Below are positions 1-64,000 of a DNA stretch of 64,000 bases, one piece after another (positions within the stretch are counted from its first letter, which is position 1; each line of letters begins with the position of its first letter). The DNA comes from Parcubacteria group bacterium GW2011_GWC1_45_13 (GTDB lineage: Bacteria > Patescibacteriota > Minisyncoccia > UBA11713 > 2-01-FULL-45-33): NCBI GenBank assembly GCA_001001285.1, contig LCKG01000004.1, positions 1,957 through 65,956 on the forward strand. The letters run 5' to 3'. The notes under the pieces are model-generated. The model was not told the DNA's origin. It saw only the letters and a program-made list of their open reading frames with translations, and ran no database searches. A program made the position numbers and the translations under genes.

Positions 1-1349
1 ATCTTTCCATTTTCATCAATTGACCAGTTTCCGTTGGAGCTCCAAATGGCTGGCGCTTCAACCGCGTAAACTGCCTTTAATTTGCCGAGAGTTTGGTCGA
101 GCATCCAGCCATTACTTAATTCGCTTGACTCGCTTAATTTACTTAATTCGCTATCTAACTTCGCGTATCCCAAATTTACAAAAACGAGTATTTTTCCCTC
201 TGCTTGGGCTTCGCAAATATTATCTTGGCAAGAAATGCCGTCGAATGACTCCAAAGCAATGCCAATCGTCACTCCGGAAGTAGTCGCTTTCGTTCCCACG
301 CCAGCTTCTGAAGAAATAACGATTCTGTCCCCAACTTTGAGCGGCCCATTTTCCAAAGATATTTTCACCGGAACCCGCCCGGCCATTGCGACGGGATAGC
401 CGTTCGTGCTAGTCGCGTCAGGGCCGAATCCCAAAATGATTCCCGGATCGGTAGAAATAATTCCTATTACTTTATCCGTATTTTCTTTCATGGCCCTTTC
501 CACAAAATTTCCACCCGATGCCATTACTATTTCTCCTGCTTCCAGACTTTGTACGGAATTATATATTTCCGCCACGTCAGTCGCACCAATGGTTGATGTC
601 ACGGAACTTATCCGTCCGGTTGTTGAGGCGTTACAGCCGCCGTCGTTGTCCACACAAAGACCGCCGTTTGAAATTTCAACTCTGGAACCATTCCAGCCAA
701 CCACCAAAGAGCTTCTAGTGGGGCTGGTTGTGCCAATACCTACGCTTCCATATAATATGTTTCCGGCAGTTGTGGTTGTGCCGTAAATCGTCAGAATTGC
801 CGTGCTGTCTAGCATTGCCGAATAACTGTTTACAATACCGGCTGTTGTAGTTGAACTCGGCAAATCAATCCAGCTTAAAATTCCGGCATCCGTATCAAAG
901 GCCATGGGCCCGGTCTGAATTGAATCGGCGGAAATTATGCCGCTTGAGGAATCGTAATTAACAGCGCCAGAATCAACTACGAACCCGCCGTTGATTGAGG
1001 TCGTGGCGTAAGGCCCGTTGGTGTTGAAAGTAAAAAGAGGAGAAGCGGTGGTGGAGGTAGCGATAGACCAGGCGTAGACTTGATTTGAAGGAATTGTGGT
1101 AGTCGCGCTTGATAAATAATTAACAGTTAAAGTGGAGGCCGAAGAAGAAGCGATGTTTAGGATATTCGAGTTAAGCCAGGTGTTGCCGTTTATAGAGAGA
1201 GTAGAAAAAGGAGTTGTTGAAGCAATGCCGACGTTGCCCTTCATATATATTTGTCCATCGTTTCTTGCTTCAAAAGAACTCGCTAGGCCAGCACCAGCAA
1301 TAGCAAAGCCTTCGGTCGTACCGGAACCGGGGATAATCGTTGTTCCGCC
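1..1349 (-). CDS. C-terminal part of giant surface/fibre-like protein with peptidase G2 (intramolecular chaperone)-like region; runs off window
   Basis: Manual translation gives an open frame from ~1349 to base 1 (GGTTIIPGSG...GNVGIASTT...DVAEIY...AMAGRVPVKISLENGPLKVGD...). It is absent from the ORF track because there is no stop in the window. Confidence 0.75.
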
Positions 1350-3394
1350 GTCCCAATGCCGACGTTGCCGCTTCCTGCAACCACAAATGACGGCGTTGAT
1401 GTTCCTTCGTCTCCTACCCAAAACGGAAACTGTTGCGTGCCCATCTCTACTGACAAAAGTCCGGTTGGACTCGTCGTCCCGATGCCTAAAGCGCCTGTAA
1501 AGAAAGAAGCTGTTGAAGATGTGGCGTGCAGCCATCCGAAGGTGGGGGTAGTTGAGCCGTAGAAGTTGTGTACAGTGCCGGCGGCGGAAGAAACAATGCT
1601 GATTAAGTCGTTTGAAGCAAATGTTTGAGTTCCTCCTGTAAGCCCGTTAAGAGAAGAGATACCGCTTGCCGCGCCTATGCAAGTTCCGTTGGGCAAGCAA
1701 ACATTCCCTGTTCCTGTTACTTGAATTCCGCCAGCATAAGTTGAGGTGGCGGCGCCCAAAGCGGCAAAGACTCCTCCGGAGAGTATGAGTCCGGATGATT
1801 CAATGGCTCCGGCAGTTGTCGTGGCCATTCCTACTCCCAAGCCTCCGGAAGTTCCTCCGGCGGCTGAAGCTCCAATGAAAACATTCCCTCCTACCGATAA
1901 AAGTTGGGCTGGCGTGGTTGAAGAAATGCCAAGCCTGTTGTTAGCAGTGTTCCAGAAAAGATTGGAGTTGGTCAAAAAAGGTCCCGTGCCGTTTCCATAA
2001 AGTATTCCTCCGCTAATCAGAGTGGTTGTGCCTGTGCCTCCTATGTTAGTAGCAAGTGTTGAGGAAGAAGAAAGAATGCCGGTAGAGCCGAGCTCTGCTA
2101 TGCCCGCTCCCAAAGAACTGAATCTTACAGTACTTGTTGCAAAGAGCGTTCCGAAAAAAGGAGAAGAAGAGGCGTTGAAGTAGTGCACCGATCCTGCCGC
2201 TGGAGAAACGACATCTATGGGACCGCTGGCAGAGAAGGTCTGCGTTCCCCCTGTAAGCCCGTTAAGAGAGGTGATGCCTCCGCTTCCGGCTCCGGCGCAA
2301 GTGCCGTCAAGTAAAAGAAAACATCCTCCGGTAAGTTTTATCCCGTTGGCGAAAGTTGAAGTGGCCGAACCCGTCACCGCTAAATATCCGGTAGAAGTTG
2401 CATTTTGAAAAGTTAAATCTCCAACTACCGTTGAGGACGCCAGTGAAATAAATCCACCTGTTGTCAGAAGCCCAGACAAATTAAGTGTGGACGCGGAAAG
2501 AGAGTTTGTTGAAAGAGATGTAAATCCGGAAGCGGCTCCGGCAGAAGTAATTTTCCACGTATTGGAGGTGATTTCAGTGGATTTGGCCGAGTCGCCTAAA
2601 ATAATATTTCCAGTAGCAGTAAGATTTCCTCCTGTGGAAATTCCGTTGGAGAAATCTCCAAAAGAAGCTGAAACGCCCGAGCCGGTTTGCGGCGGAGAGT
2701 TGTAGGTTGGTCCGGGAATTGAGGCCGTTAAGAAAACAACCGGGTTTTGAACTTGATTGGAAGGAAGTCTTTTTTCCAAAGCCGCAAGAGAAAGCTGGAT
2801 TTGTGCAATAATGGAAGAGTTTATCTGGGCAAGGCGCTGGTCAATGTTTGAAGGAACAGAAAATTTGGACTCCAAAGAAGCCAACCTTGTTTGAAACGAG
2901 TCTAGACGGGCAAAGATTCCAGTCCAAGGCTGGTCCGTATTTGGTTGAGATGATGACTGGACTTTCGCAACAGACGGAGTTTCTGAAGTAGAAGTGCCGA
3001 AAGTCACAACTCTACTCCCCTCTGTGGGCAGCTCCAGAGTAGGAGCTTTCCCGGGCAACTCTTTGGCTATTTCAGTGGGTTCTGTGTATAGAAAATCTTC
3101 TACGACTAGCTTAAAGCCGCGCCCCAACGAAATCGTATAATCCCGCCAGGCGAAAAGATTACCCAAAAACCTGTCTTTAATATCGGAGAGAGAAAGTTTT
3201 ATATCTTCTAAAGTGAAAGGCGGTGCCGGTAAAGCGGCCAGAGATATCTCGGGAAGCGAGATATTACTCATTATATCTGGGAGTTCTGACAGCGATAGAA
3301 CGGTATAATCTTTCCAGGCAAAAAGATTGTTCAAAAACCTGTTTTTAATATTAAACAGAGATAGTTTTATATCTTCTAAAGTGAAAGGCAGTGC
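1283..3394 (-). CDS. Middle part of giant Ser/Thr/Gly-rich surface protein (frameshifted at both ends)
   Basis: ORF 1283..3334 extends upstream in frame to ~3394. It has GNVGIGT/GIGTTSP motifs, a duplicated C-x-DGTC...SLNGLTGGTQTF unit and a duplicated PFTLEDIKLSL...LFAWxDYT unit. Confidence 0.75.
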   Translation of the reverse strand, partial: ALPFTLEDIKLSLFNIKNRFLNNLFAWKDYTVLSLSELPDIMSNISLPEISLAALPAPPFTLEDIKLSLSDIKDRFLGNLFAWRDYTISLGRGFKLVVEDFLYTEPTEIAKELPGKAPTLELPTEGSRVVTFGTSTSETPSVAKVQSSSQPNTDQPWTGIFARLDSFQTRLASLESKFSVPSNIDQRLAQINSSIIAQIQLSLAALEKRLPSNQVQNPVVFLTASIPGPTYNSPPQTGSGVSASFGDFSNGISTGGNLTATGNIILGDSAKSTEITSNTWKITSAGAASGFTSLSTNSLSASTLNLSGLLTTGGFISLASSTVVGDLTFQNATSTGYLAVTGSATSTFANGIKLTGGCFLLLDGTCAGAGSGGITSLNGLTGGTQTFSASGPIDVVSPAAGSVHYFNASSSPFFGTLFATSTVRFSSLGAGIAELGSTGILSSSSTLATNIGGTGTTTLISGGILYGNGTGPFLTNSNLFWNTANNRLGISSTTPAQLLSVGGNVFIGASAAGGTSGGLGVGMATTTAGAIESSGLILSGGVFAALGAATSTYAGGIQVTGTGNVCLPNGTCIGAASGISSLNGLTGGTQTFASNDLISIVSSAAGTVHNFYGSTTPTFGWLHATSSTASFFTGALGIGTTSPTGLLSVEMGTQQFPFWVGDEGTSTPSFVVAGSGNVGIGTAEQRLSPVPVRPKALLLLVLA

Positions 3395-3842
3395 TTTTTT
3401 CTGACATTGCGCCGATTTTATTCATAACATCCAAAGAGCCGTCCGGATTCCAAAATATTAAGTTAAGCACGATCAGAGCGCTGGCAATCAGCGGAAATTT
3501 TTTTGATTTGAGCGCATCGGATAAGCTAAAAAATTTTTCTTCATAACCCAACAGGGCCTGGTCCCAATCGTCTAAACGAGATTTGCGAATAGAAAAAATT
3601 TGTCTTGTCAGTCCGTATAATTTATGAATCTCGCCAAAGCGAGCTGTTAAATTATTTTTTATACTTTTTAGTTGATTACCTTCGTTTCTATAATTTAAAA
3701 TTGATCTTTCCGAGACCATCCAATCTCGGCCGATGCGTCTACATTTCACTTTGCCAAGACGGCAAAGCTGGCCAACATAATCACTTGTGTAACCAGTTAT
3801 CTTTGCTACTTGTTTTGACGAGATATATTTCTCACCAGACAT
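3351..3842 (-). CDS. N-terminal HTH plus TM segment of the same giant protein
   Basis: YISSKQVAKITGYTSDYVGQLCRLGKV..RIGRDWMV is an excisionase-like HTH, followed by a hydrophobic stretch. The frame is lost near the T6 run at 3395-3400. Confidence 0.75.
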   Translation of the reverse strand: MSGEKYISSKQVAKITGYTSDYVGQLCRLGKVKCRRIGRDWMVSERSILNYRNEGNQLKSIKNNLTARFGEIHKLYGLTRQIFSIRKSRLDDWDQALLGYEEKFFSLSDALKSKKFPLIASALIVLNLIFWNPDGSLDVMNKIGAMSEKSTAFHFRRYKTISV

Positions 3843-3985
3843 GATGTATAATAAAAGTATATCGTTCTACCGAGATAACATAAAATGTTTCTGTGGATAA
3901 ATAAGATAAAAAATTAAAAAGTGAAGGCAAAAACTGAAATTATCTAAAAAATAATTTTAATAAACATTATTAAACATTAATAACA

Positions 3986-4318
3986 ATGAATCCGAGAAAG
4001 CAGAAAAATGATATTAAGGCGTTTATTGATTTTTTTCATGACGCTTGTTTAAAAATAAGGAAAGAAAAACCAAAATTCGCCCGCGGGAAAGACGGTAAGT
4101 TGGCTAAATACGCTTTAGCAAAATTTTCACGCGTACAGCTTGAGATGCTGGCGGTATGGTTTTTGGCCAAAAAACCCAAGCTTGCTCCAAGCATGGGCGC
4201 TATGCTATCTTCAAATGTGCTTTTGGAGCTTGAACGAGAAATAAAGAAGCCAAGTTTCTGGAAGGACTTGGACTCAATTTTAGAATCAAGCAAATATGAT
4301 TTTACAAAAAGAAAATAA
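3986..4318 (+). CDS. Hypothetical basic protein
   Basis: 110 aa ORF overlapping the def start; no recognised motif. Confidence 0.7.
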   Translation: MNPRKQKNDIKAFIDFFHDACLKIRKEKPKFARGKDGKLAKYALAKFSRVQLEMLAVWFLAKKPKLAPSMGAMLSSNVLLELEREIKKPSFWKDLDSILESSKYDFTKRK

Positions 4319-4829
4319 AATATTACGTAAAAGCGCCGAGGCAGTTGCCAGCCCGAACTCCGCGGACATTAAAACACTTATTAAAAAAATGGCCGAGGCA
4401 ATGTTCGCGGAGCCAGATGGCATTGGCATTGCCGCCCCGCAAATCGGAACGAATCTGCGGATTTTTTTAGTAGCTAAAGAAGCAGCTATAAAAAGCGCCG
4501 ATTGGCTTCACGAAAAAATCGGTGGTAAAAATAAAACAAGAAACGTGGAATATTTGGTTTTTATAAACCCCGTTGTCAAAAACTTTGCGTCTAAAACAAC
4601 AAAAGACATTGAAGGATGTCTTTCTGTGCGCGGATTTTATGGTGAGGTACCGAGGGCGGAGAAAATTACGATTGAGTATTTAGACGAATTTGGAAAAAAA
4701 CGCCAACGGGGGGCATCAGGGCTTTTTGCGAGAGTCATCCAGCACGAGCTGGATCACCTAAGCGGCGTTTTATTTATTGATAAAGCAAAAAAAATTAAAC
4801 ATTTTCCGCAAAATTTAAAAGATGCCTAA
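4296..4829 (+). CDS. def: Peptide deformylase
   Basis: GIGIAAPQIG, EGCLS and QHELDHL motifs. Confidence 0.97.
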   Translation: MILQKENKILRKSAEAVASPNSADIKTLIKKMAEAMFAEPDGIGIAAPQIGTNLRIFLVAKEAAIKSADWLHEKIGGKNKTRNVEYLVFINPVVKNFASKTTKDIEGCLSVRGFYGEVPRAEKITIEYLDEFGKKRQRGASGLFARVIQHELDHLSGVLFIDKAKKIKHFPQNLKDA

Positions 4830-5553
4830 AAAAATAATTTTCTTCGGCGGTTTTAAGGTGTTTTCTGAAATATATCTTAATGCTCTCAAAAGCGCCGGTT
4901 TTGAAATTGTCTTAGAAGCCAAAAACGCGGATCTGGGCATTATTGCTTACTACGGAAAAATTATACCGAAAGCTGTTTTGGAGCTACCTAAATATGGGTT
5001 TTTGAACGCCCACCCGTCGCTGCTCCCCCGCTGGCGGGGGCCGTCTCCAATCCAGGCGGCTATTTTGGCCGGAGACAAAACCACCGGTGTGACTATACAT
5101 ATGGCAACGGAGGAGCCTGACGCCGGGCCGATTTTAGCCCAGAAAGAAATTCCGATAGAGCCCGAGGATACCTGTTTTAGCTTAACCGGGAAGCTCGCTA
5201 ATGAAGGCGCGGCGCTTTTAATCCCGACTATTGAAAAATGGCTTTTGGGTAAAATTGCTCCAAAAGAGCAGGACCACTCCAAGGCCACTTTCACTAGATT
5301 GATTAAAAAAGAAGATGGGCTGATTGATTGGACCAAGGGCGCCGAATATATAGAAAGAATGGTGCGGGCGTATAACCAGTGGCCCGGGACATTCATAAAA
5401 ATGAAAAATGGGAAGATTTTAAAAATAAAAAAGGCAGCGGTAATAAATGGTGCTTTAAAACTTTTAATAGTCCAGCCGGAGGGGAAAAAAGAAATGGCGT
5501 ATGACGCTTTTGTGAGAGGACACAGGGAGATTATAGGAGAGCCGCTCCGATAG
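4822..5553 (+). CDS. fmt: Methionyl-tRNA formyltransferase (compact)
   Basis: NAHPSLLPRWRGPSPIQ and DAGPI motifs; follows def. Confidence 0.95.
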   Translation: MPKKIIFFGGFKVFSEIYLNALKSAGFEIVLEAKNADLGIIAYYGKIIPKAVLELPKYGFLNAHPSLLPRWRGPSPIQAAILAGDKTTGVTIHMATEEPDAGPILAQKEIPIEPEDTCFSLTGKLANEGAALLIPTIEKWLLGKIAPKEQDHSKATFTRLIKKEDGLIDWTKGAEYIERMVRAYNQWPGTFIKMKNGKILKIKKAAVINGALKLLIVQPEGKKEMAYDAFVRGHREIIGEPLR

Positions 5554-6226
5554 CAGCGGCGTTTTTGCCGAATTTCGATTTTCTTACAGGCAATTTTACC
5601 GCTTTTTGAAACTCAGCCACAAAATTTTGCCTTCCGGTTACTCCCCCGCCAACTATTATTAGTTTAGGGTTGTATTCTTTAAAGCGCCATTTCAAATGTT
5701 GGACTAAAAAAATGGCGAGGGCGTAGTTATTTTTTGAATCGCGTAATTTCTGATATTCTTTTTCCCAGCTCTCTGGGTACTCAAATTTTTTAATTTTTAA
5801 AATTTTGCCGGCTCTGCTGATCGCGCGCCCTATGCCCGTCCCCAGCGTAATAAATAAAACGGCCTGCCCGTCTAAATGCGTTAGCCCTGCCTTGCCAGTA
5901 GGCAGGTTTTGGTGGGCTCTCGCGAAACACCTAGCATCGTTATCAAGCCGCAACTTAGACGTCGGACGTCTAAGTTGCGAAATATCAAAATTTTTAAGAT
6001 ATTTAATGTTGGGGCAAAATAGAATTTTATTTCCTGAAACTGCGCCGGGCACTCCGATGCCGATTTTCTTTGCGCGGTAACTTTTTAAAATATTTTCCAA
6101 AAGCTTTTTAAAAGCGGCTAAATTTTTAGGCGTTTTAAACTCGCGAGCTTTTACGGCCCGCTTGCTGTCCCACAAAACCGCGCGTATTTTTGTGCCTCCA
6201 ATGTCTATACCTAACATAATATCCAT
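5531..6226 (-). CDS. ROK family sugar kinase-like protein
   Basis: GIDIGGTK, GIGVPG, DNDA and TLGTGIG motifs; carries two palindromic inserts. Confidence 0.88.
   Translation of the reverse strand: MDIMLGIDIGGTKIRAVLWDSKRAVKAREFKTPKNLAAFKKLLENILKSYRAKKIGIGVPGAVSGNKILFCPNIKYLKNFDISQLRRPTSKLRLDNDARCFARAHQNLPTGKAGLTHLDGQAVLFITLGTGIGRAISRAGKILKIKKFEYPESWEKEYQKLRDSKNNYALAIFLVQHLKWRFKEYNPKLIIVGGGVTGRQNFVAEFQKAVKLPVRKSKFGKNAAAIGAALL
5886..5906. repeat. Family B 21-nt palindrome inside ROK gene
   Basis: CCTGCCTTGCCAGTAGGCAGG; near-identical copies at 20421, 45639, 48672 and 60171. Confidence 0.9.
5949..5979. repeat. Family A (GACGTC) palindrome inside ROK gene
   Basis: CGCAACTTAGACGTC-G-GACGTCTAAGTTGCG with perfect 15-bp arms; same core as the copies around the transposase. 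Confidence 0.9.
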
Positions 6227-6230
6227 CCTT

Positions 6231-6262
6231 AGGCTTGTGTCCTACCGCTAGACGACCCCTCA
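6231..6262 (-). pseudogene. 5' half of a tRNA-Gln-like gene
   Basis: TGAGGGGTCGTCTAGCGGTAGGACACAAGCCT resembles the 5' half of the adjacent tRNA-Gln and ends at the anticodon loop. Confidence 0.7.
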
Positions 6263-6271
6263 CAACCATAA

Positions 6272-6342
6272 CTGGGGGACCTGGATTCGAACCAGGATAC
6301 CATCCTCCAAAGGGATGTGTCCTACCGTTAGACGATCCCCCA
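6272..6342 (-). tRNA. tRNA-Gln(TTG)
   Basis: Cloverleaf with anticodon arm CATCC-CTTTGGA-GGATG and T loop GGTTCGAATCC; CCA not encoded. Confidence 0.95.
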
Positions 6343-6533
6343 GCTATGGTTGCGAATTTTCGATGCTTCTTATAATTTTTTCTTTATTGTATTATTTTAT
6401 CCACGTTTCCGTTTTTTGGCAATTGCGATTTATGATGTTCAGTTTCTTTGAAACTTGACGTATTAACATGTTCGTGTTAGTATGTCAATACAACCTGATA
6501 CCGCCACATAAGGCGGTTTTATGTTGAAAATAC

Positions 6534-6899
6534 ATGAATTATCTCGTTTTAGCGGTAATTACAGCGCTTTTTTCTTTTCCGCAAAAAGCCCAAGAACAAG
6601 TTTTGCCGGAAACGCCGGCCAGCGTTACAGAAAACGCTACTCCGGAAATTTTGGAGAAAATCGCCATTTGTGAATCGCGAGGCAGACATTTTGACGAAAA
6701 CGGCAAAGTGCTTACCGGCGAAATTAATAAATATGACGTTGGCAAATATCAGATCAACGCTCTTTACTGGCGCGAGCTTGCGGAACGGCTCGGACACAAC
6801 ATTGATGACAAAGACGGCAATGAGGCAATGGCGATTGAGCTTTATCGACGGTATGGAACGGCACCGTGGAAATCATCAAAAAAATGCTGGGACAAATAA
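6534..6899 (+). CDS. Secreted lysozyme-like/lytic transglycosylase-like protein
   Basis: Signal peptide, IAICES (catalytic Glu-Ser), DVGKYQIN and PW...CW motifs. Confidence 0.75.
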   Translation: MNYLVLAVITALFSFPQKAQEQVLPETPASVTENATPEILEKIAICESRGRHFDENGKVLTGEINKYDVGKYQINALYWRELAERLGHNIDDKDGNEAMAIELYRRYGTAPWKSSKKCWDK

Positions 6900-6905
6900 A
6901 GCGGA

Positions 6906-7931
6906 TTATTTATACGTCGCGATTTTAATCAGCGCCAACTCCAGAGGCAGAGATGTGGAGTAATCGTCTGTGTGGGTGTCCAATGAATTCATTATTTGGT
7001 GAAGGGCATGCTCGGCACGTCCGGCTTCAGAAGGGACCATCTTTTTAAATTCCGTTATCTCATCTCCGGAAAATTCGCGCTCTAACATACGCTCCGTTTT
7101 AGGGTCAAGCGCCAAAAAATAAATCGCCCGCAAGCTCCGCAAAAGCAATTTTCCCAAAAGCGCTGGGTCTATTCCCTCTTCCAGAACTTTATCTAAAAGT
7201 TTTAAAACTTCTTCAACGTTTTTTTCAAACGCGATTTTTATTATTTTCTCTACGCTCTCCTCCTCCGGCGCCCCTAAAAGTGTGCGCACATCTGCCTCTT
7301 TGATATTTTTCTCTCCTAAACTTGCGATTTGAAACAAAATATTTTCGGCGTCCCGCAAAGAGCCGTCCGCGAAAAAAGCGATCAGTTTCAAAACATCGTC
7401 TTCCGTGGTAAGTTTTTCCTCTAAAGATATCTTTTCAAGTTCTTTGACTATATCCGGAATCGCAACCTTATTAAATTGAAAATGCTGTGTTCTAGAGATT
7501 ATCGTATCTGGAACTTTTGCAGGCTCAGTGGTGGCCAAAATAAAAATAGCATGCTCCGGCGGTTCCTCCAAGGTTTTTAAAAGTGCGTTGAAGGACTCTT
7601 TGGTCAACATATGCACTTCGTCAATAATGTAAGTTTTATATTTTGAGCGGAGCGGCACCGTGCGCACGGCTTCCCGTAAAGCTCTTGCTTCGTCTATCCC
7701 CCGGGATGAAGCCGCGTCAATTTCAATAACATCCTCTTCATAGGAACCTGTTTCTCTAGCCAAAATTCTGGCCACGGTCGTCTTTCCGGTTCCTCTCGGA
7801 CCCGAAAAAAGATAGGCGTGGGCGACACGTTTTTTTGAAACAGCGTTTTTTAAAATTTTGATAGTGTTCTCCTGTCCCACTACATCTTCAAAACGCTGCG
7901 GACGGTATTTTCTATAAAAAACCTGTGACAT
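6906..7931 (-). CDS. dnaX: DNA polymerase III subunit gamma/tau
   Basis: YRKYRPQRF, GPRGTGKT and IIDEVHML; start placed at MSQVFY. Confidence 0.96.
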   Translation of the reverse strand: MSQVFYRKYRPQRFEDVVGQENTIKILKNAVSKKRVAHAYLFSGPRGTGKTTVARILARETGSYEEDVIEIDAASSRGIDEARALREAVRTVPLRSKYKTYIIDEVHMLTKESFNALLKTLEEPPEHAIFILATTEPAKVPDTIISRTQHFQFNKVAIPDIVKELEKISLEEKLTTEDDVLKLIAFFADGSLRDAENILFQIASLGEKNIKEADVRTLLGAPEEESVEKIIKIAFEKNVEEVLKLLDKVLEEGIDPALLGKLLLRSLRAIYFLALDPKTERMLEREFSGDEITEFKKMVPSEAGRAEHALHQIMNSLDTHTDDYSTSLPLELALIKIATYK

Positions 7932-7932
7932 A

Positions 7933-8541
7933 TTATTTTTTAAACACAAAAAACTTAAATCCGATAAAATTCCAGATAAGCACAGCAATATTGGCGATAA
8001 ATTTTGCAACGTTCAGCCATTTTGACGGCCCTACAGCGGAAATTATTGAAACGGGCGCGTATGTTGTAAGTATTATAATAAGGACACTGTTAATGACAAG
8101 CCCACCAATGCCAACCGCGAAAAATTTCGGAAAATCTTGGAACAAATTATTTTCGTCGTAATCTTTAAAAACCCAGAGCTTGTTCCATAAATATCCATTT
8201 ATCACTGCAATTAAAAATCCTGGCGCATTGACCCAGCCGACAACGATGCCAGCGGTTACGCCAGTAATATAGCTTGTAAAGTTTAAAACTGTGAAGTCAA
8301 TCGCTGTTGAAAGAAATCCGGCGGCGGCATAGCGCCCAAATTGCGAAAAAAATGGCTTGACGTGTGCTCCAAGAAAATTGCCTAGCCAAACCCCCACCGC
8401 CCAAAGAATTGGAATAAAAACCAAGGCAACGAGATTTTGATATGGGAAAACAATATTTAAAAAACGCAAAATAACCAGCCCGAGCGCTCCCGTCAAAAAC
8501 CCCGCAACAGCACCGATCAAATAATCTTTTTTGGTGGTCAT
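7933..8541 (-). CDS. GtrA-family membrane protein
   Basis: QFGRY...IDF..LN, NGYLWNKLWVF and WNFIGFKFFVF patterns. Confidence 0.8.
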   Translation of the reverse strand: MTTKKDYLIGAVAGFLTGALGLVILRFLNIVFPYQNLVALVFIPILWAVGVWLGNFLGAHVKPFFSQFGRYAAAGFLSTAIDFTVLNFTSYITGVTAGIVVGWVNAPGFLIAVINGYLWNKLWVFKDYDENNLFQDFPKFFAVGIGGLVINSVLIIILTTYAPVSIISAVGPSKWLNVAKFIANIAVLIWNFIGFKFFVFKK

Positions 8542-10952
8542 AATGCTTGAAGCCGTTTTCTGATTTCTTCCTCCACATCCTCGCGCGGACGGCCATATTT
8601 AGCGCGGGAAAGATTCTTTATATATGCGGCCGCGCTCGCCTCGCCAACTTCCTGTGGGATTGTTTTTATGTTAAACGCCTTGGAAGTCTGCCCGTCTATC
8701 AACAATTTAAGATAGGCGTTGAAATTATCAATGTTCAGCAAATCCTGCGCGGAAAACACTGGTTGAAACTGCTTTTCCATATATTCGGCGTCGTCCGAGC
8801 CGATGCGGAAAGATAAAATTGATCCGACATTTCCAAAAACCGCTTTTTTTATCTCTTCTTCCAATTGCCCGATAAATTGGTGCGCGATTATAAGATTGAG
8901 TTTGTATTTTCTCGCCTCTGACAGAATGGTAGCGATTGATTTTGTCGTAACGTTTTGGAATTCGTCTATATAAAGGTAAAAAGCTCCGCGCTCGGTCTGC
9001 GGCCTGTCTACGCGCGATAGCGCCGCCATTAAAATTTTCCCTACCATAATAAGGCCCAAAAGGCTGGAGTTGAGCTCGCCCAATTTACCCTTGGAAAGAT
9101 TTAAAAGCAAAATTTTCTTTCCGTCCATCACGTCGCGAATATTAAAGGCGGAGCGTTCTTGGGCGATAATTGGGCGCATGATTTCATTGGAAAGAAAAGT
9201 GTCAAATTTGGAGACAACATAAGGCACCATATTAGCGAGCGACTGCTCGCCACCGGCCTTTTCAGCGATTTGCCGCCAAAAAGTTTCCACCACAATATTC
9301 TTACTTCGTGAAAGCTTGTAGTCACGAAATGATTTGTCGGTCAAAACTCTCTCAATCTCTAAAAGCGTATTGCCGCTTTCCGGATCTTCCATTACAAGCA
9401 TCGTTGCGTTTCTAAAATACTGTTCAAACATGGGGCCTCCGGCGATGGACATATTAAAAAGTTTGTTAAAAATTTCAAGAAGTTCGTTGACAATAAGGCT
9501 TTTCTGCTCCGGATACCTAGGATCAAACTCCAGCATGTTTAATCCAATGGGGTGTTTGACGTCCCCTGGGTCGAAATAAATAACGTCTTCCGCGCGCTCC
9601 TTGGGTACCAGAGGCAATATAGACTCAATAAGATCTCCGTGCGGATCAATCACGGCAACACCTTCTCCCCATTGGATATCCTGAATAATCATGTTGTGCA
9701 TAAGACTGGATTTTCCAGTGCCGGTCTGCCCGATTATATAAAAATGGCGTTCTCTGTCCTCGCTTTTAATGCGCACAGTGCGCTCGTCGCCCCTGAAAGA
9801 ACTTATACCCAAAGACAAGCCATCCTTCGGCAAATTTACAGGTGGTGCCGCTTCTCTGGCTTTTAGCGTGCGCACCGTCGGTGCCGCCCTTTTGGAATAA
9901 GGCAGATGATAAATACTCACGATTTCTTCCACATTCAAATTTAAAACGCGGTTTTCGTCAAATAACCTAAATGAAAAATACTCAACCAATTTTCGCAGCG
10001 CCTTCCCGCCGAGCTCTTTTATTTTAAATTCACTGCCTTCCGGATTTGTAAATTGAAAAAAACTTGCTCCCAAATCTTTAAGCAAAGCGTCGGCTCGCTC
10101 CGTGGAAGCGGCGGATGTAAGAATGCGTACGTTGCATTCAAACATGGTTTTGCTTGCTTTCTCGTCCAAAAGCTTGGCAAACTCCTCATCATAAACTGAT
10201 TTTTGGTCTTTGGACTTTTTCTTGCCGAAAAAAATATCCCAAAACACGCTCCAAAACCCAGTTTCACCCAAAACTTCTTTACGGGAGACCCCCTCTTTTA
10301 ATTTTTGCGCAGCGAGATGTGCCCGTTTTTTCGTGTTCTCGCCGCCAAATCTTAAAACGATCTGTAAAGCCGCCCCCTCGCCATATTCTTTGATTTTAGA
10401 AAATGCGGAAGTTATTGTTTCCAAAGGGTCGGCCGCAAGCTTTTGGTAAGTTTTTATCGGTAAAATTTCGGATCCGGAGCGCAAAACCAAAGCGCCGGCA
10501 GTCGCACCCTCAACATTAAAAATATTGTAGTCCGGCGTCCTTTCTATTTTGGCTTCGGGAAAAGCGCCATGAAGCTGATTTTGAAGCAGAGATTCGTAAA
10601 TTTTTGGGAACGCAATGTAGAAAAAAATCTCATTCCCGCGGTTGTGCAATGCGATTTCCAAAGCGAAAGAAGGATTGCCCCATAATTTTTCTTTCAACCC
10701 CTTTCTTCGAAAAGTCGCCAGGCCGCTCAAAAATTGTTCCATCTGCATAATGAAATTTTTCAGAGCTTGGAATTCGTCGCCTTGCTGGGCCTTAGCGATT
10801 TCCGGCGAACTGATTAAATAAAGCGCAAGGCTTAGGCCAGAGCTTACGTCGCGCAGTTTTTTATTTTTTTGGTAAGAAGAAAAAAGTAAAAACCAAAAAA
10901 TCAAGGCGAGGACTATCGGTAAAACGATATAGAAAAAAGTGAAAGAATTCAT
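8538..10952 (-). CDS. VirD4/TraG-HerA-like membrane-anchored ATPase
   Basis: N-terminal TM, Walker A GQTGTGKS, IDPHGD, LYIDEFQ and SEARKY motifs. Confidence 0.88.
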   Translation of the reverse strand: MNSFTFFYIVLPIVLALIFWFLLFSSYQKNKKLRDVSSGLSLALYLISSPEIAKAQQGDEFQALKNFIMQMEQFLSGLATFRRKGLKEKLWGNPSFALEIALHNRGNEIFFYIAFPKIYESLLQNQLHGAFPEAKIERTPDYNIFNVEGATAGALVLRSGSEILPIKTYQKLAADPLETITSAFSKIKEYGEGAALQIVLRFGGENTKKRAHLAAQKLKEGVSRKEVLGETGFWSVFWDIFFGKKKSKDQKSVYDEEFAKLLDEKASKTMFECNVRILTSAASTERADALLKDLGASFFQFTNPEGSEFKIKELGGKALRKLVEYFSFRLFDENRVLNLNVEEIVSIYHLPYSKRAAPTVRTLKAREAAPPVNLPKDGLSLGISSFRGDERTVRIKSEDRERHFYIIGQTGTGKSSLMHNMIIQDIQWGEGVAVIDPHGDLIESILPLVPKERAEDVIYFDPGDVKHPIGLNMLEFDPRYPEQKSLIVNELLEIFNKLFNMSIAGGPMFEQYFRNATMLVMEDPESGNTLLEIERVLTDKSFRDYKLSRSKNIVVETFWRQIAEKAGGEQSLANMVPYVVSKFDTFLSNEIMRPIIAQERSAFNIRDVMDGKKILLLNLSKGKLGELNSSLLGLIMVGKILMAALSRVDRPQTERGAFYLYIDEFQNVTTKSIATILSEARKYKLNLIIAHQFIGQLEEEIKKAVFGNVGSILSFRIGSDDAEYMEKQFQPVFSAQDLLNIDNFNAYLKLLIDGQTSKAFNIKTIPQEVGEASAAAYIKNLSRAKYGRPREDVEEEIRKRLQAL

Positions 10953-11344
10953 GCTTTAAGTTTTCTAGCCGCAAGCAGTTTTTCGTAATATTTATCGGCC
11001 AGTGCATCGTGAAATTCATCCAATAGATGCGGATTTTTTAAGTGATTCGCGGCTTTAACGGCAATAGCCAGTCCTTGGGCAAACGCCAGACCTATCAACC
11101 TTTCTACAATTTGCTGGTGCTCTTTTTCTTTTAGAGCGTAAGCCGCCTTTTGGGCGGTGTCATCCGAAACAGCAAGGAGTCCGCCGATAGGCATAGACGT
11201 TTTTCCAAGAGAAACGTCTATTATGACTTCCCGCACCATTTCTTTTTCTGGCTTTTCCGCGCCACCAGTGGCCAGCTCTTTCTTTTTGGCCTCCAGCCGC
11301 TCTTCCAGCCATTTTATTTCTTCATGAACAGCTTCCTGAAGCAT
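10949..11344 (-). CDS. Hypothetical protein
   Basis: 131 aa ORF whose stop overlaps the ATPase start. Confidence 0.75.
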   Translation of the reverse strand: MLQEAVHEEIKWLEERLEAKKKELATGGAEKPEKEMVREVIIDVSLGKTSMPIGGLLAVSDDTAQKAAYALKEKEHQQIVERLIGLAFAQGLAIAVKAANHLKNPHLLDEFHDALADKYYEKLLAARKLKA

Positions 11345-11374
11345 GTATTTATAATAACATGCTATAATTAAATT

Positions 11375-12910
11375 ATGAAAAATTCTGCTTACTGGCTGAT
11401 TGTAATTATTTTAATTGCCGTTTTTTTGAGATTTTGGGATTTAAAAAATACTCCGCCCGGGTTTTGGTTGGATGAGGCTATGAACGGAACCAATGCTATC
11501 CAGGCTATAGAGATTAGTGGCTGGAAGGTGTTTTACCAGGAAAATTTCGGGAGAGAGGGATTATTTATAAATATCCAAGCGTTATTTGTAAAAACTTTTG
11601 GCCACGAGCCATGGGTTTTGCGCTTGCCTTCGGTGATTTTCGGCTTATTAACGGTCTTGGGACTTTATTTTTTGACAAAAGAACTGTTTTCTGGGCGTGT
11701 TTCGCTTTTCGCGTCTTTTTTTCTGGCAACTTCGTTCTGGCACATTAATTTTTCACGAATCGGGTTCCGCGCGATAATGGCTCCGTTTTTTTTGGTTTGG
11801 GCGTTTTATTTTTTATTTTTAGGAATGCGGAAGCAAAAAGAATGGATTTTCACCTCAGCCGGATTTACTTTCGGCCTCGGCTTTCACACTTATATTGCCT
11901 ATCGCGCCGCGCCCATAATCGCGTTTTTGCCTTTTTGGAGTTTTTATAAATCATGGCGAGAGGACACCGGACGTCCACTTGGACGTCCGGTGTCCAAGCA
12001 CTGCGCTCCATGCTTAATTGGCCTTTTTATTTTCATGGCGTTTTTAGCGGCATTGCCATTGCTCTGGTATTACGCCCAAAACCCTGCTGATTTCCTAGGC
12101 AGGACCTCGGCAATATCAGTATTTAAATCTTCAAATCCGCTTGGCCAATTTTCAGAAAATTTGGTAAAAACTTTGGGAATGTTTAATTTCGCCGGAGATT
12201 TCAATTGGCGGCACAATTTAGCAGGTTCGCCCCAGCTTTGGTGGCCCGTGGGAATTTTATTTTTGATAGGGATTTTTGGAGCATTGCGCTCGAGTGTTTT
12301 CCCGCGCAATGCTTATAATTTTATTTTGCTGTGGTTCATTGTCATGATTCTTCCCGTCGCGTTTTCAAATGAATCTCTGCCTCACGCGCTTCGCGCCATT
12401 GTTTTAATACCGCCAGCTATGATTTTCGCCGCTTTGGGGCTGGACTGGCTTTGGAGAAATGTCAGGCCGCGGCTTAGGATTTTTATTTATATTTTTTTAG
12501 TCACCGCCGCGATTCAGGCATACAGCCAGTATTTTCTCCGCTGGGCGCCAAACTTTAATGTTTATCAAGCCTTCCATACTGACATTACGGAAAAGGCGCG
12601 TTGGCTCAACAAACAACCAAATGATATTAAAAAATACGTCATAACTGACGCGGTTGATCGGGTAGACACAACCGGAACGCCCATGTCATTTCAGCCAATA
12701 ATTTTTATTACTGATACTGCCACGCCGGCAAAACAGACAAGGAAAAACATCTATTATGCTTCTCTGCAAAATATTTCTTCAGCAAATTGTTCCCAAAAAT
12801 GCCTTTTCGTGCCCGTTGAATACCAACCTTCCATTTTTAAAATTATCAAACAAAAAATCCCGGGTTTGCGTCTAGACGCCTCTTCGGGATTTGTGGTTTT
12901 GAAAAAATGA
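11375..12910 (+). CDS. GT-C fold (ArnT/PMT-like) glycosyltransferase
   Basis: Multi-TM protein; LRFW..DE motif in the first loop; RLPS. Confidence 0.88.
   Translation: MKNSAYWLIVIILIAVFLRFWDLKNTPPGFWLDEAMNGTNAIQAIEISGWKVFYQENFGREGLFINIQALFVKTFGHEPWVLRLPSVIFGLLTVLGLYFLTKELFSGRVSLFASFFLATSFWHINFSRIGFRAIMAPFFLVWAFYFLFLGMRKQKEWIFTSAGFTFGLGFHTYIAYRAAPIIAFLPFWSFYKSWREDTGRPLGRPVSKHCAPCLIGLFIFMAFLAALPLLWYYAQNPADFLGRTSAISVFKSSNPLGQFSENLVKTLGMFNFAGDFNWRHNLAGSPQLWWPVGILFLIGIFGALRSSVFPRNAYNFILLWFIVMILPVAFSNESLPHALRAIVLIPPAMIFAALGLDWLWRNVRPRLRIFIYIFLVTAAIQAYSQYFLRWAPNFNVYQAFHTDITEKARWLNKQPNDIKKYVITDAVDRVDTTGTPMSFQPIIFITDTATPAKQTRKNIYYASLQNISSANCSQKCLFVPVEYQPSIFKIIKQKIPGLRLDASSGFVVLKK
11962..11998. repeat. 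Family A-derived compound palindrome inside glycosyltransferase
   Basis: GGACACCGGACGTCCA-CT-TGGACGTCCGGTGTCC (16-bp arms). 11978-11998 differs from CTTGGACGTCCGACGTCCAAG at 2 positions; reads DTGRPLGRPVSK. Confidence 0.85.
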
Positions 12911-12918
12911 TAAAATAA

Positions 12919-14610
12919 ATGGATAAATATGCAAATATTTTAGCAATTTTGATGCTCGTAGCCATGTTCGGGCTGATGCTTGGGTCAAGCCGGAATGATT
13001 CGGCGATTTTTGATGAAGTGGCACATATTGGGGCCGGATACACGTATTTGAAATATTGGGACGGACGGCTAAATCCGGAGCACCCGCCGTTTTTGAAAAG
13101 TTTGGCCGCGTTGCCGCTCTTATTTTTGAATTTGAAAGGAGATGCCACATTGCAGCCATTCTGGACAATAGAAAACGTGAACGACCGCCAATGGCTTGCC
13201 GGTAACTACCTTCTCTATGAGGCTGGCAACGACGCAGACCAAATTCTTTTCTGGTCGCGGCTGCCCATAATTTTGCTAACGATGCTTTTTGGATGGATTT
13301 TGTTTTTGTGGGTGAAAAGGCGCTATGGCGTGGGAGTGGGGTTGCTTACCTTATTTTTCTTTACCGTCTCCCCTACTTTTTTGGCGCACGGAAGATACGT
13401 AACAACTGATGTCGGCGCCGCATTCGGATTTTTTATCGGAATCGTTTTTTTTCTAAAGTTTCTAGAAAGGTTGGATTTTAAATCAGTGATTTGGCTTGGT
13501 ATAGTTTTGGGGATTGTCTTGCTTCTTAAATTTTCGCTTATTTTATTGCTTCCGGTTTATTTGATTTCTGGAGTGTTTTGGTTGTTTTTTGGCAGAGTGA
13601 AAGTTGGGAAGGTGGTGGGGTTACTCTCCTTCTTGGGGACACTTGCTTTCTCCGGTCTCATCGCTCTCGCAGTCATCTATGCCGCTTACATACCACAAAT
13701 CTGGAATTACCCGCGCGAGCAACAAATAAAAGACGCGCGCTATATTCTTGCCGGCTATAAATATCCTTCTTTGGAAAAATTGGATTTTTGGCTTACGGAG
13801 CACGAGTCAACGCGACCATTGGGTCTCTACGCTCAAGGGTTTTTGATGGTTGCGCGGCGCACCGCCGGCGGGAATACGGCTTACTTTATGGGCGAGGTTT
13901 CATCAAAAGGCTGGCGGTTGTATTTCCCAACTCTTGCGTTATTCAAAGAACAGCTTGGTTTTTATATTTTGGCGCTTCTGGCACTTTTATGGGCGCTTAA
14001 AAATAGGGCGAGGTTAGATTTTACCGGTTTATCCGCGATAATTTTTATAGTTTTTTATTGGGTTAGCTCAATTTTAAACCCATTAAATATAGGTGTCCGG
14101 CATGTTTTGCCGACTTTCCCGTTTCTTTATTTGCTTGTTGCGCTGGTAGTTGTGAGCTTTAAACGGCGTATTTTTACGACTCTCATAATTATTTGGATGA
14201 TTGCGGAAATTATTTTTGCCTTTCCATTTTATCTGTCTTATTACAACAAGCTGGGCGGAGGATCGCAAACTGGATATAAAATCGCCACAGACTCAAATTA
14301 CGACTGGGGGCAAGATTTGAAACGGCTTCGCGATTGGGTTTCCGAAAACAGCGTCCAAAAAATTTATCTGGATTATTTCGGCGGAGGCTCTCCAAAATAT
14401 TATTTAGGAGAGAAATATGAAAGCTGGTGGTCCGCAAAAGGCGCTCCGCCGGCCGGTTCCTATTTTGCCGTATCGCTTAATTCTCTAGCTGGCAACCAAG
14501 CAAAAGCAATTGGCGACATAGTTATCAAACCGGAAGATTCCTACTCTTGGCTCAAAGGCAAAACTTCCTTTGCACGCTCCGGAAGTTCAATTTTAATTTA
14601 TCGCTTTTAA
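12919..14610 (+). CDS. GT-C fold glycosyltransferase
   Basis: Multi-TM protein; FDE..H, NPEHPP, TTD and DSNYDWGQD motifs. Confidence 0.88.
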   Translation: MDKYANILAILMLVAMFGLMLGSSRNDSAIFDEVAHIGAGYTYLKYWDGRLNPEHPPFLKSLAALPLLFLNLKGDATLQPFWTIENVNDRQWLAGNYLLYEAGNDADQILFWSRLPIILLTMLFGWILFLWVKRRYGVGVGLLTLFFFTVSPTFLAHGRYVTTDVGAAFGFFIGIVFFLKFLERLDFKSVIWLGIVLGIVLLLKFSLILLLPVYLISGVFWLFFGRVKVGKVVGLLSFLGTLAFSGLIALAVIYAAYIPQIWNYPREQQIKDARYILAGYKYPSLEKLDFWLTEHESTRPLGLYAQGFLMVARRTAGGNTAYFMGEVSSKGWRLYFPTLALFKEQLGFYILALLALLWALKNRARLDFTGLSAIIFIVFYWVSSILNPLNIGVRHVLPTFPFLYLLVALVVVSFKRRIFTTLIIIWMIAEIIFAFPFYLSYYNKLGGGSQTGYKIATDSNYDWGQDLKRLRDWVSENSVQKIYLDYFGGGSPKYYLGEKYESWWSAKGAPPAGSYFAVSLNSLAGNQAKAIGDIVIKPEDSYSWLKGKTSFARSGSSILIYRF

Positions 14611-15375
14611 TTTATAGAACGCTTTATCGGGGAAGCGCAAATCTATATATTCCAGCCGCGGTCGGTAGTCGGCTATTTTTTGCGAAAGAAGCAATTGCAA
14701 ATCTTTAGAAACGCTGTCGGCAGACAAATCCGATGAGGTTAAAATATACCATCCTTCTTTTGTAAATATTTTAACATCTTTGTTCCCAAAAACATCTATT
14801 TGGAACGGTGCGATATTTAAATTTTTTAAAGAAACTAGGAACTTTCCCAAAAACTGGGTTTGCGGTTCCGAAAGAATTTGGTCGCCTATTTTTGCGGAGT
14901 TTTGTCCGGAAACCGCCAACTCCGGCAACGGGCTTTCGCTGAAACGCGGGGCGCGTCCGCCCAAAACGCCGGCGGCGTTAACGTAAAAGCAAGTGCTTTT
15001 ATCTTGGCAGAAAATAAAAAGCGAAGGCGTTGAAATAAAACGGATTAAGAGCGCGTTGGGGATTTGCTTGTTTACTTCCGGCAAATCAAAACCTTTCTCT
15101 TTCAAAATTTGCTCGATATTATCGATATTCAGTAGGAAAAAATTATTTCGCGGTAAAAAAAATTTATTCAAAGAAGATAAATAATCGGCTAAAGCGATTT
15201 TTACGTTACTTGCATCAGCGTAGCCTTCTATTTTCATATTTACCACTCGCAAATACGGTATCCAAAAAAAAACCCATGCAATAATCAAAATTAACAGCAA
15301 CCCACCGCCAAGAATAACAGCTTTGCCAATCAATTGCCGCCTCCTTCTTTTTTTATAATAATCCGCGAGCTCCAT
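14593..15375 (-). CDS. FtsQ/DivIB-like cell division protein
   Basis: Basic N-terminus, single TM, C-terminal EYIDLRF. Confidence 0.75.
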   Translation of the reverse strand: MELADYYKKRRRRQLIGKAVILGGGLLLILIIAWVFFWIPYLRVVNMKIEGYADASNVKIALADYLSSLNKFFLPRNNFFLLNIDNIEQILKEKGFDLPEVNKQIPNALLIRFISTPSLFIFCQDKSTCFYVNAAGVLGGRAPRFSESPLPELAVSGQNSAKIGDQILSEPQTQFLGKFLVSLKNLNIAPFQIDVFGNKDVKIFTKEGWYILTSSDLSADSVSKDLQLLLSQKIADYRPRLEYIDLRFPDKAFYKLKAIN

Positions 15376-15378
15376 TTT

Positions 15379-16623
15379 TCATATTAACTCTTTTCCCAAA
15401 TACTTTTGGAGCGCTACGGGGATTTTTATGGAGCCGTTGGGCTCTTGGTGATTTTCCAAAAGCGCTTCCAAAATTCTGGGAGTAGCAATGGCTGTGTTGT
15501 TTAATGAGTGCACGAAACGGAGCTTTCCATCAACATCGCGGTATTTAATATTTAACCGCCTTGTCTGAAAATCATGAAAATAAGAAGCCGAATGCGTTTC
15601 GCGGTATCTTTTTTCCGAAGGAATCCACGCCTCTAGGTCATATTTTTTTACTTGCCCCAAGCCGAGGTCACCTCCGCAATTTACTACAATACGGTAAGGA
15701 ATTCCCAAAGCTTGCATGATTTCTTCCGAATTTTTCGTAAGCTCTTCGTGCCATTTTACAGATTCTTGATGATCTGCTCTGCATAAAACAATTTGCTCAA
15801 CTTTAAAAAATTCATGCACCCTAAAAATCCCTTTTTGGTCCTTGCCGTAACTTCCAGCTTCGCGCCTGAAGCAGGAAGAAAACGCAACATATTTTTTGGG
15901 CAGCTCTTCTTCTTTTAAAATTTCGTCTCTATGATAACCCATCATAGGGATTTCGGCTGTGCCCGAAAGATAAATGTCGTCTCGCGTTTTTTCGTCGGAT
16001 GCCGATCCGCCTTTGGCGGAATAAACATCCTCTTCCGCTTGCGGAAACCATCCAGTTCCTACTAAGTTTTCTCTTCTTACAAGGGCGGGGGACAAAAAAG
16101 ACGTGAACCCTTTTTTAGCCACGAAATCCAGCGCAAATTGCCAAAGCGCTACGGATAAGAGCGCGGCGTCTCCTTTTAAAAAATATCCCCGGAAACCTGA
16201 GACTTTCGCTCCGCGCTCGAGATCCAGCATATCGCTGGACTGCATCAGATTTAAATAATTTTTCCCGTGCTCAACTTTTATCTTCCCCCACTTTCTTATT
16301 TCTTGATTCTCCACGTCTGATTCCCCTTCCGGAACTGACGGATCGGGGACGTTCGGCACTTGAAGCATCAACTCTTCAAATTCTTTTTCCACGGCGGAGA
16401 GTTCAAATTCTTTTTGCGAAAGCGCGTTTTTTGACACCCTAGCTTCTTCGGAAGCGTCGGTGAATTTTTTATGCTCTTGACGCAGCTTATCAACTTCATG
16501 GGTCAACGCGCGCCGTTTTTCATCAATTGCCAAAAGCCGGTCAATATCAACTTTCACGCATTTTTTTCTCGCGGCCTCTTTTATTAAATCCTTATTTTCC
16601 CTTATGAATTTTATGTCCAGCAT
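15379..16623 (-). CDS. serS: Serine-tRNA ligase
   Basis: MLDIKFIR, GTAE, FRREAG, RVHEF.KVEQ and LNNT motifs. Confidence 0.97.
   Translation of the reverse strand: MLDIKFIRENKDLIKEAARKKCVKVDIDRLLAIDEKRRALTHEVDKLRQEHKKFTDASEEARVSKNALSQKEFELSAVEKEFEELMLQVPNVPDPSVPEGESDVENQEIRKWGKIKVEHGKNYLNLMQSSDMLDLERGAKVSGFRGYFLKGDAALLSVALWQFALDFVAKKGFTSFLSPALVRRENLVGTGWFPQAEEDVYSAKGGSASDEKTRDDIYLSGTAEIPMMGYHRDEILKEEELPKKYVAFSSCFRREAGSYGKDQKGIFRVHEFFKVEQIVLCRADHQESVKWHEELTKNSEEIMQALGIPYRIVVNCGGDLGLGQVKKYDLEAWIPSEKRYRETHSASYFHDFQTRRLNIKYRDVDGKLRFVHSLNNTAIATPRILEALLENHQEPNGSIKIPVALQKYLGKELI
15991..16020. repeat. Family D 30-nt double-hairpin insert in serS
   Basis: Contains TCCGCC-TTT-GGCGGA and adds SAKGGSASDE; removal restores EDVYKTRDDIYLSGTAE. 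Confidence 0.85.
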
Positions 16624-16645
16624 AAATTGATTTTAACATATTATT

Positions 16646-16720
16646 TGCCCCCGCCGGGATTTGAACCCGGGTTACATGGATGAGAACCATGCGTCCTAGA
16701 CCAGACTAGACGACAGGGGC
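16646..16720 (-). tRNA. tRNA-Glu(CTC)
   Basis: Acceptor GCCCCTG/CGGGGGC, anticodon arm CATGG-TTCTCAT-CCATG and GGTTCAAATCC. Confidence 0.93.
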
Positions 16721-16739
16721 CTGTCTGCGCAGGCAGGCC
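16718..16739. repeat. Short family B-like palindrome between murF and tRNA-Glu
   Basis: GGCCTGTCTGCGCAGGCAGGCC. Confidence 0.65.
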
Positions 16740-18016
16740 TATTTTTTATTCTTCCAATATTCGTCCTGTCTGGCAAGTATATTTTGGGCTTCTTCAGGAT
16801 GAGCCATAAGTTCTTCTGTAATCAGCTCCATGCGCATGGACTGCGATCCTTTAACCAAAATTAGGTCGCCTTCTCGAATGATTGATTTTAAATGAGACGC
16901 AGCTTCTTGGGAAGTTGAAAAATTTATTACTTTAGACTTATTCATTTCTTGAGCGATAGCTTCTTCTGCGGCGAAGCGCGAGCGCGGACCGACTGCGACA
17001 AAATAATCCGCGATTTTAGCGATTTTTTTCCCTGCTGCTTGATGGGCCAAGATAGTAAATTTACCGATTTCAAGCATATCGCCGAAAGCGACAATTTTTC
17101 TCTCCGCATCTAATTCTTTTAACGTATCCAGAGCTGCCTCCGTGGCCAAGGGAGAGGCGTTATATGAATCGTCAAGAATCAGACTATTTTTAATTCCCGG
17201 AAGTAGTCTCAATCTGCCGGGAGGCGCGTGATACCTTGAAAGTGCCTCTGAAATTTCTATAAGGTTCATCTCAAAAATTATTCCTACCGCCGTCGCGGAC
17301 AACGCGGCGTACACAAAATGTTTTCCAAAAACATTTTTTAAGCGCACAGGCACCGAAGAGCCCTTATAGTCCATTTTAAAAGAAATGCCTTCTTTGGAAA
17401 TTTTATAATTGGAAGCCAAAATATCCGCGCCGTTTCCGAAACCGAAACCAATCACACTTGCGTTGGTTTTTAATTTTTCTCCCAAAGCAGACATGCTCCA
17501 AACTGTTTCATCGTCAAAATTCAAAATAGCCCAGTTGTCGGATGATAGATTTTTTACAAGCTTGGATTTTTCGCGTGTTACTTCCTCCGGCCCAGAAAAA
17601 AATTCAACATGCACTGGAATCTCTCCCACAGCCGTAACTATTCCGATGTCCGGACGCACAATTTTAAGTAATTTATCAAAATCGCGCGGCCGGTCAACCC
17701 CCATCTCCAAAACCAGTATTTTTGGGAAGTTCTTATTAAAAATTTCTTCAAACCCATAAATTATATTTTTAATCCATCCTATCGGACTATTCCAAGCGGT
17801 TTTTAGACCTAAAACGGCCAAAGCCATGCCCAATTCGCTGTTGTAGCTTTTAATACTTTCTCTGATATTAAACCTGCTTTCCAAGACCGCGGCCACAGCT
17901 TCTTTAGCGGACGATTTGCCAACGGACCCGGTTATGCCTATGATTCGAGGCTGGTAGCGTCTTAGCGCAATTTTAGCTTCTAAAGCGAGAATTTTTGTTA
18001 CAATTGTTTTTATCAT
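16739..18016 (-). CDS. murF: UDP-MurNAc-tripeptide D-Ala-D-Ala ligase
   Basis: GITGSVGKSS, LEMG, DDSYNASP, GDMLEIG and LVKGS motifs. Confidence 0.93.
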   Translation of the reverse strand: MIKTIVTKILALEAKIALRRYQPRIIGITGSVGKSSAKEAVAAVLESRFNIRESIKSYNSELGMALAVLGLKTAWNSPIGWIKNIIYGFEEIFNKNFPKILVLEMGVDRPRDFDKLLKIVRPDIGIVTAVGEIPVHVEFFSGPEEVTREKSKLVKNLSSDNWAILNFDDETVWSMSALGEKLKTNASVIGFGFGNGADILASNYKISKEGISFKMDYKGSSVPVRLKNVFGKHFVYAALSATAVGIIFEMNLIEISEALSRYHAPPGRLRLLPGIKNSLILDDSYNASPLATEAALDTLKELDAERKIVAFGDMLEIGKFTILAHQAAGKKIAKIADYFVAVGPRSRFAAEEAIAQEMNKSKVINFSTSQEAASHLKSIIREGDLILVKGSQSMRMELITEELMAHPEEAQNILARQDEYWKNKK

Positions 18017-19713
18017 CGGTCTGGTGGAATTGTATAATAATTTATTAAAAAATCAACCACAGATCTGAAAGTGTCGGTTATGGATTGCGAAGCGTATTTC
18101 ACGCCTTGAGGCTTTTCTAAAAATATCAGAATTAAAAATTTTGGGTCATAGGCCGGGAAATAACCAAAAAAGGAGTGTAAAAACTGGTCGTCAGAATAGC
18201 CCCTGCCGCCGATGTTAACTACTTGCGCCGTTCCGGTTTTGGCTGCGATGCTCATCTGTGGTATCTTGGCCTTCCCGCCAGCCAAAGACATATCCACGAC
18301 GTCAACCAGCATTTTTGTAATGGTTTCGGAAGTTTGCGGTTTAATCACGTCGCGGATAATTTGCGGAGCGGTGCCATCTTTTATAAAAGGCTTCATTAAA
18401 TGTCCGCCATTGGCGAGAGCCGAAAGCGCCATGGCCAACTCCAGAGGCGTCACGGCCACGCCTTGACCGAAAGCTGCGGTCGCAAACTCAACTTCCCTGC
18501 CGGATTCCAAATTGCTAAGATTCCCTTTTAATTCGCCGGGCAAATCTATGCCGGTTTTGTCGGCTAAGCCGAATTTATGAAAATATTCTTTCAATTTTTC
18601 TCCGCCTACGCGCTGCATGGCAAATACCGCGCCGGTATTTAAAGATTCTTCCAAAACTTGCGTCATAGTGCGCGTTCCGTGCGCTTTGCCGTCAAAATTT
18701 TTAATAATACGGTCCCCGATTTTAATCTGGCCCATATCCACGTAAGTAGTGTATGGAGTAACAGCCCCTTGATCCAAGGCCGCGGACATTGTGAGAGGTT
18801 TGAAAACCGAGCCCAGTTCAAAAATTTTTTCCACATAGGGATTCAAAAAAACGCCCAGATTGTTTTCGGCCTGATATTTGTTAGGGTCAAAATCCGGAGA
18901 ACCGGCCAAGGCTTTTATAGCGCCGGTTTTTGGATCAATAATTAAAATTCCTCCGGCCGCGGCGCGCCACTTTTCCCTTAATTTTTTTAATTCTTCTTCC
19001 GCAGTGCGCTGGACCGTCGGTTCTATGGTTAAAACCAAATCCTGCCCTTCGGCCGGCTCGGCGCGCAAATCTTCGCCTAAAGCGATTAATATGCCCTTGG
19101 CGTCTTTGTCGCCCGAAACGCTTCCCTTGGCGCCCCTTAAAGAATCGTCGTAATATTTTTCCGCGCCGTATCTGCCGACAGGCTCCTCCTCCGCCGACAG
19201 CGACGACACAAATCCCAAAATTTGGCTGCCGGTATCGCCCATCGGATATGCTCGCCATCGTTCTTTGGCCAGCCCAACGCCAGGAAGATTTAAAACGGAG
19301 ATTTTATCGGCTTCTTCCTGATTCAAGCGATGCTTAAGAATTTCATAAGGATCATTTGTTTTATTCGCTATTTTATCGAATAAAACGCGGTCTATCGGCG
19401 TAATAGCGTTTAATTTATTAAATATGTTTTCCGGGTCTTTTAAAAGTTTGGTATTCAAATACAAAAGAGCTCCTATTTTTGTAGTAGCCGCTTTAACAAG
19501 TTCTCCGTTTTTATTTTTGTAGTAAATATCTCCGCGTTTCGGCTCCAAAATTTCGCTGAACCTTTGCTGTTTTTTAGCCAGGTCGCGATAAACCGGATAA
19601 CGGACGATTTGAATAAAAAAAAGACGGCCGGCTACGGCCGTACTGATTAAAACGATAATGGCAAGAGTGAGCCCCAGGCGGTTATTGCTAGTAAAAATTT
19701 TGTTTTTCCGCAT
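18013..19713 (-). CDS. ftsI: Class B penicillin-binding protein (FtsI-like)
   Basis: GSVFK, SLN and KTGTAQ motifs; lies in the dcw cluster; start placed at MRKNKIF. Confidence 0.88.
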   Translation of the reverse strand: MRKNKIFTSNNRLGLTLAIIVLISTAVAGRLFFIQIVRYPVYRDLAKKQQRFSEILEPKRGDIYYKNKNGELVKAATTKIGALLYLNTKLLKDPENIFNKLNAITPIDRVLFDKIANKTNDPYEILKHRLNQEEADKISVLNLPGVGLAKERWRAYPMGDTGSQILGFVSSLSAEEEPVGRYGAEKYYDDSLRGAKGSVSGDKDAKGILIALGEDLRAEPAEGQDLVLTIEPTVQRTAEEELKKLREKWRAAAGGILIIDPKTGAIKALAGSPDFDPNKYQAENNLGVFLNPYVEKIFELGSVFKPLTMSAALDQGAVTPYTTYVDMGQIKIGDRIIKNFDGKAHGTRTMTQVLEESLNTGAVFAMQRVGGEKLKEYFHKFGLADKTGIDLPGELKGNLSNLESGREVEFATAAFGQGVAVTPLELAMALSALANGGHLMKPFIKDGTAPQIIRDVIKPQTSETITKMLVDVVDMSLAGGKAKIPQMSIAAKTGTAQVVNIGGRGYSDDQFLHSFFGYFPAYDPKFLILIFLEKPQGVKYASQSITDTFRSVVDFLINYYTIPPDR

Positions 19714-20068
19714 CTTTAACAGCGACGTTGCCTGCGGTTCTGATAATCTCCAGATTTTTAGGCTCCTCATAGCCATGTTCCTTAAAATATTCTACGCTCT
19801 TACCGTAGCTCTCGCTAATAAACATGCTTTCAGCCCCGGCACTTTCCAGAGTGCTTTTATTTAACGCCTCCGCCAGATCGCTTCGCTTGAGATTTTGAGT
19901 TACAATAGAGCCCGTTAAATAAACGTACAAAGCGACTAAGGCGATAAAGCTAAACGAAAGAGTTTTTAAAAGATTTTTTTTCTTTCGGAAATTCAAATCT
20001 TCCAACGCCCCACTGGCTTGGGAAATATAAGGTCTGACGTATGAAAATGTTAAATTAAGCACGCTCAT
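19688..20068 (-). CDS. FtsL-like small bitopic protein
   Basis: Single TM plus coiled segment, between rsmH and ftsI. Confidence 0.6.
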   Translation of the reverse strand: MSVLNLTFSYVRPYISQASGALEDLNFRKKKNLLKTLSFSFIALVALYVYLTGSIVTQNLKRSDLAEALNKSTLESAGAESMFISESYGKSVEYFKEHGYEEPKNLEIIRTAGNVAVKDAEKQNFY

Positions 20069-20069
20069 A

Positions 20070-20954
20070 TTAAATTTTTTCTAAAACTCTTAATTTGGCC
20101 GACCTGGAACTAGGATTTTTAATAATTTCTTCCTGGGATGCGGTTTTTGGTTTTTTAGTCAGAATGATTGCCTTTTTTCCGACAACGGCGGAAAAAAAGT
20201 TTTTTACGATTCTGTCTTCCAGAGAATGATAGGAAATAATCGCCAGCCTCCCGCCGGCATCCAACGCGTCAAACGATTTAGGCAGAGCTTCTGTTAAAGC
20301 TTCCAACTCGTTGTTTACCGCTATCCGCAAAGCTTGGAATATCCGCGCCAGTATCTTCTCTCGGCCATCCGGCTTTTGCGCGCCCAGAGCATTGAGCAAA
20401 TCTTTTACTGAAATGATGCGCCTGCCTTGCCGGTAGGCAGGCTGTTTTTTTCTGAACTCCATGATTTTTTTGGCAAACAGCCTTGCTTTTGGTTCTTGTC
20501 CGAAATTTTTAAATATTTCTGCGAGCCTGTCTTCGGGATATCCATTTAATATTTCGGCAGCCGTGTTCGCGGATTTTTTATTTAAATTCATAAATAACGC
20601 CTCCTCCGGCTTTTGAAAAGAAAATCCTCTTCCGCTTTGTTCAAGATGCCACCGCGACATGCCGAGATCGAATAATACGGCTTTTATTTTGTTAAACCCA
20701 AGTTTTTTGATAATTTCATCAATATCTTTGAAATTTCCCCAAATAGCTGTAATATTTTTGTCTCCCTCCATCCGTTCAATCATGCTTTTATCCTGGTCTA
20801 TCCCCAGCACTTTGCCGCCTGGTTTTATAAGCTCCAGCATCATTCGCGCGTGCCCGCCGCCGTTCAAGGTGGCGTCCACCGCGTTATCCCCCGGCTTAAG
20901 ATTTAAAAGTACTTTCAATTCTTCAGTTAAAACCGGCGTGTGGATCTCTTGCAT
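20070..20954 (-). CDS. rsmH: 16S rRNA m4C1402 methyltransferase
   Basis: HTPVL, DATLNGGGH, FQALRIAVN, ISYHSLEDR and RSAKLR motifs. Confidence 0.97.
   Translation of the reverse strand: MQEIHTPVLTEELKVLLNLKPGDNAVDATLNGGGHARMMLELIKPGGKVLGIDQDKSMIERMEGDKNITAIWGNFKDIDEIIKKLGFNKIKAVLFDLGMSRWHLEQSGRGFSFQKPEEALFMNLNKKSANTAAEILNGYPEDRLAEIFKNFGQEPKARLFAKKIMEFRKKQPAYRQGRRIISVKDLLNALGAQKPDGREKILARIFQALRIAVNNELEALTEALPKSFDALDAGGRLAIISYHSLEDRIVKNFFSAVVGKKAIILTKKPKTASQEEIIKNPSSRSAKLRVLEKI
20421..20441. repeat. Family B 21-nt palindrome inside rsmH
   Basis: CCTGCCTTGCCGGTAGGCAGG adds PAYRQGR. Confidence 0.92.
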
Positions 20955-21388
20955 CAGTAAAGTCCCAGCTCTCCTAATTTTTCGGCAATCATTTCAATAT
21001 TATCTTTCGTGACTTCGCTGTAACGCGCCCAAAGTTCCGGATTCCAAATTTCTACACGATTGTAAAGCCCGACAATCTGCGCTGTGTCCGACAATCTCGC
21101 GTAAACTTTCAGATAATCCGGCAAAAGTATCCGCCCAAGCGAATCAACTTCTATGTCGGTTGCTCCGGCAATCATCGCGCGGATGAAACTGCGATGTTCG
21201 GCTTTGCCCCAAGGCAGTTTGGCTAGCTTTTCCGCAAGCTCTTTCCAATGGGCTAAAGGATAAAGAAAAAGGCATTTATCCAATCCGCGGGTAAGCACAA
21301 CGATCTTTCCCAAGTCTTTGCGAAATTTTGAAGGTACTGAAACACGGTTTTTCTGGTCTATAGTATGTAAATATTCGCCTATTAACAT
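20954..21388 (-). CDS. mraZ: Division/cell wall cluster regulator MraZ
   Basis: MLIGEY.HTID.KNR, D..GRILLP and RVEIW; start placed at 21388. Confidence 0.95.
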   Translation of the reverse strand: MLIGEYLHTIDQKNRVSVPSKFRKDLGKIVVLTRGLDKCLFLYPLAHWKELAEKLAKLPWGKAEHRSFIRAMIAGATDIEVDSLGRILLPDYLKVYARLSDTAQIVGLYNRVEIWNPELWARYSEVTKDNIEMIAEKLGELGLY

Positions 21389-21398
21389 ATATTTAAAG

Positions 21399-21459
21399 TT
21401 ATCCACACTATCCACAGGTTTATCCACATTTTCCCACTTCATATACATTGTAATCCACA
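21399..21459 (-). promoter_or_regulatory. GTGG repeat array upstream of mraZ (MraZ-box-like, overlapping perfect DnaA boxes)
   Basis: Minus strand GTGGGA/GTGGAT repeats about 10 nt apart; TTATCCACA at 21399-21407 and 21420-21428. Confidence 0.65.
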
Positions 21460-21552
21460 GGCCGCTCGCGCGCAAATAAAAACGTCCCGCCGATGGCTGG
21501 ACAAAATAAAGCTAAATCAGCTTATTTACTCACAGCTTATTCACATTTATTT

Positions 21553-23025
21553 TTATTTCGGCTTCATTGTGGGGAAAAGGATGACTTCTTTGATGTTGTC
21601 CGTATCGGTGAAAAGCATGACCAATCTGTCCAGGCCTATTCCTAATCCGGCCGCCAGAGGCATGCCGTACTCCAAAGCCTCAATAAACTCTTCGTCCAAA
21701 GGTTGTGCTTCGATATCTCCTTCCGCGCCAACCATTGCTTCTTTTTTGAGCCTCTCCTGCTGGTCTAGTGGGTCGTTTAATTCGTTAAAAGCTTTCACTA
21801 TTTCAATTCCTCCGGCGACAACCTGAAAAGACAAAACCGCTTCCGGATTTTTAGGCGAGCGCTTTGCCAAAGGAAGAATGCTTGCCGGATAATCGGTAAC
21901 AAATGTCGGTTGGATAAATTTCGGCCGGCAAACTTTGGCGAATATTTTCTCCGCTATTTTATCTTTGGATTCGTGGCTCTCCAGATTAACTCCGAAGCGC
22001 ATGGCGATGGTCACCAGATCTCCCCGCGATTTTTTACGGTATTCGGTGATTAAAGCGTGTCGTTCTAAAGCCTCAATAAAAGTTATTTTTTTAAACGGAG
22101 CCTTGAAAGAAATTTTTTGTCCGCCGAAGGTGATGCTTTTATCCTTGGCGACTAAAGCGGCTAGGTCGCCGAGAAGTTTTTCAATAAATTTCATTAAATT
22201 TTCGTGGTCGGAGTAGGTAATGTAAAGTTCCGCGGTGGTAAATTCCGGATTATGGGTCGCGTCTATGCCTTCGTTTCTAAAAACGCGGCCGATTTCATAA
22301 ACTTTATTGAACCCGCCGATCAGTAGATATTTCAGATGAATTTCCGTGGCTATTCTCAACCAAAGATCAATATCCAAAGCGTTGTGGTGTGTTTTGAATG
22401 GGCGCGCTGACGCGCCGCCCGCCATGGTTTGAAGCACCGGAGTTTCAACTTCCATAAACCCATCTTTATTTAAAAGCGCGCGCAATTTATAAATAAGCCG
22501 GCTTCGGAATAAAAACCTGTCTTTGATGTTGCTATTCATCAATAAATCCAAATAACGTTTGCGGAAGCGCTCTTCCACATCCTGAAGGCCATGCCATTTT
22601 TCAGGCAAAGGCAAAAGAGATTTTGCAAGCATTTCCCATCGCGCGACTTCCAGCGTCTGTTCATTTCGCTTGGTAAAAAACAGTCTTCCTTGAACCGCGA
22701 TAAAATCCCCTATGTCGCTTGTTTCCGAAAATAATTTGTAAGCACTCTTGCCAACCTTGTTCTCTCCAAAAAAAACTTGAAGCTTCTCGGTTCCGTCAAA
22801 AATATCCAAAAATACCGAACCGCCATGCTCCCTTTTGGCTAAAATCCTGCCAGCAACGCCGAGCGTTTTTTTAGATCCGGTATATTTTTTAAAATTCTTT
22901 TTTATATCCTCTGCCGCTAAAACTACAAAGGAAATTTTGCTGGGATAAGGAGCTATCCCTGCTTTTTGCAGTATCTCTAATTTCTTTATGCGGTGGCGCC
23001 TAATTTCTTCTCCAGATGAAGCCAT
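21553..23025 (-). CDS. lysS: Lysine-tRNA ligase (class II)
   Basis: LPEKWHGL, RYLDL, FRNEGID..HNPEF and GIGLDRL motifs. Confidence 0.97.
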   Translation of the reverse strand: MASSGEEIRRHRIKKLEILQKAGIAPYPSKISFVVLAAEDIKKNFKKYTGSKKTLGVAGRILAKREHGGSVFLDIFDGTEKLQVFFGENKVGKSAYKLFSETSDIGDFIAVQGRLFFTKRNEQTLEVARWEMLAKSLLPLPEKWHGLQDVEERFRKRYLDLLMNSNIKDRFLFRSRLIYKLRALLNKDGFMEVETPVLQTMAGGASARPFKTHHNALDIDLWLRIATEIHLKYLLIGGFNKVYEIGRVFRNEGIDATHNPEFTTAELYITYSDHENLMKFIEKLLGDLAALVAKDKSITFGGQKISFKAPFKKITFIEALERHALITEYRKKSRGDLVTIAMRFGVNLESHESKDKIAEKIFAKVCRPKFIQPTFVTDYPASILPLAKRSPKNPEAVLSFQVVAGGIEIVKAFNELNDPLDQQERLKKEAMVGAEGDIEAQPLDEEFIEALEYGMPLAAGLGIGLDRLVMLFTDTDNIKEVILFPTMKPK

Positions 23026-23030
23026 TATTT

Positions 23031-23501
23031 TTATATTATATCAATGATTTTATATTCAAGTACGCCCTTGGGAGTGTGAACGGAAACGGCGTCAAATTTT
23101 TTGTGATTTAAGAGAGCCTTGCCCAAAGGAGACTCGTTTGAAATTTTGTTTTCCGCGGGAGACGCTTCGTTCGCGCCGACAATAGTGAAATTCAATCTCT
23201 TCCCCAGAGCATCCTCCACCGTCACCTGCGAACCGATGTCCACTTGGCCGAGGGACGCGGAATGCTCCACCACAACCGCCCGGCGGAGCATATCTTCCAA
23301 TTCTGCTATTTTAGCTTCATTTAATATTTGAGATTCTTTAGCTTCCTGATATTCAGAGTTTTCCGAAAGATCTCCTAAGCTTTTGGCGTACTCTAAACGA
23401 TTGGCAATTTCCTTGCGCTTTTTGGTTTTAAGGCTTTCAAGCTCACTTTTAAGCTTGGTTAGCCCGACTTTTGAAAAATATGTTGAATCTAATTCAGCCA
23501 T
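23031..23501 (-). CDS. greA: Transcription elongation factor GreA
   Basis: GDLSENSEY and ISNESPLGKAL motifs. Confidence 0.97.
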   Translation of the reverse strand: MAELDSTYFSKVGLTKLKSELESLKTKKRKEIANRLEYAKSLGDLSENSEYQEAKESQILNEAKIAELEDMLRRAVVVEHSASLGQVDIGSQVTVEDALGKRLNFTIVGANEASPAENKISNESPLGKALLNHKKFDAVSVHTPKGVLEYKIIDII

Positions 23502-23513
23502 AATTTAATTTAT

Positions 23514-25193
23514 CTATTTGGGGAGTATATCATTATCCAGCTTAGAAAGAAAACCGGTATCCGCGATCCAGCGAATAACCTGGGTGGCGACGTAAGTGGC
23601 GCCCACGGTGTTCTGCCTCGGGCCGCTTTCCATTAAAACAGCGAAAGCCACCCGCGGATTTTCATAGGGGAAAAACCCGATTGACCAAGAATGCACCGTG
23701 TTTGTTCCGCCGACTTCTGCCGTTCCGGTTTTAGCGGCTATTTCAATTGGCAGATTAAACAACCCCTGGGCTGTGCCGAATTTAACGGAATCTCGCATGC
23801 CTTCTTTAATTATTTTAAAAATGTCCGGCGATATCGGCAAAACGCGCTTGGGAGGATAAGAAAAAATCTGCAGAGGTTTTTTATCCCTATCAACTACGGC
23901 ACGAACCAAGTGAGGATACCGCAAAACGCCGTCGGAAGCGATTGCGGCCGCGTAAGAAACTATCTCAATCGGTGTGACCGTTACGTCGCCTTGGCCGATG
24001 GCCATATGATAGGTATCACCTATGGTCCAATTGCGGCCGCCTTGTTTTTCCGAAGGGTCCGGCAAATGCCCCGATTGTTCTCCCGGAAGATCAATCCCGC
24101 TTTTGTCTCCAAGTCCAAACATGGAAAAATATTTTTTAATGTTCCACGGCCCCAGACCTTTTTGATCTTGATACCCCCCGCCAACTTCATAAAAATAAAC
24201 ATCGCTGGAAACCGCCAAAGCTTGCCTTATATCCACCCAGCCATGTGCCTTCCAATCTAAAAAAACATTTGGATGCGCGAGGTCATAGGGATTGGGCAAG
24301 CTAATTGAGCCGGTGCTCAATATTTTTTTATCAGGTGTAATGATATTTTCCAAAAGAGCGCCTGCGGCCAAAGCCGGCTTCACTATAGACCCAGGCGCGT
24401 AAAGGCCAGCGATAGCTCTGTTCAAAAAAGGCTTGCCTTCGTTGTGGATTAACTTATTGATTTCTTCCGAAGTGTTTTTTTTGGAAAGTAAATTCGGATC
24501 GAATTCCGGCGCGCTGACCAAAGCCAGAATTTCTCCGCTTTTTATATCCATAAAAACACCAGCGCCTCCTGTGAATCCTCTTTCTTCTTTGGTGTCATTG
24601 ATAGCCTCGGCAAGTTTTATATTAAGGCCCATGGAAATACCTGTTAAAATATTTTTGCCTTCTTGACCTTTTTCTAAAATGCCCTGTTCAATAACGTTTC
24701 CTTTGGCATCAACTTCTTCTATATTTTTATCGGGAGCGCCACGTAATATATCGTCGTAAGTAGCTTCCAAACCGCTGGCTCCTCTAGGCGCGTCGCCTTC
24801 TTTTTCCGGTGCCGTTAAAAATCCCGAAACGTGCAAAAATCCGACAGGAGGATATTTTCTTAAATTTTCCGCTTCAACCATGTCGTTATAAGCCAGCAGA
24901 TTGCCGTCTTTATCGTAAATAATACCGCGCTGGGTTTCTAAGTTTACAACTCTTAAATAATTTTTTTCGGAGCGTTCTTTTAATTCTCCCCCTTTCGCCA
25001 GTTGGAGATAGCCCACGCGCAAACCAAAAACAGTAAGCGCTAAAATCAAAAAAACGCCCAGAAACCAAAAAATCTTGTTTTGTATAGGATTTTCCAGCAT
25101 ACCTTCCATACTTTCCTGGTGGAATCCCGGGGCGTTTTTTTGGTCCGGAAATATCTCGTCAACTTCTATCTCTTTGTTATTTTTTCTCCGCAT
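23514..25193 (-). CDS. mrdA: Penicillin-binding protein 2
   Basis: PGSIVK, SSD and KTGTAE motifs; downstream of mreBCD. Confidence 0.88.
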   Translation of the reverse strand: MRRKNNKEIEVDEIFPDQKNAPGFHQESMEGMLENPIQNKIFWFLGVFLILALTVFGLRVGYLQLAKGGELKERSEKNYLRVVNLETQRGIIYDKDGNLLAYNDMVEAENLRKYPPVGFLHVSGFLTAPEKEGDAPRGASGLEATYDDILRGAPDKNIEEVDAKGNVIEQGILEKGQEGKNILTGISMGLNIKLAEAINDTKEERGFTGGAGVFMDIKSGEILALVSAPEFDPNLLSKKNTSEEINKLIHNEGKPFLNRAIAGLYAPGSIVKPALAAGALLENIITPDKKILSTGSISLPNPYDLAHPNVFLDWKAHGWVDIRQALAVSSDVYFYEVGGGYQDQKGLGPWNIKKYFSMFGLGDKSGIDLPGEQSGHLPDPSEKQGGRNWTIGDTYHMAIGQGDVTVTPIEIVSYAAAIASDGVLRYPHLVRAVVDRDKKPLQIFSYPPKRVLPISPDIFKIIKEGMRDSVKFGTAQGLFNLPIEIAAKTGTAEVGGTNTVHSWSIGFFPYENPRVAFAVLMESGPRQNTVGATYVATQVIRWIADTGFLSKLDNDILPK

Positions 25194-25488
25194 AGCTGAA
25201 GATGTAAAGCAAAATTAAAAGTAAAAAAACGTACATGAAAATATGCGAAGTAAATTTTAATGAAGGCGTTTCCCAACCGTTTGTGGCGAACGCCCAGAAT
25301 ATCATTAAAAACAATCCGGAAACAAAAGCCAAAACGGCATTAACAGCTTTGAGCATAAAAAGGAATTTAAAATACAAAAATGCCGCCACCATCGCCGGCA
25401 ATAAATAAAAACCTGGAGCCTCCGCCCCGAGACTTTCGAATATCAGGCCATAAAAAAAACCGGCTATCAAAACTTTTTGCTTAATCAT
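25177..25488 (-). CDS. MreD-like membrane protein
   Basis: Hydrophobic ORF between mreC and pbp2. Confidence 0.6.
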   Translation of the reverse strand: MIKQKVLIAGFFYGLIFESLGAEAPGFYLLPAMVAAFLYFKFLFMLKAVNAVLAFVSGLFLMIFWAFATNGWETPSLKFTSHIFMYVFLLLILLYIFSYAEKK

Positions 25489-26191
25489 TTTTTGAAATTA
25501 TATCCACTTCGTCAAGCAAAACTGGCGATACCGGAGAAATTACGCTGATTTCTTTAAATGGTTCGTCGAACTCAGAAGAAATTCTATCAACTACTCCCGC
25601 GATATATTCGGGGTTCTCGGCTGAACGGAAAATATCCCCTATTTTTAAATTCGTCTCCGCAGGCATCTCCATTTGAAACTCTCCACCGCCGCGGCCCGTA
25701 GCCTCCATGGGAACGAATTGAATATTTTCTAAAGCATCTTGGCGCAACGTAATTTTATCTCCAACGTGCCCCAAAAGAGCCGCCTTGCTCCAGTCTGCGC
25801 CGACCTCCGTGATCCGCCCGATGAGAATTTTATTTTGATAAGTAACCAGATCGCCAATTTTTATTCCTGCGTTCTCGCCTTGATTTATAAAAAGAATGTC
25901 AGAAAAAAGATAACCTCCTCCGAAAACGATATTAGCCGGTATCAGTCTATTTTTGCCGTTTACTCCCAGAGCTTTTTTTAGTTTAAGATTTTCTCTTTCA
26001 AGATCCCTGATTTTAATAAGCAACGCCAAAGCTTGGTTACTGGCCTGCCGGGATTCGCGTTCGGGGACCAAAAAAAGTGAAGCTTTGATAATTAAATTTT
26101 TGATGAAGCCTCGGCTACCGCCAAAAAAAACCAGCACTAGAAGCACCGCCCAAAAAACCTTACTTTGGAGGGAGATCATAATCATCTTCAA
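25481..26191 (-). CDS. mreC: Rod shape-determining protein MreC
   Basis: TM, LERENLKLK coil, INQGENAGIKIGD; follows mreB. Confidence 0.88.
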   Translation of the reverse strand: MKMIMISLQSKVFWAVLLVLVFFGGSRGFIKNLIIKASLFLVPERESRQASNQALALLIKIRDLERENLKLKKALGVNGKNRLIPANIVFGGGYLFSDILFINQGENAGIKIGDLVTYQNKILIGRITEVGADWSKAALLGHVGDKITLRQDALENIQFVPMEATGRGGGEFQMEMPAETNLKIGDIFRSAENPEYIAGVVDRISSEFDEPFKEISVISPVSPVLLDEVDIISKND

Positions 26192-27212
26192 TAAAAACTT
26201 CGCGAAAACTGTCTATATCCTCCAGAATTATTCCGGTTCCCCGCACCACAGCCGTCAAAGGATCTTCCGCCAAATAAACCGGCATTTTTGTTTCGCGCTC
26301 CAAGAGCTTGTCCAAACCCCGAATCAAGCTCCCTCCGCCCACCAATAATATTCCGCGATGCATGATATCAGCCACCAGCTCCGGCGGAGTATCTTCTATG
26401 GTGCCCTTTACTCCGTCCGCGATTAAGCGGATAGATTTGGCTAAAGCAGCCCGCACATCGCTGTCCGTTACCAAGACTTCCCTCGGCAGTCCAGTTACCA
26501 AATCCCTTCCGCGCAAGGTTCCCTCAAAAATTTCGTTCGTTTTCCAAACCGACCCGATTGAAATTTTTATATCTTCTGCGGTGCGCTCGCCTATCAAAAG
26601 TTTAAATTCGTCTCTGGCGTAATTGGCAATGTCCTCGTTGAATTTGTCGCCAGCAACCCGTAAATTGCGGGACGCAACGATGCCGCCTAAAGAAATCACA
26701 GCAATATCCGTCGTTCCGCCGCCTGCGTCTATCACCATACTCCCTACCGCTTCCTGAATCGGGAGCCTCACGCCGATAGCCGCGGCCATCGGCTCCTCCA
26801 CCAAATAAACCTCTCTGGCTCCGGCGTTGTGAGCCGCATCCCGCACGGCTCGACGCTCAACTTCCGTGATGCTGGAGGGAATGCCAATCACCACGCGCGG
26901 GCGAGCGAAAAGCTGGGCGGAAGAGCTATGCACTTTTTTTATGAAATAATTGAGCATCTCCGCCGTAACCTCAAAATCCGAGATCACTCCCTCAACCAAG
27001 GGGCGCAAAGCAATAATATGACCTGGCGTCCGCCCCAGCATTTTTTTGGCATCATGGCCAATGGCCACCACCTGCCCGGTTTTTTGATTAATGGCCACTA
27101 CCGAAGGCTCATTGATTAAAATGCCCTCGCCGCGCACGTAAACAAGTGTATTGGCGGTGCCCAAATCAATCCCCAGATCTTTTGAAAAGATGCCAAAAAT
27201 TTTATTTATCAT
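26160..27212 (-). CDS. mreB: Rod shape-determining protein MreB
   Basis: GIDLGTANT, EPSVVA, EEPMAAAIG and DAGGGTT motifs. Confidence 0.97.
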   Translation of the reverse strand: MINKIFGIFSKDLGIDLGTANTLVYVRGEGILINEPSVVAINQKTGQVVAIGHDAKKMLGRTPGHIIALRPLVEGVISDFEVTAEMLNYFIKKVHSSSAQLFARPRVVIGIPSSITEVERRAVRDAAHNAGAREVYLVEEPMAAAIGVRLPIQEAVGSMVIDAGGGTTDIAVISLGGIVASRNLRVAGDKFNEDIANYARDEFKLLIGERTAEDIKISIGSVWKTNEIFEGTLRGRDLVTGLPREVLVTDSDVRAALAKSIRLIADGVKGTIEDTPPELVADIMHRGILLVGGGSLIRGLDKLLERETKMPVYLAEDPLTAVVRGTGIILEDIDSFREVFIEDDYDLPPK

Positions 27213-28449
27213 ATTTTTCTAAAAATGTTTTTATGGTTTCCAGCCGAATCGTTTCGGAATTTCTTTCCTTTAGTTCCACACTGTCTTTTTCCAAAGTCTT
27301 CTCGCTCACGACCATCCTTAGTGGAATCCCCAAAAGATCGGCGTCGGCAAACTTTTCTCCGGCCATCTTTTCTGCGCGATCATCGTATAACACTTCCCTG
27401 CTTCTTGCAGTAAGGTCGACATAAAGTTTTTCACCGGCTTTTTTTACTTTGGGAGATTCGCCGACCGCTATTAAATGAATAGTAAAAGGCGCAACCCCCT
27501 TCGGCCAAATAAGCCCTTTTTCATCGCTCATAACTTCGGCAATGATTCCCATAACTCGGGATGTTCCCAAACCATAACATCCTGCTGAAACCAGTTTCTC
27601 TTTTCCGGCTTCATCTTTAAAATTTAGATTAAAATCATTAGCGTATTTTTCTTTCAACGGGAAAATATTCCCCGCCTCTATAGCTTTGATTTCTTTAGTA
27701 ATCCCGCTGCAATTTGAGCATTTGTCGGATTTGGCGTCTGCCTTGCTTGCTACTTCCTTATTTACCGCCAAATCGCATTTTTCGCAAAGAAAAATAATGT
27801 CCTCGCCGGCATCGGAAACAACTTGAAATTCCATAGAAAGTTCCGAAAAAGTTCCGCCGGAAGCGATAGTGGGGATGACGTTTAAACCTAATTTTTTAAA
27901 TACAGTGATATAGGTTTCTTTCATCACTTCATAATATTTATCGCGGTCTTTATCATTCGCATGGAAACTATAAAGGTCTTTCATACGGAATTCTCGCGCG
28001 CGAAGAAGTCCGGCCTTGGGTCTTTTTTCGTCCCTAAATTTTGTTTGAATTTGATAAATATAAACCGGCAGGTCGCGGTATGAACTGATGTGTTTTTTAA
28101 GAAGCGCGTAAAGAATTTCTTCGTGGGTCGGGCCCAAGGCGTATTCCCCACCGAAGTTGCTTTTAGTTTTAAAAAGCGCGTCAAACGCTTGCCATCTGCC
28201 GGTAATCTCCCAATTTTCTTTAGGATGAAGGCTAGGCATTAAAATTTCAACACCGCCAGCGCCGTTCATCTCTTCTCGGACAATGTTTTCTATCTTATTT
28301 AAAACCCGGAGGCCCAAAGGCAAAAAAGTGTAAACTCCGGCCGAGAGCTTCTGAATAAAACCTGCCTGCTCCAAAAGTTTGGCGTTTTTTGACTCTTCGT
28401 CTTTGGGCGGGGTTCGTTGGGTTTTGGCGAATAATTCCGAAAGCCGCAT
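27202..28449 (-). CDS. proS: Proline-tRNA ligase (no editing insert)
   Basis: LGPTHEE, QTKFRDE.RP..GLLR.REF.MKD.YSF and GCYGLG motifs. Confidence 0.96.
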   Translation of the reverse strand: MRLSELFAKTQRTPPKDEESKNAKLLEQAGFIQKLSAGVYTFLPLGLRVLNKIENIVREEMNGAGGVEILMPSLHPKENWEITGRWQAFDALFKTKSNFGGEYALGPTHEEILYALLKKHISSYRDLPVYIYQIQTKFRDEKRPKAGLLRAREFRMKDLYSFHANDKDRDKYYEVMKETYITVFKKLGLNVIPTIASGGTFSELSMEFQVVSDAGEDIIFLCEKCDLAVNKEVASKADAKSDKCSNCSGITKEIKAIEAGNIFPLKEKYANDFNLNFKDEAGKEKLVSAGCYGLGTSRVMGIIAEVMSDEKGLIWPKGVAPFTIHLIAVGESPKVKKAGEKLYVDLTARSREVLYDDRAEKMAGEKFADADLLGIPLRMVVSEKTLEKDSVELKERNSETIRLETIKTFLEKYDK

Positions 28450-28513
28450 AGGAATATGTTAACTTAATTAACGCAAAAAGAAAACCCGTCTTTAGGCGAC
28501 GGGCTCAAAGGAA

Positions 28514-28849
28514 TTAATGAATATTTGATTGACGAAGACGGCTTGCTTTTTCCGGATCAATGCCGAGAATTTGATATTTTTCCCTTGCCTTTGATTCAGT
28601 TATGTCCCCTTTCTCTAAAACCTTTCTATCCAACGCTCCTAAAATAGCTATGCGTGCTTTTAAAAAATCGCCATCGTCAAGATAAATAGCTACATTATCT
28701 TGCCCCTCATCGGTCATTAATTCCGTCGCTAGTTTTAGAAGTTGTTGCTTATATTCTTCATCCCTCCTCAAATCCGTCCCTTCTTTCATATTTATCTCCT
28801 CCTTCATGTATTTATTATAAAAACTAGCATGTCTAAAAAACTTTGGCAA
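28514..28849 (-). CDS. Hypothetical protein
   Basis: Charged ORF; the true start is probably an internal Met (~28808 or ~28790, the latter preceded by AGGAGGAG). Confidence 0.6.
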   Translation of the reverse strand: MPKFFRHASFYNKYMKEEINMKEGTDLRRDEEYKQQLLKLATELMTDEGQDNVAIYLDDGDFLKARIAILGALDRKVLEKGDITESKAREKYQILGIDPEKASRLRQSNIH

Positions 28850-28866
28850 TTTGGTGATTGATTACC

Positions 28867-28893
28867 CCACTTGGACGTCCGACGTCCAAGTGG
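28867..28893. repeat. Family A palindrome just downstream of transposase
   Basis: CCACTTGGACGTC-C-GACGTCCAAGTGG. Confidence 0.93.
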
Positions 28894-28896
28894 CTA

Positions 28897-29541
28897 TTAA
28901 TTTTCTAAAGATAACAGAACCTCTAGCTCTTTTAATAATTCTTTTCTTTGTAAAATATTTTTTAATGACTCTTCTCCAAATGTCTTATATTCTTTTTTGT
29001 TTTTAAATTGCTTAAGAATAATATTTTTATTACAAAGGTTTTCTTCACTTGAACTAATAAATTCTTCCCAACTAGAATAGGCGCCCCCCTCTTTTAATCT
29101 ATGTGCGCGGTTATTTAAATTTACATAAACGCTTGCATGCAATAAATATTCATTGGAATCAATATGACTAGATTTAAATTTGCCCTGAAAAAGTACGCCG
29201 CTCCTTTTATATTTATTATTAAAATACTTTGTATAGCCACCATTTAATCTTTTCATAAACTCGCTTAATCCACCGTCTGTTTTTGGCTCCAAAATCATAT
29301 GATAATGATTTGGATTAAGGCAATAGCAAATGATATTCACCAACTTGGACGTCTGACGTCCAAGTCGGGGTTTATCGAATGAATTTTCGTAAATACTGCC
29401 TATTGGTTCTAGAGAATTAAATTCCTTCATACTTTGAAGAAACCTCTTGAAATCATAATCGTTGTTAAATACAATACGCTTATCAGTGCCGCGGTTATAG
29501 ATATGATAAAATTCACCAATCATGAAAGCGGTTTTTCTCAT
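28897..29541 (-). CDS. HUH tyrosine transposase (Y1/IS200-like, REP-associated RAYT type)
   Basis: YHIYNRG, YCL.PNHYH (HUH), YFN.KY.RSG.LFQ..FKS, YV.LN and YSS motifs. Confidence 0.9.
   Translation of the reverse strand: MRKTAFMIGEFYHIYNRGTDKRIVFNNDYDFKRFLQSMKEFNSLEPIGSIYENSFDKPRLGRQTSKLVNIICYCLNPNHYHMILEPKTDGGLSEFMKRLNGGYTKYFNNKYKRSGVLFQGKFKSSHIDSNEYLLHASVYVNLNNRAHRLKEGGAYSSWEEFISSSEENLCNKNIILKQFKNKKEYKTFGEESLKNILQRKELLKELEVLLSLEN
29343..29365. repeat. Family A palindrome inside the transposase gene
   Basis: ACTTGGACGTC-T-GACGTCCAAGT, read as RLGRQTSKL. Confidence 0.92.
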
Positions 29542-29555
29542 GATACTATATTAGC

Positions 29556-29578
29556 ACTTGGACGTCCGACGTCCAAGT
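29556..29578. repeat. Family A palindrome just upstream of transposase
   Basis: ACTTGGACGTC-C-GACGTCCAAGT. Confidence 0.93.
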
Positions 29579-29595
29579 TGGGAAGTGGGTATAGA

Positions 29596-30657
29596 CTAAA
29601 AAACTTTGGCAATGTCGTGGTAAGTTACTACCAACATAAGAATAATTAAAATCGCGAGGCCTAAACTGTGCACCAGGGCGCTGGCCTTGGGAGAAATCCT
29701 GCGGCCAAGCAAACTTTCAATCAAAAGAAAAAATAATCTCCCACCATCCAAGCCTGGGAACGGTAAAATATTGATTAAAGAAAGATTAATGGATAAAACG
29801 GCAATTAATATAAGAAGGGCGCCAAAGCCAAGATTGATAGCCGAAGAAGTGATGTTAAAAATTCCCACAGGACCAGCGACTTCAATCGGTGGGGTTTCTC
29901 TTTCAAACAAGCTTTGTACAAGATTCCAAAATCCCAAAACCGTTCCTTTTAAAATTTCCCAAGTGAACCGGGCGCCGTCTATCGGAGCCAGATACCACGA
30001 AGTTTTTTTTACGCGCGTAAGACCGAGAGCAATCCCCAACGGCCCCTCCCCTTCCGGCGGATTTTGGCGAGAAAGCGCGCTGATCTCAATAGAATTTTTA
30101 CCTCGGATCATTGTGATTGAGATTGTTTTCCCTTGGTTTTGTTTAATAAGATTTTGCACGTCTTTTATTGTTTGAAAACCCGGAATCTGGTCTCCTGGCA
30201 TAATGCCGGCGCGGGACGCAGGCGAATTCGGCACCACATCCATAATGGTTATTTTAGCGTCGGGATAAATATTGCTTTCCTCTTCGGAGACGACTTGCGG
30301 AACGCCCAAACTGCTTACCAAAGTAAGCGCAAGAAAAGCTAAAATAATATTCGCTAATACGCCGCTGGCCAGTATCACGGCCCTTTTCGGGACAGGTTTT
30401 GACCCAAAACTTTCCGGCTGAGAAACTTCGTCACCCTCTTCGCCAAAAATTTTCACAAATCCGCCAAAAGGCAGAAGATTTAAAGAATAAAGAGTATCAT
30501 GCTTATCGCGCCATAAACTCAAAATCCGAGGAGGGATGCCGAATCCAAATTCTTCAACTTTAACGCCAAAGAACCGCGCCGTAAAAAAATGTCCGGCCTC
30601 GTGGGAGAGTACTAGGATTATAAGAATAGTCAGAAAAATTAAAAAAGTTAAAAGCAC
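29596..30657 (-). CDS. rseP: RIP metalloprotease RseP (M50) with PDZ
   Basis: HEAGH, PFGGFVKI and NILPFPGLDGG motifs. Confidence 0.94.
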   Translation of the reverse strand: MLLTFLIFLTILIILVLSHEAGHFFTARFFGVKVEEFGFGIPPRILSLWRDKHDTLYSLNLLPFGGFVKIFGEEGDEVSQPESFGSKPVPKRAVILASGVLANIILAFLALTLVSSLGVPQVVSEEESNIYPDAKITIMDVVPNSPASRAGIMPGDQIPGFQTIKDVQNLIKQNQGKTISITMIRGKNSIEISALSRQNPPEGEGPLGIALGLTRVKKTSWYLAPIDGARFTWEILKGTVLGFWNLVQSLFERETPPIEVAGPVGIFNITSSAINLGFGALLILIAVLSINLSLINILPFPGLDGGRLFFLLIESLLGRRISPKASALVHSLGLAILIILMLVVTYHDIAKVF

Positions 30658-30661
30658 GGGT

Positions 30662-31213
30662 TTATATTTCCATTAATTCTTTTTCTTTTTTTGCGGCGAG
30701 TTCCGCGATTTTTTTATTTGTTTCTTCGGCAATTTTTTCCATTTTTTCTTTTTGGGAAAATTTTTGATTTTCCGATATGATTTTGGTGCGCTCTTCTTCC
30801 TGAATCGTTTTCCAAATTTCATCCCGGCGCTTTCTTGCCGATATCCGCGCCTCCTCCGCTTTTTGGCCTACAATTTTGGCAAATTGTTTCCTGCGCTCCT
30901 CTGTAAGCGCCGGAAAAATCGCTCTGACCTGATCCGTTTCAGAAATTATAGAAAGCCCCAGATTGGCTCTGGCCAGCGCCTGTTCAATGGCCGGAAGCAG
31001 ATTTTTGTCCCAGGGGCGGATAAGCACGCTTTTGGGGTCGGGCGAAGACAAAGCCGCCGCGTGCGCCAAAGGGGTGAGAACGCCGTAGGATTCAACCATA
31101 ATCCCCTCCAAAACAGAGGAAGTTGCCCGTCCGGTGCGAATTTTTTTAAGATCTTCCGCGAACCATAAAATTATTTTTTGGAATTCTTTTTCTTCTTTTG
31201 AAAAATCTATCAT
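30662..31213 (-). CDS. frr: Ribosome recycling factor
   Basis: IRTGRA, PWDK and P.LTEERRK motifs. Confidence 0.95.
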   Translation of the reverse strand: MIDFSKEEKEFQKIILWFAEDLKKIRTGRATSSVLEGIMVESYGVLTPLAHAAALSSPDPKSVLIRPWDKNLLPAIEQALARANLGLSIISETDQVRAIFPALTEERRKQFAKIVGQKAEEARISARKRRDEIWKTIQEEERTKIISENQKFSQKEKMEKIAEETNKKIAELAAKKEKELMEI

Positions 31214-31848
31214 GATATTAAATTTAAATACTCTCCCAAAAGCCTTTTGTTGACGGTCGGATCGTTTATAATTTTATGAATTTCCAGTATTTTTTCGAAT
31301 TTTAAAATATTGGCATGATTCGGATTCTTTCTTGCGGAAATTTCAGCTCCCGCAAGCGATTTAATTAATTTTGTTTTTAGCTCATCTTCTGACTTTACCG
31401 TCTCCGGCTCCGTAGTCCAGAATCTAAAAACGGAAAAACGCGATTTTATCGTGCTAAGCAAAAAAGATTTATTTTTAGTTGTCGCTATAATAATACTATT
31501 TATTGAAGGCTCCTCCAAGAGCTTAAGCATGGCGGGAGACGCTTCGCGGCTCAAGTTTTCAATATTTTTTATCAAAAAAACATTTTTTCTGCCGGAAACG
31601 GCGCTCTGCGAACTTTTTATTTTAAGCATCCTCACTTCTTCTATAGTTATCGGGTCTTCTTCAGTTTTAAAAAAATCTGGGCTGTGCGCGTAATTTTCCC
31701 CCAAAAAATAAGTCGCAAGCAAATGAACCGCCTCATCCTTCGCTTTTTCATCGTTCCCGGAAAATAAATACGCCTGCGGCAACATTCCACACTCAATTTG
31801 GCGTTTTAATAGTGATAGTGCTGAATTTTGTTGCAATTTTTCGCTCAT
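31210..31848 (-). CDS. holB: DNA polymerase III delta-prime-like clamp loader subunit
   Basis: QAYLFSG, HSPD, ITIEEVR, LKLLEEP and TIKSR motifs. Confidence 0.78.
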   Translation of the reverse strand: MSEKLQQNSALSLLKRQIECGMLPQAYLFSGNDEKAKDEAVHLLATYFLGENYAHSPDFFKTEEDPITIEEVRMLKIKSSQSAVSGRKNVFLIKNIENLSREASPAMLKLLEEPSINSIIIATTKNKSFLLSTIKSRFSVFRFWTTEPETVKSEDELKTKLIKSLAGAEISARKNPNHANILKFEKILEIHKIINDPTVNKRLLGEYLNLIS

Positions 31849-31951
31849 TCTATTTATTCACAGATGGCTATTGACATTAATAATGGGCTTGCTACGCTTA
31901 AATTACATATGGCTTCGGCCTCGCTTCGCTCAATTGCGGAGCAAATTATTT

Positions 31952-32344
31952 TCAGCCAAACAATACTTCAATTAAAGCTAATTTAAGCCTTTCAAATTGG
32001 GCTTCGTCCAGTGTTCCTATTTTACGCACCAACCTTTTTGTATCCAATAAGCGAACTTGCGAAAGCACGGCTGTCGCATCTTGCCCTATGATTTTCCCCA
32101 AGTAAAAATAATGTTTTCCGACCTTTTTTCTACCAGTTAATCCTACTCCAAAAAATGTATTTTTATTAAAGCCGCGCACTACGATTACCGGCCTGTCAAA
32201 ATTCTTGCCTGTTCCATCTTGTTCAAAACCAATATTGACGCCTAACGAACACCACCATATCTCGCGCTCATGATAAAAGTGTAAAACATTCTGGCTGTGC
32301 AGTCTTTTCTTGTTTATGTTCCATCTATCAAAATCCTTTTCCAT
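31952..32344 (-). CDS. PemK/MazF-family toxin-like protein
   Basis: EIWWCSLGVNIGFEQDG..RPV and LSQVRLLD.KRL; start placed at MEKDFD. Confidence 0.85.
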   Translation of the reverse strand: MEKDFDRWNINKKRLHSQNVLHFYHEREIWWCSLGVNIGFEQDGTGKNFDRPVIVVRGFNKNTFFGVGLTGRKKVGKHYFYLGKIIGQDATAVLSQVRLLDTKRLVRKIGTLDEAQFERLKLALIEVLFG

Positions 32345-32348
32345 AATC

Positions 32349-33146
32349 TTATTCTTTATTCTTATCCCTCTCCTCCACAAATTTTTTAACTTCCTCGTAG
32401 CTCATCTTCTTTGGCCAATATAAGTTGCCATATACATCGTAAATTGGTAATAACAAATTCCCTTTTTCTTTATAAACTTGTTCAGATAATATTCCGATTT
32501 CTGCAGCTAATTGGTCATATTGGTAATTATCCTGTAGTTTTAACAAAATGCCATTGAAAAAACGTGGTGGTACTCGGTGAGACAAATTAAAACCATAAGC
32601 TGTGGTAAATTTTCTTGTACTTCGCTTATAATATGTTTCATAGTACTTACGACTCATTTTATTCGTATCGTCATCATATGTGAATTTAGACAGGTCAAAT
32701 ATGAAAGCTAGTGCGTTTTTCTTTGAACTTCCTGCAGATTTACTTATCCATGTTTCTCCTGACTGCGTATTCGGCGTTTCCTCTTCATGCGCCATACCTG
32801 TTACATTAAAATAAACGTTAGATCTTCCTCCTTTTCTAAGCGAAACCTGAGCTTCTTTTGCCCACTGTTCCTTTGTCGGCGGCACTCCCTCCAAATAAAA
32901 TTTTTCTGGGGTGCCTAGTAATCCTTCTTTCAAAATCCGCACGAGTTTTGTTTTTTGTAAGTTATCCTGTTCAAATATGGACCCTGCAGAGTACGGCCCT
33001 CCGCTCACAAAAGAATAAGCTACCCCTGCTTCATTAATATCCTGCACCTTGTTCATCACTTTCTCTAAAACTTCCGGAGAAAGTTCGGATTCTGGAGATT
33101 TAGTACTTTCTTTAAAGCTTTCTATTGCTGGCGGTTTTTCGGGCAT
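32349..33146 (-). CDS. Hypothetical protein (AT-rich)
   Basis: Long ORF with start placed at MPEKPP; contains ILKEGLL and PIYD..GNL.WPK. Confidence 0.75.
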   Translation of the reverse strand: MPEKPPAIESFKESTKSPESELSPEVLEKVMNKVQDINEAGVAYSFVSGGPYSAGSIFEQDNLQKTKLVRILKEGLLGTPEKFYLEGVPPTKEQWAKEAQVSLRKGGRSNVYFNVTGMAHEEETPNTQSGETWISKSAGSSKKNALAFIFDLSKFTYDDDTNKMSRKYYETYYKRSTRKFTTAYGFNLSHRVPPRFFNGILLKLQDNYQYDQLAAEIGILSEQVYKEKGNLLLPIYDVYGNLYWPKKMSYEEVKKFVEERDKNKE

Positions 33147-33147
33147 A

Positions 33148-34161
33148 TTATCTTTTCGCCACGATGCTTTTTTTGTAGGAATCCAAATGCTCAAGAGCAG
33201 TGCCAGTGCCTTTAGCCACGCAATAAAGCGCGTCTTTAGCCACGGTCGCTGGCACGCCCGTAGAGCGCGTGACCAAAACGTTTAAATTTCGGAGAAGCGA
33301 TCCGCCCCCAGTCATCACAATCCCGTTTTCTATAATATCGGACGCCAGCTCCGGCGGAGTATTATGCAGAACCTGCTTGATGGCTTTTATAATATCTCGC
33401 AGTTCGCCGTCTATTGCTTTCACCACTTCGTTGGTACGGATGTCTATGGATCTGGGAAGTCCAGTCAAAAAATCGCGTCCCTTGATTGTAGTAGTCAATT
33501 CTTCTTCCAGAGGAATTGCGGATCCTATGCCTATTTTTATCTGTTCCGCAGTTGTGTCGCCGATCGCCAAATTAAACTGTTTTTTAATATAATCAGCAAT
33601 GGCTTGGTCAATTTTACCCCCGGCAACTTTTACTGAAATGGAACTCACTATCCCGCCCAAAGAAATCACGGCGGCGTCCATCGTTCCTCCACCGATGTCC
33701 ACCACCATATGCCCTCTGGGTTCGTGGATCGGAATCCCCGCGCCAATTGCCGCCAACACCGGCTCTTTTACCACATAAGCGGATTTGGCTCCGGCTTTTA
33801 TCGCCGCTTCCACCACCGATCTTCTTTCGGTGGAAGTGACCCCGGCCGGAACCGAAATCAAAACTTCCGGCTTTATCAAATTCCACCTGCCTACTGTTTT
33901 TGAAATAAAATAGCGTAGCATCGCTTCCGTCACACGATAATCCGCAATCACGCCGTCCTTCATTGGACGGTAAGCAATGATGCTTTCAGGCGTGCGCCCG
34001 ATCATGACTTTTGCTTCCACGCCCACCGCCAGTATCCGATTTTCCGGAAGAGAGACGGCTACCACCGACGGTTCGTTGAGAACTATTCCTTGCCCAGGCA
34101 CGTAAACTAAAGTGTTGGCTGTTCCCAAATCTATTCCGATTTTTTTTATAAATAAATTCAT
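33148..34161 (-). CDS. mreB: Second MreB/Mbl paralogue
   Basis: GIDLGTANT, EPSVVA, DIGGGT and TPPEL motifs; follows murA. Confidence 0.93.
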   Translation of the reverse strand: MNLFIKKIGIDLGTANTLVYVPGQGIVLNEPSVVAVSLPENRILAVGVEAKVMIGRTPESIIAYRPMKDGVIADYRVTEAMLRYFISKTVGRWNLIKPEVLISVPAGVTSTERRSVVEAAIKAGAKSAYVVKEPVLAAIGAGIPIHEPRGHMVVDIGGGTMDAAVISLGGIVSSISVKVAGGKIDQAIADYIKKQFNLAIGDTTAEQIKIGIGSAIPLEEELTTTIKGRDFLTGLPRSIDIRTNEVVKAIDGELRDIIKAIKQVLHNTPPELASDIIENGIVMTGGGSLLRNLNVLVTRSTGVPATVAKDALYCVAKGTGTALEHLDSYKKSIVAKR

Positions 34162-35418
34162 TTATATCTGTTTTATATCTGCGCCTATGGAGCGAAGCCT
34201 ATAATCTATATTTTCGTATCCTCTCTCAATTTGATAAATATTTCCAATACTTGTTTCTCCGCTAGCTATAAGTCCGGCGATTATAAACGCCAAACCTGCA
34301 CGAATATCAGGGCTTTCCAGAGCTCTCCCGGACAATTTAGTAGGCCCGTAGACTATGGCCCTATGCGGATCGCACAGCGTTATCCGTGAACCCATTTTAT
34401 TCAAATCCTGAATATAATTCAACCTCCCTTCAAAAACAGTCTCATGCACCAAACTCTGTCCTTCAGCCTGGGTAAGCAAAATAGTAAAAGGAGCTTGAAG
34501 ATCCGTTGGAAAACCGGGGAATTCTTTGGTGGTGACATTGCTCGCGCGCAAAGTTTTTTTATAAGCATCTTTTCCGCCAAAGGCGGACCAACCTTTGGCT
34601 GGAAAAATAATAGAATTATTTTCCAAAACATACTCCACGCCTACATTGAAAAGCAAAACCAGAAAAGTCGACAGTTCTCCCGCAACGAAATTCTTTATTC
34701 TTAAATTTTTTCCGAGAAGCGCTCCCAAGATAGCGAAACTCCCAGCTTCAATTCTATCTGGCGGTACGATAAATCGCGTGCTATAATTAAGAAGTTTCCC
34801 TGATCGTCCTTCTATTTTTATAGTTGTGGTGCCGGCGCCCGCGATTTGAGCGCCATTGGCATTAAGAAAATCGGCTAAATATTTAATCTCGGGTTCAAGC
34901 ACAGCATTTCGTAAAATAGTAGTTCCTTTTGCTAAAACAGCGGTCATAATCAAAGCTTCCGTTCCAGTCACCGAAGGGATTTTAAACGTGTAATCAACTC
35001 CGAAAAGTCCTTCCGGAGCAGTGATTTCATAATCTGCCGGAGCGCTCTTCGACAATTTAGTTTTTGCTCCCATGATTTTCCAGCCATCCAAAAATACATC
35101 AATTGGGCGCTCTCCAATGACACATCCACCTGGATGAGGAAAAGCGACTTTGCCAAAACGCGCGAGAGCCGCACCAACCGGTAAAATCGATGCGCGAAAT
35201 TTTTTTGCTATTTCGTAATCAATCCTCCCGTCCGCATCCAATTTATCAAGAAGCTCCTGCATTCTTTTTACGTCTTCAATATTTGGTAAATTTTCAATTT
35301 CAATCTTTTCTTTAAATAAAACAGAAGAGGCTAAAACAGGCAGCGCCGCATTTTTACTGCCGTTGATTTCTATCTCGCCTTCCAGTGCCCTGCCTCCCTT
35401 TATTAAAAATTTTGTCAT
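34162..35418 (-). CDS. murA: UDP-GlcNAc 1-carboxyvinyltransferase
   Basis: GSKNAALP, PGGC.IG.RP, PGFPTDLQ, DIRAG and IERGYE motifs. Confidence 0.97.
   Translation of the reverse strand: MTKFLIKGGRALEGEIEINGSKNAALPVLASSVLFKEKIEIENLPNIEDVKRMQELLDKLDADGRIDYEIAKKFRASILPVGAALARFGKVAFPHPGGCVIGERPIDVFLDGWKIMGAKTKLSKSAPADYEITAPEGLFGVDYTFKIPSVTGTEALIMTAVLAKGTTILRNAVLEPEIKYLADFLNANGAQIAGAGTTTIKIEGRSGKLLNYSTRFIVPPDRIEAGSFAILGALLGKNLRIKNFVAGELSTFLVLLFNVGVEYVLENNSIIFPAKGWSAFGGKDAYKKTLRASNVTTKEFPGFPTDLQAPFTILLTQAEGQSLVHETVFEGRLNYIQDLNKMGSRITLCDPHRAIVYGPTKLSGRALESPDIRAGLAFIIAGLIASGETSIGNIYQIERGYENIDYRLRSIGADIKQI
34573..34602. repeat. Family D 30-nt double-hairpin insert in murA
   Basis: TCCGCC-AAA-GGCGGA-CCAACC-TTT-GGCTGG adds PAKGWSAFGG. 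Confidence 0.82.
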
Positions 35419-35463
35419 TGGCTTAAATTTATGCTATTTTAAACGATAAATCAAATTAATTCT

Positions 35464-36369
35464 ATGCTTACCAAAACTAAACGGCGGGTTTTGTTTTATC
35501 TTGCCACACTCATATTTGTGCTGCTGTCGGCTCCGGTTATTTTGTATAGCTTAGGATACGGCATCGGAAGCGATTTTAAACTTCATAAAACCGGAGGCAT
35601 ATTCATAAAAGCCTCAGGAGCTGGCGCCAATGTGACTGTTGATAAAAAAAACAAAAGCACCTCGCTCTTGGCGAATTCCGCTTTGATAAAAAATCTGCTT
35701 CCGGGCGAACATCAAGTTGCCGTGGAAAAAGACGGCTTTTGGAAATGGTCAAAAACATTTGCGGTTCTGCCAGAGATAGTTGCGGAGAGATTTGTGCTTT
35801 TGGTGCCCAAAAATACCGAAATAAAAATTTTAGGAACTACGACTCCAACCTTGGAAACAAAAAAACCGAAATTTCCCGGCGTAAAAAAATTCTGGGCTAT
35901 TCCGAAAACTGACAATTTTTTGATTTTGGGAGATGATGGCAGTTTTTATAGAGACAAAGATCTTTTTGACATCATCGGCCAATGGGGTACCACGACCTTT
36001 AATATTTTAAAAAGCAACAAAAACAGCTTCTTTGATGAAACTTTTTCAAGGGTTATTTATTGGGGCGAAGAAAATATAGATTCCTACTGGATTTCCGATT
36101 TAGACAAAATGCCAGAATGGGAAAAAGAAAGAGGCCTTCATATTTTATCGGCTTCGCCCATAAATGATGTGAGATTTTATCCCGGCTGGCCGGATTATTT
36201 GATGGTCACGAGCGGAGATTCAATTTACGTGGTGGAAATGGAGCAAGCTGGCGGGCAAAACATTTTCCCGATACATAAAGGCAAACAGCCAAAAATTATT
36301 CAGATTGATGCCGGCAAATTAATCTTATTGGACGAAACAAATTATATAGAAGTCACATTGCCTAAATAG
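35464..36369 (+). CDS. PEGA-domain membrane-anchored protein
   Basis: N-terminal TM, KTGGIFI and NLLPG.H.V.V.KDGF..W.K. Confidence 0.78.
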   Translation: MLTKTKRRVLFYLATLIFVLLSAPVILYSLGYGIGSDFKLHKTGGIFIKASGAGANVTVDKKNKSTSLLANSALIKNLLPGEHQVAVEKDGFWKWSKTFAVLPEIVAERFVLLVPKNTEIKILGTTTPTLETKKPKFPGVKKFWAIPKTDNFLILGDDGSFYRDKDLFDIIGQWGTTTFNILKSNKNSFFDETFSRVIYWGEENIDSYWISDLDKMPEWEKERGLHILSASPINDVRFYPGWPDYLMVTSGDSIYVVEMEQAGGQNIFPIHKGKQPKIIQIDAGKLILLDETNYIEVTLPK

Positions 36370-36426
36370 GCTTAACTCGTCTATCCGAGATTGACGACTT
36401 TTTATGTGTTTAGTAAACTTATAGTG

Positions 36427-36654
36427 ATGGATTTAATACAAAAGAAATATCTCACCATTCATCAAGCCGCCAAATTAATAGGCGTTACCGCGCTTACGCT
36501 TAGAAATTGGGACAATCTGCGCAAATTTCAAGCAGCCAGGCACCCCATAAACAATTATCGGGTCTATACTTTAGAACAAATTGAATCATTGCTTAAAAAA
36601 TTAGGACTGCCTAAGCCTGCCAAGAAATTGGTTATAAAGATTTTAGAGGATTAG
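36427..36654 (+). CDS. MerR/excisionase-like HTH protein
   Basis: LTIHQAAKLIGVTALTLRNWD and RHPINNYRVY. Confidence 0.85.
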   Translation: MDLIQKKYLTIHQAAKLIGVTALTLRNWDNLRKFQAARHPINNYRVYTLEQIESLLKKLGLPKPAKKLVIKILED

Positions 36655-36671
36655 TAAGGTTTATTAATATT

Positions 36672-36959
36672 TTGGACATTATACGACAAAATCAGAACCT
36701 TTTTTGAGCAAAATCCCAACTGATTTACCCCTTCATTCACCCCTTCATCGGCTCTGCCTCGGAATGAAGGGGTAGCTCTGTTGATTTGCCTTATGTTTAC
36801 TGGACTTTCTAACCTTCGCTCTTCAAAATCCCAAACCCGACTTCACTCCGCTACGCCCCATTCCACGCTTGTGCTGTTTTCCACGAAAGTCCTCCTGTGG
36901 AGGACTGGCTCGCCGCCCAGCTGGGCGGCTCGCAGGTCGCCGGAATTCCTCCCCTCAAA
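36672..36959 (+). repeat. Left copy of ~290-bp inverted element flanking the island
   Basis: Aligns along its length with the reverse complement of 39880-40170; 36831-36879 is identical but for one indel. Confidence 0.88.
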
Positions 36960-37087
36960 CCCCTCCTTTCGGCTGGTCCTTAGATGAGGTAGATAAGCAG
37001 TTATCCACAGGTGAGTACTTTACAAGAATGTGATATTGGTATAGGATCATACTATCACTTAATAAACTATCAATTAGTATACAAAAT

Positions 37088-38740
37088 ATGGAAAAAAACC
37101 AAAAAACTGAGACCATAGATATCACACCGGATAAGAGTATTTATCACAAAATTGGGGAAGCTAATTATTCGATCTCTGATGCACTTGCAGAATTAGTAGA
37201 CAACTCAATTGATGCTGCGAATGAAGATGGCGTCGAGATATTTATTGTCTTAGATAAGAAGGGAGAAAAAATCATTGTCGAAGACAACGGGCAAGGGATG
37301 AGCAAAGAGATAGCTTCGAAGAGTCTAGTACTTGCCTATTCTAAAAAACATGATGCACTAGGCGAGTTTGGCTTGGGTTTAAAATCAGCTTGCACAAGTC
37401 TCGGAACAATTTTTGTTATAACAAGTACTCCAAAAGGCTCTGAAGAAAAATATACTCTCGAATATAATAAGGAGCAATTTTTACAATCAAGTGATTGGCA
37501 TAAGTATCCTCTTACAATCATAAAGGCTCCGAAGAATGAACACGGAACAAAAATAGAAATTAGTAGTTTGAAGATCAAATTATATGATGCACTTGTTACG
37601 CGTCTCAAGGAGGACTTAGCAAAAAGATACGGCCCATATATTGAGCATAACAATGTTGTCATTAAAGTCGGCTTGAGGAGAGAGACGGCTAAACCGTGCG
37701 TACCTAGCGAAAATAAACTAGTTCCTGACTCGAAGAAAGATTTCTCATATATGCTTTCAAAAGGAAGCACTATTACGGGTTGGTATGGTCTTTTAGAGGT
37801 TGGATCACAAAAACAAAGCGGTTTCAACCTATTCCGAAGAGGACGATTAATAAGAGCGTCTGAGAAACTTGGTTATAACTATCACCCACACCTTATGAGT
37901 GTTGCGGGGGAAATAAATTTGGATTCCGTACCAGTAACACACAATAAACGAGAATTCATTATTGAATCTAGCGAATTTAAAGAATTTATTGAAAAATTTT
38001 GGGGCGATCAAACTGAAAAATATTTGGGGTACAAAGTTAAGGGTAAAATCGATGAGATAACAAAAACCGCCAGAGATCGATCAAGCCAAGAAAAAGCGGA
38101 TAGTATGCCAGTTGAAAGAAAAGAAACAATAAAAAATAACTTATTGAATGCCCTTAACCGCCTCGATGAATTCAAAGAATTAGCTTACCCAGATCTATAT
38201 CAACCTAAAAAGAGGTCTGCAACTGGGAAGGAAGATTTTAAGGAAACCAGAGAAACTGATTTGCGAGTAGCTAAAGAAGAGGAAGTGCCGCTTACAAAGG
38301 AAGAAAGGGATCAAAGAACACCCAAAAAGACACAGCCCAAAACAGCCAAGTTTATAATGGTTGGGGGGAAAAAATTCAAATTTGATTTCTTTCTAAGAAA
38401 TCTGGGGAACGATACTATCGATAAGGAAACTATTATTAATCAAGAAAATGTTATCGAAATATATATTAACACGGGATTCAAGGGTTATGGTTTAACAAAG
38501 GATACTGATTTTTATTCTACCTTCCATATAGCGGAGGCTATTGCCGAACTTTATGTTAAAGAAGCTAATCAAAAGGTAGAAAGGATTTTTGAGCTAAGAA
38601 ATAGTCTCATATACGAAGTTGCATCTTTAATATACGAGGAAGAGGAATATAAAAGGCTTGAAAAAACTGAAAAAGAGTTGGCTGCAGTTACTGACAAAAA
38701 AAGAGAGCTTGAAGAAAAGAGAGCAAGAACGAGTTTATGA
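37088..38740 (+). CDS. GHKL (HATPase_c/MORC-like) ATPase with C-terminal coiled coil
   Basis: AELVDNSIDA, EDNGQGM, GEFGLGLK and HGTKI Bergerat boxes; S5-like region (RRGRLI, THNK). Confidence 0.9.
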   Translation: MEKNQKTETIDITPDKSIYHKIGEANYSISDALAELVDNSIDAANEDGVEIFIVLDKKGEKIIVEDNGQGMSKEIASKSLVLAYSKKHDALGEFGLGLKSACTSLGTIFVITSTPKGSEEKYTLEYNKEQFLQSSDWHKYPLTIIKAPKNEHGTKIEISSLKIKLYDALVTRLKEDLAKRYGPYIEHNNVVIKVGLRRETAKPCVPSENKLVPDSKKDFSYMLSKGSTITGWYGLLEVGSQKQSGFNLFRRGRLIRASEKLGYNYHPHLMSVAGEINLDSVPVTHNKREFIIESSEFKEFIEKFWGDQTEKYLGYKVKGKIDEITKTARDRSSQEKADSMPVERKETIKNNLLNALNRLDEFKELAYPDLYQPKKRSATGKEDFKETRETDLRVAKEEEVPLTKEERDQRTPKKTQPKTAKFIMVGGKKFKFDFFLRNLGNDTIDKETIINQENVIEIYINTGFKGYGLTKDTDFYSTFHIAEAIAELYVKEANQKVERIFELRNSLIYEVASLIYEEEEYKRLEKTEKELAAVTDKKRELEEKRARTSL

Positions 38741-38810
38741 GACCCAAAGATATAGGAAAGACAAACATAAAGGTCGATACGATAATAATAAATTATAATT
38801 TAATACCACA

Positions 38811-39233
38811 ATGAAGAAAAAAGTTTTTGTTAGCTTCGATTATGATAATGATAAGCACTACAAATATCTTCTTGAGGCATGGGACGCGAATCCTCAATTT
38901 AATTTTGTCTTCAATGACGCGACACCAGAGGAAATCGATAGCTACAATATCGGTAGAATCAAAGCGGCCTTAACCTTAAAAGTTAAGGAGGCAGACTACA
39001 CACTAGTTCTTGTAGGTAAGGAAGCGAATAAGACCCATAGACACAGTCGACTTATTGGCTTTAAAAACTGGATCAACTTTGAGGTTGCTAAGAGTAAAGA
39101 GCTTGGAAACAAAATCGTTGCCGTCAAATTAGATAGAGAGAATGAATCTCCAGAGGAGCTGCTCGACTCAGGTGCTTCTTGGGCTATGAGTTTTTCTCAA
39201 GCCGCAATTATCAAGGCATTGAATGATGCCTAA
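38811..39233 (+). CDS. TIR-domain protein (ThsB/DUF1863-like)
   Basis: KVFVSFDYDND, TLVLVG and WINFEV with the catalytic Glu. Confidence 0.9.
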   Translation: MKKKVFVSFDYDNDKHYKYLLEAWDANPQFNFVFNDATPEEIDSYNIGRIKAALTLKVKEADYTLVLVGKEANKTHRHSRLIGFKNWINFEVAKSKELGNKIVAVKLDRENESPEELLDSGASWAMSFSQAAIIKALNDA

Positions 39234-39243
39234 GTGAATATCT

Positions 39244-39849
39244 ATGAGCATAAGCGACGATAAAAAACTAGAGACGCTTAACGATCACTACAAAGATACA
39301 TTCGCTCAAATACGTGATTATATCTCACTGCGTGATAAGTTGTTGATCTGGATTCTCTTGGTAGCTGCAGTGATGTTATTCGAAGTTTTTTCTCCGAGTG
39401 AGGCCGGCTTAGCTATCGCACAATTTGCGTCCGAAAAGGTCGGCCTTAATGGAGCCTTAATTAACACCTCATTCATCGGAAGCGTCATTTGGTTTTTGAT
39501 GCTCGTTTTGACAATGAAATATTTTCAAACAGTGGGGTTAATTGAGAAACATTATGATTATATTGAAAAAGTAGAGGACGCTATAAGAAAAAACTACGAT
39601 GGAGCTACGGGAATCTTTTCTAGAGAGGGACGACACTATCTCGAAAACTATCCTCTCTTTTCTGATTGGTCGTGGCTCTTATATACGATAATTTTCCCGA
39701 TACTATTAGTCGCCGTTTTGTTATATAAAATATATAATGAGGTTTTTATTTCAGGTTGCAGCGTGATTTTCTATATAAATCTTTTAATATTTATTTGCAT
39801 AGTTACGTCAACGATTCTTTATTTAAGGATGTTGCATTTTAAAAAATAG
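39244..39849 (+). CDS. Four-TM membrane protein, putative effector
   Basis: Four hydrophobic segments; starts 10 nt after the TIR gene. Confidence 0.8.
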   Translation: MSISDDKKLETLNDHYKDTFAQIRDYISLRDKLLIWILLVAAVMLFEVFSPSEAGLAIAQFASEKVGLNGALINTSFIGSVIWFLMLVLTMKYFQTVGLIEKHYDYIEKVEDAIRKNYDGATGIFSREGRHYLENYPLFSDWSWLLYTIIFPILLVAVLLYKIYNEVFISGCSVIFYINLLIFICIVTSTILYLRMLHFKK

Positions 39850-39879
39850 TTCTCGGCCATGCGACCTTGAGCTATGAAT

Positions 39880-40170
39880 TTTGAGGGGAGGAATTTCGGC
39901 GACCAAGCGAGCCGACCAGCAGGGCGGCGAGCCAATCCGCCGGAGGCGGATATTGTGGGAAACAGCACAAGCGTGGAATGGGGGCGTAGCGGAGTGAAGT
40001 CGGGTTTGGAATTTGAGGGAGGCGAAGTCAGAATAGCGAGTAATGACAGGCGGATTTGAGAACGGAGGGTAGTCATTCCGAGGTAGGGCGAATGACTACC
40101 TGAATGACTAGGTAAATCAGTCAGGATTTTGCTCAAAATGAGTCCGAACAGTATCATAAAGACACCACCA
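39880..40170 (-). repeat. Right copy of ~290-bp inverted element
   Basis: Reverse complement matches 36672-36959. Confidence 0.88.
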
Positions 40171-40189
40171 AATTTGATTTGCATCAGAA

Positions 40190-40227
40190 TTGACCGAGCC
40201 CGCGCCAAAGGCGCGGGCGAGGTCAAT
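40190..40227. other. Strong hairpin just 3' of tRNA-Ala
   Basis: TTGACC..GCCCGCGCC-AAA-GGCGCGGGC..GGTCAA; terminator-like or repeat. Confidence 0.55.
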
Positions 40228-40248
40228 CTTTCTTCAAATTCGGAATTG

Positions 40249-40319
40249 TGGACCCGAGGGGAATCGAACCCCTATTTTCCGGATGCAAACCGGATGCTCT
40301 ACCACTAAGCTACGGGCCC
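40249..40319 (-). tRNA. tRNA-Ala(TGC)
   Basis: Acceptor GGGCCCG/CGGGTCC with G3:U70; anticodon arm TCCGG-TTTGCAT-CCGGA. Confidence 0.95.
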
Positions 40320-40329
40320 CGGGCACGAT

Positions 40330-40447
40330 TTATTTCTTGCCCATGATCCTTTCCTTTCATTGTCACCTCTTTGGGATTCACCATCGTTCTTTTTTCACGG
40401 CATTTTACACAGTAGGCAATTATTTTTTCGTCTTTATCATTTGCCAT
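40330..40447 (-). pseudogene. Internally deleted small zinc-ribbon (DUF5679-like) gene
   Basis: MANDKDEKIIAYCVKCREKRTMVNPKEVTMKGK, then RIMGKK-stop in another frame; the second CxxC is missing. Confidence 0.6.
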
Positions 40448-40579
40448 ATATTTAATATAAAAAAACGCTTATAAAACAAGTTTCGACCCTAACCTGCCGG
40501 CAGCACAGGCTTTAAAGCTGATTCTAGCACAAATACGCACAATTACTAGTCATGGACAAATAGTTATTCACAAGATGGT

Positions 40580-42016
40580 TTATCTAAGAAAACCGAGATA
40601 AGACCACCAAGGATACTTCACGTTTTTTATGTTGCCGCCCTCATCTTTTGTTGTTGTTACTTTAACGTCAACTGGGATCAGAAAAAGAAATTTTAAACGA
40701 ACGTACTCAACAATTTGAAACTCTTTTTTTATTGTGGTTTTTGCGTCGGTTGGTGGTATATATGCATGAGGCGCATCTACTTTCGGCCTCGGCGCGGGCG
40801 CGGTCTGCGGCTGCGCCGATTGATTCTGCGAGGATTGGGGTACCACCGATTTTGGAACGTTTGGGGGCAATAGCTGCGGCACTTTCGGCGCAGCGACTGA
40901 CGCTCTGGCCGAATTTTTCGGCCGGACTTCTACGCTTAATGTCCTGTTTTTTGTGGCATCGTATCCGGTTTTTGCTTTAAAGGCAGGAGTTAGATTTATA
41001 CTGACAACGTTTAACAAACTCCCGCTATTTTGAAAAGAAAGATTGAGATCCCCACTTGGAGGGAGAAGGTCGTTATCCGCGAATGCGTAATTACCGCAAG
41101 GCAGCGCCAAGGATGGATTTTTAGAAGATGTTGCGGTTATGCCATCCGCGCAGGAAATTTTCAGATTTACGCCTTTTGTGTTTTGCGTTGACCAGGAAAT
41201 TGGCAAAACTTGGCCGGGATAAGCAGGTGCAGAAACCGAAGTAGTAAAATAATTCACGACCGGATCCGGTACTATATCCGAAGCGATCGTTAAAATAAGA
41301 GTGGAGGGGTAGATGGCGTTATAAACCCCCGGCGCCATAGCGGGAATCAGGGTTAGAGTGAAAGGCAAAGGATCTACGGAAGAGTTGGTAAAATTAAGTT
41401 TTAGTGAGCCGGATTTGGCTAGATCCGGCTGAAAAATCGGCTTACCGCATGGGAGGTAAAGCCCCGCTGTATAGCTCTGTGACAATACTTTTATTTCCGG
41501 TTTGCATTCAATTGACAGGTTTACATTATCTAAATCAGTTGAGCTCCATGAAATTGTAACCGGGTCGCCGGAAACGGTAGTTGTGGTTGAAGTTGTGAAT
41601 TTTTCTATGGGCTGCTGGTTTACGCCTACCGAAATATACAAAGTCTGCCCGCCAGCGTCATAATCTTTACCAGAAGAATCTTTTGGAATCACGCGCGCGG
41701 CAACGCTGACCTGATTGCCGCTTATATTGATTACCTTGACCCCTAAGCCGTTGTTTGTCGCGACTTGAGATGTGATGCGCGTTCCGCAAGCGAGCGCGCT
41801 GTCATTTAAATATTTTAATTTAATGCCTTGGATGCACGGGATTAAAAAAGAAGAACCGAACGCATTCTCTAAAGACCATACAAAAGCAAATGGATAACCG
41901 GATGGACCCGATGCCGGAGAAACCGTAAACGACGCAACCGCCGGATTTTGAGCCAGTGAAATTAAAGGAGAAAAAACCGTTGCGACAAAAACAATCGCCG
42001 AGAACAACTTCTTCAT
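40580..42016 (-). CDS. Secreted protein with three beta-rich repeats and Pro-rich linker
   Basis: Signal peptide; three units with WS...C...CG...L.F.N; C-terminal KFLFLIPV...YPWWSYL. Confidence 0.8.
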   Translation of the reverse strand: MKKLFSAIVFVATVFSPLISLAQNPAVASFTVSPASGPSGYPFAFVWSLENAFGSSFLIPCIQGIKLKYLNDSALACGTRITSQVATNNGLGVKVINISGNQVSVAARVIPKDSSGKDYDAGGQTLYISVGVNQQPIEKFTTSTTTTVSGDPVTISWSSTDLDNVNLSIECKPEIKVLSQSYTAGLYLPCGKPIFQPDLAKSGSLKLNFTNSSVDPLPFTLTLIPAMAPGVYNAIYPSTLILTIASDIVPDPVVNYFTTSVSAPAYPGQVLPISWSTQNTKGVNLKISCADGITATSSKNPSLALPCGNYAFADNDLLPPSGDLNLSFQNSGSLLNVVSINLTPAFKAKTGYDATKNRTLSVEVRPKNSARASVAAPKVPQLLPPNVPKSVVPQSSQNQSAQPQTAPAPRPKVDAPHAYIPPTDAKTTIKKEFQIVEYVRLKFLFLIPVDVKVTTTKDEGGNIKNVKYPWWSYLGFLR

Positions 42017-42053
42017 GATTGTATTATATCACGCGTTCTATTCCAACCCCCGC

Positions 42054-42126
42054 TCCGCCCACCAGGAATCGAACCTGGAACCTTCTCCTTAAAAGGGAGC
42101 TGCTCTACCAATTGAGCTATGGGCGG
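42054..42126 (-). tRNA. tRNA-Lys(TTT)
   Basis: TAGCTCAATTGGTAGAGC, anticodon loop CTTTTAA and GGTTCGATTCC. Confidence 0.93.
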
Positions 42127-42347
42127 AGCGGGGTTTTGAATTTATCCGCAATAAAATTTTTATAGCTATAGACGGTTTTTGTATTTTACTCCATTTTTGG
42201 CCTTATTGCAATATAACCTTGGCTTTATATTTGCTACTTGACTTCTTACAGGTTATTTGCTAGACTCCGAAACAGAGTCCGAAACCAACAAAATAAGGCT
42301 AAAAACAAAGGATTTTAACTTAAACGAAGGAAAGGAAGGAGAGAGCG

Positions 42348-43589
42348 ATGAAGAAGAGAATACTAGCCGCTGTGTTCCTGTTTTTGGGATTGGGAGTCGT
42401 AGTCCCGGAAAGTCATGCCTTTCGGGTCTGGGCAACCAAACCCGAAGTGACGGTGGCAATCGAGGACGGCGACATGCTTGAAAGAGTGTGTGCCGAATTA
42501 TTGTCCAGAGGGTTCGTCCCCATCGGCATAAAAAATGCCGGCCAGTGTGGGGTTAGAACGGCTATAAACGCCTTCGGACCCCCGAAGGAAAAGTCGCTGG
42601 CTATGGCCAGGACTATAAGGGCTGGAGAGTTGTATACAATGCCCCTCCAGTCGCCGGAGCCTGTAGGCAAAGAAACCCAAAGTACCAAAACAGAGGCCGG
42701 AAAAGAGATTGGGAAAGTGGCAAAAGAGGAGAAAGAGGTCTCCCGGGTAGCGGCGTCGGCAAAAACAACTGGGCAAAAGACGGAAACATCTCAAACTGCA
42801 ATTGTCCAGAAAGAACCGGCCCAAAAATCTGCCCCGCAACCGCAAATGGTCGCTCCGGCACCGGTAGCTCCAGCGGTGGCTCCGCAAGCGACTACTAAGA
42901 CAGAAAAACCGGCGAGAAAGGACGATGCCATGGCGACAGCAGCAACAGCAAAGGTAGGAAACAATGAATTTTGGACAATAACTTGGATAACGGGCGCGTT
43001 CGGAATCTTTATCGCATTAGTGACCGGAATAGTGGTTTATCTTTTCCCTAAGCTAACTGCGAGAAAGAGGACGCAGCCAGCGAATTGGTCTGGCAATAGA
43101 CCTGACGCAGAATTTGAGCTTGGCGATGTCGGCAATACAGAACCCTCACACCCGCAAGCCACTGAAAGGCACCGGCGGGGCTCAAAAGTTATAAACCTGG
43201 TGCAGGGTTGGGTCGTGAAGAAAAAAGCCCTTGTAAAACACTTCGATGATGAGCTTAAGCAAAAAACGCTTGAGCTTGAGCAAGCTGAGTTAAAACTATA
43301 TGGCGAAACCAGAGCGGTCAAAGAGCTCCAAGAAAAACTGAGATATTTGGAGCCATTTTCCCCGGGGGTATTCACTCTCAAGTTTGACGGGAAGGAATAC
43401 CAATGCGAGCGCGCAGGATTTGCGCGCGATGAAAAGAAAGTGCCCCGTCCGCTTGTTATGTGTCCTTGGCCGAATGGGTGCAAACGACCAATCTTCGCCA
43501 AACACATAATGCGGCACCTCGCCCGCGAGCTCAAGGGCGAAAAGAGCCTTGAAGAGAGCCCCGAGGAGCCCGAGGAGAATGTAGCATAG
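42348..43589 (+). CDS. Bitopic membrane protein, LysM-like outside, coiled coil and C2H2-like inside
   Basis: SD sequence, signal peptide, Ala/Pro/Thr linker, TM and CPWPNGC...H..RH. Confidence 0.78.
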   Translation: MKKRILAAVFLFLGLGVVVPESHAFRVWATKPEVTVAIEDGDMLERVCAELLSRGFVPIGIKNAGQCGVRTAINAFGPPKEKSLAMARTIRAGELYTMPLQSPEPVGKETQSTKTEAGKEIGKVAKEEKEVSRVAASAKTTGQKTETSQTAIVQKEPAQKSAPQPQMVAPAPVAPAVAPQATTKTEKPARKDDAMATAATAKVGNNEFWTITWITGAFGIFIALVTGIVVYLFPKLTARKRTQPANWSGNRPDAEFELGDVGNTEPSHPQATERHRRGSKVINLVQGWVVKKKALVKHFDDELKQKTLELEQAELKLYGETRAVKELQEKLRYLEPFSPGVFTLKFDGKEYQCERAGFARDEKKVPRPLVMCPWPNGCKRPIFAKHIMRHLARELKGEKSLEESPEEPEENVA

Positions 43590-43753
43590 ACCTTTTTCCT
43601 GTTTTCCATTTTTGCTTAACCTGACGATGTCATTCGACATGCTGAAGGGGCGCATTTTCATTGTCGAGAATTTCATTGCCGAGAATTGAGGTAAAACTCA
43701 ATGTCGAAAGCGATGGAGAAAATGGATAAAGCGGATAAAAAAGCCTTAACGCG

Positions 43754-43790
43754 ATGCCCTTCTGGATAAAACCGGCGGGGCATTTTTTTA
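43754..43790. terminator. Intrinsic terminator-like hairpin
   Basis: ATGCCC...GGGCAT followed by a T run, between convergent genes. Confidence 0.55.
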
Positions 43791-43792
43791 TT

Positions 43793-44284
43793 TTATAGAA
43801 AAATTACTCCGAAAATAGGGAGGATTGTCCACCATCTGGCGGTAGCGGCGTCAGAAAAAAACTTCAAGGTAAGCGGGGAAAGATTCAGTAAATTATTTTT
43901 TATTAGTACCGCCGGAGCCAAACTTAATAAAGAAACCATCAAAAATCCCGCCGTCAAAATCGCGAGTATCAAAACTTCCCACCAAATGCCACTTATATAC
44001 GCCGCACCATGCAAAGCGCGCAGTAAAAAAAGAGTAAGCAAAATCAAAAGCGCCAGAAAAATTCCGGCTCTCCACATAAAAATTTCCGTCTCCGCCCTGC
44101 CTGCGGTCAATTTATCAACTGGCAAGAATGGGAATAGCGCGAGTAAAACGTAAACGGCTAAAATCATAAAAGCCATTTTTTTCTTGCCCCCCGAAATCCC
44201 CCAAAAAAATCCCCCCGCGGCTAAAAACAGCATCAGCACCATGTCCCACTGCGGATTTTTCAATAAATATAAAATTGACTGCAT
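43793..44284 (-). CDS. Hypothetical membrane protein
   Basis: Four to five hydrophobic segments. Confidence 0.75.
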   Translation of the reverse strand: MQSILYLLKNPQWDMVLMLFLAAGGFFWGISGGKKKMAFMILAVYVLLALFPFLPVDKLTAGRAETEIFMWRAGIFLALLILLTLFLLRALHGAAYISGIWWEVLILAILTAGFLMVSLLSLAPAVLIKNNLLNLSPLTLKFFSDAATARWWTILPIFGVIFL

Positions 44285-44315
44285 GAGACTATTTTAACAC
44301 AAGAGAGAGGGGTTA

Positions 44316-45401
44316 TCATAATCCCTCTTTCTCTAAATCCAAAAGTAATTTTTTTGCTTCATATGAAAGTTTTTTGGGAAGCTTGTGGTGGAGAATTATC
44401 AAAAGGTCGCCCCGGTTTCCGCGCGCCTTCGGCACGCCTTTTTGGCGAAGGCGTAAAATGTCGCTTGTTTTGGAAAGCTCCTGAATACGCACAGAAAGTT
44501 TCCCGTCCAGCGTTTCAACAATTTCCTCTCCGCCTAAAAGCATTTTTGTGAGAGGCAAATATAAGTCCATCAGAATATCAAAACCTTCTCTGCGCAAAGC
44601 GTGGTGCGGTAAAACGCGAATCCGGACATAAAGATCTCCCGCCTGCCCATTGGCAATCTCTTCCCCTGCTCCGGTAAATTTTATTGCTTCGCCGTCGCGG
44701 ATGCCCGCGGGGATATTTATATCAATGGTTTCCGATTTTTTAAAAATACCGGAGCCGCGGCAGTGCCTGCAGATTTTCTCCGGCACTTCCCCTCGCCCGC
44801 GGCAATGCGAGCACTCCGAAAGCGCGGTAAATGAGCCGAAAAGCGAACGGCGCGTCTCGCGCACTGTTCCTGTGCCGCCGCAGGTCTGGCATTTTTTGAG
44901 CGAGCTCTCCGGCTCCGCGCCGGAACCTTTGCAAATTTCGCATTTTTTTGATTTCTCAATAACCACGCTTCTCCGTCCGCCAAAAACTGATTCCTTAAAC
45001 GAAACATCAATGCCTAAAGAAATATCGCTGCCGCGCGATTGTTTTCTTCTGCCGCCACGCTCAAATCCTCCGAAACCGCCTAAAATATCTTCAAAAATAT
45101 CGCCCAAGTCCGCGCCGAATCCGCCTTGGCCGGAGAAACCTTCAAAACCAGAAAAATCAAAACCTTCAAACCCGCTTTGCGTGCCCTGTCCGGAAAAAGT
45201 CTTACCGAACTGATCGTACTGTTGGCGTTTTTGCTCGTCCCCCAAAATTTGATAGGCTTCGTTGATTTCTTTGAACTTTTTTTCGTCCCCGCTTTTTTTG
45301 TCAGGATGATGCTGATGCGCCAATTTTCGGTACGCCCTTTTTACTTCTTCTTGAGAAGCATTCTTTCGCACCCCCAAAATTTCATAATAGTCTTTAGACA
45401 T
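44316..45401 (-). CDS. dnaJ: Chaperone DnaJ
   Basis: J domain with HPD, G/F region and four CxxCxGxG repeats. Confidence 0.98.
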
Positions 45402-45403
45402 TT

Positions 45404-47308
45404 TTATTTCTTATCCTCTCCCTCTTCTTTAAAATCGGCGTCTTTGATGTCAGGGCCCGATTTATCTCCGCCACTGCCATCTTCCGGTTTTTTATACATC
45501 GCTTCGCCGATTTTGGAGAGAGATTGGGCGAGCTCCGTTTCAGCGGAGCGGATTCCAGCGACATCGTCTCCGTCTTTAACTTTTTTAAGTGCCTCTATTT
45601 TTTGGCTAACTTCGTCTTTTATCCCCTGTTCAATTTTGCCTGCCTTGCCGTCAGGCAGGTCACCCGCATCGCGCAACGACTTTTCTGCGGTGTAAACCAA
45701 AGCGTCCGCGCGGTTTTTGGCTTCAACCAATTCTTTTTTCTTTTTATCGTCTTCGGCGTGGAGTTCCGCGTCCTTTTTCATTTTTTCAATTTCATCTTTA
45801 GAAAGCCCCGTGGAAGCTTCAATCCTGATGGATTGCTCTTTATTCGTCGCCTTGTCCTTGGCTTTTACGGATAAAATTCCGTTTGCGTCAATATCAAAGC
45901 TGACTTCCACCTGCGGCATGCCGCGAGGCGATGGAGGAATCCCATCCAAAATAAATCTGCCGAGGGTTTTGTTATCTCCCGCCATCTCGCGCTCGCCCTG
46001 CAAAACGTGAATTTCCACGGAAGTTTGGTTGTCTGCGGCGGTCGAGAAAACCTGTGAACGCGCTACTGGCACCGTAGTATTTTTTTCAATAATTTTGGTC
46101 ATCACTCCCCCCAAGGTCTCAATACCCAAAGAAAGCGGGGTGACGTCCAAAAGCAAAACGTCCTTCACGTCGCCCTGCAAAATTCCGCCCTGCACCGCCG
46201 CGCCTACTGCCACAACTTCGTCCGGATTTATGGAAAGATTAGCTTCTTTCCCAAAAAGTTTTTTAATGCCCGCTTGAATCGCTGGCATTCTCGTTTGGCC
46301 CCCGACCAAAACTATTTCGTCAATTTCCTGCATTTTAAAACCCGATTCATCCACCACTTTCTTAGTAATCTCAAAAGACCTATTTAAATAATCTCCTACC
46401 AGCTCTTCCAGTTTGGCACGGGTGAATTTCATCAAAAGATGCCGCGGGCCGGAGGCGTCGGATGTGATGAAAGGAATATTTATTTCCGTCTCAACCGTGG
46501 TGGAAAGCTCGTGCTTGGCTTTCTCCGCAGCTTCTTTCAGGCGCTGAAGAGCCAAAACATCCTTGGTGACATCAATGCCCGATTCTTTTTTAAATTCCAC
46601 AGCGATATATTGGATAATTTTTTGATCAAAATCGTCCCCTCCCAAATGCGTGTCGCCTCCCGTGGCACGGACTTCAATGGTATCATCCCCAATTTCCAAA
46701 ACGGAAAGGTCGAATGTGCCTCCACCGTAATCGTAAACCACTATTTTTTCATTTTTCTTTTTATTTAATCCGTAGGCTAAAGCCGCGGCTGTGGGTTCGT
46801 TTAAAATCCGGCGAACTTGCAAACCAGCAATCTCGCCGGCCGCTTTGGTTGCTTGTCTTTGGGCATCGTCAAAATAAGCAGGCACGGTAATGATGGCTTC
46901 TTCAATTTTTTCTCCCAGCTTGGCTTCGGCGTCGGTTCTTAATTTCGCTAAAATCATCGCCGAAATTTCTTCCGGCCGGTACCATTTTTCATTTATTTTT
47001 ACGTCCACTCCGCCGTTGGCCGATTCTTTGATTTCATAAGGCAACAAGGTTTTATCGCGTTTAACTTCCGTATCGCCGAATTTCCTGCCAATCAATCGTT
47101 TTACCGAAAAAATGGTGTTTTTGGGGTTGGTCACTGCCTGTCTTTTTGCCAAAAGGCCGACCAGGCGCTCGCCTGTTTTTGAAAACGCGACCATTGAGGG
47201 CGTGGTGCGCGCGCCCTCCGCGTTTTCCAATATTTTCGGGACTCCCCCTTCCACGACCGCCATCGCGGAGTTGGTCGTTCCCAAGTCTATTCCTAAAATT
47301 TTTGCCAT
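45404..47308 (-). CDS. dnaK: Chaperone DnaK
   Basis: [21 protein letters not shown] and NPDEVVA motifs. Confidence 0.99.
45639..45659. repeat. Family B 21-nt palindrome inside dnaK
   Basis: CCTGCCTTGCCGTCAGGCAGG; removal restores GGT GAC AAA ATT (GDKI). Confidence 0.93.
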
Positions 47309-47331
47309 AATATTTTATTATATTTTAACTT

Positions 47332-47841
47332 TTAATTTTGAGATTTATAAACCCCGACTTTTACTTTGGAGGGTCGCAAGACCCGATCATAAATCATATA
47401 TCCTTTCTGTAATTCTTCCACCACCGCATTATCTTCTGTTTCGTCTAAAACTTCTTTTTTCTCCAGCGCTTCATGCTCCAACGGATTAAATTGTTTCCCC
47501 AGCGCCTCAATCGGCAGAACTCCTTCTTTTTTTAATATATCAACTAATTGATTATGGATGGGATCCTCCCCGTCTTTGCCAAAGCTTCGGCGAGCAAGCA
47601 ACGAATCAGCCACCGCCAGCATTTCTCTTAAAACTTTCTCTGCGGCAAATTTGGCAAATTCAGCCCTGGCTTTTTCTTCATCCTTCCTCGCGTTTATAAA
47701 ATCTGCTTTCGCTCTCTGCCAGCCAGCCAGATAATTGTCCCGCTCGTTTTTCACCGCCTTCAGCTCTTCTTTTAGTTTCGTCAGCTTGTCTTTGGCCGTT
47801 TCCTCATCTCCCTCATTAATAATTTCCACGTCATCATCCAT
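47332..47841 (-). CDS. grpE: Nucleotide exchange factor GrpE
   Basis: RAKADFIN, FNP..HEA and LQKGY...RVLRP.KV; start placed at MDDDV. Confidence 0.95.
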   Translation of the reverse strand: MDDDVEIINEGDEETAKDKLTKLKEELKAVKNERDNYLAGWQRAKADFINARKDEEKARAEFAKFAAEKVLREMLAVADSLLARRSFGKDGEDPIHNQLVDILKKEGVLPIEALGKQFNPLEHEALEKKEVLDETEDNAVVEELQKGYMIYDRVLRPSKVKVGVYKSQN

Positions 47842-47842
47842 A

Positions 47843-48598
47843 TTATTTCCTTCTTTTATTTTTCCCCGACGCACTAATAATATTTTTTAATAACGAAGTC
47901 GGGGTCCCGACTTTACGTCGGGAAACATCCCCCTTTGCATATTTTAAAACCGACCCAGCTTTTTCATAATTCATCCTGCGGGGGCCCAAAGATATCATGG
48001 CAAACCTCCCCCAATTTTCATCTTCAAAAAGCATTCCGGCCATTCCGAATTCACCAATCGTGAATTCTGGCTCCTCCGATTTTTTGTTCTGTCCGCCGAA
48101 GATTTCCGACACGACTTTTTCCAAATGCTCGGTCAAATTAACAAAATCAACCGCGCGGTTTTGTTCCATAAATTCAGGCTCTTTCAAAACTTCCGACAAG
48201 CCGTGCTTAAAAAATCTGTTTTCGTCTTCCAAAAAAATCGCCGAAAAAAGCCCGAGGTGTCCGGAGATGGCGCTATTTAATTCCTCAAATATTTCGCCAG
48301 GCTGCACAAAAATTTTATCCATTGAGCGCCGGATATAGGCCTCTGGCTCCTTAAGACGCATTAGATTTTGAATAAAATAACGATAACCTTTATCCGTAGG
48401 GGTCCGGCCGGCGGAGGTGTGGGGCTGTTCCAAAAAACCGCCGTTATCCAGCTCCAGCATGGTATTTCTGATAGTTGCCGGGCTCACGCCCAAGCTCACT
48501 TTTTTATTGACACGCTCGGAAGACACGGGGCTGGCCGTCCGGACATAATCCCGCACGATAAAATCCAAAATATTTTCTTTTCTGCTGTCTAAACGCAT
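47843..48598 (-). CDS. hrcA: Heat-inducible repressor HrcA (short)
   Basis: SPATIRN, QPHTSAGR.PT..GYR and GP.RMNY motifs. Confidence 0.94.
   Translation of the reverse strand: MRLDSRKENILDFIVRDYVRTASPVSSERVNKKVSLGVSPATIRNTMLELDNGGFLEQPHTSAGRTPTDKGYRYFIQNLMRLKEPEAYIRRSMDKIFVQPGEIFEELNSAISGHLGLFSAIFLEDENRFFKHGLSEVLKEPEFMEQNRAVDFVNLTEHLEKVVSEIFGGQNKKSEEPEFTIGEFGMAGMLFEDENWGRFAMISLGPRRMNYEKAGSVLKYAKGDVSRRKVGTPTSLLKNIISASGKNKRRK
47896..47923. repeat. Family C (CCCGAC/GTCGGG) overlapping palindromes in hrcA tail
   Basis: AAGTCGGGGTCCCGACTTTACGTCGGGA; related copy at 59590-59609. Confidence 0.7.
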
Positions 48599-48617
48599 AA
48601 TAAAAAATTATAGCAAA

Positions 48618-48644
48618 TTAGCACTCTCTATACAAGAGTGCTAA
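48618..48644. promoter_or_regulatory. CIRCE element
   Basis: Perfect TTAGCACTC-N9-GAGTGCTAA, 20 nt upstream of hrcA. Confidence 0.97.
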
Positions 48645-48671
48645 CGCAAAATCAGGCCGTTGGTTTCTCCG

Positions 48672-48691
48672 CCTGCCTGCCGGTAGGCAGG
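48672..48691. repeat. Family B palindrome, intergenic 20-nt copy
   Basis: CCTGCCTGCCGGTAGGCAGG. Confidence 0.9.
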
Positions 48692-48760
48692 CTTGACTTT
48701 TTTAATTTTTCTGCATAAGCTGAAATCAGAGGAGCTTTAAGCTCCAAAAAGGAGGGCCAT

Positions 48761-48997
48761 ATGCATATATGCATAGAAGAGCTTAACACAAAAGAAGTTG
48801 CTGTCGTCATAGGGGAGAAGCCAAGTTGCTTTTCCCTTAGAGGATTATGGAAACGGTTACTATTTTTGAGGAAAGCTCGAGAAACAGTGGATAAAGAAAA
48901 ACTCGCATGGATGATTGACAGTGCCATTGAAAATCTCCGGCGAGCCAAGCGGAACCTAGAGGATCGAAAAGCAGGAATGAAATTAATCTATACCTAG
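48761..48997 (+). CDS. Hypothetical small protein
   Basis: AAGGAGG SD upstream; co-oriented with the next ORF. Confidence 0.6.
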   Translation: MHICIEELNTKEVAVVIGEKPSCFSLRGLWKRLLFLRKARETVDKEKLAWMIDSAIENLRRAKRNLEDRKAGMKLIYT

Positions 48998-49004
48998 AAG
49001 GAGG

Positions 49005-49334
49005 ATGAATATGAAAGTAATGGTGTACCCGAAAGGAGAGATTGCAATCAAACTGGATGGTGATTTTACCATGCAGGAGATGGTTGCAATCAAGAAGCGG
49101 ATTAGAGAAGACAACGGCTTCCGATTGTTTCTTGTGCACACAACTGAAGAGCAACAATTTGTTGTGCCCATTGACACAATCAGGGAGCTCGGGGTAGATA
49201 TCGGCACTTTCCTGCGACGGGTTGTCGCAACTGTTCTCGATATTGGGGATGAAACCAAGGAATCAATAAGAAACATTAGCCAAATCCCTGACATCGTGCA
49301 TCAGGCAGTCGCGATAGTATTTCGTTCCGCTTGA
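49005..49334 (+). CDS. Hypothetical protein
   Basis: AGGAGG SD; followed by a hairpin and T run at ~49358-49388. Confidence 0.65.
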   Translation: MNMKVMVYPKGEIAIKLDGDFTMQEMVAIKKRIREDNGFRLFLVHTTEEQQFVVPIDTIRELGVDIGTFLRRVVATVLDIGDETKESIRNISQIPDIVHQAVAIVFRSA

Positions 49335-49448
49335 CCTAAGAGCGAATTCTTGTTTTAAGGGCTGGTAATCCTACCACCCTTTTTTATTTTGCAATCATTG
49401 ACAAGCCACTCTTTATCTGCTTATAATAGAAGCGGAAGGGAGGGCTCT

Positions 49449-49655
49449 ATGGCTAAAAAAGCACAAATAGAACCCGCTCAAAATTGCGAAGAAACTCTGA
49501 ATATTGAAGGCGTTATTTTCGTTTGTGATAGCAAAGACAAGAGACATATTAATCCACACTGCTCGCAACGTAGGGTTAAATCGCCAGAGGGGTATGATTC
49601 CGTCTACATCATAACCTGGCGACGGGTTCCGGACTTCATATCTTCGCAAAATTGA
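49449..49655 (+). CDS. Hypothetical small Cys/His protein
   Basis: GGAGG SD, MAKKAQ start and a terminator after the stop. Confidence 0.6.
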   Translation: MAKKAQIEPAQNCEETLNIEGVIFVCDSKDKRHINPHCSQRRVKSPEGYDSVYIITWRRVPDFISSQN

Positions 49656-49658
49656 GCA

Positions 49659-49692
49659 GGCCCCGCCATCCGCGACGGGGCTTTTTATTTTT
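49659..49692 (+). terminator. Intrinsic terminator
   Basis: GCCCCG...CGGGGC then a T-rich tail. Confidence 0.7.
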
Positions 49693-49700
49693 ATTTACCC

Positions 49701-50117
49701 TTACCTCTTCGCCCACTGGGGGGCTTTGCGGGCTTTTTTGAGGCCGAATTTGCGGCGTTCTTTCATCCGCGGGTCGCGTTTTAGGAAGCCCGCGGATTTT
49801 AAGAGTTTGCGGTGATTTTGGTCAACCAGAAGCAAAGCGCGCGAGACGCCGTGTCTTAGAGCTTCTGCTTGAGAATGAATTCCTCCGCCTGATATCTTTG
49901 CCACAACTTTGTATTCTTTCTCCGCGCGCGCTATTTTGAAGCCGTCTTCGGCGATTCTTTTAAGCTCCGCAGTTGGAAAATAAACTGCGTATGGCTTTTG
50001 ATTTACAGAAATATTCGGCGAAGAATTTTTCTCACTAAAAAGGCGCACGCGGGCAACCGAAGTTTTTCGGCGCCCTACCGCTTCAAAATATTTATTATCT
50101 TTATTTATCTTCGCCAT
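49701..50117 (-). CDS. rpsI: 30S ribosomal protein S9
   Basis: GRRKTSVARV and RDPRMKERRK..KARKAPQW.KR. Confidence 0.98.
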   Translation of the reverse strand: MAKINKDNKYFEAVGRRKTSVARVRLFSEKNSSPNISVNQKPYAVYFPTAELKRIAEDGFKIARAEKEYKVVAKISGGGIHSQAEALRHGVSRALLLVDQNHRKLLKSAGFLKRDPRMKERRKFGLKKARKAPQWAKR

Positions 50118-50478
50118 GGTAGATTATTAAATTCTTAATCATAATTTTTCTCAAGCGATTATGCGGAAGCATGCCCAAAACAGCGTGCCGGAAAACCAGG
50201 CGCTTGTCCTTTTTGGCCACCTCCCAAGCACTGGAAACTTTCCTGCCGCCCGGGTATCCCGAGTAGCGCGCGTGTTCTGTCTCTTTTAATTTTTTTTCTG
50301 AAATATCAACCAAATCCACATTTTTTACTATTATTTTCGGCAAAACCGTCCGGTTTGGCAAAAAATCCGCTTCGGTTTTTCCGCGGAGCGCTTTGGCAAC
50401 CTCCGACGCAATTCTTCCCAGCCGTTTATTTTTAGCGTTTATGATTATCTCTTTTTTCATAATTTTATATAAATTCAA
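50101..50478 (-). CDS. rplM: 50S ribosomal protein L13
   Basis: LGRIAS..A..LRGK, SGYPGG and GMLP; the start may be at 50460. Confidence 0.95.
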   Translation of the reverse strand: MNLYKIMKKEIIINAKNKRLGRIASEVAKALRGKTEADFLPNRTVLPKIIVKNVDLVDISEKKLKETEHARYSGYPGGRKVSSAWEVAKKDKRLVFRHAVLGMLPHNRLRKIMIKNLIIYHGEDK

Positions 50479-50809
50479 TAAAGGCCATTTTAGCGGCGTC
50501 CCCTTTTCTGGGAGGAAGTTTAATAATTCTGGTGTACCCGCCGTTTCTTTCTTTGTATTTCGGCGCGATATCTTTAACTAGTTTCTGGGCGGCAGCTTTC
50601 GGCAAATTTTTTCTCAACTCGCGGTATTCGGCAGAATGCGCTTGGTGCCTTTTGGCGCGCGTTACCAGCCTCTCGGCGACACTTCTTAATTCTTTGGCGC
50701 GCGCTATGGTTGTTTTTATTTTCCCTTTCATTATCAAAGCAACCGCCAGGCTTTTTAAAAACGCCCGCCTTTGGTTCCGCTCCCTATTGAATTTCCGTTT
50801 CTTTTTCAT
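50465..50809 (-). CDS. rplQ: 50S ribosomal protein L17
   Basis: IKTT.ARAKE, R.GGYTRI.K and R.GDAA motifs. Confidence 0.97.
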   Translation of the reverse strand: MKKKRKFNRERNQRRAFLKSLAVALIMKGKIKTTIARAKELRSVAERLVTRAKRHQAHSAEYRELRKNLPKAAAQKLVKDIAPKYKERNGGYTRIIKLPPRKGDAAKMAFIEFI

Positions 50810-51733
50810 TTATTCGCGTAATGATAATCCCAACTTAGCCAGAGCTTTTTTGATTTCGGATACAGCTTTATTTCCTACGCCGTCAAAATCTTTCAATTCC
50901 GCCTCCGATTTTTCCGCGAGCTCCCGCGGAGACCCGAGACCGGAGGCTATGAGCGCGTTTTTTGTTCTGGCGGATAATTTCATTTCAGAAAAAGAATCTT
51001 CGCCGGCTTTTTCTTTAACCGACGTTTCTGCCTGACCGTTTTCATTTTCAAAAATATCCATCTCAGTAAGCTGCTTCCTCATGATGGCTATGGCTTCTTT
51101 TAAGGCATCCCTCGCGGAGATGGTGCCGTCCGTTTCAATAAAAAGTCGCAAACGGTTGTAATCAGTCCTGTCGCCTACTCGCATGTTTTCAACTTCATAT
51201 GTCACGCGCCTGATGGGGGTAAAAATGGCGTCTAAAACAATCACGCCCACAGCCACTTTATCTTTTACCAATTCTTCGGAAGGCACGAAACCGACTCCCC
51301 TTTCCACGGTAAATTCGGCGGAAAATTGTGCGTTTTTTGCGGTGAGCGTGGCAATATGTAAATCCTTGTTCATCACCTCAAGCTGGGTAGGGCATTTTAT
51401 GTCTTTGCCTCTTATCTCTCTAGCCCCTTTAATTTCCACAGTCGCGGTTTCCGGTTCATTGCCGTGAAGCTTGAAACGAAGCTGTTTGATATTCAGCAAA
51501 ATCATAACCATGTCCTCCAAAACTCCTGGCAGAGTCGCGAATTCGTGGTTAGCTCCTTCAATCTTTATTTTAGTAACAGCTGCGCCCGGCAAAGAAGAAA
51601 GCATGATGCGGCGGAGAGCATTGCCTAAAGTGTGCCCGTAACCCGGATAGAGACCGTCTATTTCGTACGTCCCTTTAGTGTCTTCTTCGGAAACAATTCT
51701 GGTGTGCGCCGATAAAACAATATTGTGGTCCAT
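50810..51733 (-). CDS. rpoA: RNA polymerase alpha subunit
   Basis: GYGHTLGNALRR..LSS and DAIFTPI motifs. Confidence 0.98.
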   Translation of the reverse strand: MDHNIVLSAHTRIVSEEDTKGTYEIDGLYPGYGHTLGNALRRIMLSSLPGAAVTKIKIEGANHEFATLPGVLEDMVMILLNIKQLRFKLHGNEPETATVEIKGAREIRGKDIKCPTQLEVMNKDLHIATLTAKNAQFSAEFTVERGVGFVPSEELVKDKVAVGVIVLDAIFTPIRRVTYEVENMRVGDRTDYNRLRLFIETDGTISARDALKEAIAIMRKQLTEMDIFENENGQAETSVKEKAGEDSFSEMKLSARTKNALIASGLGSPRELAEKSEAELKDFDGVGNKAVSEIKKALAKLGLSLRE

Positions 51734-51766
51734 AAAAAATTATTTAAATATTATTAATAATAATGA

Positions 51767-52375
51767 TTAACGCGAATAATATTCGACGATTGAACTTAAA
51801 TTGTAAGATCTTATTAAATCATCTGCGGGAGGGTAAGCAATTACTTTGCCGGTGTAATTTGTTTTATCCAATTCCAGCCATCCCGGCGGAGCATACTTTT
51901 TGAGAGCCATAGCCAAATTCATAAAAACGCCCTTTTGCAAGCTTCCCAGCCGAATATTCACAGCGTCTCCTACTTTCAATTGATAAGAAGGAATATTCAC
52001 GCGCTTGCCATTTACCATAATATGCCCGTGGTTTACCATCTGTCTGGCGCCAGCTCTAGTCGGCGCGAGCCCCAAACGGTAAATAACGTTGTCCAAACGC
52101 ATTTCCAAATTTCTGATAATCGCTTCCCCTGACGGAGTAGCGCGCTGGGCCACGGCTTTGTCAATATAATTTCTAAACTGCGTCTCACGAAGGCCGTAAA
52201 GAAATTTCACTTTCTGCTTCTCCTTAAGCTGCTGGCCAAATTCCGAAAGGCCTCTTCGAAAACTTTTGCCATGCACTCCGGGCGGATAAGGTTTTCTTTT
52301 TAAGGCGCACTTTTCGCGTCCGCACACTGACATTCCCAAGCGCCGGCACATTTTACAAGTAATCGTGGTTCTCAT
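51767..52375 (-). CDS. rpsD: 30S ribosomal protein S4
   Basis: CKMCRR, QLKEKQK, LE.RLDN and VEYYSR motifs. Confidence 0.98.
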   Translation of the reverse strand: MRTTITCKMCRRLGMSVCGREKCALKRKPYPPGVHGKSFRRGLSEFGQQLKEKQKVKFLYGLRETQFRNYIDKAVAQRATPSGEAIIRNLEMRLDNVIYRLGLAPTRAGARQMVNHGHIMVNGKRVNIPSYQLKVGDAVNIRLGSLQKGVFMNLAMALKKYAPPGWLELDKTNYTGKVIAYPPADDLIRSYNLSSIVEYYSR

Positions 52376-52386
52376 TGTTTTTATTT

Positions 52387-52821
52387 TTAAACTCTCCTCG
52401 GCTTTGGCGCCCGCGGGCCGTTATGCGGTATGGGGGTAATATCGCGGATAGCGTAAATTTCAAAGCCCTGGGCGGCGAAAGAGCGCAAAGCCGCGTCACG
52501 GCCCGAACCCACGCCTTTTACCAATATTCCTAGATTTCTAATGCCGGCCGCTTTGGATTTTTCTCCCAAAAACTCGGCGACTTTTGTGGAAGCGTAAGGC
52601 GTCCCCTTTTTGGCGCCAGAAAATCCCAAAGCTCCGGAGCTGGAAGATAAAATTATATCGCCTTTCGGGTCAGTTATGGAAATAATCGTATTATTGTAGG
52701 TTGAAAGAATGTGAACCACGCCATCGGAGAATTTCTTTTTCAATTGCGTGGATTTAATCGCTGAAGCTCTACCATCATCGGTAGTCAAATCAATTTTTTG
52801 AATGATTCTTTTTTTGCCCAT
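52387..52821 (-). CDS. rpsK: 30S ribosomal protein S11
   Basis: STYNNTI and D.TPIPHNG.R..K.RRV motifs. Confidence 0.98.
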   Translation of the reverse strand: MGKKRIIQKIDLTTDDGRASAIKSTQLKKKFSDGVVHILSTYNNTIISITDPKGDIILSSSSGALGFSGAKKGTPYASTKVAEFLGEKSKAAGIRNLGILVKGVGSGRDAALRSFAAQGFEIYAIRDITPIPHNGPRAPKPRRV

Positions 52822-52822
52822 T

Positions 52823-53209
52823 TTATTTCTTTTCCATTTTACGCTTACCGGACATCATGGTTTTTCTGATATTACCTCGGCGCGTTCTGGAATTGGTTTT
52901 GGTCCTTTGGCCTCGCGACGGCAAGCCCCGCATGTGGCGTGTCCCACGGTAGGATTTGATGTCTTTTAATCTTTTAATATTCAAAATGAGCTCGCGTCTC
53001 AATTCTCCCTCAACTTTATAACTTTTTTCAATAATGTCGCGGAGTTTCCCGACTTCTTGCGGAGTCAAGTCTTTGGCCCGCTTACTTTTGTCAACTTTGG
53101 CAGAGGTTAAAATTTTCCCGGCCAAAGGATGCCCAATACCATAAATGTAGGTCAAGGATATTGGAATTTTTTTGCTGTCCGGAATATTTACTCCCGCGAT
53201 TCTTACCAT
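52823..53209 (-). CDS. rpsM: 30S ribosomal protein S13
   Basis: [13 protein letters not shown] and [12 protein letters not shown] motifs. Confidence 0.98.
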
Positions 53210-53218
53210 AAAATAAAT

Positions 53219-53332
53219 TTAACCTTGCCTTTGCTTATGCTTCGGATTTTTGCAAGTAATAAAGATGCGGCCACCCCGACGGATGACTTTACAATTAGCG
53301 CATCTTGGTTTTACGGAAGCTCTTACTCTCAC
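53219..53332 (-). CDS. rpmJ: 50S ribosomal protein L36
   Basis: Manual translation [37 protein letters not shown] from a GTG start. Confidence 0.96.
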
Positions 53333-53451
53333 CCCGTTAGAAATAGGACGCAGACGCAAAAAGCGCGTCGCGTACTGGATTATTGCCTATAAATTTTGAC
53401 CTTTTGTTATATATCATGCTTTTATTTTTGCGTCCGCGATTTCTAACGGGG
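53332..53451. mobile_element. MITE-like 120-bp element with 13-bp terminal inverted repeats
   Basis: CCCCGTTAGAAAT ... ATTTCTAACGGGG, with further internal pairing GGACGCA/TGCGTCC. Confidence 0.65.
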
Positions 53452-53458
53452 CGCGTAC

Positions 53459-53680
53459 TTATAATCTTTTAATAATTCGCCCGCGGGAGTCATCGTACCG
53501 GCTGAATTCAACCAGCACTTTGTCGCCTACCAGCACTTTTATATAATTGACACGCATCTTGCCGGAAAGATAGCCCGAAACCTCGCGGCCATCCGTGAGC
53601 AAAATACGGAAAGTTGCCGAAGGCAACGCCTCGATTACCTGCCCTTCTTTGACCTCTGTGTCTTTTGACGAAGCTGGCAT
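53459..53680 (-). CDS. infA: Translation initiation factor IF-1
   Basis: EALP...F and SGKMR..YI....GD.V.VE...YD..RGRI motifs. Confidence 0.97.
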   Translation of the reverse strand: MPASSKDTEVKEGQVIEALPSATFRILLTDGREVSGYLSGKMRVNYIKVLVGDKVLVEFSRYDDSRGRIIKRL

Positions 53681-53756
53681 TAAAAATCACCCTTTAGGCG
53701 CCCGCCTGCCGGCGGACAAGAATGTTCTCCCATACTAGCTCTCCTTTAAAACAATG

Positions 53757-54011
53757 TCAATATGTGTTGCTAGTACGGCGTTTGATTTCAAAAACATATA
53801 TAAGCAATCTCTTTTCATGTATTTCGTAAAAAATTCGATAATTACCAACACGTCTCCGCCAAGCATCTCGACCCTCCATTTTTTCGATATCCCCAGCATA
53901 AGGATTGTAGATTAGCTCTTGAAGCGCGGCACGAACCCGTTCCACATCGTGCCGAGGCATTCGCTTAAGAAATTTTTTCGCATAACTATCAACTATTACG
54001 ATCCAGTTCAT
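53757..54011 (-). CDS. RelE/ParE-family toxin
   Basis: NPY..DI.K, WRRRVGNYRIFY and RR.SNTY. Confidence 0.9.
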   Translation of the reverse strand: MNWIVIVDSYAKKFLKRMPRHDVERVRAALQELIYNPYAGDIEKMEGRDAWRRRVGNYRIFYEIHEKRLLIYVFEIKRRTSNTY

Positions 54012-54219
54012 TATCCAATTGATTCAGAGTAACGTAATTTCCATTAGCAAAATTTTTTCTGCCGCGCGCTAATGCTTTCAATTCTGCTTTAGTTGGCTTG
54101 AAAGTCCTTGCTGATTTTATTTTTTTAAGCCATGTCAAAAACTCGCCGTAGGTATTGCGCGGTACAGCTATTAAATCTTTATTTTGCGCCAGTTCTTTTG
54201 GAATAGTAATTGTTGCCAT
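53989..54219 (-). CDS. Putative antitoxin
   Basis: Small ORF upstream of and overlapping the toxin gene. Confidence 0.75.
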   Translation of the reverse strand: MATITIPKELAQNKDLIAVPRNTYGEFLTWLKKIKSARTFKPTKAELKALARGRKNFANGNYVTLNQLDNELDRNS

Positions 54220-54263
54220 ATATCCAAAATAGCATGATGCCTAAAAAGCTGTCAATATAAAAA

Positions 54264-54288
54264 AATTGACTATCCTGGATAGTCAATT
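54264..54288 (-). terminator. Intrinsic terminator
   Basis: AATTGACTATCC-A-GGATAGTCAATT followed by a T run on the minus strand. Confidence 0.75.
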
Positions 54289-54296
54289 AAACTTGT

Positions 54297-54628
54297 TCGG
54301 ACTATATAATCATAAGAAAAAATGGTGGGCTACTAAAGTTTAAACTTGTTCGCCCATTATTTAATTTATGTTCAACGTATAGTCTCTGAGGATTCTTCAA
54401 AATTTTACCAATGATCGTATTCTGGACAGCGTACATAACCACCCTTTGGGTCCTTTAGCGGCCTTAGGGCTTTGAGTATGGAATCCCAAGATTGAAAAGT
54501 GATTTGATGTCTATTTTCAAAACTGACATTTTGTTTTTTGCTCTTTTTTATTCCAGATTGCTTCCTTTTCTTTTTCATCAATCCTCCTATCGAATTTTAA
54601 TTTTGAAGTTTCCTGCTGATTGTCCGCA
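54297..54628 (-). ncRNA. Group I intron catalytic-core fragment (Q, P6, R, P8, S)
   Basis: Minus strand GGACAATCAGCAGG, AATCCTCAGAGACTATACG and GATTATATAGTCCG in the correct order; 10-bp stem 54395-54404/54599-54608. Confidence 0.72.
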
Positions 54629-54639
54629 CCAAAACATTT

Positions 54640-54810
54640 TTACTTCGTTGGTTCTACCTCTCGAAACAGTCTTCTTTCTTGGATATGCGGATGTTGCTCT
54701 TTGACAATTTTCCACGCATCGTCTTCATCTTCCGCTGGAAAATTAATTTCTGTAGTAGTTTTCCAGCCCAAAGCCAGGCATGGATTCCATCCCTTAAGTA
54801 GAAAGTTCAT
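54640..54810 (-). CDS. Hypothetical 56-aa protein
   Basis: AGGAGGA SD, then MNFLLKGWNPCLALGW...REVEPTK; below the ORF-track cutoff. Confidence 0.55.
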   Translation of the reverse strand: MNFLLKGWNPCLALGWKTTTEINFPAEDEDDAWKIVKEQHPHIQERRLFREVEPTK

Positions 54811-54867
54811 ATATCCTCCTTGAAGTAGTTTTGGATACTAACGAGTATATCTATCGCAACCTTAGCA

Positions 54868-56163
54868 TTACCTTAAAATAATGTCAATGCGGCTGGGGTC
54901 TTTAGGAGGTTTTTTGTAAAATAGGCCTATCCAGAAGGGTTTAAAATTTATTTCCGCCCGCGAAATATAGGGGTATTCGCCCAGAAGCGTGCTGGCCGAT
55001 GAAATGTCTTTTTCTATTATTTTATTTTTAACGGCTACTTGGTCCAGCACAACCTCCACCTCGGCCATGCCAAAAACCTGAATGGTAAAGCTGGGAACAT
55101 CAAATTTATAATTGATTAATTTAATATTTAAATTTTCTAAATTTTTAATTCGTACCGTCGCGCCGTTAAAACCAGCCAATCGCGGATTATCTTTCAGTAA
55201 ATCCGTTTCAAGTTCGCTTCTGGACATAGTCGCAGCCCTAATTTCGCCTTCCATATCGAAAGTGAAATTGTCGGCCACAGCGCCGGCGACCGGATTACTT
55301 TCTTCTTTTAACGCGATGTATTCAACGGATGCCGGAAGCAAAAATTCTTCTTGGGGAATCTTTTTCAAAATTATAGAAACTGCTTCTTTTTGGGCTTCAT
55401 TTACTAAACCGGCTAGCGCCGCGTCCCGGTCGTTTTTTCCGACAACGACTTGTTCTCCCTCGGAACCACCCTGGATTTCTGTTTTTGATCTGCCAAAAAT
55501 CAGTTCGTATTTAAGAGTTCCTTTTAGCCCTGGCAAAGTAAAATCCGCAAGGCCTAAATTGTAAAGAGCGCCAGGCTTGTCCGCCAAAACAGCGATTTCT
55601 TTGGAACCAGGTGTCAGCTTCCCGCTTTCTGATTTGGCCGCCGGCACCACTATGGTTTTGGGAATCCGGTAAATATTTCCGTTGGGAGCCTCCATGCGCG
55701 TGGAAGCGATCAAGACTTGCGCGTCTCTTGATTTATTAAAAATAACCACAACTCCTCCGGCTTTAGCGTCCTCGGTTCTTTTTTCCGTCGCTTTAAACAA
55801 ACCGCTTCTGATATCCGGCAAAGTAAGAGTCCTAAAAACCGGGGGGGCCTGATCCTGGTATCTCTTTAAAATTAAAGTTTTTTCTATTTGCCAAGAAGCG
55901 GTTTTAGGCGTCAGCGTCACCTCCATTTCGGCAAAAAACATACTGCCTAAAATAAAAACCGTTAAAACTACCAAGATAATAAAAGTCACCCAGCCTCTTT
56001 TTCCCCGGCGCCCGCGCTGTTTTAAAACCTTGATGGTTGGTGATGGCTCTTTAAAAAACTGAGAAGTTATTTCTTTTTTTGGCGCCGACACGATATCTGA
56101 AATAACGCGTTTGCCGCTCGCGGGAACTATGTCTATAAAATTTTCTTTAGATTTTTTTTGCAT
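54868..56163 (-). CDS. Membrane-anchored protein of unknown function (baseplate J-like region possible)
   Basis: Single TM; A.G.V.IFN...LIA.TR and AD.PG..YN patterns; start placed at MQKKSK. Confidence 0.7.
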   Translation of the reverse strand: MQKKSKENFIDIVPASGKRVISDIVSAPKKEITSQFFKEPSPTIKVLKQRGRRGKRGWVTFIILVVLTVFILGSMFFAEMEVTLTPKTASWQIEKTLILKRYQDQAPPVFRTLTLPDIRSGLFKATEKRTEDAKAGGVVVIFNKSRDAQVLIASTRMEAPNGNIYRIPKTIVVPAAKSESGKLTPGSKEIAVLADKPGALYNLGLADFTLPGLKGTLKYELIFGRSKTEIQGGSEGEQVVVGKNDRDAALAGLVNEAQKEAVSIILKKIPQEEFLLPASVEYIALKEESNPVAGAVADNFTFDMEGEIRAATMSRSELETDLLKDNPRLAGFNGATVRIKNLENLNIKLINYKFDVPSFTIQVFGMAEVEVVLDQVAVKNKIIEKDISSASTLLGEYPYISRAEINFKPFWIGLFYKKPPKDPSRIDIILR

Positions 56164-57331
56164 CCGCGAAAAGAATAAGGGCTGATAAAATAATATCTCC
56201 TCCTCCCACAAGCTGGTCTGATGGGTAAAGCATGTCTTGAAAAGCTTCGGCTCGCAAAATTTGGGGCTCGATATCAGCGCCGAAATCTTTCTTAAAACTA
56301 TCTTTCAAAAAACTGGAAAATAAAGTGAAATCCGCCCCGCCCCCGGAAATTATAATTCTTTTAGGAACAATCCCAGCCGAAATCGACGTAAAAGTATTTT
56401 TAAGAACGTTTTTCAAGCTTGCCCACCAATCGGCAAGCGCCGGAGAAAGCGCCCGCTCCAATTTCGTTCTTAAAGTTTCGTCCAAAGTTCCTGAAGTGTA
56501 TTTTCTAAAAATTGCCTCCACATCTTTCTGATCTATTTTCAAAGAAGTGGAAATTCTTCTGGATAAAGTGCGAATGCCGAAAGCCGAGGCCCCCGCGTGC
56601 TCAATATTATTTTTGTCAGCCCAGAAAATTTCCGTAACCTCCCCGCCGATATCTGCAACTAAAACCGGGTCCGTAAAATTCTCCGTCGCCTTAAGCAACC
56701 GCCAGAGAGCCCTTGAGTCCGAATAATAGCGCGTTGCTGCTTTCGGAAAAAATTTTTCTCTGGCATTTTCAATATAATCTTTTAAAGTTCTACTGATTAA
56801 AGTAAAAATCATTTCAGTCTCCAACACGCGTCCTTTATAACTTGCGGCGTTTTCAATACTATAGCCGTTAATTTTGACGCTCAAAACTTCACGCCCCACA
56901 ACAAAAAGATTTTTGGTCGCAACGTCCGTTCCAATTGATTTTACCATAGCGTCAATTTCGCTTTCGGAAATAATTTTATCAGGATTGGCTCTTTCAATCT
57001 TTTGTTGCGCTTTTTTATACGCAAAGAACGGATCAGAGAGAGCGATTAAGACAGCGTCAACATGATGCGAAGCGCCGTAAGCATCCTTGAATATTTTTAA
57101 AAAACCGTCTTTTAAAATATAGGGAAGTTTTTGTTCGTCGCCATTTATTTTGTAACCGAATAAATCAATAGGATACCTTAAAACTTTCAAAATTTCGCAG
57201 GGGTCAACAATGGATTTAGGATAATTTTTTTCATACCGAACAGCGACAACAGCCGAAATGGAGGCTGTCCCCAAGTCAATCGCCAAGATATGCGTTTTTC
57301 CTCTTTCTCTCCCAAAAAGCCATGAGAGCAT
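56147..57331 (-). CDS. Divergent FtsA-like actin-fold protein
   Basis: AIDLGTASI, DIGGEVTE and ISGGGA motifs. Confidence 0.72.
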   Translation of the reverse strand: MLSWLFGRERGKTHILAIDLGTASISAVVAVRYEKNYPKSIVDPCEILKVLRYPIDLFGYKINGDEQKLPYILKDGFLKIFKDAYGASHHVDAVLIALSDPFFAYKKAQQKIERANPDKIISESEIDAMVKSIGTDVATKNLFVVGREVLSVKINGYSIENAASYKGRVLETEMIFTLISRTLKDYIENAREKFFPKAATRYYSDSRALWRLLKATENFTDPVLVADIGGEVTEIFWADKNNIEHAGASAFGIRTLSRRISTSLKIDQKDVEAIFRKYTSGTLDETLRTKLERALSPALADWWASLKNVLKNTFTSISAGIVPKRIIISGGGADFTLFSSFLKDSFKKDFGADIEPQILRAEAFQDMLYPSDQLVGGGDIILSALILFADAKKI

Positions 57332-57406
57332 GAAGGTATTATAACACGCCATTTACAAATTTTAAGCAATTGCTATGATGCTGGGCAGGGAAGGAGGACA
57401 AAAACC

Positions 57407-57649
57407 ATGCCGGTAGACAATGTGCTTAGCGATTTTTGGAGTCGCCCTTGGAAATGCGGAGTATACTATAATCGCCATCACAGGCGCCGAGGGTTTATAA
57501 CTTGGCTAAAAATGGGCGGGTGGACGCGTGAAGGGATAAAACAAGAGGCTGAAAACAGAAAGGTCCCGCTCGAGCGTGTCTATAAAGAGCATCTTCGGCG
57601 ACACAGATACAATCCGGAGTGTTTCTTAAGCCGCGCTGAATCCGTCTAA
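57407..57649 (+). CDS. Hypothetical small basic protein
   Basis: AAGGAGG SD upstream; terminator GCCCCG...CGGGGC-T5 at ~57665-57690. Confidence 0.62.
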   Translation: MPVDNVLSDFWSRPWKCGVYYNRHHRRRGFITWLKMGGWTREGIKQEAENRKVPLERVYKEHLRRHRYNPECFLSRAESV

Positions 57650-57781
57650 GATTCCGGTCAATCGGCCCCGACTTCACGGGGCTTTTTATTTTACTCAATT
57701 TCATTTAATTTCACTCAATTACTAATTTTACTTTCTTTTGCGATAGCAAAAGAAATGCAAATCTTGAAATTAGAAAATTTC

Positions 57782-59551
57782 TTATTCCACAGTTGCACGG
57801 ATGCGGCGAATGCCGGAGCCGACGGCTTCCTGCTTCAATATTTTAAACCGGCCGATTTCGGAAGTGTTTTTGACGTGCGGGCCACTGCAGAGCTCTCTTG
57901 AGAAAATTTCCGGCGGGTCGACCTTAAAATCCCCCACTAAATAAACTTTAACTCTTGCTGGATATTTTTCCTTAAAAAAATGCTGCGCGCCCAATTTTAA
58001 GGCGTCTTCATAAGCCATCTCTTTCATCTCAACATGATATTTTTTACCAACCGCAAAATTTACTAGATCTTCAACTTTTTTAACTTCTTCATCCGTAAGT
58101 TTTCTGTCAAACGAAAAATCAAATCTTGTCCGCTCGGCCGTGATGTCAGAACCGGCCTGTTTTACTCCTTCTCCCAAAACTTTTCTCAAAGCTGCCTGCA
58201 AAAGATGCGTCACCGTGTGCAATCTTGTTACTTTTTTCAACTCTGCTTCGTCCGCGGCTTTCAATTCTCCCGTATCCAGCAGCAACCCATGCCCTCCGAA
58301 TTTTTTCTCAATGCCAGCGCGGGATATTTCCTGATGTTTTTGAAATTCTTTATTAAAACTCTCCTCATCTACAGAATGCCCGCCTTGCCGAACTAAATCT
58401 TTTATAATATCAATTGTTAACCCGTAAGTTTGATGAAAATAAAAAGCATCTTTACCAGAAATAACTTTTAAGTCATGAGATTTGTAAGTCCCTCTTTCTT
58501 TCGGGGCATTAATTTGAGCTTCAATTTCCGGATATTTTTTTAAAAACTCATTCAGTCCATTTTCTAAAGTTTTATTAAATTTGTTAATTTCCGCATTGAT
58601 TTCTTTAATGATTTTTTCTTTGTTTATCATTAACTCTTTGTAGAAATCGTAATAATTTATTACTCCTTCAATTTCTGGAATAAACAACTCAAATGATTTA
58701 TGACCAATTGTCCTCCATCTTACCGCAATACGTCGAATCAATCTTCTTAAAATATAACCAGCCTCCTTATTGGATGGGCTGACTCCATCAGCTATTAAAA
58801 AGACACTACCTTTTAAATGGTCTGCGAGAACTCTGCCATCAATACCATAAGCAGGAAGGAGTTTAAATGGTTTTTGAAATAAATCAGTTTCAAAAATAGT
58901 TTTTTTGCCCTGCGAGACCATCGCGAGGCGCTCCAGCCCCATGCCGGTGTCCACGCCTAGCGTTTTCAGTTTTTCAAAAGTACTATCAGGTTTTTTGTAA
59001 TATTCATTAAAAACAATGTTCCACATCTCCACGCCGTTTATGTAAATTTCTGTCGTTGGACCGCAAGGCCCCTCCGTGCCGGTCGGCCCCCAAAAGTTAT
59101 CCTCGCGGCCGGCTTTTCGGATGTCTTTCACGCCGAGCGATTGCCAGATTTTATAAGATTCCTCGTCAAACGGCGTCTTTTCATCACCCGCGAAAACCGT
59201 GACGTATTCAATTTTAAGCCCGAGTGATTCCAAAAATTTTTTAGCGTACTTTATCGCCTCTTCCTTAAAATATCCTCCGAAACTGAAATTCCCCAACATC
59301 TCAAAAAAAGTAAGGTGCGATTCGTCCCCTACTTCATCAATGTCGGAAGTGCGGAAGCATTTTTGAATTGAAACAACATTAGGCGCGGGCGCAAGCGACG
59401 GCTCGGTATAATATTTCTTAAACTGCTGCATTCCTGCGGTGGTCAAAAGCACCGATAGGTCGTCTGGAATTAAAGAAGAAGATGGTACAATTTTGTGCCC
59501 GCGTTCTTTAAAAAATTCCAGAAACTTTTCTCGAAGCTCTGCGGAAGACAT
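57782..59551 (-). CDS. alaS: Alanine-tRNA ligase (lacks C-Ala domain)
   Basis: AGMQQFK, HLTFFEMLGNFSFG, DTGMGLER, HTVTHLL and ELCSGPHV motifs. Confidence 0.97.
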   Translation of the reverse strand: MSSAELREKFLEFFKERGHKIVPSSSLIPDDLSVLLTTAGMQQFKKYYTEPSLAPAPNVVSIQKCFRTSDIDEVGDESHLTFFEMLGNFSFGGYFKEEAIKYAKKFLESLGLKIEYVTVFAGDEKTPFDEESYKIWQSLGVKDIRKAGREDNFWGPTGTEGPCGPTTEIYINGVEMWNIVFNEYYKKPDSTFEKLKTLGVDTGMGLERLAMVSQGKKTIFETDLFQKPFKLLPAYGIDGRVLADHLKGSVFLIADGVSPSNKEAGYILRRLIRRIAVRWRTIGHKSFELFIPEIEGVINYYDFYKELMINKEKIIKEINAEINKFNKTLENGLNEFLKKYPEIEAQINAPKERGTYKSHDLKVISGKDAFYFHQTYGLTIDIIKDLVRQGGHSVDEESFNKEFQKHQEISRAGIEKKFGGHGLLLDTGELKAADEAELKKVTRLHTVTHLLQAALRKVLGEGVKQAGSDITAERTRFDFSFDRKLTDEEVKKVEDLVNFAVGKKYHVEMKEMAYEDALKLGAQHFFKEKYPARVKVYLVGDFKVDPPEIFSRELCSGPHVKNTSEIGRFKILKQEAVGSGIRRIRATVE

Positions 59552-59571
59552 AGGGCTATTTTAGCATTAAA

Positions 59572-59626
59572 ATCATTGCTTTAGCAATGATCCCGACGTA
59601 CGTCGGGATGAAAGCTAAAGCTTTCA
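59572..59626. repeat. Three abutting palindromes upstream of alaS
   Basis: ATCATTGCT-TT-AGCAATGAT, ATCCCGACGTACGTCGGGAT and TGAAAGCT-AA-AGCTTTCA. Confidence 0.85.
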
Positions 59627-59676
59627 AAATAAAAAAGCGGCAGACGCTTATGCCACTCTAATTTTGCGTCTGCCGC
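59627..59676 (-). terminator. Terminator-like hairpin after the 59682..60059 ORF
   Basis: GCGGCAGACGC / GCGTCTGCCGC stem with a T run on the minus strand. Confidence 0.65.
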
Positions 59677-59681
59677 CAAAG

Positions 59682-60059
59682 TTACCTGCGCGAATGCTTC
59701 AATCTAGCGGTGTTTTTCCCCGCCAGCCGCTCCTCTTTCCAACGCACCAGCCCCTTGCGAATATATTGGGGGTCAAACCCCAAAGCACCGCAGATGTTAT
59801 TGAAGGAAAAAAGCCAATCCTTTTCCTCTTCCAAAACCCACTCCTCCGCGTCGCGAAACATCCTCTTTCTTTTGCCGATGCGGGCGGCGACATATTTCTG
59901 GAAGCAAGTCACCGCATCCTTCAGCACTGCCAGCATGAGGTCCTTTTCCGGCTCTAATTGGGCCTTACTGCGCAAGGTCTCAAAATATTGAGCCGGAATA
60001 AGGGTATCCGACTGAAATAAAGACCCTACTTTTTCATCTACCGAGAGACCATTTTCCAT
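59682..60059 (-). CDS. Hypothetical protein, probably acquired
   Basis: GAAGGAGG SD and its own terminator; LEPEK.LMLAVL.DA..CFQKY...AEEW...FSF.NIC..LG.DP.YIR. Confidence 0.8.
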   Translation of the reverse strand: MENGLSVDEKVGSLFQSDTLIPAQYFETLRSKAQLEPEKDLMLAVLKDAVTCFQKYVAARIGKRKRMFRDAEEWVLEEEKDWLFSFNNICGALGFDPQYIRKGLVRWKEERLAGKNTARLKHSRR

Positions 60060-60127
60060 GTTTACGTCCTCCTTCTTTCTTTTTTAACCATAGCACAAGC
60101 TAAGAAAAAAATCAAGAGGCAGGATAA

Positions 60128-61189
60128 TTATACGACTATGACGCCTCCCCCGAGCATTTCTTCATCCTTGCCCGGCTTGCCGTCGGGCAGGTAAAAAACA
60201 GCCGACTGTCCAGGGGCTACAGCGCGCTGGGGAAAATCAAAAACGACTCGCCCATCGCCGAAGAGAGAGCATGCCTGAAGCGGCTGACGGTGGCGAATAC
60301 GAACTTGGCATGGAAAAGGCATTTCTGGTCCGCCAGCCGGCGGATTACCAATCCAATTAAAATTTTCCGCGAACAATTCTCTTTTATAAAGTGCTGAATC
60401 TTGTTTTTGAGATACCATTATAGTATTCGTTGCCAAATCTTTTTTTGCTACATAAACTGGCTCCGCTTGCCCGCCCAGCGCTAAACCGTGCCTTTGGCCA
60501 ATGGTATAAAAATGTGCGCCATCATGCTCGCCAATTTTCTTGCCATCGGACGTCATAATCACGCCTGATTTTTGAGGCAATGTTTCCCTTATGAAATCCG
60601 CAAAATTAACTTTGCCGACAAAACAAAGTCCTTGCGAATCTTTTTTATTGGCCACCGGCAAACCAAAACCGCGCGCGAGATCTCGTGCTTCGCTTTTTAA
60701 ATAATTCCCGATCGGGAACAAGCAATGTTTAAGCTGGTCTTGCGTCAAAGTCCACAAGAAATAGGATTGGTCCTTATTTTTGTCTTTGGCCGCAAACAAT
60801 TTGCTTCCAAACTTTCTTACATAATGTCCTGTCGCCATAAAGTCAGCTCCCGCCTCCAGTGCGCGCTTCAAAAAAATACCGAACTTTATTTCTTTATTGC
60901 ACATAACGTCCGGATTGGGTGTGCGGCCAGCCATATATTCGCAAATCATATAATCGTAAACGGCTTTTTTATATTCTTTTTTAAAATCCCAAACCAAAAA
61001 CGGAATGCCTAAAACCGCCGCAACGCGCATCGCGTCTTGTTTATCTTCGTTATTTTCACATCCTTCCCAACAAATCATATGCGCCCCGGTCACGTCATAA
61101 CCTTGTTTTTGCAACAACAAAGCCGCCACGGACGAATCCACTCCGCCTGACATTGCCACGAAGACCTTTTTATTCAAAACTTTGCGCAT
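60128..61189 (-). CDS. mnmA: tRNA 2-thiouridylase MnmA
   Basis: AMSGGVDSSVAA, TPNPDVMCN, KDQSYFL, DSQGLCF and PGQSAVFY motifs. Confidence 0.97.
   Translation of the reverse strand: MRKVLNKKVFVAMSGGVDSSVAALLLQKQGYDVTGAHMICWEGCENNEDKQDAMRVAAVLGIPFLVWDFKKEYKKAVYDYMICEYMAGRTPNPDVMCNKEIKFGIFLKRALEAGADFMATGHYVRKFGSKLFAAKDKNKDQSYFLWTLTQDQLKHCLFPIGNYLKSEARDLARGFGLPVANKKDSQGLCFVGKVNFADFIRETLPQKSGVIMTSDGKKIGEHDGAHFYTIGQRHGLALGGQAEPVYVAKKDLATNTIMVSQKQDSALYKRELFAENFNWIGNPPAGGPEMPFPCQVRIRHRQPLQACSLFGDGRVVFDFPQRAVAPGQSAVFYLPDGKPGKDEEMLGGGVIVV
60171..60191. repeat. Family B 21-nt palindrome (diverged) inside mnmA
   Basis: CCCGGCTTGCCGTCGGGCAGG; removal restores VFYKDEEMLGGGVI. Confidence 0.88.
60329..60344. 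repeat. Family D single hairpin inside mnmA
   Basis: TCCGCC-AGCC-GGCGGA read as PPAGG; similar CCGCCTGCCGGCGG is intergenic at 53702-53715. Confidence 0.6.
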
Positions 61190-61248
61190 AAACAACACTA
61201 TATTATACCTTTGCAAGCATTTTGTCATATGCTACACTCAAATTAATC

Positions 61249-61620
61249 ATGAAATCGGCTTTCGCTACCTTTTTAATATTCAGTCTGCTAGGCGTGGCTG
61301 TTTTGGGATTTTTAGCGATGAACCATGGCGAGGGGCACAGCGGATGTATCGCCGCCGCGGCTAACGGCGTTGATTGCGCGCGTGAAACCGGCCGCGCCGG
61401 ACTGTTCAGTTTTCATTCCGACGCTTTCAGAAATTTTTCTTTGGCCGTGTTATTCGGTTTCGCGCTATTCGTTTTGGCCCTGCTCTTTAGTTTTGATTTT
61501 AAAATGCCGTTTCCGGCGCTATACCTAAAATGGTATAATCCCCCAGTTTTATCTCTGCCTCAAAAAAGCCTGCTCATCAGCTGGCTCGCACTTCACGAAA
61601 ATAGTCCGAGTTTTTCATAA
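61249..61620 (+). CDS. Small membrane protein with His/Cys-rich loop
   Basis: MNHGEGHSGC...C and a C-terminal WLALHENSPS. Confidence 0.7.
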   Translation: MKSAFATFLIFSLLGVAVLGFLAMNHGEGHSGCIAAAANGVDCARETGRAGLFSFHSDAFRNFSLAVLFGFALFVLALLFSFDFKMPFPALYLKWYNPPVLSLPQKSLLISWLALHENSPSFS

Positions 61621-61668
61621 GACGTAAATATAAACTCTGCAGTTTTTATTCTTATTATTTTAATTCTT

Positions 61669-62172
61669 ATGAAAAAAAACCAAAATCAATTCATCTGGGC
61701 CGGAGTAATTCTGGCGGTGCTTATCGGCTTCATCTGGCTGGCCCGCCCGGCTTCGCAATCAACTCCCGCCTCGCCCGTTTTGGGAAAAAACGGCGCGTTA
61801 ACCGCCCAAGAAAATAATTATGATTTCGGCTCCATTTCCATGGCCGCCGGAAAAGTGTCAAAAACATTCGCGATAAAAAATACGGGCTCCGACCCTCTTG
61901 CCGTAAATCAGCTTTACACTTCCTGCATGTGCACCGAAGCAACGCTTAAAATCGGCAGCCGCGCCGCGGGGCCCTTCGGCATGCCGGGGCACGGCTTCGC
62001 CCAACGCATTAGTGAAACGATAAGGCCAAACGAAGAAGCGGCAGTTGAGGTGGTATTTGACCCGGCCGCGCACGGGCCCGCTGGAGTCGGCCGGATAGAA
62101 CGGGCTGTGTATCTGGAAAATAGCGCCAGCGAAGCGCTTCAACTTAAATTTTCGGCGACGGTAACTCCTTAA
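61669..62172 (+). CDS. DUF1573-like Ig-fold protein
   Basis: YDFG.I, F.IKNTG..PL, TSCMCT and FGMPGHG. Confidence 0.8.
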   Translation: MKKNQNQFIWAGVILAVLIGFIWLARPASQSTPASPVLGKNGALTAQENNYDFGSISMAAGKVSKTFAIKNTGSDPLAVNQLYTSCMCTEATLKIGSRAAGPFGMPGHGFAQRISETIRPNEEAAVEVVFDPAAHGPAGVGRIERAVYLENSASEALQLKFSATVTP

Positions 62173-62176
62173 CACC

Positions 62177-62959
62177 ATGAGCAAAAATTTAATTATTTTC
62201 GCGGGCATCGCCGTCCTGCTCTTGGCTTTGGTATTTTTCCTAAAAACAGACAGCGCTGGAACAACTTTCGTCTGGAATTTGAGCAATGGCGGAAAATGGC
62301 TTTTACCGCTCGTAATAGTTTCTGCGCTAATTGACAGCATTAACCCCTGCGCTTTTTCTATCCTGCTTCTGACCATCGCTTTTCTCTTCAGCATCGGGAA
62401 ACTCCGCTCCGGCATTCTTAAAATCGGAGGCGCGTACATTTTCGGCATTTTTCTTGTTTACCTCCTCATAGGATTGGGGCTTCTGCAAACCCTGCATCTC
62501 TTTTCAACACCTCATTTTATGGCCAAGCTCGGCGCAGGGCTTTTGGTCGCGCTTGGATTCATCAACGTGATAAATGAATTTTTCCCGGCCTTTCCAATCA
62601 AGCTCCGCATTCCGCACGCGGCTCACCACAAAATGGCTGAACTTATGGAAAAAGCATCGTTGCCGACGGCGTTTCTTTTGGGCGGGCTTGTCGGCCTCTG
62701 CGAATTTCCATGCACCGGTGGGCCGTATCTCATGGTTTTGGGATTGCTACACGACCAAGCGACTTATCTTAAAGGCGTGGGTTATCTGATTTTCTACAAT
62801 GTCGTCTTCGTTTTGCCGCTGGCAATCATCTTGCTTATGGCCAGCGACGGAGCATTGCTTGAAAAAGTCCGCGCCTGGCAGCAAAAAGAAAATCGCCTGA
62901 TGCGCTTTGGCGGAGGGGTTGCGATGATTATTTTGGGCGCGATTATTTTCCTTATCTAA
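62177..62959 (+). CDS. CcdA/DsbD-like transmembrane thiol-disulfide transporter
   Basis: DSINPC and CEFPCTGGPY; multi-TM. Confidence 0.82.
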   Translation: MSKNLIIFAGIAVLLLALVFFLKTDSAGTTFVWNLSNGGKWLLPLVIVSALIDSINPCAFSILLLTIAFLFSIGKLRSGILKIGGAYIFGIFLVYLLIGLGLLQTLHLFSTPHFMAKLGAGLLVALGFINVINEFFPAFPIKLRIPHAAHHKMAELMEKASLPTAFLLGGLVGLCEFPCTGGPYLMVLGLLHDQATYLKGVGYLIFYNVVFVLPLAIILLMASDGALLEKVRAWQQKENRLMRFGGGVAMIILGAIIFLI

Positions 62960-62963
62960 AAAT

Positions 62964-63335
62964 ATGCGCCTGGAAATTTGCCCAATTTGCGCGGCGGTCG
63001 CGGGAACATGGCTTCTCCTGACTGCGCTGGTTTTATCCGGGTATTTAAATCCCGAAATTTTTCTGCCACTTATTACGCTCCTCATGGGAGGGACAGTTGT
63101 GGGCGTCGCTTACCAAATCGGCAAAAGAAAACCGGTCGTAATCAGCGTTGGCATGCTGCTCGCTTTCTGGGCAGTGCGCATTTTAAGCTTTAAAGTGTTT
63201 ATTTTGGAGATTGCTGTTCTTGCAATGCTTGCTTATTTATTATTCGTTAAACGAAACGGTGGGGATAAGCCGGCTCTGCCTCAAGACTCGAAAACCCGCG
63301 AATTATTGGAAGAAAAAATGAAAAATTGCTGTTAA
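62964..63335 (+). CDS. Small membrane protein with CPIC and terminal CC
   Basis: ICPICA at the N-terminus and KMKNCC at the C-terminus. Confidence 0.72.
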   Translation: MRLEICPICAAVAGTWLLLTALVLSGYLNPEIFLPLITLLMGGTVVGVAYQIGKRKPVVISVGMLLAFWAVRILSFKVFILEIAVLAMLAYLLFVKRNGGDKPALPQDSKTRELLEEKMKNCC

Positions 63336-63352
63336 TTAAAATTAATAAATTT

Positions 63353-64000
63353 ATGGAAAACGAAATAAAACAAAAAGATTCTTTGCTGCCGGCAAGCATT
63401 CTTGCTTCAACGATCATCCTCGCGATGGTATGGCTTTATACAAGCGGCGCTCAAGATCGCCAAAATCAGCCGCAGACTCAACCGCAGCAAAAAACATCGG
63501 AGGGGATCGTTTTGCCGGTCCGCTGGGGGGATTTGGGCAAGAAGATGATAAACGCTGGCGTGATTGACGCGAAAAGATTTGAAGAGATTTACGCAAACCG
63601 AGGCGGATTGACTAAAGAAACTAAGGAATTACTTTACGGAGAAAACAACGGCAACCTTAAAGTTACTTCGGAAAATTCTGGAATAATTTTAAATCTACTC
63701 TGGGCGTTGGGACTCGGCGCGAAAAATGATATTTTAGAAGCGGGACCAATGACGCAATACGGTGACATTGGAAATTTTGCTTCTACCGGCGGCTGGACCA
63801 TTACCAAAGGCGGCGCGATGGATCATTACAGCAAGCACGTTTTTTTTGAGCTGACTCCGGAGCAACAAGCGCTGGTGGAAAACGTAAGTAAAAATATTTA
63901 CCGGCCGTGCTGTAATAATCCAACCCATTTTCCGGACTGCAACCACGGCATGGCAATGCTAGGGCTTCTGGAGCTTCTTGCCTCCCGAGGCGCTAACGAA
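63353..64000 (+). CDS. Membrane-anchored Cys/His protein, partial
   Basis: Manual translation MENEIKQKDSLLPASIL...RPCCNNPTHFPDCNHGMAMLGLLEL, open to the window end. Confidence 0.75.
   Translation, partial: MENEIKQKDSLLPASILASTIILAMVWLYTSGAQDRQNQPQTQPQQKTSEGIVLPVRWGDLGKKMINAGVIDAKRFEEIYANRGGLTKETKELLYGENNGNLKVTSENSGIILNLLWALGLGAKNDILEAGPMTQYGDIGNFASTGGWTITKGGAMDHYSKHVFFELTPEQQALVENVSKNIYRPCCNNPTHFPDCNHGMAMLGLLELLASRGANE

Follow-up and report, generated by a model that had tools for sequence, protein, structure and literature searches.

A conserved TIR and four-transmembrane gene pair, likely a Thoeris-type defence unit, in a tRNA-targeted island of a Patescibacterium

Beside a tRNA-Ala gene of a Parcubacteria group genome lie three genes, for a GHKL ATPase, a TIR protein and a small membrane protein, which an initial annotation had put forward as one undescribed defence module. 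The locus raises the question of which of the three belong together, and of how what they form relates to the Thoeris systems already described. The window analysed was a stretch of 64,000 nucleotides, and the three-gene locus was located on contig C4 of a host genome assembly of 756 kb. In the analysis the TIR and four-transmembrane (4-TM) genes emerged as a conserved pair, likely acting as an anti-phage system of the Thoeris type, with the MORC ATPase most likely a separate passenger. The observed basis is the coupling of the two genes, the insert signature of the TIR, its intact Glu91, the predicted four-helix topology of the membrane protein and the conserved inner face of the latter.

The island at the tRNA-Ala gene

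The features of the locus, with the evidence for each in parentheses, were as follows.

36391..36654, + strand: MerR-type HTH gene, host flank outside the island (adjoins the empty site in G414 and G415; in G419 follows the same upstream gene)
36673..36677, no strand: TGGAC 5-bp direct repeat, left copy, the left junction of the island (empty sites, run-contig joints)
36702..36959, + strand: ~260-nt GC-rich repeat, left copy, containing hairpins, directed into the island (folding z -2.5; relatives on contig C6 of G000, in G413 and at both ends of L011)
37019..37047, + strand: sigma70-like promoter candidate TTTACA-17-TAGGAT, 5' of the ATPase gene (motif scan; kept in L011 and L014)
37088..38740, + strand: prokaryotic MORC-family GHKL-S5 ATPase, 550 aa, before a variable cargo slot (domain, fold, S5 motif)
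38811..39233, + strand: ThsB-type TIR, 140 aa, W87xxxE91, predicted signal synthase (PF08937, PADLOC ThsB1, 8v6t)
39036..39086, + strand: signature H76-x5-IG-xx-NW-xx-FE, with an insert of ~10 residues just before the catalytic helix (TIR alignment)
39244..39849, + strand: 201-aa membrane protein with 4 TM segments, family unnamed, predicted effector (hydrophobic segments, AF2 model)
39880..40138, - strand: ~260-nt repeat, right copy, inverted, reading into the island (repeat search)
40177..40239, no strand: GC-rich hairpin flanked by the right repeat and the tRNA gene, possibly a terminator (no call in the terminator scan)
40248..40319, - strand: tRNA-Ala(TGC), whose 3' end at 40249-40253 (TGGAC on the + strand) is the right junction and the insertion target

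The three co-oriented genes of the initial annotation were recovered as open reading frames on the + strand, with 70 nt between the ATPase and TIR genes and 10 nt between the TIR and 4-TM genes, and the inverted repeats and the adjoining tRNA-Ala gene that it described were likewise found. The AT-rich composition that it noted is real but only moderate: the GC contents of the ATPase (36.4%), TIR (39.7%) and 4-TM (35.8%) genes rank at the 5th, 14th and 4th percentiles among 481 long ORFs, whose mean is 44.3% with an sd of 4.7.

The three genes sit in a 3,576-bp insertion at the 3' end of tRNA-Ala. Its extent and the 5-bp repeat were established from empty-site joints. In two genomes of the same genus, G414 and G415, the MerR-HTH gene is joined straight to the tRNA-Ala 3' end, and contigs of runs X18 and X19 (the latter from a diverged relative) pass from 36672 directly to 40249, skipping 3,576 bases and sharing 5. 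The 5-bp repeat of the island is identical to the last bases of tRNA-Ala. Since the MerR-HTH gene is found beside the empty site, it was assigned to the host flank and ruled out as an excisionase of the island. No integrase was found within the island, and the five serine-recombinase homologues all lie elsewhere in the genome.

The two ~260-nt inverted repeats share 77% identity over 266 nt and lie 24 nt (left) and ~110 nt (right) inward of the junctions; no Rfam family matched them. Further copies of the repeat family occur outside the island, a third on contig C6 of G000 and another in G413, each a single copy reading into toxin-antitoxin or defence genes. Lying inside the junctions and occurring as single copies at other sites, the repeats were ruled out as unique terminal repeats. 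Sigma70-like sites over the region were not in excess (12 against 10.8 by chance); the candidate at 37019..37047 is predicted from its sequence and conservation to act as a promoter.

The TIR gene and its membrane partner

The TIR protein was matched by PF08937 (E 3.2e-11), PADLOC ThsB1 (E 3e-15) and 8v6t (E 0.004). The WxxxE catalytic glutamate reported earlier was confirmed in the motif W87INFE91, with E91 invariant in 7/7 aligned TIRs. A 10-residue insert (H-x5-IG-xx-NW) precedes the catalytic helix; in the alignment, each of the six TIRs known at that stage to be linked to a 4-TM gene carried it, against 0/13 other ThsB TIRs. The insert-bearing TIRs form one side of the TIR tree, with weak support (28/71). 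Insert-less ThsB relatives at 32 to 48% identity have partners that include TPR-S and SLATT/DUF4231 proteins.

The presence of the insert predicted the neighbouring gene. The 4-TM gene was next downstream in 20/20 records of insert-bearing TIRs, amounting to ~12 non-redundant groups, since near-copies occur among them (L076/78/81/83/84 with L035; L079/80/82; L087/88). Beside insert-less ThsB TIRs it was found in 0/20 (0/13, then 0/7), where the partners were SLATT, 8xMP, caspase-like, TPR-S, PDC-M50A or unnamed proteins. The paired loci included L002, L003, L058, L034, L035 and L036; the two genes of L003 are separated by 548 nt, and the TIR of L078 is truncated. Three TIR-only searches were run blind to the effector. 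Among viral sequences, the 4-TM gene lay next to the top 3 of 9 matches; a nucleotide pattern for this motif, drawn up after seven of the sequences were known, found 12/12 viral contigs with the TIR and with the 4-TM gene 0 to 6 nt downstream, ten of them new records in about four groups; and a TIR profile over 400 Patescibacteria genomes gave 3 matches, all (3/3) with insert and effector. The TIR and bare 4-TM pair thus recurs in other genomes, in bacteria of several lineages and on viral contigs, as the initial annotation had suggested checking.

It is very improbable that the pair is not anti-phage, or that the 4-TM protein is a toxin or transporter that hitch-hikes with the TIR. Such a reading gains from the divergent 4-TM family members that exist without ThsB, but the order and spacing of the pair are kept in Patescibacteria, Chloroflexota, Poribacteria and viral contigs at 25 to 52% effector identity, and the pair often lies in R-M islands or phage accessory positions. 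Its neighbours include type I R-M genes (L034, and L067 by ORF reading), Dnd-like and HNH genes (L003) and a terminase (L035).

For the third gene, the four TM helices read from the sequence were borne out by four hydrophobic segments and a four-helix AF2 model (pLDDT 87), and the absence of SIR2, SLOG or Macro domains by the lack of any match in Pfam, PADLOC or NCBIfam. The 4-TM family comprises 924 representatives at 50% clustering, with no consistent match in the same three libraries when 39 members and 149 members were searched. A fold search of the model returned no Foldseek match at E ≤ 0.001 and nothing beyond generic helical bundles (Z ≤ 10.4), while Atlas structures reached TM ≤ 0.33 by query; these blank searches do not amount to a new fold. 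The search for a longer fused form of the effector found none, which is weak evidence. Effector matches were absent from plasmids (three queries), phages (one query) and 19 genomes of the same family, and viral scans with single proteins returned nothing.

Members of the effector family also occur outside the pair. Besides this locus, effector-side searches reached L001-L007, L025, L033/34, L058, L063 and L064; of these about 11 to 12 loci, this TIR was upstream in four (L002, L003, L034, L058) and missing in eight. At L001, a close effector homologue near type I R-M genes is flanked instead by a DUF6602 gene and a TIR_2 protein, and in seven divergent members, mostly from Poribacteria and including two broken ones, ThsB is missing from the neighbourhood.

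Within the effector, 23 columns are conserved at ≥0.8, with 17 in the N-terminal and TM2-TM3 segments and none in the two outer loops. The residues conserved there include H15, Y16, R30, Y93, Q95, R102, Y104, Y106, H108, E111, R127, E128, G129 and Y132, and in the predicted topology the polar and aromatic ones would face the cytoplasmic side. This distribution bears on a reversal of roles, in which the 4-TM protein would be a membrane sensor of DNA injection or of a phage membrane protein that switches the TIR on by contact, the TIR then depleting NAD+. No nucleotide-binding domain is recognised in the 4-TM protein, and a TIR insert serving as a docking surface would also account for the strict pairing; the available text of the preprint on further Thoeris types cautions that unverified types may hold NAD-depleting TIRs (10.64898/2025.12.03.692087). 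However, the outer loops are the least conserved parts of the membrane protein, the TIR belongs to the small stand-alone ThsB proteins of PF08937, the signalling class of verified Thoeris types, and across nine pairs it is more conserved than the effector (38 to 84% against 25 to 52% identity). A sensor role for the 4-TM protein is hence considered quite unlikely, and the 4-TM protein is treated below as the predicted effector.

The MORC ATPase and the slot behind it

All four Bergerat boxes that had been read in the ATPase were present (E35xxDNxxDA, D66xGxGM, G92xxGxGxK and T154), with key residues invariant in 92/92 aligned homologues. In Pfam, HATPase_c_3 matched at E 1.6e-20 and Morc6_S5 weakly, below the cut-off. 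The S5-like region also held, with the weak Morc6_S5 match joined by the MORC S5 motif GhXhhpXXRhl at residues 245-255, present in 86/92 aligned rows, and by a MORC-like fold (Foldseek matches of the model to MORC3, MORC4, SMCHD1 and Hsp90 at E ~1e-14). Because of the fold matches and the S5 motif, as defined in the available text of PMC2292703, the ATPase is a prokaryotic MORC. Consistent with the earlier reading, no nuclease family matched it in Pfam, PADLOC or NCBIfam; the alpha/beta domain at 419-492 was fold-searched within the whole model only. The C-terminus of the model is a single 50-residue helix (499-548).

The ATPase family yielded 409 homologues among 8000 scored candidates, and of the homologues listed, 12 of 120 have a sigma70-region-4 HTH at the C-terminus, several with a DnaA-type HTH in addition. 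In 400 class and 400 phylum genomes there were no other full-length copies; the three matches were a shorter relative, one with a PEP-utiliser domain. The four GHKL motifs, the S5 fold and the sporadic distribution are common to this ATPase and prokaryotic MORC proteins, as are R-M and nuclease neighbours, found here at the related loci L012-L014. Unlike the MORC systems set out in the available text of PMC2292703, the island ATPase has no SF2 helicase, methylase or nuclease alongside. Nor was an MZA system present: MzaB scored 36 bits against a cut-off of 850, over the N-terminal part only, and MzaA, C, D and E were absent from the island.

The travelling unit is two genes, TIR and 4-TM, and not three, and the ATPase is probably not a required part. 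It lies beside the pair in 1/20 records, namely this locus alone, and was not found in the flanks of the other 19 (1.3 to 6 kb, some ended by contig ends). At family level it was absent from six cellular genomes that bear the pair (G421, G422, G186, G264, G383 and G1212), where the best ATPase match (E 7e-20) covered the N-terminal ATPase part only. With its relatives elsewhere heading other cargo, a three-gene module was rejected. Of the module first proposed, the TIR with its bare 4-TM partner therefore stood, while the inclusion of the ATPase, and its suggested role as sensor, found no support.

Seven metagenome loci of the ATPase were recovered, five at 84 to 96% identity and two at 66%. 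Their cargo varied. In L011 (89%) and L016 the ATPase is followed by PDC-M50A and ThsB, in L015 by another ThsB and a membrane protein, in L017 (96% over the 54 C-terminal residues seen) by a PDC-M48B metallo-beta-lactamase and in L014 by PD-(D/E)XK and HNH genes; in L012 and L013 (66%) it is located behind R-M genes. L011 has the same frame as this locus, repeat-promoter-ATPase-cargo-repeat: its two contig ends bear a related arm in identical, inverted copies, and the cargo is PDC-M50A and two unrelated TIRs. Since the DNA diverges directly after the ATPase stop codon in L011 and L014-L017, the ATPase precedes an exchangeable slot. Most likely, then, the MORC ATPase is a separate passenger that heads a repeat-bounded island before an exchangeable defence slot, and it probably supplies the promoter.

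Different TIR modules occur at three of the five closest ATPase loci. The slot is filled by a ThsB module, with three different effectors, in 4/6 close loci (84 to 100%, including this one), compared with ThsB of any kind in 5/140 other genomes of the class, in a sample of few, near-identical ATPase loci, some with a common sample prefix. This unexplained excess keeps a functional link open at low probability: the ATPase might be an optional ancillary partner of Patescibacteria ThsB TIRs, acting as sensor, chaperone or primer for any Thoeris-like module located behind it, as Cap2/3 do in some Thoeris operons. As precedents, the available text of PMC2292703 describes paraMORC4 GHKL ATPases fused or adjacent to TIRs, and that of PMC5651269 describes plant MORC1 binding inactive R proteins, two TIR-NB-LRRs among them. 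The counts of the pair argue against such a partnership (19/20 records without the ATPase nearby), as do the cargoes of L017 and L014, the R-M position in L012 and L013 and the smallness and redundancy of the sample. In addition, TIRs behind the ATPase at other loci are just 21 to 29% identical to the TIR of this locus, the HTH ends of listed homologues point to DNA, and the ThsB-type TIR here lacks the Hx[ST]xD motif that follows strand 1 in paraMORC4-linked TIRs. An ancillary role is accordingly judged unlikely, and the same holds for its stronger form, in which a nuclease-less MORC would head a Patescibacteria cassette as the shared primer or sensor of interchangeable TIR modules, like plant MORC1. 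The reading of the ATPase as a separate passenger is therefore retained.

Proposed mechanism and relation to known systems

The predicted course of events is inferred from the verified Thoeris types V and VII, as is the role in phage defence: the TIR would sense infection by a phage and convert NAD+ to a signal of the cyclic-ADP-ribose type. The signal would bind the cytoplasmic face of the 4-TM protein, in pockets between effector subunits; the bound oligomer would then open and breach the membrane, and the infected cell would be killed or stalled. As a weak guess, the signal may be canonical cADPR or a variant of it, because SLATT and TPR-S proteins are the partners of some of the nearest insert-less TIRs, pairs that resemble types VII and VIII, which use cADPR.

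The insert may set the product or the partner of the TIR, since it predicted the effector in every record. The pair offers a small two-gene test case for Thoeris messengers, with the insert as its handle. To our knowledge, every new Thoeris effector so far has come with a defined NAD-derived messenger, some common to plant or animal immunity. The presence of the pair on viral contigs suggests a use in phage-phage conflict, and the viral versions can be cloned without recourse to the uncultured host. In addition, the locus illustrates how a reduced-genome Patescibacterium varies its defences, by means of an island targeted to a tRNA gene and bounded by repeats, in which the MORC gene is fixed and the slot is exchanged.

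In the broad sense of Thoeris, the locus has a stand-alone PF08937 TIR above the cut-off with a catalytic Glu and a conserved adjoining effector gene (20/20), and no CBASS, Pycsar, pAgo or Avs genes were found in the island. Two named candidates also pair a TIR with a small membrane protein. In L011 and L016, PDC-M50, a PADLOC candidate, takes the place that the pair has here after the ATPase, but no PDC-M50A match was obtained for the effector or 38 homologues and hhalign was not significant, whereas the positive control L011 scored E 3e-54. For 8xMP/RipA (PF24838), Pfam gave no match to the effector or 38 homologues, and hhalign gave E 0.13 to a 3-sequence alignment, near an unrelated control (E 0.2); 8xMP is the nearest named Atlas cluster, at a score of only 0.80, and is no more than a lead.

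The December 2025 preprint of Yirmiya et al. annotates, in its available text, 29 putative Thoeris types, several with TM proteins, and verifies type V (ThsB with ThsF/DUF2270, 3 TM, 3'cADPR) and type VII (ThsB with ThsH/SLATT, cADPR) (bioRxiv 10.64898/2025.12.03.692087). It gives as further effectors DUF6650 (VI), a TPR-CMP hydrolase (VIII, cADPR), an ion channel (X) and a hydrolase (XI). The earlier statement that TIR signalling to a bare membrane effector does not match a known Thoeris type is therefore outdated. Types V and VII share with this locus a stand-alone PF08937 TIR and a small membrane protein without SIR2, SLOG or Macro; the effector here differs in its four predicted TM helices, and the TIR has a clade-specific insert. 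PF10028 of type V had no match in 39 effector members at E 0.1, and its profile was blank in five genomes with the effector family. SLATT/DUF4231 of type VII had no match either, with hhalign to one SLATT protein at E 0.7. Types I, II, III and IV (SIR2-SLOG, TM-Macro, SLOG and caspase) are set apart by the lack of Pfam, PADLOC or NCBIfam matches and by the helical 4-TM model, which fills the 201 aa, and types VI, VIII and XI by the lack of such Pfam or NCBIfam matches in 39 and 149 effector members. For type X no ion-channel family matched, a weaker distinction, as it depends on the description "ion channel" alone.

Type IX (ThsJ) and the other TM configurations of the preprint possibly contain the same effector family, as far as its available text goes; the chance that the family is listed there is about even. 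No other paper in the openly accessible literature searched names ThsJ, and none describes the pair or a MORC-ThsB system. That the pair is an unlisted Thoeris type is accordingly no more than a tentative proposal, and it is unlikely that, beyond this, the His-bearing insert would have the TIR make a new ADPR-derived messenger gating a membrane effector of a new family, or that the MORC link also holds. With types V and VII verified and several further TM proteins annotated in the preprint, the bare-membrane-effector architecture is already known; within it, the pair is marked by an unnamed effector family and the diagnostic TIR insert that accompanies it.

Repeat copies and recombinases

The ~260-nt repeat occurs twice in the window, and further copies were found at three other loci:

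window 36702-36959, repeat copy
window 39880-40138, repeat copy
L008:5796-6105, repeat copy
L057:3197-3513, repeat copy
L011 (89% identical ATPase, other cargo), a copy at both ends

A ~125-nt core was conserved, and both arms of the hairpins were found to vary jointly from copy to copy. Each copy seen points into accessory defence or toxin-antitoxin DNA. From the translations, the GC-rich mini-palindromes present within the repeats gave the impression of resembling short in-frame insertions in two genes:

window 34162-35418, MurA gene with insertions
window 45404-47308, DnaK gene with insertions

Large serine-recombinase homologues numbered five in the 756-kb source genome (contigs C19, C28, C18, C2, and C9), with that on C19 surrounded by accessory genes. 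By eye, a LAGLIDADG-like ORF was noted at L053:717-1175, close to the tRNA cluster of the same-genus genome G414.

Relatives of the MORC-family ATPase

A shorter MORC relative, of about 425 aa, was present in three Patescibacteria:

L010:1126-2394
L031:1480-2763, here as a fusion with PF00391, the PEP-utiliser mobile domain
L032:1495-2760

In all three, the next gene encoded a similar protein of ~370-390 aa, which had no Pfam match in L010 and L031, the two scanned. Together they possibly form an undescribed two-gene system. Among the 120 ATPase homologues listed, 12 (within P0108-P0140) carried a C-terminal sigma70 region-4 HTH, several with an additional DnaA C-terminal HTH.

ThsB-type TIRs

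Two insert-bearing TIRs had ~60 extra proline-rich residues at the N-terminus, possibly a sensor or else an over-called start:

L087:1321-1920
L088:1318-1917

Immediately 5' of the ThsB module, a LexA-like HTH-peptidase gene, assigned by ORF reading rather than domain scan, was seen in 5/8 other Patescibacteria cases (L086, L091, L093, L095, and L096). At five loci, the gene right after the ThsB TIR encoded an 8xMP/RipA-type protein (L038, L039, L042, L091, and L094; PF24838 confirmed in the first three), a Thoeris-like pairing that recurs.
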